From: Candidatus Pacearchaeota archaeon
GTDB lineage: Archaea > Nanobdellota > Nanobdellia > Pacearchaeales > GW2011-AR1
Length of the DNA stretch: 52,518 nucleotides
Direction: 5' to 3'
NCBI GenBank assembly: GCA_018303885.1
Contig: JAGVXG010000008.1
Location: forward strand, 1 to 52,518
In this document: piece after piece, positions 1 to 52,518 of the stretch
How positions within the stretch are numbered: position 1 is the first letter of the stretch
Layout: the number at the start of each line of letters is the position of its first letter
The notes under the pieces: generated by a model
Database searches by the model: none
Told to the model about the DNA's origin: nothing
Seen by the model: the letters and a program-made list of their open reading frames with translations, nothing else
Position numbers and translations under genes: made by a program

Positions 1-2280
1 AGCATGTGATCCAAACCAATCAGCATATTCTGTGAAATCACTATCGCTTGATCTTGTTGCAGAGGCATTGTAATAGTCAGATGAAAGCAGTATTCCGCTT
101 ACTCCGACTCCATTTGTACTTGAACCCATACTTGCAGCATTGTCTTCAAGATCCACAACTATTACATGATATTCGTTTTTATTGTCTTTATTTTCCCAGA
201 CAATAAGCGCAGGTTGGTCAATATTTCCAGTTCCTGCTGGATTAACCATGTATAGTGTTGTTACGTTAACACCTGCTACGCCTCCACTTCCGTAATTAGA
301 ACCATTTGTTGCATTGTTTGTGAAGTTGTATCTAACTGCACCAACTGTAATAACCGAATAGTTCAACGTGTGAATTGCGTTGGCTGCACCTGTTGTGTTC
401 AATATCGTACTTCCAACTGTCCAATTACCATCTGTTGCATTGCTTCCTACATTATATGTGAAAGTTGTAGCTGTGTAGCCATCTCCATCAGGGAGCAGTA
501 AGTCATTAGTAGCACTCATGTGGTCGCCAAATACAGAGTTGTTTGTTCCATTCACATCAGACAAGTTTATTGACGTTGGCTGATAGAACTGAACTAAAGC
601 TCCTGATTTGGTTTCTATTGTTGGGAATACCACAAATTTATTTGTAGCAGATGAGTCGCTTGTTGGATACTTCAGTTTAACACTAGCACTTTCTCCTGTT
701 CCATTAAAGTAAACAGTATATCTCTTACCGTCAACATCTAATGTTCCTTCAGCTTCTGTACTTGTGAAAGTCGTTTCATATATTGCTCCATCAAATACAT
801 CTCTGAATTTGACTCTGTCATTTGTTGTAGCGCTTGAGCCACTTGTCTGGTTGTAAACATCGTACAACTCCAAAAGATGTCCATAGTCTTCATTTCCAAC
901 TACAACATATTTTGTAGTTCCGCTTGCATAAGAAAGATTTTCCATTTCTCTTATAGCAATGCTGAAGTTTGAGTCATCAGCAAGTCTCCACATCAAACTT
1001 TCATTGTGTGCAAAGTCAACGCTTTTTTCATTTCCGCCTTGTTCTGTGAATTTCACGCTTACAGTATCATCTCCAGCTGTTGTAACAGAAATCATGTCTC
1101 TGCTTGCATCATCTAAAGGTGAAGTTAAGCCAGCAAAGTCAATTTTGAAGCTTCCGAATACAGGATCCACAAAGGATGTTCCTGGAAGGATAGCGTCATG
1201 TGTTGAATCAGGCCTGAAAACAGCTATTGCAATCTCAGTTGTTGAGTTAGCAGGATCACCACCACCAGTATTACCTCCATTGAGATATACTAATGTTCCG
1301 TCAATAGGATCATTGCTTTCTCCTACTGTAACTGTTGCGGCATCTTCTAAAGTAATCTTTTCAGAACCAGCAATAACAGTTGCAGATAACTTCAAGTTTG
1401 TTTCATCTGCAGTTTGAACTGCAATTGTAACGCCATTAATCTTCTTAGATGCAGCTTCGTTAACTTCTTTACTCTCACTAGCGCCGGCACTATTTGTTAC
1501 TTTTACTGTAGCAGCAGTGTCAGAAGCAGATACAAGTTCAATTGTATATTGGCTTCCGCCAACTGTAACTGTTGAAGCAGGTGTATCACTTGATAAACTA
1601 ACCTTTTCAGCTTGTTTTAACAAAACTAAAGTGTCAGTGTCTGTTGCCGAAGCAACTGTGAATGTTTGCCCAAAAAGAACAATTTCCTCACCTTCTGAAT
1701 CTGCATTCGTGAAGTTGATTGCAGCCATTGTCGCACTTGCGTTATATAATGGCTGTGCCGCAGCGCTTGTACCCATGCTTATACCAATAACAGGGTCATC
1801 ACTACTCGATGGCTGTTTTACAAAAATAACTTTTCCAGAGTTCTCTCCACCAGCAGCTGTTCCCGCTATAAGCTTTATTGTTGATGTAACTTTGGAATCA
1901 ACATTCCCAGAGAAAGTATAGTCTCCAAGAATAGTTGGAAGATCACTCTTTGTTATAGTTGACTTTACAGCATTCAAAGATGTATTAAGCCAGATTCTGT
2001 CAGCGCTTGTATCTAATGATACTACTTCACCGCTTGTTGAAGCTGTTGTACCTCCAGTTGTTCCACCCATGAAGGATTGAAGGCTGGATTGTATGTTTCC
2101 TGCCTGAACAACGTCAAGTGCAGAAACACCTGTACCTGTACCATAGACAACTGCTACATCTGCTGTTCCTCCAACAACGAAAGGTGCTGGATAGTTTGCA
2201 GCAGCAGCAATACCTGCAGTCATGCCAATCATCAATGCACTACTAGCTAAAGCCGATATTTTCCTAAAATTAAATCTCAT
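1..2280 (-). CDS. S-layer protein (runs off the left window edge, 3' end not in window)
   Basis: Read by hand from the ATG at 2280: MRFNFRKISALASSALMIGMTAGIAAAANYPAPFV-GGTADVAVVYG. This is a typical archaeal S-layer N-terminus, followed by Thr/Ser/Gly-rich sequence. It is absent from the ORF track because no stop codon lies in the window. Confidence 0.88.
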   Translation of the reverse strand, partial: MRFNFRKISALASSALMIGMTAGIAAAANYPAPFVVGGTADVAVVYGTGTGVSALDVVQAGNIQSSLQSFMGGTTGGTTASTSGEVVSLDTSADRIWLNTSLNAVKSTITKSDLPTILGDYTFSGNVDSKVTSTIKLIAGTAAGGENSGKVIFVKQPSSSDDPVIGISMGTSAAAQPLYNASATMAAINFTNADSEGEEIVLFGQTFTVASATDTDTLVLLKQAEKVSLSSDTPASTVTVGGSQYTIELVSASDTAATVKVTNSAGASESKEVNEAASKKINGVTIAVQTADETNLKLSATVIAGSEKITLEDAATVTVGESNDPIDGTLVYLNGGNTGGGDPANSTTEIAIAVFRPDSTHDAILPGTSFVDPVFGSFKIDFAGLTSPLDDASRDMISVTTAGDDTVSVKFTEQGGNEKSVDFAHNESLMWRLADDSNFSIAIREMENLSYASGTTKYVVVGNEDYGHLLELYDVYNQTSGSSATTNDRVKFRDVFDGAIYETTFTSTEAEGTLDVDGKRYTVYFNGTGESASVKLKYPTSDSSATNKFVVFPTIETKSGALVQFYQPTSINLSDVNGTNNSVFGDHMSATNDLLLPDGDGYTATTFTYNVGSNATDGNWTVGSTILNTTGAANAIHTLNYSVITVGAVRYNFTNNATNGSNYGSGGVAGVNVTTLYMVNPAGTGNIDQPALIVWENKDNKNEYHVIVVDLEDNAASMGSSTNGVGVSGILLSSDYYNASATRSSDSDFTEYADWFGSHA

Positions 2281-2295
2281 TTTTTATCTCTTTTC

Positions 2296-2445
2296 AACCT
2301 CCTTTCAACTCTTTTGAAGAGTTGTCAAAGACAACTTTCACCAACTCGACAGCTATAGGGTAAGCCATCGTGCCGTGTGAATATGATCTTCTGATCGTTT
2401 TTCTAATCCCTATAAAGAACACCTTGGATAGGTGTTGTCGGTGCC
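2296..2445 (-). promoter_or_regulatory. Structured 5' leader of the S-layer gene with Shine-Dalgarno AGGAGG
   Basis: Nested inverted repeats CGACA/UGUCG, AACACCU/AGGUGUU, UAUAGGG/CCCUAUA, GUUGUC/GACAAC and CAACUCUU/AAGAGUUG. TATA-like elements lie at about 2466-2473 and 2529-2536. Confidence 0.6.
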
Positions 2446-2700
2446 TGAGTAAAAGCCAATTTCTGTTTAAAAAGCTTACTGTCTTTTTTCTTTCCAAGCC
2501 TCATCAAAGCCCAATTTTTAAGGTTTTATTTATAAAGCTTCTGTTGTTACTTCATTATTAATACTCAAAATAGGGAGACGAAAACCACAATCTTTATTAA
2601 CATATACTACTTATTTAGTAATATATAATAAAAAATAATAGATATTCAGATATTTGGAATAATACCCGAATAATATCCAATAAAACCAATAAATAATAAC

Positions 2701-3078
2701 ATGGCAGGCACAAAAACAAGGGAAATAACTATAACTGAATCAAAAGGAGCTTTTTCCTTGCCAAAAGGAGCTCTTTCACTGTTCAAAAAATCAGCAACAA
2801 CGTCTAAAAAAGACTATGATTTTGAAGGCATCTCTGCGTTGAGGCATCTTTTAAGCAATGAAAAAGCACGGATGTTAAACGTAATAAAAACGCAAAATCC
2901 GGGTTCTATTTATGAACTAGCTAAAAAACTTAATCGTAGGTTTAAGCCAGTGGCTGATGACATAAGGCTTCTTGAAAGGTTTGGCTTCATAGAGCTTTCA
3001 GAAGAAAAGATAAAAGGCAGGATTCGCCACAAGCCAGAAGTGATTGTTGATACTGTTACAATACATATTAAGGTTTAG
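2701..3078 (+). CDS. HVO_A0114-like winged-helix transcriptional regulator
   Basis: LLSNEKARML..IK...PGSIYELAKKLNR...V..DI.LLERFGFI wHTH motif. Confidence 0.8.
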   Translation: MAGTKTREITITESKGAFSLPKGALSLFKKSATTSKKDYDFEGISALRHLLSNEKARMLNVIKTQNPGSIYELAKKLNRRFKPVADDIRLLERFGFIELSEEKIKGRIRHKPEVIVDTVTIHIKV

Positions 3079-3131
3079 GATTGTGATTAATTACAATAAA
3101 TAATAAAAAGGAGCAATACCTATAGATTATA

Positions 3132-3368
3132 ATGAATTTAGAATATAAAGCAGAATTTAAAAAATCTGACTTAATAGGAGATATTGCCGAATCTATAAGA
3201 CATAGAAGACCGGGTGTAGACATATCAAGTAGCAGAAATCTTGCAGAGCTTTCTTTAGCCGATCTAACTTTACAAGGAAATATGTTAATATATAGAATGT
3301 TAGTTGAATCAGGCACAAATTATGCACTTATTAGAGCTGATGGTGGTGAAATAGAACCTGCAATTTAA
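3132..3368 (+). CDS. hypothetical protein
   Basis: 78-aa ORF filling the gap, preceded by a TATA-like element. Confidence 0.5.
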   Translation: MNLEYKAEFKKSDLIGDIAESIRHRRPGVDISSSRNLAELSLADLTLQGNMLIYRMLVESGTNYALIRADGGEIEPAI

Positions 3369-3377
3369 CTGCTATTT

Positions 3378-3875
3378 CTAGTAATAAGCCGTAAATGTAA
3401 CATTAGCTCCAGGCAAGTCCTGAAGCGCCCCTTTATAGTTCGATGTTAAATTGCCTTGCTTTACATATAGAATTTCTTTAGTGTTTGAAGCTATTTTAAG
3501 TTCATAGCCTTTTACGGGCTGATTTTGCCCGGTTTTCCAGCTTTGCGCCAAAATCCCTGCCAAAGTTTCGTTAAGGAGGTCACAGCTATTTATCTCTTCT
3601 AAATCCCGTTCAGGAGCTGCCTCAAAACAGGCTTTCTCACTGTCACAAAGGAAAATAAGCTCTTGAACAGAGAAAACTCTTTTTTCAGGACCGCATTCAG
3701 CAGTGTATTGCAACGTGGCTTGTATAAAACTATCGGCTTCGTAGCTTTCCACATTCTCTTTTCCCGACTTCTTCAGAGAAAAACTCAGCAAAAAAAGGAT
3801 GACAATAGCCACGATTATGATAATTAAGGCAAATCCAACCATTTCTTCCTGTCCTCGCTTGTTTGTTTTTGTCAT
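3378..3875 (-). CDS. class III signal peptide (type IV pilin-like) protein
   Basis: KRGQ followed by a hydrophobic stretch (EEMVGFALIIIIV). Confidence 0.8.
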   Translation of the reverse strand: MTKTNKRGQEEMVGFALIIIIVAIVILFLLSFSLKKSGKENVESYEADSFIQATLQYTAECGPEKRVFSVQELIFLCDSEKACFEAAPERDLEEINSCDLLNETLAGILAQSWKTGQNQPVKGYELKIASNTKEILYVKQGNLTSNYKGALQDLPGANVTFTAYY

Positions 3876-3887
3876 GTTTTAACTCAC

Positions 3888-3920
3888 TCGCTCTCGAACG
3901 ACCACGCTTGGGCGTTCGTT
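3888..3920. repeat. 33-bp intergenic hairpin repeat, copy 1
   Basis: tcgctctcgaacgaccacgcttgggcgttcgtt is identical to 5702..5734 and contains a cgaacg/cgttcg stem. Confidence 0.9.
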
Positions 3921-4036
3921 TTCGTTATTTATTTTACTTTTAATGTGAAAACCCATAAGGTTCAATTTACATAAACTTGATTTTACTTCTATTAACAACT
4001 TACTTTCTTTCCTTCTATAACCAAAATTATCATTTA

Positions 4037-4615
4037 TCATTTTATCTTCTTATATGTAACTATAATCTTTGCTATTTCACACACGTCAGCAATATAAGGA
4101 TATGCTGCCACAAAATTTCCCTCTTCATCATAAACTTCGTCACTTTTGGCTTGTTTTCTGCATAAAGCCACGAAGTTTGGAACTCCTGTTCCACCTTGTG
4201 GTTTCAAAATTTCTATTTTATTGCAATCTGGATAATTTTCCACAGTGCATAACTTACTTCCGCCTGTTGAAGGATAAATCTTTACTATTTCTATTCCAGA
4301 AACCCCCCAAAAATCAGCATCAGAGTACTTTTTTATGTTTTTCTTTAAAGCCATGACCTTGTCGAAATCTATACAATTTACCTTTGTAGTGCCGAAAGCC
4401 TCTCCACATGAAAACTCTGGCGAGTTTGCAAGTTTTGAAACCAAAAGTATCGCATTCCTTTCTTCGAGAACAGCCGCAGACTCTTTTAAGCCAGAAAACA
4501 AAACATTGGCTATAAACAACCCAACCAAGGCGAAAAACAAAGTCACAGCTATAAGCATGAAAGCCATCTGCTGAATCTTCATTTGTCCGCGTTTTCCTTT
4601 ATTTTGTTTTTTCAT
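4037..4615 (-). CDS. class III signal peptide (type IV pilin-like) protein
   Basis: KRGQMKIQQMAFMLIAV. Confidence 0.8.
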   Translation of the reverse strand: MKKQNKGKRGQMKIQQMAFMLIAVTLFFALVGLFIANVLFSGLKESAAVLEERNAILLVSKLANSPEFSCGEAFGTTKVNCIDFDKVMALKKNIKKYSDADFWGVSGIEIVKIYPSTGGSKLCTVENYPDCNKIEILKPQGGTGVPNFVALCRKQAKSDEVYDEEGNFVAAYPYIADVCEIAKIIVTYKKIK

Positions 4616-4717
4616 TCTAATTTGCTCAATTCTCTTAAATTTAAAATGATAAGCTTCAATTCAACTTATTTTTAACTTTTTTACTTTAATTAACATTTTT
4701 ATTTTTCCTATTATTAA

Positions 4718-5677
4718 TCACCATAACTTAACCGTGAACCTGTCAAAGCACATTATATAATTTTTAACACCTATTTCTTCAGATACCTGAACTACAGATG
4801 CTAAGTCTCTAGAATCTCTTAGGGAATTTGCCGAGTTAGCCAAAAGCAAGAGATTTACGCTTGGAATACATCCTTGTTTCATTAGGAGTTGTTGTTTTTC
4901 ATCGTACAGTTTCGAAAGTTCGCTTGTTCTTTTCATAAGTCTTTTTACTTGGCACTCATATATGCTCTTGTCTGAAAAAACAGCAGCATACATTAGGGAA
5001 TCAGCCTCATAATAAACAATCTGCCCGCGTTTCTCCACAGACTTCTGAAATTCATCAACATTTATATCACAATTGTCGTCGCTAGACCCAAAACAAACCT
5101 TTATGCTGTTTTCAGGACATGCACCATCTTCAACAAGAATATTTTCCTGATTCAAATCAGAAAGTTCTTCTTTTATTTCTCGCGGAGGCTGAAAGAAACA
5201 ATACTTTTTCTCTTTTGACATAAGATAAATCAAATCAGAAACCTTAAAGGGAAATTCAAAAGGCTTCGCAAAAATAATGAAATCTTTTCCTTGTTCAACA
5301 CCTTCAGAAAAAATATATTTGTTTGAAAACTCTGTTTGCAGGTCTGTTTCTGTCCATTTTTCGAAGCTTTTCTGGGATATTTTTATTATCTGGCTTCCAA
5401 AATTTTCAGAAGTGCTGCACTCGTTGTAGATTCTTGTTTCTACAGGCATGGTAAGCAGCGTGACAACACTTGTTTCAAATCCCGTTTCTAAAGGGCTTAA
5501 TAAAACAGAAATTTCCTTTCCTGTTTTCGCCGTTGTTGCTTCTCCACCTGTCTTGATAACTTTTGTAGAAATGTAAATTGCAAGAAACAAGATAACTGCT
5601 CCAACGATGATTGCAAAAATCCATGCAAAAGAAATCTGTAATTGCCCTTTTTTGTTTTTGCCTCTTTTTTTTATCAT
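4718..5677 (-). CDS. class III signal peptide (pilin-like) protein
   Basis: KKGQLQISFAWIFAIIVG. Start moved to the ATG at 5677 because the upstream extension is the intergenic repeat. Confidence 0.8.
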   Translation of the reverse strand: MIKKRGKNKKGQLQISFAWIFAIIVGAVILFLAIYISTKVIKTGGEATTAKTGKEISVLLSPLETGFETSVVTLLTMPVETRIYNECSTSENFGSQIIKISQKSFEKWTETDLQTEFSNKYIFSEGVEQGKDFIIFAKPFEFPFKVSDLIYLMSKEKKYCFFQPPREIKEELSDLNQENILVEDGACPENSIKVCFGSSDDNCDINVDEFQKSVEKRGQIVYYEADSLMYAAVFSDKSIYECQVKRLMKRTSELSKLYDEKQQLLMKQGCIPSVNLLLLANSANSLRDSRDLASVVQVSEEIGVKNYIMCFDRFTVKLW

Positions 5678-5701
5678 GTTTAGCTCACCCACTCCTTTCA
5701 G

Positions 5702-5734
5702 TCGCTCTCGAACGACCACGCTTGGGCGTTCGTT
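5702..5734. repeat. 33-bp intergenic hairpin repeat, copy 2
   Basis: identical to 3888..3920. Confidence 0.9.
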
Positions 5735-5935
5735 CCCATAATTGGTTTTATTGTTAATGTAAAAGCCAAACTGATATTATAAATTTTCATATGATATTAT
5801 TAATTATCACGTTTAATTTTATATGAACCCACTTCGATTTTATTTTAAGTTTTTAATGTAAACAACTTAAGTTATTTAATTAACACTTATTCTATAGTAA
5901 TATTATTTACAATTTATTTTTATTTAATACCTTTG

Positions 5936-6445
5936 TTAACCACCAATTCTTGTAATCCTAACCAACCTATCACTGAAATCTTTTACCAGCCTTAACTTTA
6001 CTTTCCCATTAACGTTTGATATGCAAAAAGGATTTTCATTTTCAGTAATTGATGCTAAGTCTATATACTTTATTTCTGCCGATTCAGTTCCTTCAAAATC
6101 TAATGGATAAAAAACAATGTTTTCTTTTCCATAATAAGCTCTTTTTAGCTCATTGTAAATTCCGTTTTTTGCACCTCTTGCCGAAGAACTAAAGTCAACA
6201 AAGCAGGCAAATGACTTTTTTCCAGGTAAGGAGTATTCTTCATTTTCCGAGGATTGTTCGCTTTTCCATACTTTCTCTACGTCTGATTGAAAGTCATTCA
6301 AGAATTTGGCTGTTTTTGCAGAATCCTGGACACCAAGAAAAGCCCTTATTCCAAAAAAAGCAAATGCAAGAAAAAACACTATAAGAATTATGGAAAAAAT
6401 CATCCCAAATGAAAGTTGCATTTGTGCATTCTTTTTTGTTTTCAT
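5936..6445 (-). CDS. class III signal peptide (pilin-like) protein
   Basis: KKNAQMQLSFGMIFSIILIV. Confidence 0.8.
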   Translation of the reverse strand: MKTKKNAQMQLSFGMIFSIILIVFFLAFAFFGIRAFLGVQDSAKTAKFLNDFQSDVEKVWKSEQSSENEEYSLPGKKSFACFVDFSSSARGAKNGIYNELKRAYYGKENIVFYPLDFEGTESAEIKYIDLASITENENPFCISNVNGKVKLRLVKDFSDRLVRITRIGG

Positions 6446-6480
6446 GTTATAATATTATGTAATTTGATATTTAAAATATG

Positions 6481-7227
6481 TTATTTCTTAGCGATTCTCC
6501 AAAAAGCATCAAAGTAAGATTTAAAACCCTTGGCTATTTCTTCATTTTCTACTAAAAATCCGACTGGTTCTTCTGATAAGAAAAAAATAAAAGATTTATT
6601 TTTATAAAAAACGATAGTCATATTAGAAACTAAATATTCTGGCAAAAATTTTATTTCTGATTTTAATGAGGTTGTTTTAACCAATTTACTTTTTATATCA
6701 TAGTTTGCCAACATTTTTACTTTTATTTTCTTTTTTGCCCTTTGTTTATGATAATTTTCAAAGAACTCTTTAACTCCCGGTTTATTTTCTCCGTAAGTAG
6801 CACCTATAACATAATAAGTACTTCTTGGCGATAGTTCATCTAAAATATTAAGATAGAAGTTCTTTATTGCCTTAAATCCCAAGTATAATATGGCTTCCGT
6901 TTGTTGTTTTCTGGCCCTTTGTTTTAGTTCTGGGAGTATTTTTTGAATTATCTCTTTTTGCTGGTTAAAATGTTTAGTTTTTTCCTCTAAATAATTAATA
7001 ATTCTTTTTGGCTCCATAGCACTAAAATAGGCTACTTTCCCCCTTATTAAGGAGCCTACTAATCCTTTTTTAGTTAGTTTATCAAGAATAATATATAATT
7101 TAGATCTGGAAACCTGAGACTCCTTGGTTATAGCTCCTGTAGAACTTTGGCCTATTTTTAAAAGAGCCAAGTATACCTTAGCTTCGCCAGGCGTTAGTCC
7201 AATCTCTTCCAGTATCTTAGTGTCCAT
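6481..7227 (-). CDS. TrmB-family transcriptional regulator
   Basis: LEEIGLTPGEAKVYLALL...SRSKLYIILDKL..KGLV HTH plus a C-terminal effector domain. Confidence 0.9.
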   Translation of the reverse strand: MDTKILEEIGLTPGEAKVYLALLKIGQSSTGAITKESQVSRSKLYIILDKLTKKGLVGSLIRGKVAYFSAMEPKRIINYLEEKTKHFNQQKEIIQKILPELKQRARKQQTEAILYLGFKAIKNFYLNILDELSPRSTYYVIGATYGENKPGVKEFFENYHKQRAKKKIKVKMLANYDIKSKLVKTTSLKSEIKFLPEYLVSNMTIVFYKNKSFIFFLSEEPVGFLVENEEIAKGFKSYFDAFWRIAKK

Positions 7228-7322
7228 ATCTTAAATTTAATTTCCAAATATAAAAATCTTTCTATTTTTATCCCCCTAAGGGGAACACAATATATAAAAA
7301 GATAATTTTATGCCGTTTAATT

Positions 7323-7736
7323 ATGGAAACTAGAATAGGAAAAATTAATAAGAATTTGAAAGATATTTTGAGAGAAAGCGATGAACTAGCTGGAAGATTT
7401 AGCCCAAAATTAAGAAAAAAAATCGCAGATGTGAATGATATTAACAATAAATATTCTAAATGGGCCCTGATTATTGGGGGCTTAGTAGGAACATCAATTG
7501 GTTATTCTACTGGATTTTTAAGGGATTCTGGAGCACCAGAAATAGTGAATTATATTTCTTATTTTATTGGAGGATCTATGCTTTCAGCTCTTCCTGGTTT
7601 ATTTATTGGGGATAAAATAAAAGAAAGAGCATATCTTAGACTGCAAGATGAATATCCAGAGAAAGCTCAAGATATAGAGAGATTCCAAGATTTAGCTAGA
7701 GACTTTAATGCTCTCAGATCCATGTTAACTCCATAA
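7323..7736 (+). CDS. hypothetical membrane protein (2 TM)
   Basis: 137-aa ORF with two Gly-rich hydrophobic segments. Confidence 0.65.
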   Translation: METRIGKINKNLKDILRESDELAGRFSPKLRKKIADVNDINNKYSKWALIIGGLVGTSIGYSTGFLRDSGAPEIVNYISYFIGGSMLSALPGLFIGDKIKERAYLRLQDEYPEKAQDIERFQDLARDFNALRSMLTP

Positions 7737-7764
7737 TAACTTACGTAAATAGTAAAAAATCAAA

Positions 7765-8265
7765 ATGAAATATAAAATAAAACAACAGAAAAGAAAAGAT
7801 AAAAAGAAAAACGCGCTAAGAAAAATAGCGGATGCTGGATTAAGTGCTTTAGCTATTTTGAGTTTAAGCGGGGCTGGACTGGGATTTTTATATCTGAGTG
7901 GGATTATAGGTAAAGAAGAATATATGCGAAGATGTTATTATAGTAGCTATAGTGGGGTCCCAACTAAAACAATTCAAATAGCACGAGTAAGGTTTCCCTT
8001 CAGTCTTTATGTTACAAACTACAGAGATTTTTGGGAAGACGGTAGCTTAGACATTTATGAAAGAGGTTCTTTAGATATGGGTGAAAACGTTCTTGGAGAA
8101 AGATTAACAATAGTATCAGACACCATACCTCTTATTAGGTATGCTAAAGAAGGAAGAACATTATTAAGAATTTCTCAAGAAGCAAAAGAATTACAAACAA
8201 GATTTGACAATTCCTTAAAATTAAAATCTTATTTCTACCATCAAACGAAGTGTAAAGCGATTTAA
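7765..8265 (+). CDS. hypothetical protein with N-terminal TM anchor
   Basis: basic N-terminus followed by a hydrophobic helix, 166 aa. Confidence 0.6.
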   Translation: MKYKIKQQKRKDKKKNALRKIADAGLSALAILSLSGAGLGFLYLSGIIGKEEYMRRCYYSSYSGVPTKTIQIARVRFPFSLYVTNYRDFWEDGSLDIYERGSLDMGENVLGERLTIVSDTIPLIRYAKEGRTLLRISQEAKELQTRFDNSLKLKSYFYHQTKCKAI

Positions 8266-8267
8266 AA

Positions 8268-10394
8268 TCAATCACTCCTAACTTCAAACGGCTTCGCAAT
8301 AATATTACATGCGTTAGGGAAAGGCTGGTTTCCAAACTCGTCAGAGCATTTTATGTAAAAAATCTTGTTTGTGTTCCATGCAGTTGAATGCTCTGTTCCA
8401 TTAACAGCCTTAGTCATGTTTGTGCCATCCTTAAACAAGTAATCACAGCCAAAGTTTCCATATACGCATTGTGCTTTTTCATTCGTAATCACCTTCAGAC
8501 TGTTTTCTTGTCTGAAGACACGAACAACTGTAGGTGCGATTGTGTCTGTTTCTACTTTGAAACTAATTGTTTTTGTGTCTACATTTCCTCCAAGGTCTAT
8601 GCATTGAATATCATAAATGTAGTCTCCTGCTGTAAGGAATAAATCCTGAGAATGTTCGTGTGTTCCTGTATTGAAAAATTCATTGAAGTTTCCACCTGTT
8701 CCAGGTCCTTCATAAGAGCACAATGCCTTTCCTTCATCATATCCTGCAGAGGTCTTTACTTCAAGCTTTACTTTTATCACATCTGTCGAATCTTTTATCG
8801 TCGTTGAGTTTGGTTTTGCAGAATCTATTACCAAAGGCTCTGTCCCCTTCAATGTGAATTTGTATGACTGTTTGTTTGTATTTCTTTTATTTTCTTCAGG
8901 AGTTCCTTTCAAATGTGGCTGATCTTTGCATCTGAAATAAAATTCGTTATCTGCTCTATCTATCAAGCCAGTTAAAGTCGTTGCACATTGATAAAGCATC
9001 TGTGCATTGAATTCAAGTGCTCCTGTTTTGCATGTCATTTGGTTTTCCATATCATCGTAGGCTCTATCAAGTCTGTCCCACTTACATTCACTTGGTTCAT
9101 TTACATAAACCTGGAGATTTACAGAAGTTTGTCCAAATGGTATTGGAGAATTGTTTAAAATACTTGTTGTTACTATTTCTGGCTGTCTTTTATCTGGCCC
9201 ATTATCAACACAGAATTTAAAGATCGTAAAGGCTGATGGAGAGTCTCCTTTTGGATTTCCGTTTTCATCTTGACATCTGAAATAAATTGAGAATCGTCCC
9301 CCATTTGCAAGGGTTATGCCTTCCGCCTCAAGAGCATCAGGACTTTGGATATTTGTTTGGAATGAATGGTTATACCTTGTTCTACCTTCACTTAAGAAAT
9401 GTTCCATTGTATCAAAATTATTTTTATTTGAGAAATCAACTTTACATTTTCCCGCTTTATTAAGAGTGACACCAAACCTTAAAGCAATGAAGGGGGCCAC
9501 GCATCCATTATCGTTTGTTTCAGGCACAATTTTCCATCCCCTGTTTGGAGGAGAAGTTGTACTATCTGGAATATATTTGTAACCTGTTGTAAGGATTTGC
9601 TGCCATGGTTGCATTATAGGAGGTGTTACGTCGTCTCTGTTTTTCCAGATACAAAGTTCTTCTGTTGTCCCCTTATTAACAAGTTCACATGCCTGCCCAA
9701 GACTTTCACATTGATATTCTGTGCATGGCAAACCCCCTTTATTACACCTGTCACAATACTGTCCGCCCAAAGGCGCGTCCCAAGGATAACATGTAAAAGA
9801 ATAAAGATCATATTTTACATCTTTGGCAAAAACCGCAAAAATTACCACAGCAACTATAAGACCAATAACTGGAGCGCTAATCCCCAAAATTGCATTTATT
9901 CCTAGGTCTTTTAATGTCATTGAGGCAAAAACACCGATAGAAACCCCAGCTGAAATTGCTTTTTCAATTGATGGATCTAAAAAATCAACTTGGCTAAAGA
10001 ACCCTCTAAGGCCAGCGTAAATACCTGCAGCTGTAAAAGCATTGCCACCCACTTGCCCAATATTTTTACCTACTGATTCTCCAATTGCTCCACCCCTCCT
10101 ACCACCAGGCTCGGCTACCCCCCTAGCTCCTCCTCCACCAAGTCTGGTTACCTCACCAGTTACTTGTATCGATGTTGTTTCAGTCTGCTCCGCTCTCTCT
10201 AAACCAGACAAATCGCTGCCAGACTCTGATGGCGCTAACGCTTTTATAGTGGATTTTGTAGTGGGAATAGGCACTGGAGATAAAGCATTTACAACACGAA
10301 ACTCGCTTCCAACAAAATAAGAAAAGGCAATAATACTTACTAATAGAATAATTATCTGGCTTATTACAACACTTTTTTTTATTTTATTTTTCAT
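8268..10394 (-). CDS. large secreted/membrane Cys-rich protein with Ig-like repeats
   Basis: signal peptide, internal TM segments, repeated 'YFRC.D..GN'-like beta modules. Confidence 0.75.
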   Translation of the reverse strand: MKNKIKKSVVISQIIILLVSIIAFSYFVGSEFRVVNALSPVPIPTTKSTIKALAPSESGSDLSGLERAEQTETTSIQVTGEVTRLGGGGARGVAEPGGRRGGAIGESVGKNIGQVGGNAFTAAGIYAGLRGFFSQVDFLDPSIEKAISAGVSIGVFASMTLKDLGINAILGISAPVIGLIVAVVIFAVFAKDVKYDLYSFTCYPWDAPLGGQYCDRCNKGGLPCTEYQCESLGQACELVNKGTTEELCIWKNRDDVTPPIMQPWQQILTTGYKYIPDSTTSPPNRGWKIVPETNDNGCVAPFIALRFGVTLNKAGKCKVDFSNKNNFDTMEHFLSEGRTRYNHSFQTNIQSPDALEAEGITLANGGRFSIYFRCQDENGNPKGDSPSAFTIFKFCVDNGPDKRQPEIVTTSILNNSPIPFGQTSVNLQVYVNEPSECKWDRLDRAYDDMENQMTCKTGALEFNAQMLYQCATTLTGLIDRADNEFYFRCKDQPHLKGTPEENKRNTNKQSYKFTLKGTEPLVIDSAKPNSTTIKDSTDVIKVKLEVKTSAGYDEGKALCSYEGPGTGGNFNEFFNTGTHEHSQDLFLTAGDYIYDIQCIDLGGNVDTKTISFKVETDTIAPTVVRVFRQENSLKVITNEKAQCVYGNFGCDYLFKDGTNMTKAVNGTEHSTAWNTNKIFYIKCSDEFGNQPFPNACNIIAKPFEVRSD

Positions 10395-10403
10395 TTCAAC
10401 TTA

Positions 10404-12128
10404 TTAAGACTCCTCAGGTTCATAGTTTTTAGTTCTTACAACAGGGTTTTCGCTGTGATAGCCTTTAATTTCTATGTAATTGCTTTTGTTTCCACAATCT
10501 CCGAGAGCAACGCACATGTTATTTCTATCATTCGCCCATTTATTACGTGAGAATTCTAATATGAATTTGTTCGGAGGATCGCCCTTTCTTAATCCAGCAC
10601 ATTCACAATTTTCTTTGCAGTCCCAATCCAAACCACCGAGCAAACTTTTTTCAAATTTCACTAAGCAATTATCACTTGCAAGCAGGCATATATCTGTTGC
10701 CTTACTTTCAGGAGCCCAAAAATCAAATCCGGGAGGATAAAGAGGTACACATGCAGCACCCTTTTTCTCATCGTCGTCACCAGAAACCTCTGCTTTTGGC
10801 ACAAGTTGCCCTTCACTATTGACTACAAAGGGTTTTCCTTCGTCGTCACGAAATCCTGATAATGATAAAGTTTGCCCTTCTAACCATTTACAGTCTCTTT
10901 TATCGCGATTTTCACAGTCTTTTTTATTATCCATAGAAGTACATTCTTGCCATTCATTTGCCCTGCATCTTGCTGAACTAAATCCAGGAACAACTTCATC
11001 TTCAATACAGAGTGTTCCCCTAAAAGGATCACATAACTCTGTGGTAACTTCCCCATTATAGCAAACAAATTTTCCATGCTGGCTTCCAGGCAAGTTTTGA
11101 CTTATTCCTGTAGAGGTAGCACACCATGTTTCTCCGTGCTCATATTTTTTGCCCTGATATTCACAACTTAAATCCGCACAGACAAAACTTCCGTATTGTG
11201 GTTGTGGTGTTGCCTTGTTGCCACGCTCAAAAGGCTTGCAAGTACTACCGGGTACAGCTGTATAATCACAGCTTCCACATGTAGTAGAGCCAGCATTGCC
11301 TTCATCTGGGTTGCAGCTTTCATCCCTTTCTTTTATATTGGTCCAGTATTCCTGATTGTTTATTTTTGATGCATCGTAAATATTTGCAAGATTCCCGCAC
11401 GTGTCTAAGAAATAAACCTCAAATTTATTTTCAACACATGTTGTTTTCTGTGATCTTCCGCAATTTGTAGCAAGAGATTCTGCAGAACACAAAAGCCCCT
11501 CATGAAATTCTATTGTTGTATCCTCAGAACTTCCAGAATTTGATTCAAGTTTTTGGCATTCTGATTGCGTTAAAAGTTTGCATTTTCTTTCGATGCCATC
11601 ATCAATAACACAAGCACCCTTTACGTCAGGATTTGCACTTGCAAGACAGGCTTCATTGCTTTTTATATCTGACCTGAAATTTGATGGAATTCCATAATCA
11701 GAAGAAAGAGTTTTACATTCGTTTTGTGTTACAAACGCTCCTTGGTCTCCAAGCAAACAACAACCCAATTGGCATTGAATAATCTCATCTGGTTTTCCGG
11801 GAAGCCAGACTCCGTTGCTTTCTTGACAAACTACTTGAGGAACGTTAGGACGGCATTCTCCTGCTCTGTTATTAACACATGTTCCAAGCTTGCAAAATGC
11901 AGTGGCTTCACATGAAGTTGAAGCTTGGCGATAACGCTGGCCAGTGATAGGGTTTATAGCTGTGTTAACCTGATTTGCAGGAACATTCTGACACCATGCA
12001 CCGCTCAATGTTTTTTCAGCGCAGACAAAAGTTTCTCCGACAGCAGATACTTGATTAATTGATAAAAATACTAAAATTGTTAATATAAATACTCCGAGTA
12101 TCAACATAGACCAACTTTTTTTTACCAT
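10404..12128 (-). CDS. Cys-rich secreted protein
   Basis: signal peptide from MVKKSW, many Cys and GCC/GAC motifs. Start moved to 12128. Confidence 0.75.
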   Translation of the reverse strand: MVKKSWSMLILGVFILTILVFLSINQVSAVGETFVCAEKTLSGAWCQNVPANQVNTAINPITGQRYRQASTSCEATAFCKLGTCVNNRAGECRPNVPQVVCQESNGVWLPGKPDEIIQCQLGCCLLGDQGAFVTQNECKTLSSDYGIPSNFRSDIKSNEACLASANPDVKGACVIDDGIERKCKLLTQSECQKLESNSGSSEDTTIEFHEGLLCSAESLATNCGRSQKTTCVENKFEVYFLDTCGNLANIYDASKINNQEYWTNIKERDESCNPDEGNAGSTTCGSCDYTAVPGSTCKPFERGNKATPQPQYGSFVCADLSCEYQGKKYEHGETWCATSTGISQNLPGSQHGKFVCYNGEVTTELCDPFRGTLCIEDEVVPGFSSARCRANEWQECTSMDNKKDCENRDKRDCKWLEGQTLSLSGFRDDEGKPFVVNSEGQLVPKAEVSGDDDEKKGAACVPLYPPGFDFWAPESKATDICLLASDNCLVKFEKSLLGGLDWDCKENCECAGLRKGDPPNKFILEFSRNKWANDRNNMCVALGDCGNKSNYIEIKGYHSENPVVRTKNYEPEES

Positions 12129-12277
12129 ATTAATAACTCGCTCCTTCCAGTCGTTCATAATTTACGCTTTTGTTAATGTAAAAACCCACAGAATTGAAAT
12201 TTATAACCATACTATTTTCTTTTAACTTATTAAAACTCTTTTTCTCTTTTTTATCATCAAAATATATTTTCATCATT

Positions 12278-13078
12278 TTAATTCGTTGCAACTTCATCAA
12301 TTCCATAGCCAGGAGGCCATGCAACGCTTCTTGATGCAAACTGGAATTTATTTCCCGTGTTTCTGTCTGTTAAGATATAAATTGTTGAGCCATCTACCTG
12401 ATTGAGCTTTTCAACTTTTAAATCCGGATAATAACTCATGTAAAGTGTTGTTTCTGCATCTCCGAATTCTGATTCCCAATCAATTATGCTATTTGCTATG
12501 CTTACCAATTCATAAAGACCATTGTTCAAAACAACATTGAAAGAATCATACCTTTCTGTATCTGTTTTCGTCGTAGTTAAAGTATAATTAAATCTTGCCA
12601 CAACTCTTTTTGGAAGCAATTCAACTCTTACATTTCCAGGCCGCAAGTTCACAGTATATCCTCTTGATTCATAACTGTTTTTCAGCTCGTTAAAACAATT
12701 GACTACAGCAGGTTTTATTTCGTTTTCAATTTCTGATTCAATATGTTCTTTTAGCAATGGCCGTTGAACGCTGCAAGTTTTGTAATATTCTGTCGTGTAG
12801 CAAAGATATTCTATTTTATCATCTTGGTAAAGAATGAAATTTTCCGGATTCACACTGCCGCCTTGTGATGAAATAAGATTGACAGTATCCTCTAAATCAT
12901 TTTCAATACATATCTGTATGAACTCATTAGGGCTTTTTTCATCGAACCCTGTCGTGACTGTTGTTCCCGGCCTCAAAAAATAAATCAACACAACAAGCGC
13001 CACAATCAAAATAGCAGCAATAATGAAAACAGTTACTTGTCCGCCTTTATTTACTATAAAAGAATCACCTCTTTTCAT
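12278..13078 (-). CDS. class III signal peptide (pilin-like) protein
   Basis: KGGQVTVFIIAAILIV. Confidence 0.8.
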   Translation of the reverse strand: MKRGDSFIVNKGGQVTVFIIAAILIVALVVLIYFLRPGTTVTTGFDEKSPNEFIQICIENDLEDTVNLISSQGGSVNPENFILYQDDKIEYLCYTTEYYKTCSVQRPLLKEHIESEIENEIKPAVVNCFNELKNSYESRGYTVNLRPGNVRVELLPKRVVARFNYTLTTTKTDTERYDSFNVVLNNGLYELVSIANSIIDWESEFGDAETTLYMSYYPDLKVEKLNQVDGSTIYILTDRNTGNKFQFASRSVAWPPGYGIDEVATN

Positions 13079-13137
13079 GTTTTATACAAGGAAATTTTAT
13101 TTATAAATCTTGTTGGGATTTCGTTGAATTTTACGAT

Positions 13138-13863
13138 TCAATCTTCAGTTTCAACTCTTGGCGCTAAAAGAAAAGAAAGTTCCATGAAGCCGTTTTTTAT
13201 ATCTATTTTAAGAGGGTGGTCATCTGCAAATTTTAAAAGCGTCCGGTCAGAAAGTTTCGCACCTTTGACGAATTTTTGCAAATACTCCAAGCTGTATCGT
13301 GATTTGCAGTTTTCTGCCTGAATCTTGGCCTCGTCTCCTGAAAATTCAGACATCGCAGAATTCAAGCCGCGCGCTTCTATGATAAATTTCCCTTCCCGAA
13401 CGATAAATGAGCACGCGTCTGCAACAACCATGCAGTCTTCAACAGAATCCACGAAATCAGATGAATTTAATTCTATTACAGAGCTGAATTCAAGATTTGG
13501 TATTTCTTTTTCCTCGCTTTCAATTTCTATTAAAGCCAAGTTGAAATTTCTTTTTATTCTGTCATGAATTTGAATGTTGAGCACATTGCCTTTTTTTTCC
13601 ATAATCAAAGAACTTCCGGGCCCGCTTCTTTTTAAAACTCTTTTTAGGTTTTCAAGATTAATTCCAAGAACTTCGTTGTCTGTCTCAAACATTGAGAAAG
13701 AACTTTTTGGAAGAACAAACTTAACCATTGAAACATTTGCAGGATCCATGGCAGTTATGCTCAACCCTGATTCGTTGACTTTCATTCTTACTTCTGTCAC
13801 AAGCTCGGAAATAATTTCCACTACCCTAGATAAAAGTCCTGGATTTTCAAGTCTGACTAGCAT
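13138..13863 (-). CDS. pcn: DNA polymerase sliding clamp PCNA
   Basis: AMDPANVSMV, YSLEYL and FLLAPRVE motifs. Confidence 0.97.
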   Translation of the reverse strand: MLVRLENPGLLSRVVEIISELVTEVRMKVNESGLSITAMDPANVSMVKFVLPKSSFSMFETDNEVLGINLENLKRVLKRSGPGSSLIMEKKGNVLNIQIHDRIKRNFNLALIEIESEEKEIPNLEFSSVIELNSSDFVDSVEDCMVVADACSFIVREGKFIIEARGLNSAMSEFSGDEAKIQAENCKSRYSLEYLQKFVKGAKLSDRTLLKFADDHPLKIDIKNGFMELSFLLAPRVETED

Positions 13864-13999
13864 TTTAATTATAGGAGCGGAACCTCAACACCAAAAAACA
13901 GGTTCTGCTTTTAAGTATTGTTATCATGAAGTATATTTATATCTATAGCACCGATTTCATATTGTATAATTATATAAATGTTTTACCTTTAAATTTGAC

Positions 14000-15382
14000 A
14001 TGGAAAAAGATGTGGGAAAAGACTTAGAGAAAAGCACCAAAGAACAAAGAATAAGAAAAATAACACAGCTTTACTATTCAAGGCCAGACGTCCAGAAAGC
14101 GATATTTGAATTTTCAAAAAACAGAGAAGTTGTCCCAAGCTACATGATGGAGGCCTTTGGAAAGCGCCCGGACGCGTTTGAGTACTTAGGGGATATTTTT
14201 GAACTTGTCAAGGGAGGAGCAACAAGCTTTCACTGTTCTGAAGAGCTTTGGTCACAGCCTCTTTCTCTCCTTACAGGAATGACTGAAAAACAGCTCAACG
14301 AACTGCGAATTGGCTGGGATCTTATCTTGGATATAGACAGCAAATATCTTGACTACAGTAAAATCCTTGCACAAATAATAATACGTGTTTTGAAATTTTA
14401 TGGAGTTAAAAACATAGGAATCAAGTTCAGCGGCAGCAAGGGATTCCATATAATCGTGCCGTGGAAAGCATTCCCCAAGGAAATTAATCAAGTAAAAACC
14501 AGCGAAATGTTTCCCACATGGCCGCGAATTTTAACACAATTTATAATGGAAGCATGCAAAGATGACTTGATTAAAAAAATAACAGAGACAACAGAGGCCC
14601 AATATGCGACTGTTAAAAAATACATTAAGGGCGATGAAACTTCAGGAGACTTCGCGAAAAAAGTCATGCCTGATTTAATTCTTGTTTCATCAAGGCACCT
14701 TTTTCGTGCCCCTTACTCATTACATGAAAAAACAGCTTTGGCCAGCGTTGTTTTAAATCCAGAAGAAATAAAAGACTTCGAGCCAAGAGATGCAGATCCG
14801 TTAAAAGTAAAAATTAGGGCCTTCATGCCGGATTCCAAAGAAGGCGAAGCCACAGAAATTCTCAGAGAAGCTTTAGATTGGTACAAAAACAAAAACCCTG
14901 ATGAAATACAAGGAGACGTAAACCAAAGAAAAGAATTTGACTTTAAGCCCATTAAGCTTTCTGATTTTTCAGAAGAACTTTTGCCGCCATCAATAAAGAA
15001 AATTCTGCAAGGCATGGCAGACGGGCGCAAAAGAGCGTTGTTTGTTCTAATAAATTTTTTTAGATCAATAGGACTCGACAAAGACATCTTTGAAAAGAAA
15101 ATTTATGAATGGAATGAAAAAAACGAAATTCCATTAAAAAAAGGCTACATACAAACTCAGATTTCATGGAGTTATAGAAATAAAACCGCACCGCCGCCAA
15201 ACTATGACAAAGACTATTACAAAGGAATCGGGATTTCACCGACAGAGGAAGAACTCCGCTATAAAAATCCCGTGAATTACATGGTAAAAAAAAGCATGCA
15301 GAAAAACTTCCAAAATTCTCAGGATGCTCAAAATACAGATAATTCAGTAAAAAGAAGAAAGGCAAAACGCGCAGAAAACTAA
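14000..15382 (+). CDS. priS: DNA primase, fused PriS-PriL-type
   Basis: GWDLILDID, KFSGSKGFH and RHLFRAPYSLHEKT catalytic motifs, plus a C-terminal LPPSI..IL.G..DGRKR PriL-like domain. Confidence 0.9.
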   Translation: MEKDVGKDLEKSTKEQRIRKITQLYYSRPDVQKAIFEFSKNREVVPSYMMEAFGKRPDAFEYLGDIFELVKGGATSFHCSEELWSQPLSLLTGMTEKQLNELRIGWDLILDIDSKYLDYSKILAQIIIRVLKFYGVKNIGIKFSGSKGFHIIVPWKAFPKEINQVKTSEMFPTWPRILTQFIMEACKDDLIKKITETTEAQYATVKKYIKGDETSGDFAKKVMPDLILVSSRHLFRAPYSLHEKTALASVVLNPEEIKDFEPRDADPLKVKIRAFMPDSKEGEATEILREALDWYKNKNPDEIQGDVNQRKEFDFKPIKLSDFSEELLPPSIKKILQGMADGRKRALFVLINFFRSIGLDKDIFEKKIYEWNEKNEIPLKKGYIQTQISWSYRNKTAPPPNYDKDYYKGIGISPTEEELRYKNPVNYMVKKSMQKNFQNSQDAQNTDNSVKRRKAKRAEN

Positions 15383-15418
15383 AGATAATTTTAAAAAGAA
15401 GAGAAAGTTAGTAATAAA

Positions 15419-15601
15419 ATGGCTAATCATAAACTTCCAGTTTTCATTCTCTTCACCGTTGCCGGTCTTGCGCTTAGCGCTTTATCATTGGGCTCAACAG
15501 GGCATGTTATTTCAGATGTAACTGGAACAACTCAAGGCTTAGCAGGAGTTTTTCTTTTTATTCTTGGGTTGGCGGGAATAGCTTTTGGTTCGAAGAGATA
15601 A
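15419..15601 (+). CDS. small 2-TM membrane protein
   Basis: similar to the C-terminus of 18258..18926 (LSL.STG..I...TT.GL.GVFLFI.GLAG..FG.K). Confidence 0.7.
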   Translation: MANHKLPVFILFTVAGLALSALSLGSTGHVISDVTGTTQGLAGVFLFILGLAGIAFGSKR

Positions 15602-15651
15602 AAAATATCGCACCAGAAAACATTTAAATATATCTTCTGTTTGAAATAAAT

Positions 15652-15864
15652 ATGAAATTAACGGTTGATATACATAAAGGAGAAAAATTCTTCATTGCAA
15701 GAGTTCCTGAGTTAGGAGTTACTACCCAAGGCAAGACAAGACAAGAAGCAAAGAAAAACCTAAAAGAAGCAGTTCAATTACATCTTGAATCAATGGTTGA
15801 ATATATGATAGAAAAAGGAAATGTCAAATTTAGTAATAATAGAGTGATTTCTTTAAGTAAATAA
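15652..15864 (+). CDS. hicB: HicB-family antitoxin
   Basis: FIARVPELGVTTQGKT..EA..NLKEAV.L.LE. Confidence 0.9.
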   Translation: MKLTVDIHKGEKFFIARVPELGVTTQGKTRQEAKKNLKEAVQLHLESMVEYMIEKGNVKFSNNRVISLSK

Positions 15865-15865
15865 A

Positions 15866-16084
15866 ATGCCCAAATTGCCTAGAATATCAGGCGTAGAAGT
15901 AATAAAAATTCTCACTAAATTTTTTGGTTTCAGAACATTACGACAAAGAGGAAGTCATGTTACTCTCACGAATGACTTGGTTTTTCTTACAGTTCCTTTG
16001 CATCCCGAGTTAGACAGGGGAACACTATTAGCAATTCTAAGAGATGCCCATATTTCAAGAGAAGATTTTTTAGAGTATGTGTAA
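15866..16084 (+). CDS. hicA: HicA-family toxin
   Basis: MPKLP..SG.EVIKIL...GF...RQRGSH...TVPLH.EL..GTL..IL. Confidence 0.92.
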   Translation: MPKLPRISGVEVIKILTKFFGFRTLRQRGSHVTLTNDLVFLTVPLHPELDRGTLLAILRDAHISREDFLEYV

Positions 16085-16266
16085 ATTAACTCTTCCCCAC
16101 CCGCCCCACCCTTAAAACACATTTTTAATAGAAGCCCAACAGATTTTATATTAACAATTTTTAGTATATATCTGAGCGTAGCGAAGCAAACCAGCGAACG
16201 AAGCGAGCGATACCAATATTCAAATATCTCAAAAATATTTAAAAACAAGAATTAACTCTAGATACT

Positions 16267-18199
16267 ATGAAAAAAGAGGTGTTGTTTTTATTTCTCTTCA
16301 TGGTTTTGGTCTTTGCAATCCTTAGTTCAGTTAATGCCGCATTGAACACAACCCAAGAAAAGCAAAAAATTGATTTGGCTTATACTTGTCTAAAGGACAA
16401 AGTTAACACTTCGACACTATGTTCGTCACTTACAACAGAAGAAAAAATATTTACGCTTCTTGCGGTTAATCAATGTAAAACAGAACTTATTTCTGATTCT
16501 TCCAACAGCGAGGAATGCTGGCCAACAGGAAACTGCAGATTAAAAACAACTGCGCAGGCAGTTCTTGCCTTGGACGATGCTGGCGCAAACACAGAAAAAG
16601 CACAGTCCTGGCTTCTTAATCAATCAAGAGGAACAACAGATTTAACATGGTTTTTGGAAATCGAAAGCGCGCAACCTACGACATGCACAATATCTTATTC
16701 TTCACAATCATTTAATGTAAACATCGGCGCCGACAAAAAAATAACAAGTAACGCAGGAAGTTGTTTAACTCTTGCAGAAAATGATTATTGGCTTAGAATA
16801 GCTCCTTCGTGTTTTGACGAGGAATTTGAAATTTCCTGCAACGAAAGATTTCTTACAACTTTGTTATTCAAAAAGCCTTCGTCGTCAACAATCCATGTTT
16901 CACCAGAATCTTCGTCTGCAGCAGCCAGCGGCACAACATCAGAAAAAGTAGATTCTTCCTGTTTCATACAAAACAACGTATGCAACTACGAAGGAACTCT
17001 TTGGGCGTCACTTGTTTTGGATTCCTTGGGCAAAGACGTTTCTTCTTATCTGCCTTACCTGCTCACAGTTGCAGAAGATAACAAAGTGTTTATTCCAGAC
17101 GCATTCCTTTATACCATAACTTCAAATTTAGACCACAGAACCTCTCTTCTTTCAAAACAAAAAAGCAAGAAATACTGGTCTGAATCAGGAGACAAATTTT
17201 ACGATACAGCATTAGCACTTTTCCCATTCCAGCAGGAAACATTACAGGAAAAAACAAACTCTAAAGAATGGCTGCTTTCTGTTCAAAACCCAAATGGTTG
17301 CTGGGAAAATAACGTAAGAAACACAGCATTTGTTTTATCTTCTATTTGGCCAAGAAGTTTTTCAGGCGGAGGCGGTGGTGGAGGAGACGGAGACGACGAG
17401 GGCGACGGAGAAAATGACACAGGAACAGAAATCTTTAGTTGTGGAGAAGCAGGTTTCTCTTGCACTACTTTTTCAGCCTGTGATGAAAACTTTGGCGACG
17501 TTCTTTCAGAATATGATTGCCCAGCGCCAAAAGTATGCTGTACTGTTGAACCAGCACAACCAACATGTGCTGAGCAAGGCGGAAATGCCTGTTCTTCTAA
17601 TAAAGTATGCATAGACGGGATTCCTCTAAGCGCTTCTGATGTCGTCGGGCAGAATTGTTGTACCAGTGGTGGCACTTGTGAAGCTCAAGAAACAGGAGGA
17701 GAAACTCTTTCTGATTGTGAGGCAAATAAGGGTATTTGCAGGTCTTATGGCTGTGATTCAGGAGAAGAAAGTGCTTCATATAGTTGCGAATTTACGGGCA
17801 ACACTTGTTGCGTATCAAAACTTTCAACGACAGACGACAAAGGAAGCCTTCTTTGGATATGGATCTTACTAATCTTAATCGTTTTAGTGGTAGTAGGAAT
17901 AATCTTCAGAAACAATTTAAGAATGCTTTGGCTTAGAATGTCTAAAGGACGTGGCTCAAAATCATCACCGCCATCATCGCCATTTTCAATGTCAAGACCG
18001 CCAGGTTATCCCCCATTTAGATCAACACAAAGTGCTCCAATGCATCGTGCTTATGAGGCCTATGGAGAGAAGAATTATGCTTCCGCCTTCACAATCATCT
18101 CAAGCGCGAGCACCACAAAGACCAGCACCAAAACCAAAATCAACAGCGCAGAAAGAACTCGATGAAGTTTTGAAAAAACTGAAAGAGATGGCGAAGTAA
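16267..18199 (+). CDS. large surface protein (alpha-barrel/prenyltransferase-like N-part, Cys-rich repeats, TM, Pro-rich tail); probable frameshift near 18050
   Basis: ORF 16267..18165. The +1 frame continues the Pro-rich tail and ends ELDEVLKKLKEMAK at 18199. Confidence 0.7.
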
Positions 18200-18257
18200 A
18201 TAAAAAATATACAAAATAAGCACAATAAATAAAAAGAGGAAAATATTAGGATAAAAG

Positions 18258-18926
18258 ATGAGTGACTACTTAAAAAAATTGGACGAACTTAAGGTGAGTG
18301 ACTACTTAAAAAAATTGGACGAACTTGAGGGGAAAAAGTCATCAGGAAAATCTGCCCCATTTAGAAAAAGTTATGAAGGAGTTTCTAAAAGGGCGGCAAG
18401 TCATATCCCTAGTTTTTATAGTGAAGCAAAAGGTTACGCACATATTACAGGCGGAATTGATGGATATCTACAAATTGAAGGCCATGCATTAGATGAAGTA
18501 GATTTGAGAGCTTTAGCCCGCAGAACGATGGAGCAAGCTAAAGAAGATAGTTATATTAGTGGAGCGATTTATGCTGCAGAAATATATGCTGGACTTGGGA
18601 AAAGCCATATAGCTTTAAGTAAATTAATGGCTGTTGTTGAAAAAGCAGCCAAAGAAGGTAAGGCAAAACCAGGGGATTTTGAAGATGTGAGATATTTCGT
18701 AGAAAGAATGGAAAGAGAAAAACAAGGAAAACAACAGAAACCAAGCGGCATCGAAGGCCGCGTCGGCGTTTTCTTTGCCTCAATCATCGCCGGCATTGCT
18801 ATCGGTGCCTTATCTCTGAAGTCAACAGGAAACGCAATAGGAACATTAGGCACGACAACTGGTTTGCTTGGAGTTTTTCTCTTTATTTTTGGATTGGCTG
18901 GGATGGTTTTTGGCAGAAAAAAATAA
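18258..18926 (+). CDS. hypothetical protein with C-terminal 2-TM anchor
   Basis: 222 aa; N-terminal 12-aa tandem duplication; C-terminus paralogous to 15419..15601. Confidence 0.7.
   Translation: MSDYLKKLDELKVSDYLKKLDELEGKKSSGKSAPFRKSYEGVSKRAASHIPSFYSEAKGYAHITGGIDGYLQIEGHALDEVDLRALARRTMEQAKEDSYISGAIYAAEIYAGLGKSHIALSKLMAVVEKAAKEGKAKPGDFEDVRYFVERMEREKQGKQQKPSGIEGRVGVFFASIIAGIAIGALSLKSTGNAIGTLGTTTGLLGVFLFIFGLAGMVFGRKK
18259..18330 (+). repeat. 36-bp tandem duplication
   Basis: tgagtgactacttaaaaaaattggacgaactt occurs twice (SDYLKKLDEL x2). Confidence 0.9.
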
Positions 18927-19211
18927 TTATTTACCAAACCTATCTTTTTTGTATATAACATCGTGATGGTCAAAATCTACAAACTTAATCTTATTGTTTA
19001 TTTTTTCAAATTTAAAAACAAGAACAAAATGCCCGATATGAACCCCTTTGTAGTCGCTTAAATCATATCTTAAATTTTTGTAATGTTCCACATCTAGCGA
19101 ATTAATAATCTCTTCAATTTTATTCATAACCTGTCTACAGTGAGCCTTATCTTTCTTTAGTAATTTGTTAAGAATTCTTTGTAAATTGGGCATCACCTCA
19201 TAATTATACAT
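18927..19211 (-). CDS. RelE/ParE-family toxin
   Basis: YKNLRYDL...K.VHIG.FVLVF....I.F.DFDHHD.IY. Confidence 0.88.
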   Translation of the reverse strand: MYNYEVMPNLQRILNKLLKKDKAHCRQVMNKIEEIINSLDVEHYKNLRYDLSDYKGVHIGHFVLVFKFEKINNKIKFVDFDHHDVIYKKDRFGK

Positions 19212-19451
19212 TTAGCCCTCTATTATTTTTCTCAATTCAGATATGTTCTTGAACTTAATTCCTTTCTCTCTTTCTATTTTCTGTAACTTTTCCAAATACT
19301 CTGGCCTTAATTCTGGCTCTAAAATACTTCCTCCACATTCAATAACGATTTTTGCAATGGCCTCACTTTTAGTTTTTAAGTTGTACCTTGCTTTCACTAT
19401 GTTTAATATTTGATTTGCTTCTTCAGGAATTTCAATCATTGCTTGTACCAT
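19212..19451 (-). CDS. antitoxin, DUF2683-like
   Basis: MVQAMI.I.EEAN.ILNIVKA.Y.LK.KSEAI...EPELRPEY; directly upstream of the RelE gene. Confidence 0.82.
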   Translation of the reverse strand: MVQAMIEIPEEANQILNIVKARYNLKTKSEAIAKIVIECGGSILEPELRPEYLEKLQKIEREKGIKFKNISELRKIIEG

Positions 19452-19464
19452 TTTATTTGCTCTT

Positions 19465-19486
19465 TATGTTATATATACATAACATA
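19465..19486. promoter_or_regulatory. palindromic operator candidate upstream of the TA operon
   Basis: tatgttat-atatac-ataacata inverted repeat between the TATA box and the start codon. Confidence 0.5.
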
Positions 19487-19635
19487 TATATTAAGTATAT
19501 AAATCTTGTGTCATGGAAAATACCAAAAAAGCACCCATCCTAAAACAAACCAAAAAACCACAACTTTCCAAGCTTTAAAAAATAAAATTAATCTAACACA
19601 TTAAAATTTATTAAGCTGTTTTTTCTTAATGTTAT

Positions 19636-21045
19636 ATGTATAATCCAAAAATAGGAATTGGTAATAAATATTTTAATAATAGCCGAGATAATTTAACTAT
19701 TAACAACAAAAACTCCGCTATATTATCTTTAAAATTATTTTTACTATTAGCAATCTTTTTTGTTTCTTTGTCTCTCATTTCAGCCGCAGAAATAAACTTT
19801 ATAAGAGCAGAAAATTCCTCTGGTTTCAGCCAAGGCGAAGCTTTGATAGCAAAGCTTTCTGGAAATTTTATTGACAAGCCAACAAGCAATAATGTCTTTT
19901 TTTATCGCGGGCATGTGCGAATTCCTATGGTTTACGAAATTTCAGAGATGAATGATGATTTTTACATTTATGCATTACTCATTGGAAAAAGCCAAGGAAA
20001 TTACTCTTTAGCTTTAGAAAATGTAAGATACATGACTGGAGCACAGGAAAGTGAAGAAGATATCGTAAAAAACTTCACAATCAATGAAAATATTTCTGAT
20101 TTCTCTATAGAACCTGGATTTGTAATTAATGACACTGATTTTTCGATTGAAGTTCAGAATTTGCAAAATAATCAAATTACAATAAATATCGATACCAGTG
20201 ACAACCTTTTAGTTCAAGATTCTGTAAATGTCAATTCAGGCGAGATAAAAGAAATAAGCTTTCAGCTAAAAAATCAAGAGAAATCGTTTTCAGAACAAAT
20301 AAAACTGAGCTCTGAAAAAACATCTTACACAATCCCTATTTTTATAACTTCAAATTTAACTAGTGGAGAAGAAATAAATAATTCTGGAACAACTAATGGC
20401 GGAACAAACAATTCTGGAACAACTAACGGGGAAACAACCCCTGGATCAGAACCAGGCACTAGCTTCAAATTCGAGCCAGGTATTGTTAGAGTTTCAATGG
20501 CTACAGACTCAAAATCCAAGAGAATTATTTACATTATGAATACCGGAGAAACAGAAATAAAAGATATGGTTTTTTTCGTCCCATTAACGCTAAGCCCTTA
20601 TGTCACCATAACTTCTTCTAAGAACATCAAAGTAAATTCTTCAGAGAAGGTTGAAATAACAATAGAGTCAGACACAGAAGAAAAGCTTGTCGAGGGAGAG
20701 ATAAGTGCAGAATCAGAGAATTTCACGTCTGATTTCAAACTCATTCTAAATTTTACCAAAGATTACACGCCACCAGAAGACGAACAAGGCAAAGAGGTGG
20801 TGATTGTGACAACATGTGTTCAGTTGAAAGGAACAGTTTGCACTGAAAACTATAAATGCAGCGGAGAAACTGCAGACACAAAAGATGGCGTTTGCTGTAT
20901 TCAACCAGCAACGTGTCAAGAAGTTAAAAAAAGCTCAACAGGAAAAATAATAGGATGGTTATTAGTGGTCTTTGTGGTTTTGCTTTTATTCTGGTTCTTT
21001 AAAAGATATAAAAAAGTAAAACCCCAAATTAAATTCCCTAAGTAG
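19636..21045 (+). CDS. secreted/surface glycoprotein with C-terminal TM anchor
   Basis: signal peptide, many N-x-S/T sequons, a Cys module and a C-terminal TM with basic tail; true start uncertain. Confidence 0.75.
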   Translation: MYNPKIGIGNKYFNNSRDNLTINNKNSAILSLKLFLLLAIFFVSLSLISAAEINFIRAENSSGFSQGEALIAKLSGNFIDKPTSNNVFFYRGHVRIPMVYEISEMNDDFYIYALLIGKSQGNYSLALENVRYMTGAQESEEDIVKNFTINENISDFSIEPGFVINDTDFSIEVQNLQNNQITINIDTSDNLLVQDSVNVNSGEIKEISFQLKNQEKSFSEQIKLSSEKTSYTIPIFITSNLTSGEEINNSGTTNGGTNNSGTTNGETTPGSEPGTSFKFEPGIVRVSMATDSKSKRIIYIMNTGETEIKDMVFFVPLTLSPYVTITSSKNIKVNSSEKVEITIESDTEEKLVEGEISAESENFTSDFKLILNFTKDYTPPEDEQGKEVVIVTTCVQLKGTVCTENYKCSGETADTKDGVCCIQPATCQEVKKSSTGKIIGWLLVVFVVLLLFWFFKRYKKVKPQIKFPK

Positions 21046-21102
21046 AGGTAAGATACTTTTAACCTCATAAATACTTATAAATAATTTTTGTCTATTTCTT
21101 AA

Positions 21103-21429
21103 ATGGGAATTGAAAGATTCTTAAGATTAAGCAAAAAAGAAATAGAAAGACGCATTGAAGAAGAAAGAAGGAAAATCCCAAAAACTCTTGGAACAGAATA
21201 TTTAGAGCAAAGACTTATGAGATTTAAAAGCCCGGAATGGCAATTTTTAGATTATCATGCTCATTACAACCCAGATTTATTAGCCCAAGCTTTAGAACAA
21301 TATTCTTGTTATGATGGTAATGAAGTTAAGGCAGCAATAATTGAAAGTTTAAGAGAAAAATATATCTTAGCAGAATTATTAACAGAACAAAAAATCCTTA
21401 AAGCAAATAGAATTATCGCTTCTTCTTAG
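21103..21429 (+). CDS. hypothetical protein
   Basis: 108-aa ORF with an upstream TATA. Confidence 0.6.
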   Translation: MGIERFLRLSKKEIERRIEEERRKIPKTLGTEYLEQRLMRFKSPEWQFLDYHAHYNPDLLAQALEQYSCYDGNEVKAAIIESLREKYILAELLTEQKILKANRIIASS

Positions 21430-21928
21430 CCTTTCCCTTTGCTTTCTTTTTCACTGGTTTTTCTTCTTGCATTGGCACTTGAGGTCTCGGCATCAAATCC
21501 TGAATGTTTCCGCCAAGTTCTTCAATTTTTTTCAATAATATGATTTTTTCGTTCTGCATGATTCTCGCAATCTCGTCATACGCGTGTAAACGCCTAGTAA
21601 GTTCATTTAGTATGTCATTCCAGCTGTTATTCGAAATTGCAATAATCTCAGGAGAAATAATCTCGAGATGTGCCGGCATATACTTGAAAAGAAGTATAGC
21701 TAGATTCAAAACCTCGTCAATCTCTACTTCAACCTCTGCAAAAGTTGTGTAAAAATCTTTCTGGTCTTTCATAAAAGTCGGCTCTTTTATGTCTTTCATT
21801 TTTACCTTAACACCCTTTTCCTTGTCTATTTCTTCTATCAGTTTTTCCAGGCTTTCTATAAGATGTTTTGGAGGCCTGCCTATTACGTCAAAAATCATAA
21901 TTACCCTTATTTTTGTATCATCTGTCAT
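21413..21928 (-). CDS. conserved archaeal hypothetical protein
   Basis: FDVIGRPP.HL..., F.TFAEVE and YMPAHLEII.P motifs. Confidence 0.75.
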   Translation of the reverse strand: MTDDTKIRVIMIFDVIGRPPKHLIESLEKLIEEIDKEKGVKVKMKDIKEPTFMKDQKDFYTTFAEVEVEIDEVLNLAILLFKYMPAHLEIISPEIIAISNNSWNDILNELTRRLHAYDEIARIMQNEKIILLKKIEELGGNIQDLMPRPQVPMQEEKPVKKKAKGKAKKKR

Positions 21929-21948
21929 TTGAACACCTTTATTTTTGC

Positions 21949-22518
21949 TTACCTAAACTCGTTTTTATACCTCTTTCTTTTTATTATAAACAAAACAGCA
22001 ATCAAAACACAAAAAACCGCAAATCCCCAGAGAGCGATGTTTTTCTGTAAACCTTTGGCTTCATCTGTTTTTATAACTTTTGGATTCAATGGATTTAATA
22101 CTATTGTTTCTTTTTCTACTTCCTGATTAGATGATAAATTGTTAATAGTTGGCTCTTCTATTTCAGATCTATTTTCATTATTGGTGCTGTTATTTGCATC
22201 ATCTTTATTTTTTTCTTTCAAATCTTTTTCTGTACCACTATCTTCATTTTCTTCGTCTTCAACACAAGCCAATCCTTGAGTTTTTATGTTACTAAGAGTT
22301 ACTTCTCCTATTCCTTTAACTTTTATTAAATCGTCAACAGAACTAAATGGCCTTGAATTTATTATTTCTTGTGCTTTTGCAGGACCTATTCCAGTTAGTT
22401 TATCAAGTTCTTCCAAAGAAGCAGAATTTATGTCGACTTGCCCTTCTTCACAAATAGCAGAGATAAATTGGACAAAAGAGATAATAGCCAATATCAATAA
22501 CAAAACCTTTCTCTCCAT
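21949..22518 (-). CDS. ComEA-like helix-hairpin-helix DNA-binding surface protein
   Basis: VDINSAS.EEL..L.GIGPAKAQ.II..RPF.SVDDL..VKGIG; signal peptide and C-terminal TM. Confidence 0.9.
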   Translation of the reverse strand: MERKVLLLILAIISFVQFISAICEEGQVDINSASLEELDKLTGIGPAKAQEIINSRPFSSVDDLIKVKGIGEVTLSNIKTQGLACVEDEENEDSGTEKDLKEKNKDDANNSTNNENRSEIEEPTINNLSSNQEVEKETIVLNPLNPKVIKTDEAKGLQKNIALWGFAVFCVLIAVLFIIKRKRYKNEFR

Positions 22519-22577
22519 AAATTACTTATACAAAATAAGATTATAAGATTTATTGCTTCAGAATATAGCAATTAAAC

Positions 22578-23003
22578 CTACTCTTTGTCTTTGAATTCTA
22601 TAAATTCAATTTCTCCGCGTTTTTTCCCTTTTTTTGCTACTAAAATCCTTGAAAAAATCCTATTTTCAATTAGCCAATGACACATCCCTCTTTCAACTTT
22701 ATCCAGATAGCCGTTTCCTTTTGCCTCTAAGCCAATGACCTCATAATTTCCATTTGCAACTTTTTTAAAGCAAATAAAATCAGGAAATCCTACTCCGATT
22801 CCAAGAACTTTTAGAAAAGGATTGTATTTTCTTTTAGCAGGAACCAGCTTTCCAGTTTTACCTTTAGCTTCATAGTCAACAGTATTCATCCATTTGCTTA
22901 CTGTCCAGCCCATTTTTTCAATTTCAGATCTTACCTTAGCTTCAAACCTCGTTCCCGCAGCCCTATTCTTCCTGCCCTGTTCTCTCTTTTTTCTAGTTGG
23001 CAT
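22578..23003 (-). CDS. PD-(D/E)XK nuclease (Holliday junction resolvase-like)
   Basis: G..FE..V, GFPDF and E.K motifs. Confidence 0.7.
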   Translation of the reverse strand: MPTRKKREQGRKNRAAGTRFEAKVRSEIEKMGWTVSKWMNTVDYEAKGKTGKLVPAKRKYNPFLKVLGIGVGFPDFICFKKVANGNYEVIGLEAKGNGYLDKVERGMCHWLIENRIFSRILVAKKGKKRGEIEFIEFKDKE

Positions 23004-23040
23004 GACTTGTAAAATAAGAAGCAGTTTTTATATTTTAAGA

Positions 23041-23427
23041 TTAGCCTTCTTTTATTAATTCCTCTAAATGGCTATTTGGGACATTATCTCCCTCTGATAT
23101 TGGAATCTTAGAATCATCCAGCTCCTTTTTTCCATTTGCCCAGTAATACCAATTTTGTAGCTCGTGTACATGTTTTATCCAAGAAGGAAATTCAAAATTT
23201 ACATTTAATAGCTCTTTCCACTTTCTGTTTAATGGAATTGGTGTTAAATCCTCTAAACTAGCATACTCTTCCTCCAATGATTCAGAATCAGGATAGTCTA
23301 CTAAATAAGAGATTTGTCCAGAGCCTAAAGCTTTAACTTTTATTATAGCAATATCAAATTCCCTACATCCTACTTGTAATTGGGTTAGAATATAGTTATT
23401 AGGTCTTAACTCATCGTGACTAATCAT
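23041..23427 (-). CDS. hypothetical protein
   Basis: 128-aa ORF; ELR..N, PIPL and IK.VHELQN.Y motifs resemble phage-like small proteins. Confidence 0.65.
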   Translation of the reverse strand: MISHDELRPNNYILTQLQVGCREFDIAIIKVKALGSGQISYLVDYPDSESLEEEYASLEDLTPIPLNRKWKELLNVNFEFPSWIKHVHELQNWYYWANGKKELDDSKIPISEGDNVPNSHLEELIKEG

Positions 23428-23487
23428 AAAAAATCTTGATTTTCTTTGTTTAAAACTTTTTATATACTCTGTTTTATCCTTAATAAG

Positions 23488-24075
23488 TTACTTTCTTTTT
23501 TTCATAACAAAAATAGCTAAAAAAGCCCCGATTGCGTTTGCTATTAAATCAAGAGCAGTATTGTAATATCCTCCGACGTTGACTTCTGTAATGCTTACTG
23601 TTGCAATGAATTCAACAATTTCATTAACTGCTCCAAGTCCCATGCTAATCAAGGCAGAGAGAATGTAAACTAAAGTCCAATTAGGTTTTGTTTTTATCTG
23701 CCCTTGGATTAAATGAAAAGCAACTAAAGCCGTAACAAAGAAGCCGAACACATGGACTAATTGGTCAAATTTCAAAACAAAAGTGTCTCCAATATCAAAT
23801 AAGTGAATAATTTGGAAATTATATAGAACATTTCCATTGACAATTAAACCGCCGCCTGACATATGCAACAATCCCCAGATAGACAATCCCCATAAAATCA
23901 GATAATCGAATTTGCTTCTTTCAAGTGTGAAAAATATCAAAGCAAAAAAGAAAAGCAAAACAAGAATATACCACAAAAACTCATAATTCTTTATGCTAAT
24001 ATAATAAATTGAGTAAATTAGAACATAAGCAAGTGTGAATAATAAAATCAACCAATGCCCTCTTTTTAGTTTCAT
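23488..24075 (-). CDS. DUF2238-like membrane protein
   Basis: LLH..GG, FDQLVH.FG, GAVNEIVEF and DL..N motifs. Confidence 0.8.
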   Translation of the reverse strand: MKLKRGHWLILLFTLAYVLIYSIYYISIKNYEFLWYILVLLFFFALIFFTLERSKFDYLILWGLSIWGLLHMSGGGLIVNGNVLYNFQIIHLFDIGDTFVLKFDQLVHVFGFFVTALVAFHLIQGQIKTKPNWTLVYILSALISMGLGAVNEIVEFIATVSITEVNVGGYYNTALDLIANAIGAFLAIFVMKKRK

Positions 24076-24097
24076 GATATCAGAAACAAAATATTAT

Positions 24098-24283
24098 TTA
24101 TAAATCCCGTGCTTGTAGCGTCTTGCGCCCGTTTTCCTTGGCTCTTTTTATCCCATCAAGCAAAATCTCTTCAACCTTTCTTTCCAGCGCCAAGGCAACT
24201 TCATCTGCAATGCTGGAAATTGCGCCTTCTTTATCCAAGTCCTTGACAGTTTTTCTTATGTTTGATTTAACGATGAGGGGCAT
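24098..24283 (-). CDS. archaeal histone-fold protein (DUF1931-like)
   Basis: RAKENGRKTLQARDL histone-fold C-terminus. Confidence 0.85.
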   Translation of the reverse strand: MPLIVKSNIRKTVKDLDKEGAISSIADEVALALERKVEEILLDGIKRAKENGRKTLQARDL

Positions 24284-24305
24284 TACTTATCATAGAAAAA
24301 ATCCT

Positions 24306-24563
24306 TTAAATTTCTTTTCCTCTTTCGATAGCTTTTTTCAGTTTTGGACTGGAGTTATAAATCCAAAGTATTCCCCTATGCCCCTCCATTATCTTTCCCT
24401 GTTTCTTAAAATAATCAAGAATAATATTAAGTGTTTTATAAGTAATTTTTTTAGACGTTTTTGCTTTAAGTTCTTCCTTAGTCATTACTATTTCGGCATT
24501 CTTCAACATTCTTTCTACCATTAAAAATGTTTTAAGACTTGGGTAATCTATTATATTATTCAT
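24306..24563 (-). CDS. small winged-helix protein
   Basis: P.LKT.LMVE..L..., TLN.ILDYF...GKI...GILWI. Confidence 0.7.
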   Translation of the reverse strand: MNNIIDYPSLKTFLMVERMLKNAEIVMTKEELKAKTSKKITYKTLNIILDYFKKQGKIMEGHRGILWIYNSSPKLKKAIERGKEI

Positions 24564-24574
24564 TTTGTATACTA

Positions 24575-25162
24575 TTAACTCAACCCAACTTCGTCTTTTA
24601 TATTTTTAATTCCTTCTATTGCAATTGAAAAAAATTCGTCAAGTGTTAAACCAAGAGCCTCAGCTTCCATTATAATATTTCTTTCAATTTTCGCTGCAAA
24701 AGTTTTGTCTTTAAATTTCTTTTTCAATCCAGAAGCTTCCATATCACTAATTCTACTGTCGCGCATTAAAGCATACGCGTGAACTAATCCCGTAATTGTT
24801 TCAGAAGAAGCTAAAGCGTATTCAATCTTTTGTGTTCGTGTTTTATCCGCTAAATGAGGCAGTTCATGAAATCCATAACCATGGCTTAAAATGGTTTCAA
24901 TAAATTCGTCGTCAAAACCAGCTTCTTTTAAAATTTCAGGAGCTTTTGTTAAATGCGTTTCAACATTATCTTTTGTGATCCCCCAGTCTACATCATGCAA
25001 CAAACCAAGCATTGCCCAATAATCTTCGTCTTCTCCTAGTTTTTTTGCCAGCTGCCTCATGACTGCTTCGCTTTCTAGATAGTGAATTAGGTCTTGGGGA
25101 TGAGAATTATATTTCTTAATAAGTTCTAATGCTTGTTCGCGTGTTATTGGAAGAGAAGTCAT
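24575..25162 (-). CDS. HD-domain (HDIG) phosphohydrolase
   Basis: H...EAVMR.LA, GLLHDVD and KDK.FAA motifs. Confidence 0.9.
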   Translation of the reverse strand: MTSLPITREQALELIKKYNSHPQDLIHYLESEAVMRQLAKKLGEDEDYWAMLGLLHDVDWGITKDNVETHLTKAPEILKEAGFDDEFIETILSHGYGFHELPHLADKTRTQKIEYALASSETITGLVHAYALMRDSRISDMEASGLKKKFKDKTFAAKIERNIIMEAEALGLTLDEFFSIAIEGIKNIKDEVGLS

Positions 25163-25163
25163 T

Positions 25164-25559
25164 TTAATTTAAAATTATTTTTCTAATCTCATCTATTTGA
25201 GAAAAATGATTATCTTTAGTTATTAAAAGATGATTCCCTTCATAAACTTGAGCCGCAATTAATAAATCAGTTAAGGACAAGGATATCCCCCTTTTATCAT
25301 ACTTTGCTTTTAATTCTGCCAATATCTCTGCTGTTCTTCTTGTAGTATTTAAGTACGCAAATTCTTTTAAAAAATTTATAGTCTCTTCTTTATTTTTTGG
25401 GCTTCTCTTTAACGCGCCGATTATCACTTCAAAATAAGTTATAAATGTTATTCCTGCGGGCCCATAATGTTTTTTCTTTATCTTTTCCAGTTCTTCTATT
25501 ATCTTTTTATTTCTTCTTTCTAATTCAATTACTATAGAAGTGTCAAGAATGTTTGTCAT
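25164..25559 (-). CDS. vapC: VapC PIN-domain toxin
   Basis: ILDTS, E, DLLIAA and LIT.D..F motifs. Confidence 0.9.
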   Translation of the reverse strand: MTNILDTSIVIELERRNKKIIEELEKIKKKHYGPAGITFITYFEVIIGALKRSPKNKEETINFLKEFAYLNTTRRTAEILAELKAKYDKRGISLSLTDLLIAAQVYEGNHLLITKDNHFSQIDEIRKIILN

Positions 25560-25798
25560 ATCCTAAATCCATATTCTTTTCTTATTTTACTAACCACTTT
25601 TAACATGTCTTCAGCTTCTTCGTCAGTTAATATTTTTTTACCACTTAAGATTTTCTTCCAGCTTTCTTCGGTTTTTCTTTTGTATTCTTCTAACATCATT
25701 CTAAATAAATTACCCAATCTTATGTTATTTTTAGCCGCTAAACTCTTAAATTCCGCCCATGTTTCTTCATCTACTCCTTTAATTGTTTTTATTTCCAT
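25556..25798 (-). CDS. VapB-like antitoxin
   Basis: KTIKGVDEETW.EFK.LA ribbon-helix-helix-like; overlaps the vapC start. Confidence 0.75.
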   Translation of the reverse strand: MEIKTIKGVDEETWAEFKSLAAKNNIRLGNLFRMMLEEYKRKTEESWKKILSGKKILTDEEAEDMLKVVSKIRKEYGFRI

Positions 25799-25837
25799 AA
25801 AGTAATACAGTAATACTAGTATTTAAATATTACTATT

Positions 25838-27283
25838 TCATTTTTCAGGTTTCATCAAAGGGAAAATAACTGTTTCCCTAATCGGTTTGTTTTCTAAGAA
25901 CGAAAAGAGCCTTTCAGAAACTCCAAAACCAAAAGCAGGAGGCATTCCATGCTTTAAAGCTTCAACATAATCCTTATCCATTCTTTGCGCTTCTTCATCA
26001 CCTTGTTCTCTTAATTTTTTTTGGTATTCAAACCTGTTCATTTGATCTAAAGGATCGTTCAATTCACTGAATCCTTTGCCTATTTCAGAGCCAGCTAAAA
26101 TAATTTGGAACCTTTCGACAACCCTTGGGTTTTTTTCTGATTTTTTTGCAAGAGGCTCTAATTCAACAGGCACATTAATCAAAAATCCAGGTCCAGAAAT
26201 CTTTTTTCTGCAGTATTTCCAAAGGTTGTCCATTGCCCTGTTGCGGTTTAAGCCCTTTTTATCATAATCAACTTTCAACTCTTTAAGTTTTTTTTCCATC
26301 TGGTTCAAATCCGCTTTTAAAACATCTATTCCCGTCATTTTTTTTATTATTGCAACATAATCATAGATTTCCCACTTTTTTGAAAAATCAACAGTAAACT
26401 CCCTTATCTTAAATTTTAAAGTTCCAAAAACATCTTTGGCAATTTTTTTATACATTTCCTCAACAAGCTTCATGCCATCATTGTAATCCGCATATGCCCA
26501 ATAAAATTCAACTTGTGTATAATCTTGCAAATGTTCTGCATCCATTCCTTCGTTTCTAAAAATCCTTCCTATTTCGAAAACTTTTGGATATCCAGCAACA
26601 ACGAGTCTTTTCAGCCACAATTCATCTGAAATTCGCAAATAAACATCAGTATTCAACGCGTTATGATGTGTGATGAATGGTTTTGCTTCTGCTCCCCCAG
26701 GAACATTCTCCAAAACAGGAGTATCTACTTCCAAAAACCCTTTATCAAGCAAAAATTCCCTGGTTGTTTGCCAGAACTTAGATTTTCTAACAAACATTTC
26801 TCTAATTTCAGGATTCATTGCTATGTCAAGATATCTTTTTCTTAGCCGATCATCTTCATCTTGCAAACCATGAAATTTTTCAGGCAAAGGCAAAACGCTT
26901 TTGCTTAGCATTTCAACCTTATCCACAAGAATTGAAATTTCTCCTGTTTTTGTCTTTATTACTTTGCCAAAAATACCAATTATATCCCCAGAATCAAAAA
27001 ACTTATCAAAGAATTCAAAAGTTTTTTTGGGCGTTTCTCCAGCCTGGAAAACAATTTGTATGTCGGAAGTTTCATCTCTAAGAACACAAAATGTAATCTT
27101 CCCCAAATTTCTTTTCCTTATCAGCCTGCCTGCAGTTATAACTTTTGCACCCAGCTTTGACTTTAAAGCCTGAAGGCAAGTATGCTTTTTATCGAATCTT
27201 GTCGGATAAGGATTTATTTCTGCTTTTCTTAGCTGTTCAAGTTTCCTCTTTCTTTCATCGGTTATCTGTTCTTCGCGCCCCAT
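25838..27283 (-). CDS. lysS: lysyl-tRNA synthetase, class II
   Basis: GGAEAKPFITHHNAL, FEIGRIFRNEG, FSELNDP and GMPPA.G.G motifs. Confidence 0.97.
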   Translation of the reverse strand: MGREEQITDERKRKLEQLRKAEINPYPTRFDKKHTCLQALKSKLGAKVITAGRLIRKRNLGKITFCVLRDETSDIQIVFQAGETPKKTFEFFDKFFDSGDIIGIFGKVIKTKTGEISILVDKVEMLSKSVLPLPEKFHGLQDEDDRLRKRYLDIAMNPEIREMFVRKSKFWQTTREFLLDKGFLEVDTPVLENVPGGAEAKPFITHHNALNTDVYLRISDELWLKRLVVAGYPKVFEIGRIFRNEGMDAEHLQDYTQVEFYWAYADYNDGMKLVEEMYKKIAKDVFGTLKFKIREFTVDFSKKWEIYDYVAIIKKMTGIDVLKADLNQMEKKLKELKVDYDKKGLNRNRAMDNLWKYCRKKISGPGFLINVPVELEPLAKKSEKNPRVVERFQIILAGSEIGKGFSELNDPLDQMNRFEYQKKLREQGDEEAQRMDKDYVEALKHGMPPAFGFGVSERLFSFLENKPIRETVIFPLMKPEK

Positions 27284-27291
27284 TTTATAGA

Positions 27292-27567
27292 TTAAATATG
27301 CAATACTTTGAAGCTTTTAAAATCTTGGAACTTCTCATCTTTAACTTCAACATTTTTTATTTGAGAATGCTTTGGCCCCTTTTTTGCAAGTCCTATCATT
27401 TTATCAACGTCTTCTGGCTTTCCCTCAAGAAAAATTTCAATGCGTCCGTCTTCAAGATTTCTGACAAAACCTTTTACATCATATCTTTCTGCATTTTCTT
27501 TGATAAAAGCCCTGAAAAATACGCCTTGAACAACGCCGCCAATGTAAAGCCTCACCGATTTTTTCAT
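27292..27567 (-). CDS. acyP: acylphosphatase
   Basis: G.VQGVFFR and GFVRNL.DG motifs. Confidence 0.95.
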   Translation of the reverse strand: MKKSVRLYIGGVVQGVFFRAFIKENAERYDVKGFVRNLEDGRIEIFLEGKPEDVDKMIGLAKKGPKHSQIKNVEVKDEKFQDFKSFKVLHI

Positions 27568-27593
27568 AAAACAGGAAAAGAATTCAGGATTTA

Positions 27594-27917
27594 TTAAGTT
27601 TTATCTGGCTCTGATCTAGTTTGCTCTTCTAATTTACTTATACTTCTTTTGACTTTTCCCCTAACAAACTCTGTGGTTCCAACCATTAAAGTAGTTACCA
27701 ATCCTGCTGCAAGCCATTCTGGTTTCTCTGTCCAAAATCCATAAACAGAAATGCCCCCTGTTAATGTTAAACCCCCATAAGTTAAATATTTCATCTTTTC
27801 AATAGGCTTATTATTAAATTTTTTAGCCATATTTCTAATTGGATTTGGTGTATGTCTGTCTACAAATCTAGCAAAGGAATCAAATGCCCTGTACCCAAAA
27901 CCATAATTTTCTTCCAT
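27594..27917 (-). CDS. hypothetical membrane protein
   Basis: two hydrophobic segments; start placed at MEENY. Confidence 0.55.
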   Translation of the reverse strand: MEENYGFGYRAFDSFARFVDRHTPNPIRNMAKKFNNKPIEKMKYLTYGGLTLTGGISVYGFWTEKPEWLAAGLVTTLMVGTTEFVRGKVKRSISKLEEQTRSEPDKT

Positions 27918-27951
27918 ATTTTTATTTGAACTTACCCATTTAAAAACCTTC

Positions 27952-28224
27952 TTATAACCCAAACGTCTTCTCAAATTCCCTCATTCTATGATATTGCAAC
28001 AGAAAATCCCTACCTTGTTTTGTTATAATTATCCTATTGCCTTTTTTTCCCATTTCTTTATCAACAAGTTTTTTACTCGTTAACTCCTCAAGATATGATT
28101 TCATCTGGTTATGCGATAAATTTGCCTTGTACATCAGATGCGTTGGTTTAATGCTTCCGTTTTTCTCTTGTATTATTGCCAGCATATCTGATATTATATC
28201 CATGCGGCCCCTTTTTCTTTCCAT
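27952..28224 (-). CDS. winged-helix regulator (ArnR1/HTH_45-like)
   Basis: [19 protein letters not shown] and IT..G..FL motifs. Confidence 0.85.
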
Positions 28225-28897
28225 GTTTCAGTATTTTTATGACTAAAAACAACAAACCAACATAACTTATGAGTTCTATAGCGCTTGCCAAAACAAACAA
28301 AGCATCAATAGTGGAAAGAACAAATATAAGCTGGCTTAAGGCAAGCATTGAAAAAGCAATGATAAGTATTTTTGTATTAACAAACCTATTCTCCTTATAA
28401 ATTTCATAGTAATTTCCGATGATTAATATCAGAAGAATTAAAGAGGTTAGGTAATAAAGATAATAAAAGCTAGAACCAACAATTGCTGAAAGTAGAATAA
28501 AGTACAGCACAAGGAAGTAATCTCCAACAGATTTATGTTTTCTAGGAAGGCGATATATGATATAAAGTCCGCAAAGTGTTAAAAATCTCTGGAAGAAAAA
28601 ACCAGCATAGTAAAAAATGTCCACAGAATTGAGAATTTGGCTCGTGATTATTGCATTCCCTATTGCTTGAGTCGGTCCGATGTCATAGTATAAGACAAGT
28701 TTTGTAATAACTGCTGCTAATTGCGCAAGCGCAATCAGTCCGAAACCCCAACCAAGATAAAGGAAATTTCTATTTTTATTCATCTTATAGCTTCTAATGG
28801 CAAGAATGGAAAATATGATTAAAACTATAAAACTAAAGAATTCTATAAAAACATCTTTCCCCAAAAACCAATCAGGAGTGAGAACTATTTTCACCAT
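28148..28897 (-). CDS. 7-TM membrane protein (possible sensor coupled to the wHTH gene)
   Basis: about seven hydrophobic helices; overlaps the regulator gene. Confidence 0.75.
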
Positions 28898-29105
28898 TTT
28901 AAGCTTATTCTTCCTTTAAAAAGCTTTTCGTTTAAAAAGCTTGTGGAGGCTTACTCTTTATAAGCCCTCTTTATCATTTTTTCACAACCGATTTATAAAG
29001 TGATTTCCTTGTTATTTCACCTAAAAACCTCAACTCTCTTTTCAACAATTCCCTTCAAGGAGGGAATTCGCATTCAGCCCCTTAATGGGGAACATTCACA
29101 ACAAA

Positions 29106-29191
29106 AAAAGAGCAAATGTAAAATTTGCTACGCTTTCCCATAAAAAGAATATGGTAAAAGAGCAAATGTAAAATTTGCTACGCTTTTCCAT
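29106..29191 (+). repeat. tandem hairpin repeat (50-nt period)
   Basis: aaaagagcaaatgtaaaatttgctacgcttt at 29106 and 29156. Confidence 0.9.
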
Positions 29192-29211
29192 TTAAAAAAT
29201 GAAAAAAGAGC

Positions 29212-29352
29212 ATGAAAAAAATTTACCTTGAAGAAATTCCAACAAATACAAAAGAGGAAATCTCAATGCTTTACAATTTGGGCGTTGGATTGGAAGAACT
29301 TGAATATTTGATAGATGTTAAGTTTAATAAAGCTCTTTCAGAGTCCTCTTAA
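29212..29352 (+). CDS. small hypothetical protein (46 aa)
   Basis: hand translation MKKIYLEEIPTNTKEEISMLYNLGVGLEELEYLIDVKFNKALSESS*; below the ORF-track cutoff. Confidence 0.5.
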   Translation: MKKIYLEEIPTNTKEEISMLYNLGVGLEELEYLIDVKFNKALSESS

Positions 29353-29919
29353 ATCAAGTTCATTATTTATCAAAGTCGCTACCTGACTGGCGAAATAAAT
29401 TTTTGGCCCGACCGAGACTGTTTTCGCAATGCTTTTCAGTCTTTTCAGTTCTTTCTTTGGAAAGCCGTTATGATCTCCCACAATGAAGACACTTTCCTCA
29501 GGGATTTTTATTTTTCTTATGCTCTCGCCTTTCTTATCCAGAATAAATAGCTCTTTTCCCTCGGCAGAAAGATTTTCAATTACTTTCAAAAAACTCTTTT
29601 TCTCTATGAAACAACCAGGAAAAACCTCTGCCTTAATCCCAGGTTTGTATTTGTAGAGGATTCTCTTTAACAAACCAGCCACATCTTTTTTGCTGAGCTT
29701 TGTTTCTTCTTTGATTTCAATTTCAATGTGTTTTGGCGGATCAGGAGCCCCGTAAAAAACAAGATGTAATTTAACATCATCTCTCAAGCTATGAGATAAA
29801 AAAAACGCGTTTATTATAAAATGAACTGCAATATCCATTCTTCCTGCTTTCATCAGTTCATTTACATCAAAATTCCCAGAAGTTACGGCTTCGCCGGAAA
29901 AATAAACAAAGTGTCTCAT
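29338..29919 (-). CDS. trmY: tRNA (pseudouridine54-N1)-methyltransferase
   Basis: GRMDI....I..AFFLSH..R, F..GDH.G and SVGP...ASQ SPOUT motifs. Confidence 0.9.
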   Translation of the reverse strand: MRHFVYFSGEAVTSGNFDVNELMKAGRMDIAVHFIINAFFLSHSLRDDVKLHLVFYGAPDPPKHIEIEIKEETKLSKKDVAGLLKRILYKYKPGIKAEVFPGCFIEKKSFLKVIENLSAEGKELFILDKKGESIRKIKIPEESVFIVGDHNGFPKKELKRLKSIAKTVSVGPKIYFASQVATLINNELDLRGL

Positions 29920-29942
29920 CTCATATCAAATAAAGAATAGTT

Positions 29943-30686
29943 TTAAAATCTTCTTTTTAAGAATTGCCTTGCAAAAAAATATGCTGTTGACGCATGATCT
30001 CCAAAATTATGAGTCTGCGTAGTTACAGTTAAGTCTGTTCTAGATCTAGATTGCTCTTCTAAGCTTAGTGCTAACTCTCTTCCTAAATAATAAGGTATCA
30101 TTCTATCATATTTTCCAAGATAAACCTCAACATGACCAGATATTTCAGAAACATATTCAATTGGATTAAAAGAAATTAGCTGCTCTTTAAAATCTTCCAG
30201 TTTAAAGCCCAGCCTTTTTGCTTCTTTTACTTGTTCCCGCGTAACATTGCTTTCCCATATGCTTTCTGATAATCTACTTCCCGGAACAACAGAGATTAGT
30301 CTTTTGGCTTGGGTTTGAGCTGCAAACCTGTATGCTGGACAATTTCCAAGACTTATTCCTAAAACAATTAAGTCTTCTGGATTTATATCATGAGAAGAAA
30401 CTTTTAGTAGAGCATCTTCATAAACGTTTTCAAGTAGCTCTCTTGTATGAGAAGGATTTGGCCGCACAACTCGCCTTGGCGATAACATATATGCCAAAAC
30501 ATTTCTTGCAGAATCTAAAAATTTATTTCCTAGAATGCTTTCTCTTAACATTATTTCAGGAAGAAAACACACAAGAGTTTTCCCATTTTGAGATAAATTT
30601 GTTGAGACCAATTCTGTAGCTTTTTTAACAGAGCCATTATCTTTTCTACTTAAAGAAACCAACAAACTATCTAATAATCCAAACAT
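29943..30686 (-). CDS. alpha/beta-hydrolase-fold protein
   Basis: GISLG nucleophile elbow, G.YD..IP and a C-terminal His. Confidence 0.7.
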   Translation of the reverse strand: MFGLLDSLLVSLSRKDNGSVKKATELVSTNLSQNGKTLVCFLPEIMLRESILGNKFLDSARNVLAYMLSPRRVVRPNPSHTRELLENVYEDALLKVSSHDINPEDLIVLGISLGNCPAYRFAAQTQAKRLISVVPGSRLSESIWESNVTREQVKEAKRLGFKLEDFKEQLISFNPIEYVSEISGHVEVYLGKYDRMIPYYLGRELALSLEEQSRSRTDLTVTTQTHNFGDHASTAYFFARQFLKRRF

Positions 30687-30710
30687 GTTTTTATCAAACC
30701 CAGACTATAT

Positions 30711-31616
30711 TTAATTTTTTCCTATCGGCTGCAAAACAAACTCTGGCTTTGCAAAAATCTTGCCTTCTGAAACAACCTTGTAAATGCCTAAAAATATATC
30801 TTTACTAAAAGCGCAAAACTTCCTATCCATTTCAATATTTTTATCTTTGGCACTTTCGATATACTCATGGTAAATCGGGCTGCCTCGTAAAATTCTGTCA
30901 GTAAACTCGTTTTTTACCAGAACAACAGGATACAATTCTGAAATCACCTCGCCAGGAATTATCATTTTTCTTAAAGGTTGTTCATTTCCTTTGACAAACT
31001 CGCCAACAGCGTTTTCAAAATCATATAAATTCACCGAAGGATATTCCTTACCATGTTCTTTAAAAATTCCAGCTCTTATTCTTCTAAGCTCAAGCATGTG
31101 TGCTCCAAAACCCAACGCCTCCCCTAAGTCATGAACCAATTTTCTTATGTATGTTCCTCCTTGAACTCCTGTTTTAAATAAAAAGCCTTTTTTATCTTCA
31201 TCTTGCTCTAAAATCTCAAAAACTTTCACTTCGCGTTCTCGCAAAACCCTGGCAACTCTCGACTTAACAGGCGGCAGCTGTTTTATTTTTCCCAAGAACT
31301 TTTTATTAATCATTTCCTGCAAATCTTTTACTGAAATTTCTTCGTGAATCCTCATAATTCCAACATATTCTTTATCTTCTCCAAGAAAAAATCCTGTTAG
31401 TTTGCATGCCCTGTTTAAGGCTATTGGCAGAACGCCAGTTACTTGAGGATCTAAAGTTCCAAAATGACTCGTTTTCCTAAGCTGAAGCTTTTTTCTCACA
31501 AAATCAGAAATATCAAAGCTTGTTGGTCCCGATGGCTTGTCAATATTGATAATTCCGAATTCTAAAAGTTCTTTAATGTCTTTTTGCGACTTGATTTTTT
31601 CTATGTTTATTTTCAT
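30711..31616 (-). CDS. cbf5: RNA-guided pseudouridine synthase Cbf5/TruB
   Basis: IDKPSGPTS, H.GTLDP, GTYIRKL.HD and HM.ELRR motifs. Confidence 0.95.
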   Translation of the reverse strand: MKINIEKIKSQKDIKELLEFGIINIDKPSGPTSFDISDFVRKKLQLRKTSHFGTLDPQVTGVLPIALNRACKLTGFFLGEDKEYVGIMRIHEEISVKDLQEMINKKFLGKIKQLPPVKSRVARVLREREVKVFEILEQDEDKKGFLFKTGVQGGTYIRKLVHDLGEALGFGAHMLELRRIRAGIFKEHGKEYPSVNLYDFENAVGEFVKGNEQPLRKMIIPGEVISELYPVVLVKNEFTDRILRGSPIYHEYIESAKDKNIEMDRKFCAFSKDIFLGIYKVVSEGKIFAKPEFVLQPIGKN

Positions 31617-31676
31617 ATTAGATATAATTTTTTGATAGATATAAAGATTTTTAATACTCTATAAATTTAACCTTAT

Positions 31677-32288
31677 ATGGATTTTAAAACAGCCCTTAAA
31701 CAGCTGAAGGCCATGGAAAAAAACAGCAAAGGCATGAGACTTGCCGCAGAATCTTGGAGCTCTGATTTTCAAGTCCTCATTTCCACAATTCTTTCTGCAA
31801 GAACACGTGATGAAGTTACAATAGTTGTCGCAGAGAATTTATTTAAAAAATATCCAACGGCAAAAAGTTTGGCAAAGGCAAAGGTAAGCGATGTTGAGAA
31901 GATAATCAAGCCAGTAAATTTCTACAGGAACAAGACAAAAAACATAATTAACTGTTCAAATGAATTAGTAGAAAACTTCAATGGAACCGTGCCTCATGGC
32001 TTAGATGCTTTAATTTCTCTCTCCGGCGTCGGCAGAAAAACCGCAAATGTATTTTTGGCCGAACACGGAAAACACGCATTGCCTGTAGACACCCATGTTT
32101 TTTACTTATCAAGAAAACTTGGTTGGGCCAAAGATAAAAATCCGCATAAGGTTGAGGAAGAATTAAAAAAACTGTTTCCCAAAAAATACTGGAACAGAAT
32201 AAATTCAACTCTTGTTAGATTCGGGAAAACACACACAAGCAGAAAACAAAAAGATAAACTGCTGGAAGAAATAAAAAAAATAAAATGA
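31677..32288 (+). CDS. nth: endonuclease III (HhH-GPD), lacking the Fe-S motif
   Basis: LSARTRD, L.GVGRKTANV and VDTHV motifs; no C-terminal Cys cluster. Confidence 0.9.
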   Translation: MDFKTALKQLKAMEKNSKGMRLAAESWSSDFQVLISTILSARTRDEVTIVVAENLFKKYPTAKSLAKAKVSDVEKIIKPVNFYRNKTKNIINCSNELVENFNGTVPHGLDALISLSGVGRKTANVFLAEHGKHALPVDTHVFYLSRKLGWAKDKNPHKVEEELKKLFPKKYWNRINSTLVRFGKTHTSRKQKDKLLEEIKKIK

Positions 32289-32908
32289 ATGTGATAAATT
32301 TGATAGAAGAGCTTAGAAACTCTCCAATAAGAAGTACAATAGACTCAAGAATAAAAGAATTTGATGAATTAGGTAAAAAATCAGATCAAGAGATATTTAA
32401 AGAACTTTGTTTCTGCTTTTTAACAGCTAATTTTAGTGCCTCCGGCGGAATTAAAATACAAAATGACGTTAACGACGGATTTTTATATCTTTCAGAAGAA
32501 GAGCTGGCAGAAAAACTCTCTTCTTTAAGTCATAGATTTCCAAATGCAAGGGCAAAATTTATTGTTGAAGCAAGAAAGCATAAAGATACCATAAAACAAA
32601 CCCTAAAAAATTTTTCTGATGAAAAGACTATGAGAAATTGGCTGGCAGAGAATATTAAAGGACTGGGAATGAAAGAATCCAGTCATTTTTTAAGAAATAT
32701 TGGATACAACAATGTGGCAATAATTGACTTTCATATAATTGATTTCCTTTCAAATCATGGTCTAATCGAAAAACCAAAAAATCTGAACAGAAGAAAATAT
32801 CTTGAAATTGAAAATATTCTTGAAGAGCTAGCAGAACAGACCGGTACTTCATTAGGAGAACTTGACCTTTATCTTTGGTATCATGAAACTGGAAAGGTTT
32901 TGAAGTAA
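32285..32908 (+). CDS. ogg: N-glycosylase/DNA lyase (8-oxoguanine glycosylase)
   Basis: ELCFC.LTAN, KGLGMKE.SHFLRN.G, AI.DFH and LDLYLWY.ETGKVLK motifs. Confidence 0.95.
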   Translation: MNVINLIEELRNSPIRSTIDSRIKEFDELGKKSDQEIFKELCFCFLTANFSASGGIKIQNDVNDGFLYLSEEELAEKLSSLSHRFPNARAKFIVEARKHKDTIKQTLKNFSDEKTMRNWLAENIKGLGMKESSHFLRNIGYNNVAIIDFHIIDFLSNHGLIEKPKNLNRRKYLEIENILEELAEQTGTSLGELDLYLWYHETGKVLK

Positions 32909-33042
32909 AAAACGATTTCTTCAAATTAAACACAATTTTTTATAAAAAATTGCTAAAAATTGCATTTTTTCTCCAAAAACCACAGAAATATTTATAAAGT
33001 CTAAATTTAGAATAATATCTCGGAGAATTTTTTCACCAAATT

Positions 33043-33693
33043 ATGAAAAAAACAACAAAAACTATCAAGTATGTACTGGCACTTTCCTTAGTTGGAAATC
33101 TTGCTCCATTAGAAAATAATTTTTCTTTACCAAATGAAAATTCTTTGGAAAAGAAAGTTTTAGAATGCTATTCTGAAATTCCTAACCCTGTTGGCCAAAA
33201 TAGCACCGCCAAAAGAAATTACAGTGAAGACGAAATTCTTAAAACTATTAACAATGTCTATAACTGTTTGCCTTCTAAACCAGAATACTTTTCAGAAAAA
33301 TTCATAAAGGAAATGGTGAAAAAGGAATCATCATATAACCCTAGATCAGTTAGTGAAAAAGGAGCTCTTGGTCTTATGCAAATAATGCCAGAAACATGGA
33401 AAGAGCAAACAAAAAGGCTTTACAGAAGAGAACTTTCTTTTGACCTCGCTTTCAATCCAAAAACCAATCTTGAAGTTGGCCTTAGCTATTTGCTGTGGAT
33501 TGACGAATTCTCAAAAAATCGTTATCAAAATTGGGAAAGCCTAAGTGACAAAGAAAAAAGAGAAAAAGTTATGGCCGCATATCACGGCGGTATTTCAAGA
33601 CTTTATTCATTGAATGGGAATATAAATGATATGCCTAGAGCAACTCGTGATTATATTAAGACGATAGAAGCAGGAATGGAAGTTAACGATTAA
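33043..33693 (+). CDS. secreted lytic transglycosylase (SLT domain)
   Basis: ESS.NP..VS.KGA.GLMQIMP.T, F.P..N...G..YL and AAYHGG motifs; N-terminal signal-like segment. Confidence 0.9.
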   Translation: MKKTTKTIKYVLALSLVGNLAPLENNFSLPNENSLEKKVLECYSEIPNPVGQNSTAKRNYSEDEILKTINNVYNCLPSKPEYFSEKFIKEMVKKESSYNPRSVSEKGALGLMQIMPETWKEQTKRLYRRELSFDLAFNPKTNLEVGLSYLLWIDEFSKNRYQNWESLSDKEKREKVMAAYHGGISRLYSLNGNINDMPRATRDYIKTIEAGMEVND

Positions 33694-33745
33694 TTACTTC
33701 TGTAGCGCCATTCTTCAGAATGACTTTTTAGGCGTTCGCGAATGG

Positions 33746-34351
33746 CTATTTCTGCAACGCCATTCTTCTTTGCCTTTTCGGCTGCTTTGATATCTTAGTT
33801 TGATGCTTCATTGTTTTCGCTGCAACCTTTTCCATTTCTTTGCCGGCTTCGACAACAGAGGCTTTCTTCGACTCGGCTTCGCTAAGACGAGTTTCTTCAT
33901 CGGCTTCCTTTTTCTGCTGTTCTTTTTCTTCTGCGGTTTCTTCGGCTTTTTCAGGCGCTTTTTCTTCCTCAGCTTTCTTTTTGCTGACGACTTCAGAAGC
34001 TTTTTTATCTCTTTTTTCGAGTTTTGTCTTTTTGAATCCCAATTCTTTAGGAAGCTCAAAAAGTTCTACTTTTACTATGTCTCCTTCTTTCCTTGCTTTT
34101 ACTTTAATCCTTGCAGGCGGTTTTCTTATTCCTCTAAACCATACAAATTCGTTCAGATATCTGTCAATTTTAACCTTATTCAAGTCTCCATCACGAATTT
34201 TCATATGTCTTACTAAAAACTCTTTTATTGTTCTTATCGCTTTATTCGCTCTTTTGTATCTTGGAACTTTATTCCAGTTTCTTCTAAGAGGAATTACATA
34301 TTCTCTTTCCATACCACCGACGCTCGATGTTTTTTCTGTTTTGTCAGACAT
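33746..34351 (-). CDS. rpl31e: 50S ribosomal protein L31e with charged C-terminal extension
   Basis: EREYVIPLR, R..KA...I.EF..RHMK and LN..VW.RG...PP..I.V motifs. Confidence 0.93.
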   Translation of the reverse strand: MSDKTEKTSSVGGMEREYVIPLRRNWNKVPRYKRANKAIRTIKEFLVRHMKIRDGDLNKVKIDRYLNEFVWFRGIRKPPARIKVKARKEGDIVKVELFELPKELGFKKTKLEKRDKKASEVVSKKKAEEEKAPEKAEETAEEKEQQKKEADEETRLSEAESKKASVVEAGKEMEKVAAKTMKHQTKISKQPKRQRRMALQK

Positions 34352-34631
34352 GTTCGTGGGTTTTTTTAGGATTTTTTATTTCTGTTAATTTAATACCTTT
34401 TCTTTTTAATTTTGATTCCAAACCCCTTACTTCACGAGTTCTCCTCGCTCCTATTAAAAATACACCTTTTCCATAGGCTACGCTTTCTCCAGTTCTTAAT
34501 CTGAAAGCTTCAGCGTATGGGCTAATTAAACAAATTGTAGGATTGTGGATTTCTTCTCCTTTAGATTGCAAAAAAGGTCTTAATTTTTCTTTATATTCAA
34601 GTGCTAGTAAATAATAATATATCCCTACCAT
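34344..34631 (-). CDS. hypothetical protein
   Basis: 95-aa ORF translationally coupled inside the r-protein operon. Confidence 0.6.
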   Translation of the reverse strand: MVGIYYYLLALEYKEKLRPFLQSKGEEIHNPTICLISPYAEAFRLRTGESVAYGKGVFLIGARRTREVRGLESKLKRKGIKLTEIKNPKKTHEHV

Positions 34632-34632
34632 T

Positions 34633-34881
34633 TTAATTCAGGCTCCCTAATTTTAATCCAAGTTTACTTTCTAAATCAGATATAATTTCTTCAGCAAATA
34701 TTTCGTTGACCTCTATCGTGACTATATCTCTTCTATCATGACCGAAATACAGTTCATTGCTTTCTAAATAAAAAAGATTAACGCCTCTCGGATTTTCTAA
34801 TATCCGGCCGCCAGCATTTAATACCGCTTCTTTAAGTTTTTCTCTTTCTTCCCAACTAAAATAAAATCTTTTTTTTACCAT
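34633..34881 (-). CDS. hypothetical protein
   Basis: 82-aa ORF coupled inside the r-protein operon. Confidence 0.6.
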   Translation of the reverse strand: MVKKRFYFSWEEREKLKEAVLNAGGRILENPRGVNLFYLESNELYFGHDRRDIVTIEVNEIFAEEIISDLESKLGLKLGSLN

Positions 34882-34884
34882 TTT

Positions 34885-35088
34885 TTATCCGAAATGAGAT
34901 TTTCTTTGTCTCCTTGGTTTAATATGTAACTTTGTGCGCCTCCATGAACGTTTGTGGCGCGTCATGCTTGAAGGATGTACTCTTTTTCCAACACCGTGTT
35001 TTTTCAATACAGCCCAAACAGGCGCCCACTTAGTCTGTCGTGCTTTTACAGCCAGTTTCGCCTTTTTCTGAGGATTTTTTATGCCCAT
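34885..35088 (-). CDS. rpl39e: 50S ribosomal protein L39e
   Basis: K..LA...RQ....P.W...K and R.WRRTKL motifs. Confidence 0.88.
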   Translation of the reverse strand: MGIKNPQKKAKLAVKARQTKWAPVWAVLKKHGVGKRVHPSSMTRHKRSWRRTKLHIKPRRQRKSHFG

Positions 35089-35223
35089 TTTATTTAAATG
35101 TTTGAATCGAAGAGTTTATTTTATTATTAATGCAAAAACCATTGGAGTTAAATTTATCTAAGCTTAATCTCGTCTTTATTAACAACTTATTTCTTATTCC
35201 CTTTGGGCTAAATATCTTTACCA

Positions 35224-35655
35224 TCATTTTACCTCCTCCAAAAACCTCTTTCCTTTATCTGTAAGCTGTCTTCCTGGTTTTTTTCCCTTGACGCCTTTAA
35301 CTGTCTTTGCAATTTCTGTAAAACCAGCTTTATCAGACTGCTGTAAAATCACGCGAATTATCTTTCCGCCGGCTTTTCTGAATTCCTCTGGACGCACACC
35401 ACGTTTTTTCTTGCTTCCGTAACGCGTCCTTAGCCGGCTAACACCAACAATTTTCTTTTTGTAAATCTGTCTCAGAATGCTCGCAGCCCTTTTATACCAG
35501 AAATCTTGATCATCTATTGGCCTGGATTTTCCTGGCCCGGATTTTACAAATTCAACCCAACCTGGTTTTTTAAACTCTGGAACATTTTTCAAAGCTTCTG
35601 CTAACTTTAAATTGTACTCTCCAGAACCTAATTCATAAACAGGATTTTTTTCCAT
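35224..35655 (-). CDS. rps19e: 30S ribosomal protein S19e
   Basis: P.W..FVKSG, W..RAASILR, GV.RLR..YG and G.IIR..LQQ motifs. Confidence 0.95.
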   Translation of the reverse strand: MEKNPVYELGSGEYNLKLAEALKNVPEFKKPGWVEFVKSGPGKSRPIDDQDFWYKRAASILRQIYKKKIVGVSRLRTRYGSKKKRGVRPEEFRKAGGKIIRVILQQSDKAGFTEIAKTVKGVKGKKPGRQLTDKGKRFLEEVK

Positions 35656-35753
35656 TTCGTTCTTATAGCTACGCTTTTCAGCGTTAGAATCGTATTAAAC
35701 GATTAAGCTAAATTCACACAGAAATGTTAGTTTATAAATCTTGTTGGATTTGT

Positions 35754-36059
35754 TTATGTTGTTTTAACATTTAGTTTTGTCACTCTTCTTGTATTTAACC
35801 TTGATTCAAGGAGGATAGATGTAATTGAGGACATCTCTCCTAGCACAGAAGAATCTCCAATAATTTTAAGGATGCCGGTTCCACTATCCAGGTTTGCAAC
35901 TATGACTTCCCCAAAAACTTCTTTATTTATGTAATAATAATTTCCAATTTCAGAGAATCTCGTGGCCATTTTTCTAGAGCATAATCCTTCTAAATAACGC
36001 TTAACTGCTCGATATTCCCTCCTTCCTAGTTCGTATTCTCTAAGTTCCTCGTTTGCCAT
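35754..36059 (-). CDS. hypothetical protein
   Basis: 101-aa ORF. Confidence 0.55.
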   Translation of the reverse strand: MANEELREYELGRREYRAVKRYLEGLCSRKMATRFSEIGNYYYINKEVFGEVIVANLDSGTGILKIIGDSSVLGEMSSITSILLESRLNTRRVTKLNVKTT

Positions 36060-36415
36060 GGAAAAATCATCGTCCTACCATGTCCAGGTATGTAAAAATC
36101 AGGATGAGCATAAACTTCTAATTGTGATTTTATTTCTCTTAATTCATTTAGGGGGATTATTGTATCATTTCTGATAGCTCCAGGAGAAAGAACAAGATTA
36201 TATGCATAAGTTCCATCTTCATTCTTGCCATACCTGTACTGCAAAGTTGTGCCTGTTTTTTTCATTAGTTCGTCTATCTCTGTTTTGATTTCCGAAATTG
36301 GGTCTTTTTCTTCAATAGGATTAATCTCCCTAACTACTTTATCTAAGCCAGCTAAACTTACCATCCAAAATGCTGAGCTTCTAAAAAATTCCCTTCTTTC
36401 CATAGCATTTCTCAC
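36026..36415 (-). CDS. hypothetical protein with twin-arginine-like N-terminus
   Basis: MERREFF followed by a short hydrophobic stretch. Confidence 0.55.
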   Translation of the reverse strand: MRNAMERREFFRSSAFWMVSLAGLDKVVREINPIEEKDPISEIKTEIDELMKKTGTTLQYRYGKNEDGTYAYNLVLSPGAIRNDTIIPLNELREIKSQLEVYAHPDFYIPGHGRTMIFPWQTRNLENTN

Positions 36416-36458
36416 AAGTATTTACTTTAAATTAATTTATGTTATATGAAATAACACA

Positions 36459-36701
36459 CTATCTCATGTTTCTTCGCCACTTCTTCAGGAAAAGCGTGAA
36501 TCCTAGTCTTTTTGCCGTGTAATTTTTTCCTAAACCTTCCAAGATTTCTTCTGTAATCTTTTTCATTTCAGCCTTGTCCCTTGTTGCGCTCTTTAAAATA
36601 GAAACTTTAACATCATCATGATTTTTGAAATGTCCTCTTAGAGTTTCAATAAATTTTTCAGTTACTTTATTTTTTCCAAGCTGAATTTGACTTTGTGTCA
36701 T
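36459..36701 (-). CDS. YhbY/CRM-domain RNA-binding protein
   Basis: IQLGKN.VT...I..L...F..H..VKV..LKS; usual neighbour of S19e. Confidence 0.85.
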   Translation of the reverse strand: MTQSQIQLGKNKVTEKFIETLRGHFKNHDDVKVSILKSATRDKAEMKKITEEILEGLGKNYTAKRLGFTLFLKKWRRNMR

Positions 36702-36703
36702 GA

Positions 36704-37249
36704 TTATTTGGATTCATTTAGCCTTTTTAAAATCATTTCTAATGCAGAATCAATTCCTAGAAAATCATGATAAGGAATTTGTCTTCTTTTCAGTTCTTCT
36801 GTGATTAACCCGTCAATTTGTCTTTGAAATTCTCTATCCATGGCCCTTACGCCGTCATGTTTTAAATAATTCCCATTCAAAGGAACTCTAAAAATAAAAT
36901 CATAAGACTTAGCATGTCTATTAACAATTGGATCAAGATCGGCATCATAACCAAATTTATTTACACGATATAGATAATTACAAAGGCCTATTCTATCACA
37001 AATTAATACTTCAACATCCGGCCTTAATTCTTTAATTTCAATTTCATCCCTAATCTGAGTATATAAAATCCAATCCTGCGCCCCTCTAGTTGTTTCTTCA
37101 TTTAGTTTAAAACCTTTTTGCCTGGCCTCTCTTGCTACCTCACCAAGATATTCGGCATTAACATCTCTTTTTTTTAATCCAAAAATCAATTCATGGCAGA
37201 CTGTTGTTTTCCCGGCTCCATGAGTCCCTGTTATTCCTACTTTTATCAT
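36704..37249 (-). CDS. P-loop nucleotide kinase-like protein (AAA_28/NadR-type)
   Basis: ITGTHGAGKTT, ICDR and DGVR motifs. Confidence 0.85.
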   Translation of the reverse strand: MIKVGITGTHGAGKTTVCHELIFGLKKRDVNAEYLGEVAREARQKGFKLNEETTRGAQDWILYTQIRDEIEIKELRPDVEVLICDRIGLCNYLYRVNKFGYDADLDPIVNRHAKSYDFIFRVPLNGNYLKHDGVRAMDREFQRQIDGLITEELKRRQIPYHDFLGIDSALEMILKRLNESK

Positions 37250-37253
37250 TCTC

Positions 37254-37610
37254 TCAAAATTTAATGATATCTTCTTTTTTAACTTTTATTATGCTGAATT
37301 TTTTTACTCCAAAACTTCCTATTTTCATTTCTTTTGTTTTAAAGATGTCTTTTCCTTTAAATCTATGAACAATAACATCTCTTTTGTTTTTTTTCCAGTT
37401 TCTGCTGTACTTTGCACAAAAAATTGCGGCAATCTTAATATCTTCTTTTTTTGGCTTCCCTTTTATGTTAACAAACGGGCTTCCAGGTGCTTCTGTATGA
37501 AAAACTTCCTCGTTTTCTCCAGCCTCCTTTACTAATTCCTCATTACTTTCTTCATCTTTCCCTGCCAGAATCCTAATTCCAGATTTTGTAATAAACTCTC
37601 TAAAATTCAT
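37254..37610 (-). CDS. NFACT-R (DUF814) RNA-binding domain protein
   Basis: GKD..SNE.LV, FHT..PGSPF and AA.FCA.YS..WK motifs. Confidence 0.85.
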   Translation of the reverse strand: MNFREFITKSGIRILAGKDEESNEELVKEAGENEEVFHTEAPGSPFVNIKGKPKKEDIKIAAIFCAKYSRNWKKNKRDVIVHRFKGKDIFKTKEMKIGSFGVKKFSIIKVKKEDIIKF

Positions 37611-37683
37611 GCAAGAAAATACAAAGCTATCTTTTTATAATTTGCTAGAAACTTTTATTAATAAAGTTTCAGTGTTTAATACC

Positions 37684-38817
37684 ATGATACACACAATCGG
37701 AAATTTCTTCGGCTTTTTTAAGAACCGAGAGCTTAATGAACTGTATGTTAGCATTTCGATAAGGGCTTTTGCAATTTCCCTTATCGGCGTTTTTGTTCCG
37801 GTATATTTTTATTTGATTGGTTACCCCCTAATTTCTATATTCTTTTTTTATATGCTTCACAGCCTGGCTCATATAGCATTTTCTGTACCAGTTGCAAAGA
37901 TTTCATCAAGATTTGGAATAAAACATTCGATATTGTTTAGCATACCTTCTCTGATCATTTTCTTCTTTCTCCTCTACTCTATCGAGATTTTTAGCTGGCC
38001 TTTAGCTCTTCTTGCTATTTTCTCTGGATTAAGCACCTCGATGTTTTGGATACCTTACCATATTGAATTCGCCAAGTTCAGCGATAGAAAAAACAGGGGA
38101 AAAGAAATTGGTTTCTCTGCAGTAATTGCCTCTCTTTTCAGTATTCTTGGACCAGTTTTAGGGGGAATTTTCCTTACTATCTTTGGTTTCAAGATTTTAT
38201 TCATGGTTGTCTCTGCTCTTTTGTTTTTATCTGTAATTCCTTTATTTTTTTCAAAAGAAGTTCATGAGCCTGTTCCCCTTTCATTAAGCAGATTTTTTAA
38301 AGGCCAGAAAATAACAGATATTTTAAGCTTTTTAGGGCACGGGATAGAAAACAAACTAGGTACTATTGTTTGGCCCCTCTTCATTTTCATATTTATTTTA
38401 GGTGAAAAATACACTTCCCTTGGAATTGTAGCTTCTTTGGCTGTTGGAATGGCATTTTTATCTACTATTTTTGTCAGCAGATTCTCAGATCTTTACAGAA
38501 AAACTGTTCTTAAAATAGGTTCTGTATTTAATGCGGTTATTTGGGTAGCAAAGTCATTTATCGTTACTCCACTTCAGGTTTTTGTGGCCGGAGCTTTCTA
38601 CGGAGTCTCTCAAACGGCAATGCACATCTCTTTTGATGCAATAACCTACGACAAAGCCAAGAAAAATAACCTAGTTAAAATTATTCTAGAAAGAGAAATT
38701 TATCATCACATAGGTGTTCTTATACTATTCTTGATTTTGATATTTTTTACAGAATCTTTAACTGAAATTTTCAGATATGCTGGATCTCTATCAAGTCTTA
38801 TGAGATTTTTCTTCTAA
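37684..38817 (+). CDS. MFS transporter
   Basis: about 12 TM helices with MFS-like loops; start placed at MIHTIG. Confidence 0.85.
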   Translation: MIHTIGNFFGFFKNRELNELYVSISIRAFAISLIGVFVPVYFYLIGYPLISIFFFYMLHSLAHIAFSVPVAKISSRFGIKHSILFSIPSLIIFFFLLYSIEIFSWPLALLAIFSGLSTSMFWIPYHIEFAKFSDRKNRGKEIGFSAVIASLFSILGPVLGGIFLTIFGFKILFMVVSALLFLSVIPLFFSKEVHEPVPLSLSRFFKGQKITDILSFLGHGIENKLGTIVWPLFIFIFILGEKYTSLGIVASLAVGMAFLSTIFVSRFSDLYRKTVLKIGSVFNAVIWVAKSFIVTPLQVFVAGAFYGVSQTAMHISFDAITYDKAKKNNLVKIILEREIYHHIGVLILFLILIFFTESLTEIFRYAGSLSSLMRFFF

Positions 38818-39265
38818 CTGGCCACGCTTGGACAGTTGTTTTTAGCCAATCATTGACTATTTTCAGAGATTTTTTTTGATTTGGAAATTTTAACATTTTA
38901 TATGCTTTAAAAAAACCAGTCCACTTAAAGCCAATGTGCTCTCTTTTATCTATTTTTACTTTTCCTTGCTTAACTTGGGCAGAATAAAGATAAAATTCCT
39001 GTCCATCAAAGCCAAACCTATCTGATAAGTTTTTTTTATAACGATAACTTCCAGAGAAATTAAATCTTTTGAGGCTTAATGGTTTCAAGCCTGTTTCTTC
39101 GAAAACTTCACGCTTCGCGGCGTTTTTTTCAATCTCGTTCTTCTCAATACCACCTTTAGGAAATTCCCAGCCTCTCCAATGAAGCCTTCTTTTCAGAAGA
39201 AGATACCTAACCTCCACATTTGTTTTGGCGTAGACAACGATAAATACTGATTTTCTATATCTCAT
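38798..39265 (-). CDS. NUDIX hydrolase
   Basis: Nudix box GGIEKNE....AAKREVFEETGL. Confidence 0.93.
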   Translation of the reverse strand: MRYRKSVFIVVYAKTNVEVRYLLLKRRLHWRGWEFPKGGIEKNEIEKNAAKREVFEETGLKPLSLKRFNFSGSYRYKKNLSDRFGFDGQEFYLYSAQVKQGKVKIDKREHIGFKWTGFFKAYKMLKFPNQKKSLKIVNDWLKTTVQAWPVRRKIS

Positions 39266-39902
39266 TTTTATTTTTTAGTATCAAAGCTATAATAAACCAA
39301 ATAACAAGAACAGTTACCAAAATATAGGGGGTTTCTGCGCCTTTCGTTAGTATTGGTTTTAATTGATAAAATAGGTATGCCAATAAAAATCCATAGGGGA
39401 TAAGAATTAACGGGATAAAGATTACTTTCCAGGGGCTTTCTTTTTTTAATCCAAGATTAAAAAAATAAAATGCAAGAGAATTAGGATGCAATGCCGATAA
39501 AACAAGACCGCTAGAAATTTTTCTTTCTTTCTCAAGTTCTTTTTTCTCTCTTAAATTTTTTGATATGATGTATCTCCCTAAAACATAATTTACTAAAGAA
39601 ACCAAAGATAGCGCTAAGGCAACAACAACGCTTATACTAAGAAAACTGATAAGTTTTCCGTCTGAGAATAACACAACGAAAAGAATTATGAAAGAACCAG
39701 CAAAGTAAAGCCCGACATATACTAATCCTTCAAAAAATGCAGCCACAAATAATCCAATAAGCCCATAACTAGTGTATAAATTCTCCAGTATTTTTATTGC
39801 TTCATCAGGCTGCGGAAATATTCCAATTTGGACAAATATTACTGCAAGAAAATAGAATACAATCGCGCTTAAAGGAAGTAATGGGATTTTAAATTTCATC
39901 AT
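39255..39902 (-). CDS. DedA/VTT-like membrane protein
   Basis: YG..GLF..AF.EG...G.YF.GS and NY.LGR motifs. Confidence 0.7.
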   Translation of the reverse strand: MMKFKIPLLPLSAIVFYFLAVIFVQIGIFPQPDEAIKILENLYTSYGLIGLFVAAFFEGLVYVGLYFAGSFIILFVVLFSDGKLISFLSISVVVALALSLVSLVNYVLGRYIISKNLREKKELEKERKISSGLVLSALHPNSLAFYFFNLGLKKESPWKVIFIPLILIPYGFLLAYLFYQLKPILTKGAETPYILVTVLVIWFIIALILKNKNEI

Positions 39903-40161
39903 TTTCTTTGATCTCTTTGATTGGTTCTACCGCTTCTCTTGTTATTACCATAATTGCCAATACAGAAAGAATTGTGATAATTAGGGCACTGATAACTTTT
40001 CCTTCTACAGGACTTAAGCCGGTTATTTTACTCAGATATTCTTGGATAACATCTTTCCAAGCCAAGGCAACAATAAGACCAAAAGCTGCAACAATCGCAG
40101 AGCTAATAGACTTTTTGAATTCTAAATTAAATTTCTTTGCAGATTCTACTACTCTTTTCAT
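39889..40161 (-). CDS. small membrane protein (DUF5654-like)
   Basis: AAFGL..ALAW.D.I motif. Confidence 0.75.
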   Translation of the reverse strand: MKRVVESAKKFNLEFKKSISSAIVAAFGLIVALAWKDVIQEYLSKITGLSPVEGKVISALIITILSVLAIMVITREAVEPIKEIKENDEI

Positions 40162-40170
40162 TTTTTATTT

Positions 40171-41472
40171 TTACTTCGGCTTAAGTCTTCCCCATTTTTC
40201 AAGAGCTTCTCTCAACTCTTTATTTTTCTTTGCAAATTCCTCAAGAGATATTTTTTTCTTTGTCGCTTCTAACGCCTGCATTGTTGCTTTTGCTCCAGCA
40301 CGCGTACCATGTGGATGTCCATGAATTCCTCCCGAAACCAAAAGAACAATATCTTTTCCATATATGTCCATTTCATCTGGAATTAAGCCTGGGTGAACAC
40401 CCCCAGAAGAAACCGGAAACGCCGGTTTTGTGTTTCCCCAATTTTGTTCAAGTAAAAATCCTTTTTTTGGTGCAACCCGCGCCTCTCTTAAAGTATCGGC
40501 AATCGCGGTTACTTCTTCTCTTGAACCAACGAGTTTTCCTACTGCTGTTCCAGAATGAATTTGATCAACCCCAATCATTCTCATAGTCTTGGCCAAAAAT
40601 TGCATTGAAATTCCATGGCGCGGATTCCTATCGAAAGAAGCATGCATTGCCCTATGTGCATGAATCGCCATTCCATAATCTCCCAATGTTTTTCTTAGGG
40701 TTTGCGTGGCTGCGGTTCCGCAAACAACCACATCAATCATAGCATATTTCCATCCATGTTCATGTAAAAACTTTGCGCGTTTTTCCATTTCTTTTGTTTC
40801 TGCGGTAATATTCAGCAAAGCATCCTTAACTTCTCCTGTTTCTTTTTCTGCTCTGTCTCTGAGTTTTGTCATAAGGGAAACACGTTTGTAAAAATTATTG
40901 AAACTCTGGCTTGTTAAATTTTCATCGTCTTTAACAAGGTCAAAACCACCGAGCCATGTTTCATAGCCAATTTTTGCATGCTCTTCTGCAGAAAATCCGA
41001 CTTTTGGTTTTGGAACAGCTCCTGTTAAAGGTCTATCATAAACTTTAAAGTATTTTCTTAATCCTTGAATACCAAGATTAGGTCCCTGAAAGCCCTTTAG
41101 ATACTCTTTTGGCAAAGAAACATCAACAAGTCTCAAATTTTTCAAAGCTTTCATTCCGAAAATGTTTCCCGCAATTCCGCTGAGAAGCTGTGGCATGTTT
41201 CCAGCTTCCCAAAGTCCAAGAGGATAAGCCACATAAACAAAGTTCCCTTCAATTTTGTATGCCGTCGCCATCAGACCTTTCATTCTCGATGGCAATGTGA
41301 AGAGTGTTGTCCACGTGCCTGTTGAACTTTCAGAAGCAATTCTTCCTATCGCCTCTTTAACAGACATTCCTTTTTCTGGCTCAAAATAAAACAAAACCTT
41401 TAAGTCTGTTTTCTTAGGCTTGTAACTTAAATCAACAAATTCATCATACCACTCTACTTTTTTTTCTGGCAT
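40171..41472 (-). CDS. rbcL: ribulose-1,5-bisphosphate carboxylase, archaeal form III
   Basis: ESSTGTWT, PKPKVG, GFDLVKDDENL, HAHRAMH, H.GT.VGKL and SGG motifs. Confidence 0.96.
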   Translation of the reverse strand: MPEKKVEWYDEFVDLSYKPKKTDLKVLFYFEPEKGMSVKEAIGRIASESSTGTWTTLFTLPSRMKGLMATAYKIEGNFVYVAYPLGLWEAGNMPQLLSGIAGNIFGMKALKNLRLVDVSLPKEYLKGFQGPNLGIQGLRKYFKVYDRPLTGAVPKPKVGFSAEEHAKIGYETWLGGFDLVKDDENLTSQSFNNFYKRVSLMTKLRDRAEKETGEVKDALLNITAETKEMEKRAKFLHEHGWKYAMIDVVVCGTAATQTLRKTLGDYGMAIHAHRAMHASFDRNPRHGISMQFLAKTMRMIGVDQIHSGTAVGKLVGSREEVTAIADTLREARVAPKKGFLLEQNWGNTKPAFPVSSGGVHPGLIPDEMDIYGKDIVLLVSGGIHGHPHGTRAGAKATMQALEATKKKISLEEFAKKNKELREALEKWGRLKPK

Positions 41473-41474
41473 TT

Positions 41475-41690
41475 TTATTTTTTAATAATTTTAATCAAGG
41501 ATGTGATACCTATAAAAGTATGCAGTCCAAATAAACTCCATGCCATTATAGATATTTCATATACAACTAAAAATATTGCCGCCATTAAATTTAAATGTGG
41601 AAAAAATTTACCTATTTTTTTATGATTCCAAGTTCCAAAAGCTATGATAGTTATTGCAAACCCAATCCATCCAAAAATTTGATAGTTCAT
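41475..41690 (-). CDS. small membrane protein
   Basis: 71-aa hydrophobic ORF coupled between cysS and rbcL. Confidence 0.6.
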   Translation of the reverse strand: MNYQIFGWIGFAITIIAFGTWNHKKIGKFFPHLNLMAAIFLVVYEISIMAWSLFGLHTFIGITSLIKIIKK

Positions 41691-41692
41691 TT

Positions 41693-43084
41693 TTACCTCT
41701 TTTTTACAACAAATCCCTTTTCTTTGTCTTCAACAACAAATCCAAGTTTATTAATTTTCTCCCGAATTTTATCAGCTGTTTTGAAATCTTTTTTCAATCG
41801 GTGCTTTTCTCTTTCTGCGACGAGTTTTTTAACATCTCCTGGAATGTTAATTTTCTCTTCTTTGCCTAAATCAAGCCCAAAAATCCCGTCAAACCTTAAG
41901 GCAAGCTCATACTTTTCTGCTTGATTTAATCTATCTTCTCTTAATATATCCCATAAATAAGAAAGAGCCTTAGGCATGTTTAAATCATCGTTGACAATTT
42001 CCAAAAACTGGCGGTAGGCAGCGTCAATATTTTTTTTGTTTTTCTTTTCTCTTGATTTTTTAAACTCAGATAAAATATTCTTTAGTTTTTCATAAGCGTT
42101 TTTCGCAGCGTCAAGATTTTCTAATGTAAAATCTAGTGGTTTCCTATAATGTCCAAGGAGATAAAAATATCGTAGATGCATTGGTTTGTATCCCAATTCT
42201 TCTAACTCCAACAAGGTATAAAGTCCTCCCTTAGATTTGCTTACTTTTTCACCTTTAAACATCAAAAATGCACCATGAAGCCAGTATTTCACAAAGGGTT
42301 TTCCTGTTGATGCTTCGCTTTGTGCAATTTCATTTGTATGGTGAACAGAAATGTGATCTTCTCCGCCGGTATGAATATCAAAAGTTTCTCCGAGATATTT
42401 CATAGACATCGCAGAACATTCAATATGCCACCCTGGAAAACCAACCCCCCATGGAGATGCCCATTCTTGTTGTCTCTTTCCCGGTTCTTCTGAAAATTTC
42501 CACAAGGCAAAATCTGTTTTATTCCTTTTTTCTCCGAAAGAAACTCTTTTTCCAGCTTCTAGTCCCTTAATATTAAGTTTCGCAAGTTTTCCGTAATCTT
42601 TTAATTTGGAAGTATCAAAATAAATTCCATCAGAAGTTTTATATGTAAAACCTTTTTTCTCGAGCTTCTTTATTATTTCAATTTGTTCTTTTATATTCTC
42701 TGTTGCTTTTGGCCAGAAATCAGGCTCATAAATATTCATTTTTTTTAAATCCTGTAAAAAAACTTTAAGATAATGTTCAGAAATCTCCTTTGCTGTTTTC
42801 CCTTCCTGTTTTGCAGCCTTTTCAATCTTGTCCTCTCCAGTATCTGCATCAGAAGTCAAATGTCCAACATCTGTGACATTAATAACATGTTTGACTTTGT
42901 ACCCATTAATTTTTAGAATTCTTTTTAAAATATCAGGAAAAACATAGCTTCTTAAGTTTCCTATATGCTGATACCAATATACTGTTGGTCCACAAGTATA
43001 CATTCTTACTTCTTTGTCTTTCAGCGACTTGAAAACTTCTTTTTTTCTCGATAAGGTATTATAAAATCTTAACTTTTCCGGCAT
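41693..43084 (-). CDS. cysS: cysteinyl-tRNA synthetase
   Basis: [20 protein letters not shown] and KVSKS motifs. Confidence 0.97.
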
Positions 43085-43130
43085 GATTACTCAAAGAAAA
43101 AGGAATTTAAAAATTTAAGTTATTGGCGCT

Positions 43131-43700
43131 TTACTTTATTGTGACAAAGACGTCTGCGCCCGTGTAAGATTCTGAACCCTTTCTAACATCCAGTTCATAA
43201 GTTATAGTGCATGGGGGAGCAGATTCTGGGACAACAAATTTAACCATTCTGGCTAATTCCAAAGAGTCTCCTGGCCCAAGGCTAAAACTTCCAGAGCCAC
43301 CCAAAAGCATTTGATTGGCGTCTTCTTCTTTAAATGTACTTCCGCATCTTGAAGCGTCAGATGCTGTTACAGTATATGAAAATTGCGCGCTTTCTACCTC
43401 ATTATTTCTCACTGAGAATGCAAATCCTTTAGGCGTATCCCCTTTCTTCAGAGTTATTTCCCGAGAAGTTGGGTAAACAGCTATTTTTCTTCCCTCTTGT
43501 GAAAAGAGTTTCTGTATTTGACTTTGAATCTCACTATCTACCGTGTCTATTGCACTTGTTCCACTGCTGAAAATCTTCTGTATGAAAAAAATCCCAAGGA
43601 CAAGAACCATCATGAGTAAAACAATTGTTACAATAGTGCCAACAGACATCTCCATTGCTGCACGTTTCGCATATTTTGAACTTCTGAAAAGCGTTTTCAT
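43131..43700 (-). CDS. class III signal peptide (pilin-like) protein
   Basis: KRAAMEMSVGTIVTIVLLM. Confidence 0.8.
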   Translation of the reverse strand: MKTLFRSSKYAKRAAMEMSVGTIVTIVLLMMVLVLGIFFIQKIFSSGTSAIDTVDSEIQSQIQKLFSQEGRKIAVYPTSREITLKKGDTPKGFAFSVRNNEVESAQFSYTVTASDASRCGSTFKEEDANQMLLGGSGSFSLGPGDSLELARMVKFVVPESAPPCTITYELDVRKGSESYTGADVFVTIK

Positions 43701-43701
43701 T

Positions 43702-43968
43702 TTATATTGAAGGGAAAAAATCAGTCAACCCGCTGTTTATGGAATAAATCAATGCGATAACAGAAATTATAAGGAAGACAATGCTTAGGATTATTCCGAT
43801 AGTGTTAAGCTTTCTTGCCTTTGCTACACTGTATTTTCTGCTTTGAACCAAACCTATGATTCCAAGAATTAATCCTGCAAGCGGCGAGACAAATGCAAAT
43901 ACGATGCTTAAAATTCCGAGAGCATAACTCACTGATGCTATGTCTATTTTGTCAGTTTTACTAACCAT
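43702..43968 (-). CDS. DUF4190-like membrane protein
   Basis: S.ALGILSI...P..GLILGIIGL motif. Confidence 0.7.
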   Translation of the reverse strand: MVSKTDKIDIASVSYALGILSIVFAFVSPLAGLILGIIGLVQSRKYSVAKARKLNTIGIILSIVFLIISVIALIYSINSGLTDFFPSI

Positions 43969-44036
43969 TTAATCACCTTTTTATATCATGCTTAATAATT
44001 TCTATTTTATAAATGTTTTTGATGAATTTATAAAAA

Positions 44037-44107
44037 TGGGACTACTGGGAGTCGAACCCAGGCATCGCGAGCTTCAGTCGCGTGTTCTCCCGTTGAACTA
44101 TAGTCCC
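44037..44107 (-). tRNA. tRNA-Phe(GAA)
   Basis: GGGACUA/UAGUCCC acceptor stem, CGCGA-CUGAAGC-UCGCG anticodon arm, GGUUCGACUCC T arm; CCA not encoded. Confidence 0.93.
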
Positions 44108-44144
44108 CCAAGTATGGGAGATTATTTTGCTTTTAAATCTTTTA

Positions 44145-44636
44145 CTATCTCAAGTAAACAGAATCCCCCTCTTCAAAACCATAGGCATCTGAAAGTCCTG
44201 AGTTTATCTCAAATACATACATTATATCTCTGCTTGGATAAAAAACAGGACATTCTTTTCCTTCTTCACATGGTTGCATGTTCTTCTCAATTCCCACTAT
44301 TTTCTTATTTTCATCAATCCATAATATGTCTATTGGAAATTTCATATCTTTCATCCAGAATCCTGGCAGCGTCTCTTCCTCAAAAATAAACAGCATCCCT
44401 TTATCATCACCAAGAGATTGTTTTCCGCTTAATCCTCTTTCTCTCTCGCCAAGAGTATCTGCAATCTCAGCATAAAAACATGTTTTGCCTTCTATGCAGA
44501 TTTTATTTGATTTAGAAGAAGAATTTTTATACATAAAATAGCCAGCAATTATTATTATAACTGATAATACCAAGAACGCCAAAATAAATGCCTTCTTATT
44601 TAATACTATTTTCACCGCTGTTTTTTTAATCTTCAT
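44145..44636 (-). CDS. DUF192 domain protein
   Basis: EIADT..ER.RGL, GMLFIF and FWMKDM.FPIDI motifs. Confidence 0.92.
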   Translation of the reverse strand: MKIKKTAVKIVLNKKAFILAFLVLSVIIIIAGYFMYKNSSSKSNKICIEGKTCFYAEIADTLGERERGLSGKQSLGDDKGMLFIFEEETLPGFWMKDMKFPIDILWIDENKKIVGIEKNMQPCEEGKECPVFYPSRDIMYVFEINSGLSDAYGFEEGDSVYLR

Positions 44637-44681
44637 CTTTATATCAATAAATTAATACTAAAAAATGTTTGTAAATGTCGA

Positions 44682-45287
44682 CTAACCAGAAACCAGTGCT
44701 TTAATCTTTTTAATATAATCTCTTCTATCAACGCTAACTACTGGAAAACCATACTTTTTCGCTTCTTTTTTGATAAATTCGTTAAATTCAATAACCCATT
44801 CAACTTCTTTTTCTTTCACACTATCTGGATATTTTCTCGCTTCATCCCACAAGCCCCGTGTAAAGACCGTTTTTCTTACTCTATCAATATTTTCATCAAT
44901 AAGAAAAACCGCTTTTATTTTCTTTTTCTTAACTAAATTATGAATAAGGTTAGGAATTATTGCTATCCCTTCGATTATATAAGAACTCCAGACATAATCT
45001 GTTTCAATTAAAGCTTTCACCCCTTTCCAAACATCTTCTCCTTCTTTATTTACAATTTCTACAATTTTCTTTGCTGAATTTTTCTTTAGAAATTCAACAC
45101 CCATTTCTGGAGTTGCTTTATGATGGTAAAATAATACAGGGTAATCTTTTTTTCTTACTAACTCTCTCATCTGTTCTCTTATTGTGTCTGTAGAAATCCA
45201 GGGCAACTTTAGTTCCTCTGCAATTTTTCTCGCAGCATAGCTTTTTCCAGCTGTTGGAGATCCTCCAATAAGAATTATTTTTCCCAT
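44682..45287 (-). CDS. P-loop kinase (2-phosphoglycerate kinase-like)
   Basis: ILIGG.P.AGKS, STD.IRE and IIEG motifs. Confidence 0.8.
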   Translation of the reverse strand: MGKIILIGGSPTAGKSYAARKIAEELKLPWISTDTIREQMRELVRKKDYPVLFYHHKATPEMGVEFLKKNSAKKIVEIVNKEGEDVWKGVKALIETDYVWSSYIIEGIAIIPNLIHNLVKKKKIKAVFLIDENIDRVRKTVFTRGLWDEARKYPDSVKEKEVEWVIEFNEFIKKEAKKYGFPVVSVDRRDYIKKIKALVSG

Positions 45288-45343
45288 AGAATAAAAAGTC
45301 GAGATAGCTATTTATTGTTTTCCTTTAAGATATTATTAAAATT

Positions 45344-45709
45344 TTATTCCACAAATTCAACATTTTCTTTATTTTTGAATTTTTCATCACCAGTTAGAAA
45401 TTTTACACCCATTTCCTTAGCAGTTATATACCCAATACAATCAGCATATGATAAATTTTCCTTTTTATTCTTAAATCTTAATCTAGCGGCTTTAATTGCG
45501 GCATCAAATTTTATTATATTTACAAGTTTAAAATTGAGTTTCCTTATCCAATAATCGGCTGTTTGCTCATCGTGCTCCTTTAAAAAATAAAAATAAACTT
45601 CAGAAATATTAAGAGTTGTAGTAATTATTGGAAGATTTTTAAACCTCAAATAATTTTCAGCCCCTTCTATAAGATCTATAATTGCGCCGCTATCGAAGAA
45701 ATATTCCAT
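45344..45709 (-). CDS. vapC: VapC PIN-domain toxin
   Basis: FFDS.AII, E, LSYADC and LTGD..F motifs. Confidence 0.9.
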   Translation of the reverse strand: MEYFFDSGAIIDLIEGAENYLRFKNLPIITTTLNISEVYFYFLKEHDEQTADYWIRKLNFKLVNIIKFDAAIKAARLRFKNKKENLSYADCIGYITAKEMGVKFLTGDEKFKNKENVEFVE

Positions 45710-45960
45710 TATTCATCCTCTGGCCAAAATTCTCGGTCAATTTCATCCATAACCTCTTGAGTAGATTTTTTAGATTTTCTTTTTATTTTAAATTTTTTAG
45801 CTAATTCCATAATATCCCCTACAGTTGTGTATTTTTTTGGTTGCACAGTTACAAAAACTTCATTATCTTCTTTTAAACCCTCCCTACTAATTATTTCTTT
45901 AGGAATTATTATCCCAAACGAATTTCCCCATTTTTTTACTTTAGTTCTTATTTGTTCCAT
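45709..45960 (-). CDS. AbrB/MazE-family antitoxin
   Basis: KKWGNSFGIIIPK motif; upstream palindrome ttatacatgtataa. Confidence 0.9.
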   Translation of the reverse strand: MEQIRTKVKKWGNSFGIIIPKEIISREGLKEDNEVFVTVQPKKYTTVGDIMELAKKFKIKRKSKKSTQEVMDEIDREFWPEDE

Positions 45961-46021
45961 TAATTATACATGTATAACTTATTTATAAAACTTTCTATTT
46001 GAAGAAAAAATAGAAAATAAC

Positions 46022-46374
46022 GTAAGTCGGGAATAGGCCAGCTTCTGTCAAACCCTGTAATCAGACGGTTTGTGTTAACATTCAACTAAGCGGCTTAAAG
46101 CCTTGCACCGGTTGAGACAGCCGTTTCATCAAATCTTTCACTTCGCAGTTCAACTCACGTTTCATAACTCTGTGAAAGCTGTGTCGTTTCTCTTCTGGAG
46201 CTTTCCTTCGCAGGAATCTTCCTTTCGAAAGACAACCTTAATGTGGTGGCCGGACCTTACCTCACGACGAGAACATTACTGTTCGCGAAGTCCCCGAAGG
46301 GCGAACTTAGAAATCATTTCTTTGATTTCTTGCTTAATTAAAAGCAAAGTCCCGAAGTTAACTACCCGACTTAC
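46022..46374 (-). ncRNA. rnpB: RNase P RNA
   Basis: P1 GUAAGUCGGG/CCCGACUUAC; CR-I GAGGUAAGGUCCGGC; AGAAAC and UGAAAC; GGUGCAAG; CR-V ACAGAAGCUGGCCUA. Confidence 0.92.
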
Positions 46375-46429
46375 AAAAACCTAGAGAAATAAGAGTTTTT
46401 AAGGTTGTTGGTATAAGAATTTTGAAATG

Positions 46430-46651
46430 TTAATCCAAAATAAGGCCTTCAAGGCCACCATCTAAAAAGAATTCATCCCCTTCTTCGTAACGGCATTTTA
46501 AATTATCATTCAGTTTCTTTATAACCTTCAATCCGACTTTTCTAATGGAATTAGATTCATCATAAGAAATAACTTCAACTCTTAGACTACAGTTTTCAGT
46601 AGCATAACCCCCCTTCATTCCAGCTTCAGGTTTCATTGCCATGAATTTCAT
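46430..46651 (-). CDS. hypothetical protein
   Basis: 73-aa ORF with an upstream TATA. Confidence 0.5.
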   Translation of the reverse strand: MKFMAMKPEAGMKGGYATENCSLRVEVISYDESNSIRKVGLKVIKKLNDNLKCRYEEGDEFFLDGGLEGLILD

Positions 46652-46741
46652 TAGGTTGTTGCATTAAAAAACATTTATATTCAAACAAAAAACAGAATAA
46701 AATTAAAAAATAAAAATTATTGGACTTATTTAAAGGAGATA

Positions 46742-47086
46742 TTAAAATCTTCTTCCTCGTCCGCCACCGCCACCAAAGTCCCTTCCTCTTCCGCCTCCAC
46801 CGCCGAAATCTCTTCTTGGTGGTCTTGGTCTGTCAGGGTCCATTGGCTTTGCCTCATTGACCTTCAGATTTCTGCCTTCTGTTTCCTTATCATTCATTTT
46901 TGCGATGGCTTTTTCTGCGTCTTCTTTGTTGGCAAAGGTTACGAAACCAAATCCTTTCGATCTGCCTGAAAACTTATCTTTGATAACTTGGACTTCTTCT
47001 ATGTCTCCAAAAGGAGCAAAAAGCTCTCTAAGTTTCTCATCGTCAACGCTAAAAGGCAGATTGCCTACATACACTTTCATACTCAT
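46742..47086 (-). CDS. RRM RNA-binding protein with Gly-rich tail
   Basis: RNP2 VYVGNL, RNP1 KGFGFVTF, RGG-like tail; SD AAGGAGG. Confidence 0.95.
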   Translation of the reverse strand: MSMKVYVGNLPFSVDDEKLRELFAPFGDIEEVQVIKDKFSGRSKGFGFVTFANKEDAEKAIAKMNDKETEGRNLKVNEAKPMDPDRPRPPRRDFGGGGGRGRDFGGGGGRGRRF

Positions 47087-47270
47087 GTTATATCCTCCTT
47101 ACAGTTGTATCATCTTAGAACTAGTTCAAACCGAAAACCGAATCTCCCTATTTCTAACATCTGACTTTATGATAAAACAAGGCTATTTAAAGGTTTTTAT
47201 GTGGGATTTTGGGTTTTTTGTGTTGGTGAATTATAGACAAATATTTAAACTTTGAATTTGAAGAATTTTT

Positions 47271-47966
47271 ATGAGATTAATAGGAGCGGAAACAGAAGTT
47301 ATATGGAAATTGTCCTCAGCTTATGAAGCATGCACCCTTTCTGCATGTGATCCTGTTTCTGTTCCAGTAGGAGGCACTTCAAGAAAGGGAGCTTTTTCTC
47401 ATATGTTTTATGATTGCACAGATCCAGAGAAAGAGGGTATAGAAATAATGAGGCAGAGAATTAAAGATGGAAGAGATGATATTCTGGCTCACCTCAGGAT
47501 TCACGATAATCTTCTTAGTGGTTTTTATTCTGTTGATGATGCATTAAAAACAGAAAATAGAGAAAGAATTGTTGAAGAAGGCAGGCGTATTTTTGAAAAT
47601 TTGGAAAATTATGGAAAGCACGTTGGAGAACATTCTGTAAGATTCGCAGAAAAAGCATTCCTTTATTATCCGACATGTCTTTCAGGACATTACTTCGTTC
47701 CTAAAGGTGCAGGCGTAATAATGGAGAAAGTTTTTAATCCTCAACAAAATGAAGAGGGATTAAAAGAAGAGATAACAAATGGAATTATAGCTCTAGAAAA
47801 TTTTCCATTATTCTCATTAAACGACGAACTTAGAGTACTAAGAATGTATGAAGGATATGATTCAGGTGAGGGATCTTTCGGAACCTCATTCAGGGGAAGA
47901 CTTGAACTTACAAGATTGCTTTTGGAAAGAGCAGGCTTTTACCATCAAGAAGCTGTTTCCAGATAA
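47271..47966 (+). CDS. hypothetical protein
   Basis: 231-aa ORF. Confidence 0.65.
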   Translation: MRLIGAETEVIWKLSSAYEACTLSACDPVSVPVGGTSRKGAFSHMFYDCTDPEKEGIEIMRQRIKDGRDDILAHLRIHDNLLSGFYSVDDALKTENRERIVEEGRRIFENLENYGKHVGEHSVRFAEKAFLYYPTCLSGHYFVPKGAGVIMEKVFNPQQNEEGLKEEITNGIIALENFPLFSLNDELRVLRMYEGYDSGEGSFGTSFRGRLELTRLLLERAGFYHQEAVSR

Positions 47967-48076
47967 TTTTTTATGATTTCTGAAAGAGGGGGTTTTTATG
48001 GGTGTTTTTAGGAAGTTTTTACATGGCTTTAGATTCTTAACCCAATTTTTATAAAGCCCCCTTCTTTGAAATTTTT

Positions 48077-48301
48077 ATGACAGAAGAAAGGTATGTTCGT
48101 GTTTTTGATTCTAGGGAATTAGGAATTCGCACGCCCTCAGATAGTTATTGCATAGAGCTAGTACTAGGAGGATATAGACACGTGATGCCAAAAATGACTA
48201 GACAACTCCAAACACCAATGTTAGTGCCCAAGGAAATAGCAAATGAAATAGCAAAAAGATGGGCTTCTAAGGTTGGAGTAGAGGCAAAGCTTAAGGATTA
48301 A
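48077..48301 (+). CDS. hypothetical protein
   Basis: 74-aa ORF with TTTATAAA about 25 nt upstream. Confidence 0.55.
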   Translation: MTEERYVRVFDSRELGIRTPSDSYCIELVLGGYRHVMPKMTRQLQTPMLVPKEIANEIAKRWASKVGVEAKLKD

Positions 48302-48363
48302 AACTTATGAAACGAATTTTTTGCTTACACAACTTTTATAAACATCGCATTTAATTAAAAAAC

Positions 48364-48849
48364 ATGACTGAAGATAATTTAGAGAATTTGGCATTTGATG
48401 ACGATGTTGAGTTAATTGTGGAGGGGGTTGACTTTGAAAGTTTCAAGAGATTAGCACGCGAGGAGCTTTCGCCTTTATCCCCCAATGAACTTGCCAAATA
48501 TTTTATACAAGGATCAGAAGACCATAGAATTATTTATAGAGATTTTTTAAGCACACGGCCAAAAGAATATCAAAACGAGTTTAGGAGTCATTTAGAAGAT
48601 TTATCTAAACATCCATCACAAAGTTTTAGTGGTTTAAGTGGCAAAACTCCTGTAGAAGTTGCAGAACGTTTTTTAGACATCCCCTTCAGTGTCTCTTCCG
48701 ATTCTGCTCGAATGGCGATAAGAGAATATGTTGAAAGACAACCTCAAGAATTTGTAGACCAATTCAACTCTTACATTCTTTCTAAAACTCAACCAATTAG
48801 AGAAGAATTGGCTAGAACCTCAGGAGATTACGAGTTAGACTGCGCTTAG
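48364..48849 (+). CDS. hypothetical protein with internal repeat
   Basis: 161 aa; R.FL..RPKEYQNEF and R.YV..QPQEFVDQF form a repeat. Confidence 0.6.
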   Translation: MTEDNLENLAFDDDVELIVEGVDFESFKRLAREELSPLSPNELAKYFIQGSEDHRIIYRDFLSTRPKEYQNEFRSHLEDLSKHPSQSFSGLSGKTPVEVAERFLDIPFSVSSDSARMAIREYVERQPQEFVDQFNSYILSKTQPIREELARTSGDYELDCA

Positions 48850-48882
48850 AAATTTTAAGGAAGAATTAATTACATTAAAAAC

Positions 48883-49179
48883 TTAAATTACAGCGCGATA
48901 AAGCCGGTATTTAACTTTATTTGTTCCCATATCTCCAATTACAAAATGCGCTTTACCTTCGTCCACTAATTCTTCTAAAACAGCATGAAAAACCTTGTTT
49001 TTTAACCCGCCTATAGAGAAATTAATTTGCTGAGCTTCGCTGCCCATTATTTCTTGAGCCTTTTCTTCAGCATATCTAAAAATCCTTGGTGCAGAAAAGT
49101 ATCTGTTAGGTTCTTCAGCTTTATTTGTTAAGTCTAATAATGCTTCATATACTAAATCCTTTTCTGCTTTTGATTGCAT
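48883..49179 (-). CDS. hypothetical protein (winged-helix-like)
   Basis: 98 aa; VL.ELV.EG motif followed by a beta-hairpin. Confidence 0.55.
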   Translation of the reverse strand: MQSKAEKDLVYEALLDLTNKAEEPNRYFSAPRIFRYAEEKAQEIMGSEAQQINFSIGGLKNKVFHAVLEELVDEGKAHFVIGDMGTNKVKYRLYRAVI

Positions 49180-49324
49180 TATTTTGAAAAGGTTTTTTGC
49201 TTAATAAAATCTATGGCGATGTTTTACAAAAAAGATTAAGAAATAATTATTATAAAAAACAACAGATAAGCAAGAGAAGTTTTCCTGATGTGTTCTGAAA
49301 CATACTAATAAGATTTTGTAAACA

Positions 49325-50260
49325 AAATCTCAATAAAGCTTTTAGTAGTTGTCTGCTGAAATTCTCGCCGAAGCTTGAATCTTACACAGCAACTCTATCA
49401 ACGTCGTCTTCTACGACGGCCTTAGTTGTCTCGTTTTGCGTGTGGCTTCGAGCTTAGATGCATTCAGCTCTTATCCAGATGACGCGTAGCTATGCAGCCT
49501 GCCATTTGACAACTGCTCACCAGAGGCGTCCGAGCCTGGTTCCTCTCGTACTACAAGCTCGTTACACTCAGACAACAACACACCTAGTAGATATCATACA
49601 AACTGTCTCGCGACGTTCTTAACCCAGCTAACGATACCTTTTAATGCGTGAACTCCGACACCCTTGCACGCTTCTGCACGCGCAGGATAGGTAGAGCCGA
49701 CAGCGATGTACCAAACCGCCCCGTCAATATGGACTATCGGGGGCGACAAGCCTGTTATCCTTGGGGTAACTTTTCTATCAGACACGGCTTCTATTAAAAA
49801 AGCACGTGGGTTCACTAGGCCAATCTTTCGATCATGCATTCCTTGCTAATCAGAATACATTCAGACAAGCTTTTGCCCTCGCACTCAACTCCGGGTTTCC
49901 AAGCCGGATGAGCTTGTCTTAGGGTCCTATCGATATTTTTTCGACAGGGCGCCGCCCCAGCCAAACTGCCCGCCTGTTACTGTTCTCATAAAGAGTAAGC
50001 AAAATTAAGAAAAACAAGTAGTATTACACTTTCGCTCCATCGCAACCTAAATTACGACTTCTACGCTCCTACTTATTCTATGTGTATCTCTTAAAATTAC
50101 AACAACAAGTTGCAGTAAAGTTCCACAAGGTCTTCGCTTCCCACTAGGTGTCCGTGGCATTTTCGCCACGAAGTGTGTTCAGAAGGTCCCAACTAGGGAC
50201 AGGGACAACCTCGTTAAACCATTCATGCACGTCGCCATTCAGACGACAAGGCATTACGCT
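49325..50260 (-). rRNA. rrl: 23S rRNA, 3' exon (about E. coli 1932 to the end; 3' end approximate)
   Basis: peptidyl-transferase region GGAUAACAGGCU, sarcin-ricin loop AGUACGAGAGGAAC, GCAUCUAAGC. Confidence 0.95.
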
Positions 50261-50338
50261 TATATTTGTTGTTCAATAATTGATCACTCAATTATTTTGC
50301 TTTATGTCGCCATAAAGATCGCACTCTATCTTCACAAC

Positions 50339-50560
50339 TTATTCTTCAGAAACAGATTTTGCACTTTCAATGACTTTTCGTGCTTCTCCACGAAATAGCT
50401 TGCTAGCATTTAATATCTCAATGGATGTCATTGAACCATCTTTTGCTATGTCTATAACTACTCCGTTTCCAATCTCAATGCTTTTCCAATAATCTTTATC
50501 ATTTATTTCTACATTGAGCACGTCTGCTTCGTCATCATACCATATTTCTTTTGCTTTCAT
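50339..50560 (-). CDS. DUF2283-like protein (putative antitoxin), intron-encoded in P8
   Basis: YD.EADVL.V, S.EI..GVVID...DG....IEILNAS motif. Confidence 0.85.
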   Translation of the reverse strand: MKAKEIWYDDEADVLNVEINDKDYWKSIEIGNGVVIDIAKDGSMTSIEILNASKLFRGEARKVIESAKSVSEE

Positions 50561-50561
50561 A

Positions 50562-50795
50562 TTAATTTAACCAAAATGCCGTAATTATAAATACTTTTCC
50601 TTTTGATTTTTTATATACGACTTTTAAAGTTCTTCCAGATTGTGGAATTTTGGAAATTGCATTTAAAGCATCTTTCCACTCTTTATCTCTTAGTTCTTTT
50701 GAATTGCTAAGAGCATACTCTATCATATCATTGGTTATATCTTTTCTCTTCTTGAGTTTTTTCTTCAACCAATGCTTAGAATATTCTATTTCCAC
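50562..50795 (-). CDS. DUF4258-like protein (putative RelE/BrnT-fold toxin), intron-encoded in P8
   Basis: I.YSKH....R..I....I...L and GR.LKVVY.......IITA motifs; coupled to the DUF2283 gene. Confidence 0.75.
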   Translation of the reverse strand: MEIEYSKHWLKKKLKKRKDITNDMIEYALSNSKELRDKEWKDALNAISKIPQSGRTLKVVYKKSKGKVFIITAFWLN

Positions 50796-50862
50796 TAATT
50801 CTGAAATATGTTAGATTTTATATAAATTGTGTCGAGCGTATTAGTGTCTGAGGATTCTAGAA

Positions 50863-51165
50863 TTAATTTTTTCTTAATTTATCTTCAAGCTTTTCAGTTC
50901 CTAATGAGATATCTAATAAAGAATCTTTTGATAAAACATTAGACTCTAAAAGAGGTCTAACATCAACTAACTCATGATCAGTATTTTCTCTAGGAAAAAA
51001 ATTACCATATCTTTCTATTGTCTCCTTATCACCACATACAGGTATTCTATATCTTCCTCTAGATGTTAAAGATACTGATTCACTCTTATATACATCATTT
51101 GTATGAAGGATTCTAAGTGTTCCATCATCTGCTCTAGTAGCATACGCGTATAATTCATATGTCAT
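50863..51165 (-). CDS. hypothetical protein, intron-encoded in P6
   Basis: 100-aa ORF with its own TTTATAAA box at about 51188-51195; no LAGLIDADG, HNH or GIY-YIG motif visible. Confidence 0.65.
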   Translation of the reverse strand: MTYELYAYATRADDGTLRILHTNDVYKSESVSLTSRGRYRIPVCGDKETIERYGNFFPRENTDHELVDVRPLLESNVLSKDSLLDISLGTEKLEDKLRKN

Positions 51166-51568
51166 GATTTTTTAATAGAAAAACACTTTATAAACCTTTC
51201 TCTTTGTTACCTTTTTAAAATAATAACTAATTCTAGTCTTTCCTGCATGGTTGTCCGCAATTTGAGATTTTTACCATCAATTTCTCGACGGTACTCAAAT
51301 ATTCTCGGACGTTCCAGCATATAGCTCGATTTTCTTCTTTGGTTTAACTCTTATTTTAATTCTGTAACTCTTAATTGCTCGCTGTTGCTCGATTAGTCTA
51401 AATTGCTAATAACAAAACCCCGCGAATTTTACATTAACATTTCTTATCAATCTTGCGAAGCACAATTTCATTTAACTATTTACTTTCTCTGACTCTTGAA
51501 GCGTTTTTCCCGTCGATAAAACGAGAAAACCGTAAGGCCACGTTTGTAACCACTTTCAAGTTACTGAA

Positions 51569-52278
<710 letters not shown>

Positions 52279-52335
52279 CATTCTATATTGTACTGGAGAA
52301 TTAAGTATCAACTTAACGTTGAATATGATTAAGGC

Positions 52336-52518
52336 TTAGTTGAAACCATGTGACGCATACCAATTTATAGAATCAATAGGAATTGTTTCAATTCCCTCTA
52401 TATTCAAATTTTCATCTCTCTGAGAACCATAAACCAAATGTTTTGGGGAATCGTTGCCAGGTCTTATTAAACAAACACCTGCAACATATGCTACCCTCAC
52501 AAATCCACCAGCTTCAAA
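52336..52518 (-). CDS. 3' end of an ORF interrupting the 23S near helix 45 (partial)
   Basis: open frame FEAGGFVRVAYVAGVCLIRPGNDSPKHLVYGSQRDENLNIEGIETIPIDSINWYASHGFN* where rRNA sequence is expected. Confidence 0.65.
   Translation of the reverse strand, partial: FEAGGFVRVAYVAGVCLIRPGNDSPKHLVYGSQRDENLNIEGIETIPIDSINWYASHGFN

Follow-up and report, generated by a model that had tools for sequence, protein, structure and literature searches.

The window, i.e., the whole stretch of 52,518 nucleotides analysed here, carries on its minus strand (49322-52518) a 23S rRNA gene of archaeal type (RF02540, 998.9 bits), of which the 3′ two-thirds are included. Downstream of the rRNA gene lie an archaeal RNase P RNA (46029-46295, minus strand, 117 bits) and a tRNA (44037-44107, minus strand), and the matches to RNaseP_arch and LSU_rRNA_archaea identify the host as an archaeon. 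The rRNA gene is split into two exons by an intervening element, organized as follows:

51569..52518, minus strand: 5′ exon of the 23S rRNA (RF02540), ending in CUCUUAAGGU and continuing beyond the window edge
50261..51568, minus strand: group I intron by homology and fold, 1308 nt, between AAGGU and AGCG, delimited by cmscan exon boundaries, intron-less relatives and same-site homologues
50261..50261, minus strand: terminal intron nucleotide (omega), an A, placed by cmscan boundaries, homologues and the sequence
49322..50260, minus strand: 3′ exon of the 23S rRNA, beginning with AGCGUAAUGCC

In the cmscan alignment, the archaeal LSU model breaks after ...UUAAGGU at 51569 and restarts with AGCGUAAU at 50260, and in seven intron-less relatives, which belong to the same genus or order, the gene continues unbroken through this point, ...TTAAGGT being followed directly by AGCGTAAT.... 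We take the insertion site to be L1931 of 23S rRNA. Two relatives from the same genus (L017 in G008:C39 and L021 in G024:C8) have their intron a few bases upstream of L1931 instead, between ...TTTG and CTTAAGGTAGCG; its last base is G. The window intron begins with UU; because it starts with U and the 3′ exon with A, the junction cannot slide, and the last intron base is the A at 50261. The intron thus lacks the terminal guanosine (omega-G) that is a hallmark of group I introns. As the assembly (720 kb in 17 contigs) has a single copy of this region of the essential 23S rRNA, removal of the intron is required, as the preliminary description of this DNA had claimed. In two RNA runs (X15 and X16), there is no cover within the intron. 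The exon forms found in these runs are a joint from 50260 to 51572 that includes three other letters, and loose ends at 50260; their exon letters do not match those of the window, so these RNAs come from relatives and say nothing on the splicing of the window intron.

P1 and the core helices P3, P4-P6, P7, P8 and P9, together with the P, Q, R and S elements that characterize group I introns, are all present within the element, at the following positions:

51533..51538, minus strand: internal guide GCCUUA, forming P1 with exon UAAGGU, with U.G at the 5′ splice site
51543-51540, minus strand: ACGU, which can pair with exon GCGU (P10)
51324..51329, minus strand: 5′ strand of P3, UCGAGC, whose partner is GCUCGA at 50837-50832
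51245..51318, minus strand: P4-P5 domain, with P4 made of GCUGG (51318-51314) and CCAUGC (51250-51245)
51244-51241 and 50854-50851, minus strand: P6, coordinates checked on the sequence
51236-51229 and 50864-50857, minus strand: P6a, whose loop holds a 100-aa ORF
50832..50837, minus strand: 3′ strand of P3, GCUCGA, supported by pairing and covariation in variant cores
50848-50843 and 50325-50321, minus strand: P7, coordinates checked on the sequence
50831-50826 and 50338-50333, minus strand: P8, whose loop holds a two-gene cassette
50317-50300, minus strand: P9 hairpin with a GCGA loop, from alifold and compensatory changes
50296-50275, minus strand: P9.1 hairpin with a GUGA loop, from alifold and compensatory changes

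This fold is shared by relatives of the window intron that carry the same unusual core (the variants described below). Across 21 distinct variant cores, all cells of P3 are paired (126 of 126), with two to three pair types at four of the six P3 pairs, and as many as six pair types occur at a single position in P4, P5, P6, P6a, P8, P9 and P9.1. P7 is invariant among the variant cores, and its support comes from sequence alone. In homologues, the internal guide also covaries with the host exon (GCCGUAG with CUACGGU, GCCAUAG with CUAUGGU, and GUUUA with UAAAGU). The window intron contains ORF inserts totalling about 760 nt, and for this reason the Rfam model Intron_gpI (RF00028) gives no match to it even at E<=10; the compact homologue L153 matches the same model at 31.6 bits (E 1.5e-6), under its gathering score of 50 bits. 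By homology and fold, the window element is a group I intron.

The guanosine-binding pair of this intron is inverted. With positions 264, 307 and 311 given in what we take to be Tetrahymena numbering, the two strands that build the nucleoside pocket read:

50843..50848, minus strand: 5′ strand of P7, GACACU, with C264 at 50846, followed by J7/3 AAUA, one base longer than canonical
50321..50332, minus strand: J8/7 and 3′ strand of P7, AAGAUAG-AGUGC, with G307 at 50326 and G311 at 50322

Canonical homologues at the same site have CCUCAGAGACUA as R, AAGAUAUAGUCC as S and a terminal G, whereas the window intron has CCUCAGACACUA as R, with C264 at 50846, and AAGAUAGAGUGC as S, with G311 at 50322. 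In the Rfam Intron_gpI alignment of the compact homologue, the variant C and G fall on the consensus G and C of the model. The conserved G-C pocket pair of group I introns is thus absent from the window intron, with C at 50846 and G at 50322. Three further changes accompany the swap. U307, the base found in most canonical introns, is replaced by G at 50326; J7/3 carries a one-base insertion (ACUAAUACG versus ACUA[CU]ACG); and the 3′ strand of P4 contains a one-base U bulge seen in the window only (CCAUGC versus UCAGC in 20 of 20 other variant cores). This extra U (51245-51250) is also found in two other DNA data sets. Contigs from two other DNA studies (X5 and X6) show no differences from the window over 50308-51598, a range that covers both 50322 and 50846, and the comparison lists no differing letter at 50261.

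These results uphold the core of the preliminary description. Its assignment of the element to group I is borne out by homology and fold; the swap of G264-C311 to C-G at 50846 and 50322 is seen alike on the sequence, in the Rfam alignment and in the X5 and X6 contigs; and the terminal residue at 50261 is indeed A, at a junction that cannot slide. Its call to confirm the individual bases is answered, as far as contigs can show, by the same contigs, which are identical at 50846 and 50322 and have no difference listed at 50261. G307, the J7/3 insertion, the P4 bulge and the clade-wide sharing of the variant state, set out below, go beyond it.

The loops of P6a and P8 are filled with coding sequence:

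50863..51165, minus strand: 100-aa ORF in the P6a loop, with no Pfam family
50339..50795, minus strand: two-gene cassette in the P8 loop, a 77-aa DUF4258-like ORF plus a 73-aa DUF2283 ORF
50562-50795, minus strand: 77-aa DUF4258-like ORF (Pfam DUF4258, E 6.8e-4, below cut-off)
50339-50560, minus strand: 73-aa ORF (Pfam DUF2283, E 2.3e-13)

Where the window intron has the 100-aa ORF, relatives carry LAGLIDADG genes in the P6a loop, and unrelated small ORFs occupy this position in five introns (L010, L022, L156, L161 and L174). By ORF list and Pfam, the window intron has no LAGLIDADG ORF. All eight variant-intron ORFs tested against Pfam are intact LAGLIDADG endonucleases, seven of them LAGLIDADG_1 (E 1e-22 to 1e-25) and one LAGLIDADG_3, and several variant introns have no ORF of at least 60 aa. 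The DUF4258-like/DUF2283 pair resembles, as far as we can judge, a toxin-antitoxin-type cassette. Two relatives have stretches with 69% identity to it at places other than rRNA genes (G006:C5:68526-68966 and G005:C38:5076-5515), and so the cassette seems to be independently mobile.

The inverted pocket is found well beyond this archaeon. A 15-mer scan of genome contigs screened 119 loci, of which seven were real introns and the rest chance matches; besides the window's own sequence (L056), the seven comprise six true homologues in records of CPR bacteria. A motif-pair scan of metagenome contigs added 33 further C264:G311 loci, eight with archaeal-type exons and the others with bacterial-type exons, and the variant motif pair had no match in viral contigs. 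Altogether, C264:G311 introns whose 3′ end is readable occupy the same rRNA site in 38 other loci of CPR bacteria and DPANN archaea (6 from genomes and 32 from metagenome contigs), each of them with G307 and a J7/3 of AAUA[CU]G (38/38). Their terminal base is A in 36 cases, U in two (L153 and L176) and G in none, so that with the window included 37 of 39 end in A, two in U and none in G. Reduced to 30 distinct cores, 28 end in A and two in U, and the penultimate base is U throughout; positions 264 and 311 and the penultimate base are fixed across these cores, whereas the surrounding tail varies. The two U-ending introns (L153, 266 nt, and L176, 354 nt) both start with GGGAAGC and end in ...GGAUU, and are not sisters in the tree. 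Among the A-ending members, the L126 type measures 319 nt and the L026 type 447 nt. One record (L134) is labelled as a gammaproteobacterium; its 23S exon and intron look CPR-like, which may be a binning or labelling issue. In L155, the 3′ exon is broken again about 13 nt past the variant intron (AGCGAAGTTCCTC, then unrelated sequence), probably by a second intron.

A shifted splice site that would restore a terminal G was considered and rejected. It is possible only for introns starting with AG, whose 5′ splice site would then have a G in place of the U.G wobble, and it is impossible for the window intron, which starts with UU, as well as for L026, L147, L149, L155, L156, L161 and others.

The preservation of the C:G pocket with terminal A in 38 other loci, together with a covarying fold and intact endonucleases, shows that this state is clade-wide and reflects neither decay nor sequencing error, in agreement with the preliminary description. 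Likewise, the covarying helices and intact LAGLIDADG endonucleases indicate that the variant ribozyme lineage is alive, with its fold under selection.

To compare the variants with introns sampled irrespective of their pocket, we used a search pattern in which 264, 311 and 307 were left free. Among 400 genomes of the window's phylum, this neutral sample returned 29 matches, all G:C, of which 28 lie at the site and all 28 end in G; among 200 CPR genomes it returned 27 matches, again all G:C, of which 17 lie at the site, 15 ending in G and two in A. No pocket state besides G:C occurs in these neutral samples (400 phylum and 200 CPR genomes). Order-level relatives with a canonical G:C intron at the site end in G in seven of seven cases. 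Pooled, 50 of 52 canonical G:C introns at the site end in G and two in A. One of these two, L227 (G530:C3), is a compact intron without P9 whose first bases are UG and whose last base is unambiguously A, so a terminal A can coexist with an ordinary G:C pocket. The other, L224 (G534:C4), starts with AG, such that a two-base shift gives a terminal G; a second intron lies 14 nt upstream of it. L227 and L224 could each be an intermediate or a mismatched recombinant. In L199, the J7/3 and G307 of the variants are present, yet this intron retains the G:C pair and ends in G, indicating that the terminal base tracks the 264:311 pair and not the accompanying changes. Given the two variants ending in U and the two G:C introns ending in A, the pairing between pocket and terminal base is strong but not absolute. 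From the U-ending L153 and L176, the variant pocket would not be strictly adenine-specific for the terminal base, which suggests that it accepts a donor-acceptor edge common to A and U.

The free maximum-likelihood tree contains three changes of state between C:G and G:C; however, constraining 21 variants to one clade is not rejected (p-AU 0.58), and the association of pocket and terminal base may thus reflect a single evolutionary event that was then conserved, as opposed to many independent covariations. We count one origin of the variant state as secure, after which the state was long conserved and came to be spread over two domains. The association of 264/311 with the omega nucleotide, whose covariation the preliminary description had proposed to check, is seen in the counts (37/39 C:G introns ending in A, 50/52 G:C introns ending in G), subject to these exceptions and to a single origin that is not rejected.

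The window intron itself looks like a mosaic. Its P3-P6 half is 79% identical to the canonical intron L179 from the same host family, whereas the half from R to the end is 90% identical to the variant L161 and 66% identical to L179, a pattern that suggests recombination between co-resident or successive introns. The mosaic halves also explain the pairing of the window intron with L179 as sisters, and we accordingly claim no independent origins. R, S and the terminal base all lie within the 3′ module, so that joint inheritance or exchange is possible. The three coordinated changes noted in the preliminary description are thus all present, but they are not independent events in this genome, being inherited clade-wide within the 3′ module.

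Textbooks treat G264:C311 and the terminal G as invariant in group I introns, and software and databases assume both. A 1991 report by Been and Perrotta in Science names, in its title, self-splicing with adenosine and a single-site mechanism; reportedly, the C264:G311 double mutant of the Tetrahymena intron favoured adenosine or ATP in 5′ cleavage, and its exon ligation recovered once the 3′-terminal G was replaced by A. The window intron has both features of this engineered adenosine-dependent class, C264:G311 and a terminal A. In the passages of PMC4691833 and PMC2588497 that bear on the mechanism, one nucleoside pocket serves both steps of group I splicing, and parts of PMC5192423 describe the G-C pair as completely conserved and its C-G swap as abolishing guanosine recognition. 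In the mechanism that we propose, the P7 nucleoside pocket would have been re-specified by the change of G264:C311 to C:G, with U307 changed to G and an extra base in J7/3, and would no longer recognise guanosine. For exon ligation, the swapped pocket would dock the last base of the intron, an A or, rarely, a U, and, following the single-site logic of group I splicing, the same pocket would take an adenosine nucleotide in the first step, making exogenous adenosine or ATP the most likely nucleophile for 5′ splice-site cleavage.

We thus favour, with a probability of about 0.6, the reading that the window intron belongs to a natural mobile L1931 lineage with a re-specified pocket and a terminal A docked in it, for which we infer adenosine or ATP as the cofactor. 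The docking of the terminal A in the pocket and the adenosine-nucleotide cofactor are both inferred, whereas the base identities and their conservation, the covarying fold, the intact endonucleases and the placement in a single-copy essential rRNA are observed. That the clade as a whole starts splicing with adenosine or ATP, ends it at a terminal A and has been spread between CPR and DPANN by LAGLIDADG homing is a broader claim, which we hold at slightly better than even odds. A link of ribosome maturation to adenylate pools would be speculation.

The loose coupling between pocket and terminal base, with U ending 2 of the 30 distinct variants and A ending the canonical-pocket intron L227, allows another reading, in which the swapped pocket serves the second step only and the first step proceeds by hydrolysis, by weakly bound GTP or with the help of a host or intron protein such as a LAGLIDADG maturase. 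Many members do encode LAGLIDADG proteins, and some such proteins work as maturases according to a passage in PMC3984707. The single-site mechanism, as laid out in part of PMC4691833, instead predicts one pocket for both steps; moreover, the window intron lacks a LAGLIDADG ORF and several variants lack any ORF of at least 60 aa. We therefore regard this reading as rather doubtful, albeit one to be taken seriously. A less likely possibility is that the variants no longer complete splicing, the rRNA being cut into fragments by cellular RNases or the intron being tolerated, such that the C:G/A state is a relic hitch-hiking with a homing endonuclease. The weak Rfam scores would fit such a relic, as would the extra cargo and the P4 bulge of the window copy. 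A relic would hardly be expected to keep every core helix by compensatory change (21 distinct variants), to have a guide that tracks host exon changes, or to hold 264, 311 and the penultimate base invariant in 30 cores, and a terminal A in 28, amid a variable tail. Homing selects for the endonuclease gene, and alone it would not keep the P3-P9 pairing, the terminal base or the terminal dinucleotide in a variable tail.

Archaeal rRNA introns are often of the bulge-helix-bulge type, and with an archaeal host one could imagine removal by the tRNA-splicing endonuclease at such a motif, the group I core then being irrelevant. The co-fold of the junctions shows no such motif, neither junction lying in a 3-nt bulge flanking a 4-bp helix, and the members of the clade reside mostly in CPR bacteria, which to our knowledge have no tRNA-splicing endonuclease; this route is very improbable. 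Even harder to credit is an artefact of sequencing or assembly, which is refuted as far as contigs can show: over 50308-51598, two other studies have contigs identical to the window, and the same motif pair recurs in 33 contigs from metagenomes and in 6 further genome records.

If the preferred reading, a natural lineage with a re-specified pocket, is correct, the clade would be the first natural lineage of non-guanosine group I introns, an evolutionary replay of the engineering of 1991, and would show that the cofactor specificity of a natural ribozyme can evolve, with G:C introns ending in A, such as L227, as possible stepping stones. It would supply natural sequences, some of only 266-320 nt, for structural work on an adenine-binding pocket, on G307 and on the extra J7/3 base, as well as ready components for trans-splicing and RNA circularisation tools that run on ATP or end in A. 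Annotation that requires a terminal G would also misplace the boundaries of these introns in CPR and DPANN rRNA genes.

In a literature search over the main text of articles, neither a C:G pocket nor an adenosine type was found described for any natural group I intron, and the parts covered of a 2024 survey of CPR rRNA insertions, a 2014 review and a 2025 intron database contain neither an inverted pocket nor adenosine dependence. The closest natural relatives are the canonical L1931 introns with LAGLIDADG_1 endonucleases in DPANN and CPR (Tsurumaki et al. 2024, PMC11270868; the word guanosine has no occurrence in the text searched), which share with the variants the site, the fold, the endonuclease family and clear homology in sequence. 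These canonical introns have G264:C311 and end in G in 50 of 52 cases, whereas the window intron has C264:G311 and ends in A. The bacterium Coxiella burnetii also has a natural group I intron in its 23S rRNA that does not end in G, one that reportedly 'lacks the canonical omegaG' (Raghavan et al. 2007); by intron name, it occupies a different insertion site. With the engineered Tetrahymena intron reported by Been and Perrotta (1991), the clade has in common both C264:G311 and the change of the terminal G to A. That intron is a laboratory mutant of a nuclear rRNA intron, whereas the present state is natural and conserved among some 30 distinct bacterial and archaeal introns, and the natural clade adds to it G307 and one extra base in J7/3.

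Follow-up and report, generated by a model that had tools for sequence, protein, structure and literature searches.

A candidate toxin-antidote cassette in the P8 loop of a group I intron in the 23S rRNA gene of a Candidatus Pacearchaeota archaeon

By the usual view, a group I intron either persists by means of a homing endonuclease or decays. Cargo other than endonucleases is known in their loops, such as rps3 in the rnl introns of fungal mitochondria. Small toxin-antitoxin (TA) pairs are known to stabilise other carriers, namely plasmids, integrated elements and integron cassette arrays. In the DPANN and other archaea, IB4 group I introns are known at the LSU/1931 and LSU/1923 sites (Nawrocki, Jones & Eddy 2018, PMC6125680). 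The available text of that study reports Pfam matches for 21 of its 39 archaeal introns, exclusively to LAGLIDADG. Our literature search, which covered the main text of papers, found no report of TA cargo in group I intron loops. With respect to the proteins discussed below, the available text of PMC11980606 lists DUF4258 among the BECR toxin families and calls it "undescribed in the literature", and that of a preprint (10.64898/2026.08.28.747851) places DUF4258 in a colicin-like branch.

We analysed a 52,518-nt stretch of DNA from a Candidatus Pacearchaeota archaeon (henceforth referred to as the window). Its intron is like the IB4 introns described in the available text of PMC6125680 in host gene, insertion site and host phyla (Woesearchaeota and Pacearchaeota), and in its core (P1 with a U.G pair, the P3/P7 pseudoknot and the J8/7 consensus). 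It differs from what is described there in its P8 loop, which holds a candidate toxin-antidote operon, in its P6 loop, which holds an orphan gene, and in its 3' terminal base, which is A instead of G.

The 23S rRNA gene spans positions 49322-52518 on the minus strand (Rfam LSU_rRNA_archaea, 998.9 bits), the strand of all features given below. It is the single large-subunit rRNA gene of the organism, a tiny groundwater archaeon. The rRNA alignment is interrupted after ..CUCUUAAGGU (51569), the end of the 5' exon part (51569..52518), and picks up at AGCGUAAUGCC (50260), the beginning of the 3' exon (49322..50260; matched by Rfam LSU_rRNA_archaea, with 89% identity to the exons of relatives). The intron is therefore 50261-51568, or 1308 nt. 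To place its boundaries we used the rRNA alignment together with junction ends in reads that lack the intron; its core helices were assigned by comparison with relatives. All of the sequences analysed are metagenome-derived.

These boundaries, together with P1, P3, P7, P8 and J8/7, bear out the preliminary description of the window, which had claimed a group I intron at LSU/1931; we classify it as IB4-like. The internal guide of P1, GCCUUA (51533..51538), which we read from the sequence, pairs with exon UAAGGU (51574-51569) and places a U.G pair at the 5' splice site. The same pairing recurs in four relatives (L068, L070, L071 and L113). The 5' strand of P3, UCGAGC (51324..51329), pairs with GCUCGA at 50832-50837; in 52 out of 52 anchored cores 6/6 positions of this helix were paired, with 16 different paired variants. 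Comparison with relatives located P6 (51229-51238 with 50853-50864). The 5' strand of P7, CAGACACU (50843..50850), pairs with AGUGCG at 50320-50325 and carries a compensatory change relative to relatives, one pair being flipped from G-C to C-G. J8/7 (AAGAUAG) and the 3' strand of P7 that follows it (together 50320..50332) are aligned to the Rfam group I model with high confidence, and the family consensus of this J8/7-P7 segment is AAGAUAUAGUCCG. The 3' region (50275..50317) comprises the P9 hairpin (50300-50317) and, 3' of it, a second hairpin (50275-50296). The window intron thus has the conserved group I core of P3/P7 pseudoknot, P4-P6, P8 and J8/7, with covariation. Against Rfam Intron_gpI (RF00028, gathering threshold 50 bits) the window intron, with P6 and P8 loops swollen by genes, scored 19.8 bits (E 0.024), and a compact homolog with the same core motifs (L101) scored 71.0 bits (E 2.1e-17). 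We also considered an archaeal bulge-helix-bulge intron, in which two 3-nt bulges enclose a 4-bp helix where exon and intron meet, and rejected it by inspection of the junction sequences only, as there are no complementary 4-mers around either junction.

The 5' strand of P8, CACAAUUU (50824..50831), pairs with the 3' strand, AAGUUGUG (50333..50340). Eight pairs are possible, and RNAduplex returned 10 pairs at -10.1 kcal/mol. We assigned this helix as P8 because homologous LSU/1931 introns have a short hairpin at exactly the same place, between P3' and J8/7. In the window intron it closes a 483-nt loop that holds a BRE/TATA promoter and two genes, and because the stem closes around this cassette, the architecture of the ribozyme core is kept. 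The two coupled ORFs that had been placed in the P8 loop are indeed there, in the sense orientation relative to the rRNA. The putative toxin gene (50562..50795) encodes 77 aa from a GTG start, and the putative antitoxin or immunity gene (50339..50560) encodes 73 aa from an ATG located 1 nt after the toxin's stop. The last stop had been described as adjoining the 3' strand of P8; its TAA (50341-50339) overlaps that strand by 2 nt. The cassette had also been credited with a TATA box of its own. We located TTTATATAAA (50817..50826) 22-31 nt upstream of the GTG start, and the profile of 60 aligned upstream regions supports it by position-specific A-rich and A/T-only columns at -36..-22. The BRE/TATA of the cassette is the same as in chromosomal copies of the toxin family. 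With this distance between TATA box and GTG, the mRNA would have no leader or hardly any.

The preliminary description saw in the two ORFs a likely TA pair and called for HMM searches and structure prediction, both of which we ran. The 73-aa protein matched Pfam DUF2283 (PF10049) at E 2.3e-13 and 50.5 bits, above the cut-off of 23. The 77-aa protein is DUF4258-like: its match to Pfam DUF4258 (E 6.8e-4, 20.3 bits) falls under the cut-off of 25. At E <= 0.01 it has 62 homologs, which mostly have the same length of 77 aa and share 10 invariant residues. The top Foldseek matches of its AF2 model (pLDDT 92.3) were BrnT, RelE, YafQ and HigB (TM 0.5-0.68, E 5e-3 and weaker), with BrnT at TM 0.68 and E 5e-3, and all the leading matches were toxins of the RelE superfamily. 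By its model, and with Foldseek E-values that are weak, the 77-aa protein looks like a putative RNase-fold toxin of the RelE/BrnT-like kind (BECR fold). A profile search of solved-structure sequences with the toxin and antidote profiles gave no match, and NCBIfam models returned only noise for the three intron ORFs (the pair and the ORF in the P6 loop).

A partner gene adjoins the toxin gene in 60 out of 60 loci. We predicted the complex of the two proteins with a tool whose mark was reached by 58 out of 80 solved complexes and by 2 out of 110 mismatched pairs. The pair scored 0.84, versus 0.02 for the best control, with a partner pLDDT of at least 85 and agreement between runs in at least 98% of contacts. 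The predicted interface includes the invariant toxin residues H8, K12 and K58. This modelling supports binding of the toxin by the antidote protein and, together with the conserved adjacency and the RelE/BrnT-like model, upholds the two genes as a candidate toxin-antidote pair. The antidote is modelled as a five-strand sheet with two helices and has no clear relative among solved folds: its best rows are at E 0.26-0.35, and among them is a chain of an EF-Tu/CdiA/CdiI entry (TM 0.54). Pfam gives DUF2283 alone, with no recognisable autoregulatory DNA-binding domain. For these reasons the antidote resembles an immunity protein more than a classical autoregulating antitoxin.

The predicted pair is similar to known type II modules with BECR-fold toxins (RelE/ParE superfamily) in its small alpha/beta toxin, its adjacent small partner and its predicted tight complex, but differs from them in that the partner is DUF2283 without a detectable DNA-binding domain. 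BrnT/BrnA is the nearest solved structure. The toxin-first gene order is that of BrnTA and HigBA, whereas the DUF4258 modules in the available text of PMC11980606 have the order antitoxin-toxin.

We surveyed related cores for TA cargo, as had been proposed, and found that the arrangement of TA genes in P8 is not a one-off. Among 86 homologous cores, P8 is a short hairpin in 69 (13-78 nt; class <= 100 nt), which show 67 different sequences and of which 66 fold as one hairpin. Five cores have other TA pairs in P8, three of them ParE/RelE-type and two PIN-type (Pfam ParE_toxin at E 1e-8 and 2.6e-8, PIN_2 at E 6.8e-7 and 3.8e-22), and two have NYN genes. Nine were left unclassified, with a contig end or ordinary genes following (L095, L106, L109, L118, L124, L141, L144, L171 and L183), and ten regex matches without a P3-like start were excluded as probable chance matches. 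With the window intron included, only 6 out of 87 cores bear TA genes. The presence of different TA pairs in the same loop of related introns fits the cargo of a selfish element.

The DUF4258/DUF2283 cassette itself turns up in the P8 loops of introns from two classes, which occupy three or four different 23S sites. We found it at other 23S sites (L011, L189, L002, L009, L190 and L191) and in diverged LSU/1931 introns (L193, L197 and L198). In metagenomes, 8 out of 13 loci of close toxin relatives are intron-borne. All 13 intron-labelled rows of the toxin tree fall within one 100/95 clade of 26 rows, and none of 500 label shuffles clustered as well as the intron labels.

Our preferred reading, to which we give slightly better than even weight, is that a selfish, promoter-bearing toxin/antidote cassette sits in P8 of an IB4-type LSU/1931 intron and partners with it. 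The cassette rides in the intron and probably stabilises it. Its own promoter would drive the operon, giving a leaderless mRNA, and the antidote would be translated by coupling and would mask the conserved face of the toxin. The pair would punish loss of the carrier DNA, as do the TA pairs of plasmids and integrated elements, and this would work against removal of the intron, for instance when gene conversion leaves an intron-less allele. The cassette in turn would gain a neutral harbour in an element that moves from one rRNA site or host to another, so that two selfish elements would act in partnership. A small addiction pair with its own promoter as cargo of a mobile element is also what is found on plasmids, integrated elements and integron arrays. 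Here, by contrast, the carrier is a predicted self-splicing RNA intron in an essential rRNA gene, and the pair lies within a ribozyme helix. The rps3-bearing rnl introns of fungal mitochondria likewise have peripheral loops that tolerate whole genes. Since the same loop holds further cassettes of this kind in related introns, our survey suggests that introns and addiction genes travel and persist together.

The preliminary description had put forward stabilisation of the intron in place of homing, which we consider plausible. Pfam detected no LAGLIDADG or other homing endonuclease among the three intron ORFs, and relatives' introns carry LAGLIDADG genes in a peripheral loop (for example LAGLIDADG_1 in L114, E 3e-24). 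An association of cargo with lack of LAGLIDADG cannot be claimed, as the counts (0 out of 7 cargo-bearing introns versus 8 out of 37 others) are not significant and the sample is too small. If recurrent toxin-antidote cargo is real, it would be a different way for introns to escape loss, and a clear case of cooperation between two selfish elements. It would also place a putative RNase-type toxin gene inside the sole 23S rRNA gene of a symbiont with a reduced genome. Because gene callers usually skip the interiors of rRNA genes, small genes in intron loops may form a pool that escapes annotation.

The P6 loop of the window intron holds a 100-aa orphan ORF (50863..51165) preceded by a BRE/TATA, AAAGGTTTATAAAG (51186-51199), a promoter motif common to ordinary genes. 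This ORF has no Pfam family, no homolog besides itself and no usable Atlas match. Taking both loops together, we tentatively propose a broader reading, which we would not yet back over its alternatives. The group I introns of DPANN rRNA would be gene-cassette platforms, with P6 and P8 as slots for small promoter-bearing genes. Addiction modules (DUF4258, ParE/RelE, PIN and perhaps NYN) would be repeatedly recruited to P8 as a second persistence strategy, with post-segregational killing replacing or supplementing endonuclease homing. The cassette would move between the P8 loops of different intron classes, and a sub-lineage with a changed nucleotide pocket would splice with a terminal A.

The cassette could instead be a mobile selfish module that found a safe harbour in an insertion-tolerant P8 and persists there for its own sake, adding nothing to intron stability. 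We regard this as rather unlikely, although several observations agree with it. In genomes, 55 out of 60 loci of the toxin family are ordinary chromosomal loci with no rRNA or intron core nearby, which indicates that the cassette is not in need of introns. One locus (L003) has a fragment of a cassette-bearing intron between ordinary genes, with a 13-nt direct repeat on its flanks. Across the intron family, P6 and P8 also hold many unrelated orphan genes as well as NYN, HIT and HTH genes, and so both loops behave as general cargo slots. However, three unrelated toxin families and NYN recur in the same loop, and the intron-borne DUF4258 copies form one clade across hosts that share only 76-83% identity with the window in their rRNA exons, which speaks for long joint persistence. 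Moreover, any addiction pair that works will incidentally protect its carrier, so a harbour of this kind differs from the partnership that we prefer mainly in whether the intron benefits.

A host-beneficial role is improbable. In that case the cassette would be a switch for stress, growth control or antiviral defence by abortive infection, with its dosage tied to rRNA transcription through its site in the rRNA operon. All the cargo operons found in P8 are sense to the rRNA and are thus contained in the pre-rRNA and in the excised intron as well, and the toxins found all have predicted RNase-type folds. On the other hand, known defence-system models (PADLOC) matched none of the three intron ORFs, the cassette is patchily distributed in relatives, and it has its own promoter, common to chromosomal copies, which makes it independent of rRNA transcription. 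We found no evidence that links the toxin to the transcription or splicing of the rRNA.

Chimeric assembly or decaying, functionless ORFs as the source of the P8 cassette is very improbable and largely refuted: rRNA regions frequently assemble badly and this contig terminates within the 23S gene, but misassembly, which the preliminary description had named as a refutation, does not hold when three further contigs have the same structure and pieces from three other studies bridge the junctions without mismatch, and against dead genes stand the 77-aa length kept in most homologs, the 10 invariant residues and two confident protein models. Of these contigs, one (L001) is 100% identical across the whole 1308-nt intron, and the other two (L187 and L188) are 100% identical over the compared intron positions 1-773 and 1231-1308. 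The pieces are Logan contigs (50308-50615, 50586-51340 and 51339-51598). Some joints in DNA runs skip parts of the intron; their short sides are 20-30 nt, and the likeliest source of these joints is related introns that other organisms contribute to the same samples. In the RNA run (X15), only exon bins of the region were covered, and a single 59-nt RNA contig joins 50260 to 51569 with a shorter side of 20 nt; as it may derive from another organism, we take it neither as a sign of splicing nor of silence.

The window intron and two relatives end in A, not in the usual G, and the flipped P7 base pair is common to all three. The terminal guanosine (omega G) is absent from the window intron, which ends ...AAAUAUA before AGCG, with its last A at 50261. 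A specificity switch has been engineered in the Tetrahymena ribozyme, and its counterpart in nature would be these introns, with their terminal A and flipped pocket pair. Among relatives at the AGCGTAAT junction, the preceding base is G in 38, A in 2 and T in 11, and the T cases are introns inserted at an upstream site.

The contig ends within a 23S rRNA gene on the minus strand (49322-52518; Rfam LSU_rRNA_archaea, 998.9 bits), downstream of which an archaeal RNase P RNA (46029-46295, 117 bits) and a tRNA (44037-44107) lie on the same strand. The rRNA alignment ends after ..CUCUUAAGGU at 51569 and restarts with AGCGUAAUGCC at 50260, so the gene carries a 1308-nt insert, 50261-51568. In contigs from DNA runs, loose ends at 50260 lead into the 5′ exon end of rRNAs that lack the intron, and this fixes the intron junction. 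The number in the site name LSU/1931 follows E. coli, and this is the site at which the insert lies. The name is that of Nawrocki et al. (PMC6125680), who already place LSU/1931 introns of type IB4 in Woesearchaeota and Pacearchaeota. The insert contains three ORFs, each in the same sense as the rRNA. The first is a 100-aa orphan ORF in the P6 loop (51165-50863, minus strand) with a canonical BRE/TATA promoter at 51186-51199; it has no Pfam match, homolog or family. The others form a cassette: a 77-aa putative toxin with a GTG start (50795-50562, minus strand) and a 73-aa putative antidote (50560-50339, minus strand) that starts one base past the toxin stop.

We assessed whether misassembly, a doubt raised in the preliminary description, could have placed the cassette in the intron. 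The same arrangement of exon, cassette-bearing intron and exon occurs in L001, a contig of a named MAG, and in the metagenome contigs L187 and L188. Identity is 100% across the entire 1308-nt intron in L001 and over the compared parts (positions 1-773 and 1231-1308) in L187 and L188. At least 58% of sampled words were present in thirteen DNA runs, and contig pieces from runs of three other studies match with zero mismatches (50308-50615, 50586-51340 and 51339-51598). These pieces run at even depth across the 5′ splice site and across the two junctions between cassette and core. The assembly is sound at the intron. It contains a single 23S locus and a single copy of the toxin family (85% complete).

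Against the window, the Rfam group I model gives a weak match (19.8 bits, E 0.024) whose confident portion is J8/7, P7′ and P9. The full architecture was derived by side-by-side comparison with same-site homologs from the same genus and order that lack the two small genes (L068, 579 nt; L070, 789 nt; L071, 626 nt; and the 5′-cut L065). This comparison assigns P1 (exon UAAGGU with guide GCCUUA, U.G at the splice site), P3, P4, P6, P7, P8, J8/7 (AAGAUAU/G) and P9. A compact homolog with the same core motifs, L101, scores 71.0 bits against Rfam Intron_gpI (E 2.1e-17, cut-off 50), and its Rfam alignment gives the same helix assignment. Of 401 genomes sampled within the order, 105 contain a 15-nt motif across P6′ and P7, and we fetched 110 stretches around its matches for tests of the core. 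With the better of two spacers chosen, the P3 strands pair at 6/6 positions in all 52 cores having the J3/4-P4 anchor, in 16 distinct paired sequences separated by several hundred bases of loop. The window's P7 carries a compensatory G-C to C-G change relative to its relatives. In those relatives, a hairpin of 13-78 nt forms P8 and sits immediately between P3′ and J8/7, and 66 of 69 short P8 regions, representing 67 different sequences, fold as a single hairpin. In the window, a stem type common in the family (CACAAUU.../...AAUUGUG) encloses 483 nt. On this comparative evidence, we identify the insert as a group I intron and the helix around the cassette as its P8; the helix strands, TATA box and stop codon abutting the 3′ strand all lie where the preliminary description had located them. 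A bulge-helix-bulge intron was unsupported on inspection.

The gene pair resembles a toxin with its antidote. The preliminary description had likened them to DUF4258 and DUF2283; the latter assignment exceeds its Pfam cut-off (E 2.3e-13, 50.5 bits, cut-off 23) and the former falls below (E 6.8e-4, 20.3 bits, cut-off 25). Close homologs of the toxin number 62 (E ≤ 0.01, 52-100% identity, mostly 77 aa), and 10 residues are invariant, among them H8, K12, D37, W40, K58 and Y61. Its AlphaFold model (pLDDT 92.3) has as leading Foldseek matches only RelE-superfamily toxins, namely BrnT (TM 0.68), HP0892, RelE, YafQ and HigB2, at modest E-values (5e-3 and weaker), consistent with a RelE/BrnT-like toxin fold. 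One paper counts DUF4258 among the BECR-fold toxin families and terms it undescribed (PMC11980606), and a 2026 preprint assigns it to the colicin-like branch. Every one of the 60 genome loci found has a DUF2283 gene next after that of the toxin. The predicted binding supports an antidote that binds the toxin: the complex scored 0.84 (three runs: 0.80, 0.86 and 0.84) and the best control 0.02, with partner pLDDT of at least 85 and contact agreement of at least 98%. When the tool was calibrated on 80 solved complexes and 110 mismatched pairs, 58 and 2 of them, respectively, reached the mark. The predicted interface includes the invariant toxin residues H8, K12 and K58. The antidote model (pLDDT 93.6), a small sheet and two helices, has no clear relative among solved structures and no DNA-binding domain; it is closer in character to an immunity protein than to a classical autoregulating antitoxin. 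On integrative elements, DUF2283-domain proteins have been described as regulators or anti-activators (PMC4755241).

The cassette has its own promoter. We aligned 60 upstream regions on the toxin start codon (the window and 59 loci, including the window's twin), a few rows of which are misplaced by extrapolation. The profile is A-rich at -36 to -32, where A reaches 43 of 60 rows, and A/T-only at -29 to -22, where C+G falls to 3 or 4 of 60 rows, in chromosomal and intron copies alike, which bears out the TATA box proposed earlier. The window's A/T block, TTTATATAAA(A), overlaps the end of the P8 5′ strand, and it lies so near the start that the mRNA would be leaderless or nearly so. Separately, a promoter-like element of about 40 nt (..AAAAGGTAACAAAGAGAAAGGTTTATAAAG..) occurs at 51185-51227, at L062:1501-1544 (contig C7 of genome G000) and in many relatives. 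It is 80-96% identical upstream of ordinary genes in this and related genomes and seems to represent an extended consensus promoter in this lineage.

We surveyed P8 cargo in 86 cores with a P3-like continuation, leaving out the window and four duplicates. The P8 region is ≤ 100 nt in 69. Other two-gene pairs occupy P8 in five, answering the suggested search for toxin-antitoxin cargo in 23S introns: a small upstream gene with a ParE_toxin gene in L084, L152 and L156 (Pfam E 2.6e-8 and 1e-8; L156 by tblastn only) or with a PIN domain in L165 and L173 (E 6.8e-7 and 3.8e-22). Two cores carry a NYN-domain gene (L127:1869-2396, minus strand, E 1.4e-21; L128:1868-2398, minus strand), one has a 168-nt P8 without an ORF, and nine were left unclassified. 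A single NYN-domain gene also lies in a P8 loop at L011:4653-5144. All P8 cargo genes are sense to the rRNA, and the flanks can pair as a P8 stem in 7/7 cargo-bearing introns, L173 left out (-3.9 to -10.1 kcal/mol). P6 seems to be a hypervariable slot for cargo. Of the 43 cores whose P6 loop could be anchored, 11 have a closed loop, 8 have LAGLIDADG genes (7 called by motif, 8 by clustering; L114 confirmed, Pfam E 3e-24), and the rest have mostly unique small ORFs; small P6 genes in related introns include HIT, HTH and small membrane proteins. No endonuclease gene is present in the window's intron, and LAGLIDADG was found in none of the seven cargo-bearing introns, a contrast with other introns that is not significant.

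Further copies of the cassette sit in the 5′ third of the 23S gene, within P8 of a homologous core (L011 intron 1, L189), in diverged LSU/1931 introns (L193, with exons 76-83% identical to the window's, and L197/L198, without a P6 gene), and in P8 of another intron type with a AAGGUAUAGUCC J8/7 at a site 649 nt downstream (L002, L009, L190, L191). Eight of 13 metagenome loci carrying the closest toxins are intron-borne. The 60 genome loci comprise four intron-borne copies, one in an intron fragment and 55 without rRNA or core nearby. The fragment (L003:2533-3472) lies between ordinary protein genes, spans P4′ to P8 5′ with a 104-aa P6 ORF and the toxin pair, and is flanked by a 13-nt direct repeat, GGATTGTTTTAAA; this element seems to move as DNA. 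A 64-row tree of the toxins places all 13 intron-labelled rows inside one 26-row clade (support 100/95), and the label needs three changes (0/500 shuffles as good); the alignment is short, and branching inside the clade is not settled by the tree. The window's toxin groups with that of L191 (97/84), across intron types, which suggests that the cassette moves between P8 loops. An antisense tRNA-like gene lies in the 3′ tail of two cassette-bearing introns, L011:2499-2570 (minus strand, Rfam tRNA 46.7 bits) and L193 at about 3075-3150 (by eye only).

A closed P8 surrounds a promoter-bearing pair, the pair is conserved, and addiction-type cargo recurs in this loop. Most likely, the pair is an intron-protecting addiction cassette: it would be expressed from its own promoter, the antidote would mask the toxin, and loss of the carrier DNA would release the toxin, so that the intron would be shielded from loss and the cassette would gain a neutral, spreading harbor. 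The main rival is that the intron is a mere safe harbor that gains nothing from its cargo. A host-level defense or growth switch is possible but unsupported, with no PADLOC match. Introns with non-endonuclease cargo and toxin-antitoxin pairs as mobile-element cargo are both known kinds. In PMC6125680, Pfam matches were reported for 21 of 39 archaeal introns and were all LAGLIDADG, whereas the window's P8 holds a putative toxin-antidote pair. Full-text searches of the open-access literature, judged by titles and abstracts, turned up no description of toxin-antitoxin or addiction cargo in group I or rRNA introns, and toxins go unmentioned in a 2025 paper on a group I intron database.

The window's intron ends in A (50261, omega) rather than G, and one pair of its P7 (strands 50843-50850 and 50320-50325) is flipped from G-C to C-G. 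The flipped pair recurs in L113 (1508-1616), a cassette-free sister, and L193 (2426-3218), and all three introns end in A; among standard-P7 introns at the same junction, the last base is G in 38 and A in one (L147). The three are probably one lineage, and would therefore reflect one retained double change and not three independent events. The flipped pair probably corresponds to the guanosine-binding pair of the Tetrahymena ribozyme. Together, the terminal A and flipped P7 may be a natural change of nucleotide specificity. At L009:55-1140, an intron of the AAGGUAUAGUCC J8/7 type with boundaries ambiguous by 1-2 bases, the terminal G may also be missing.
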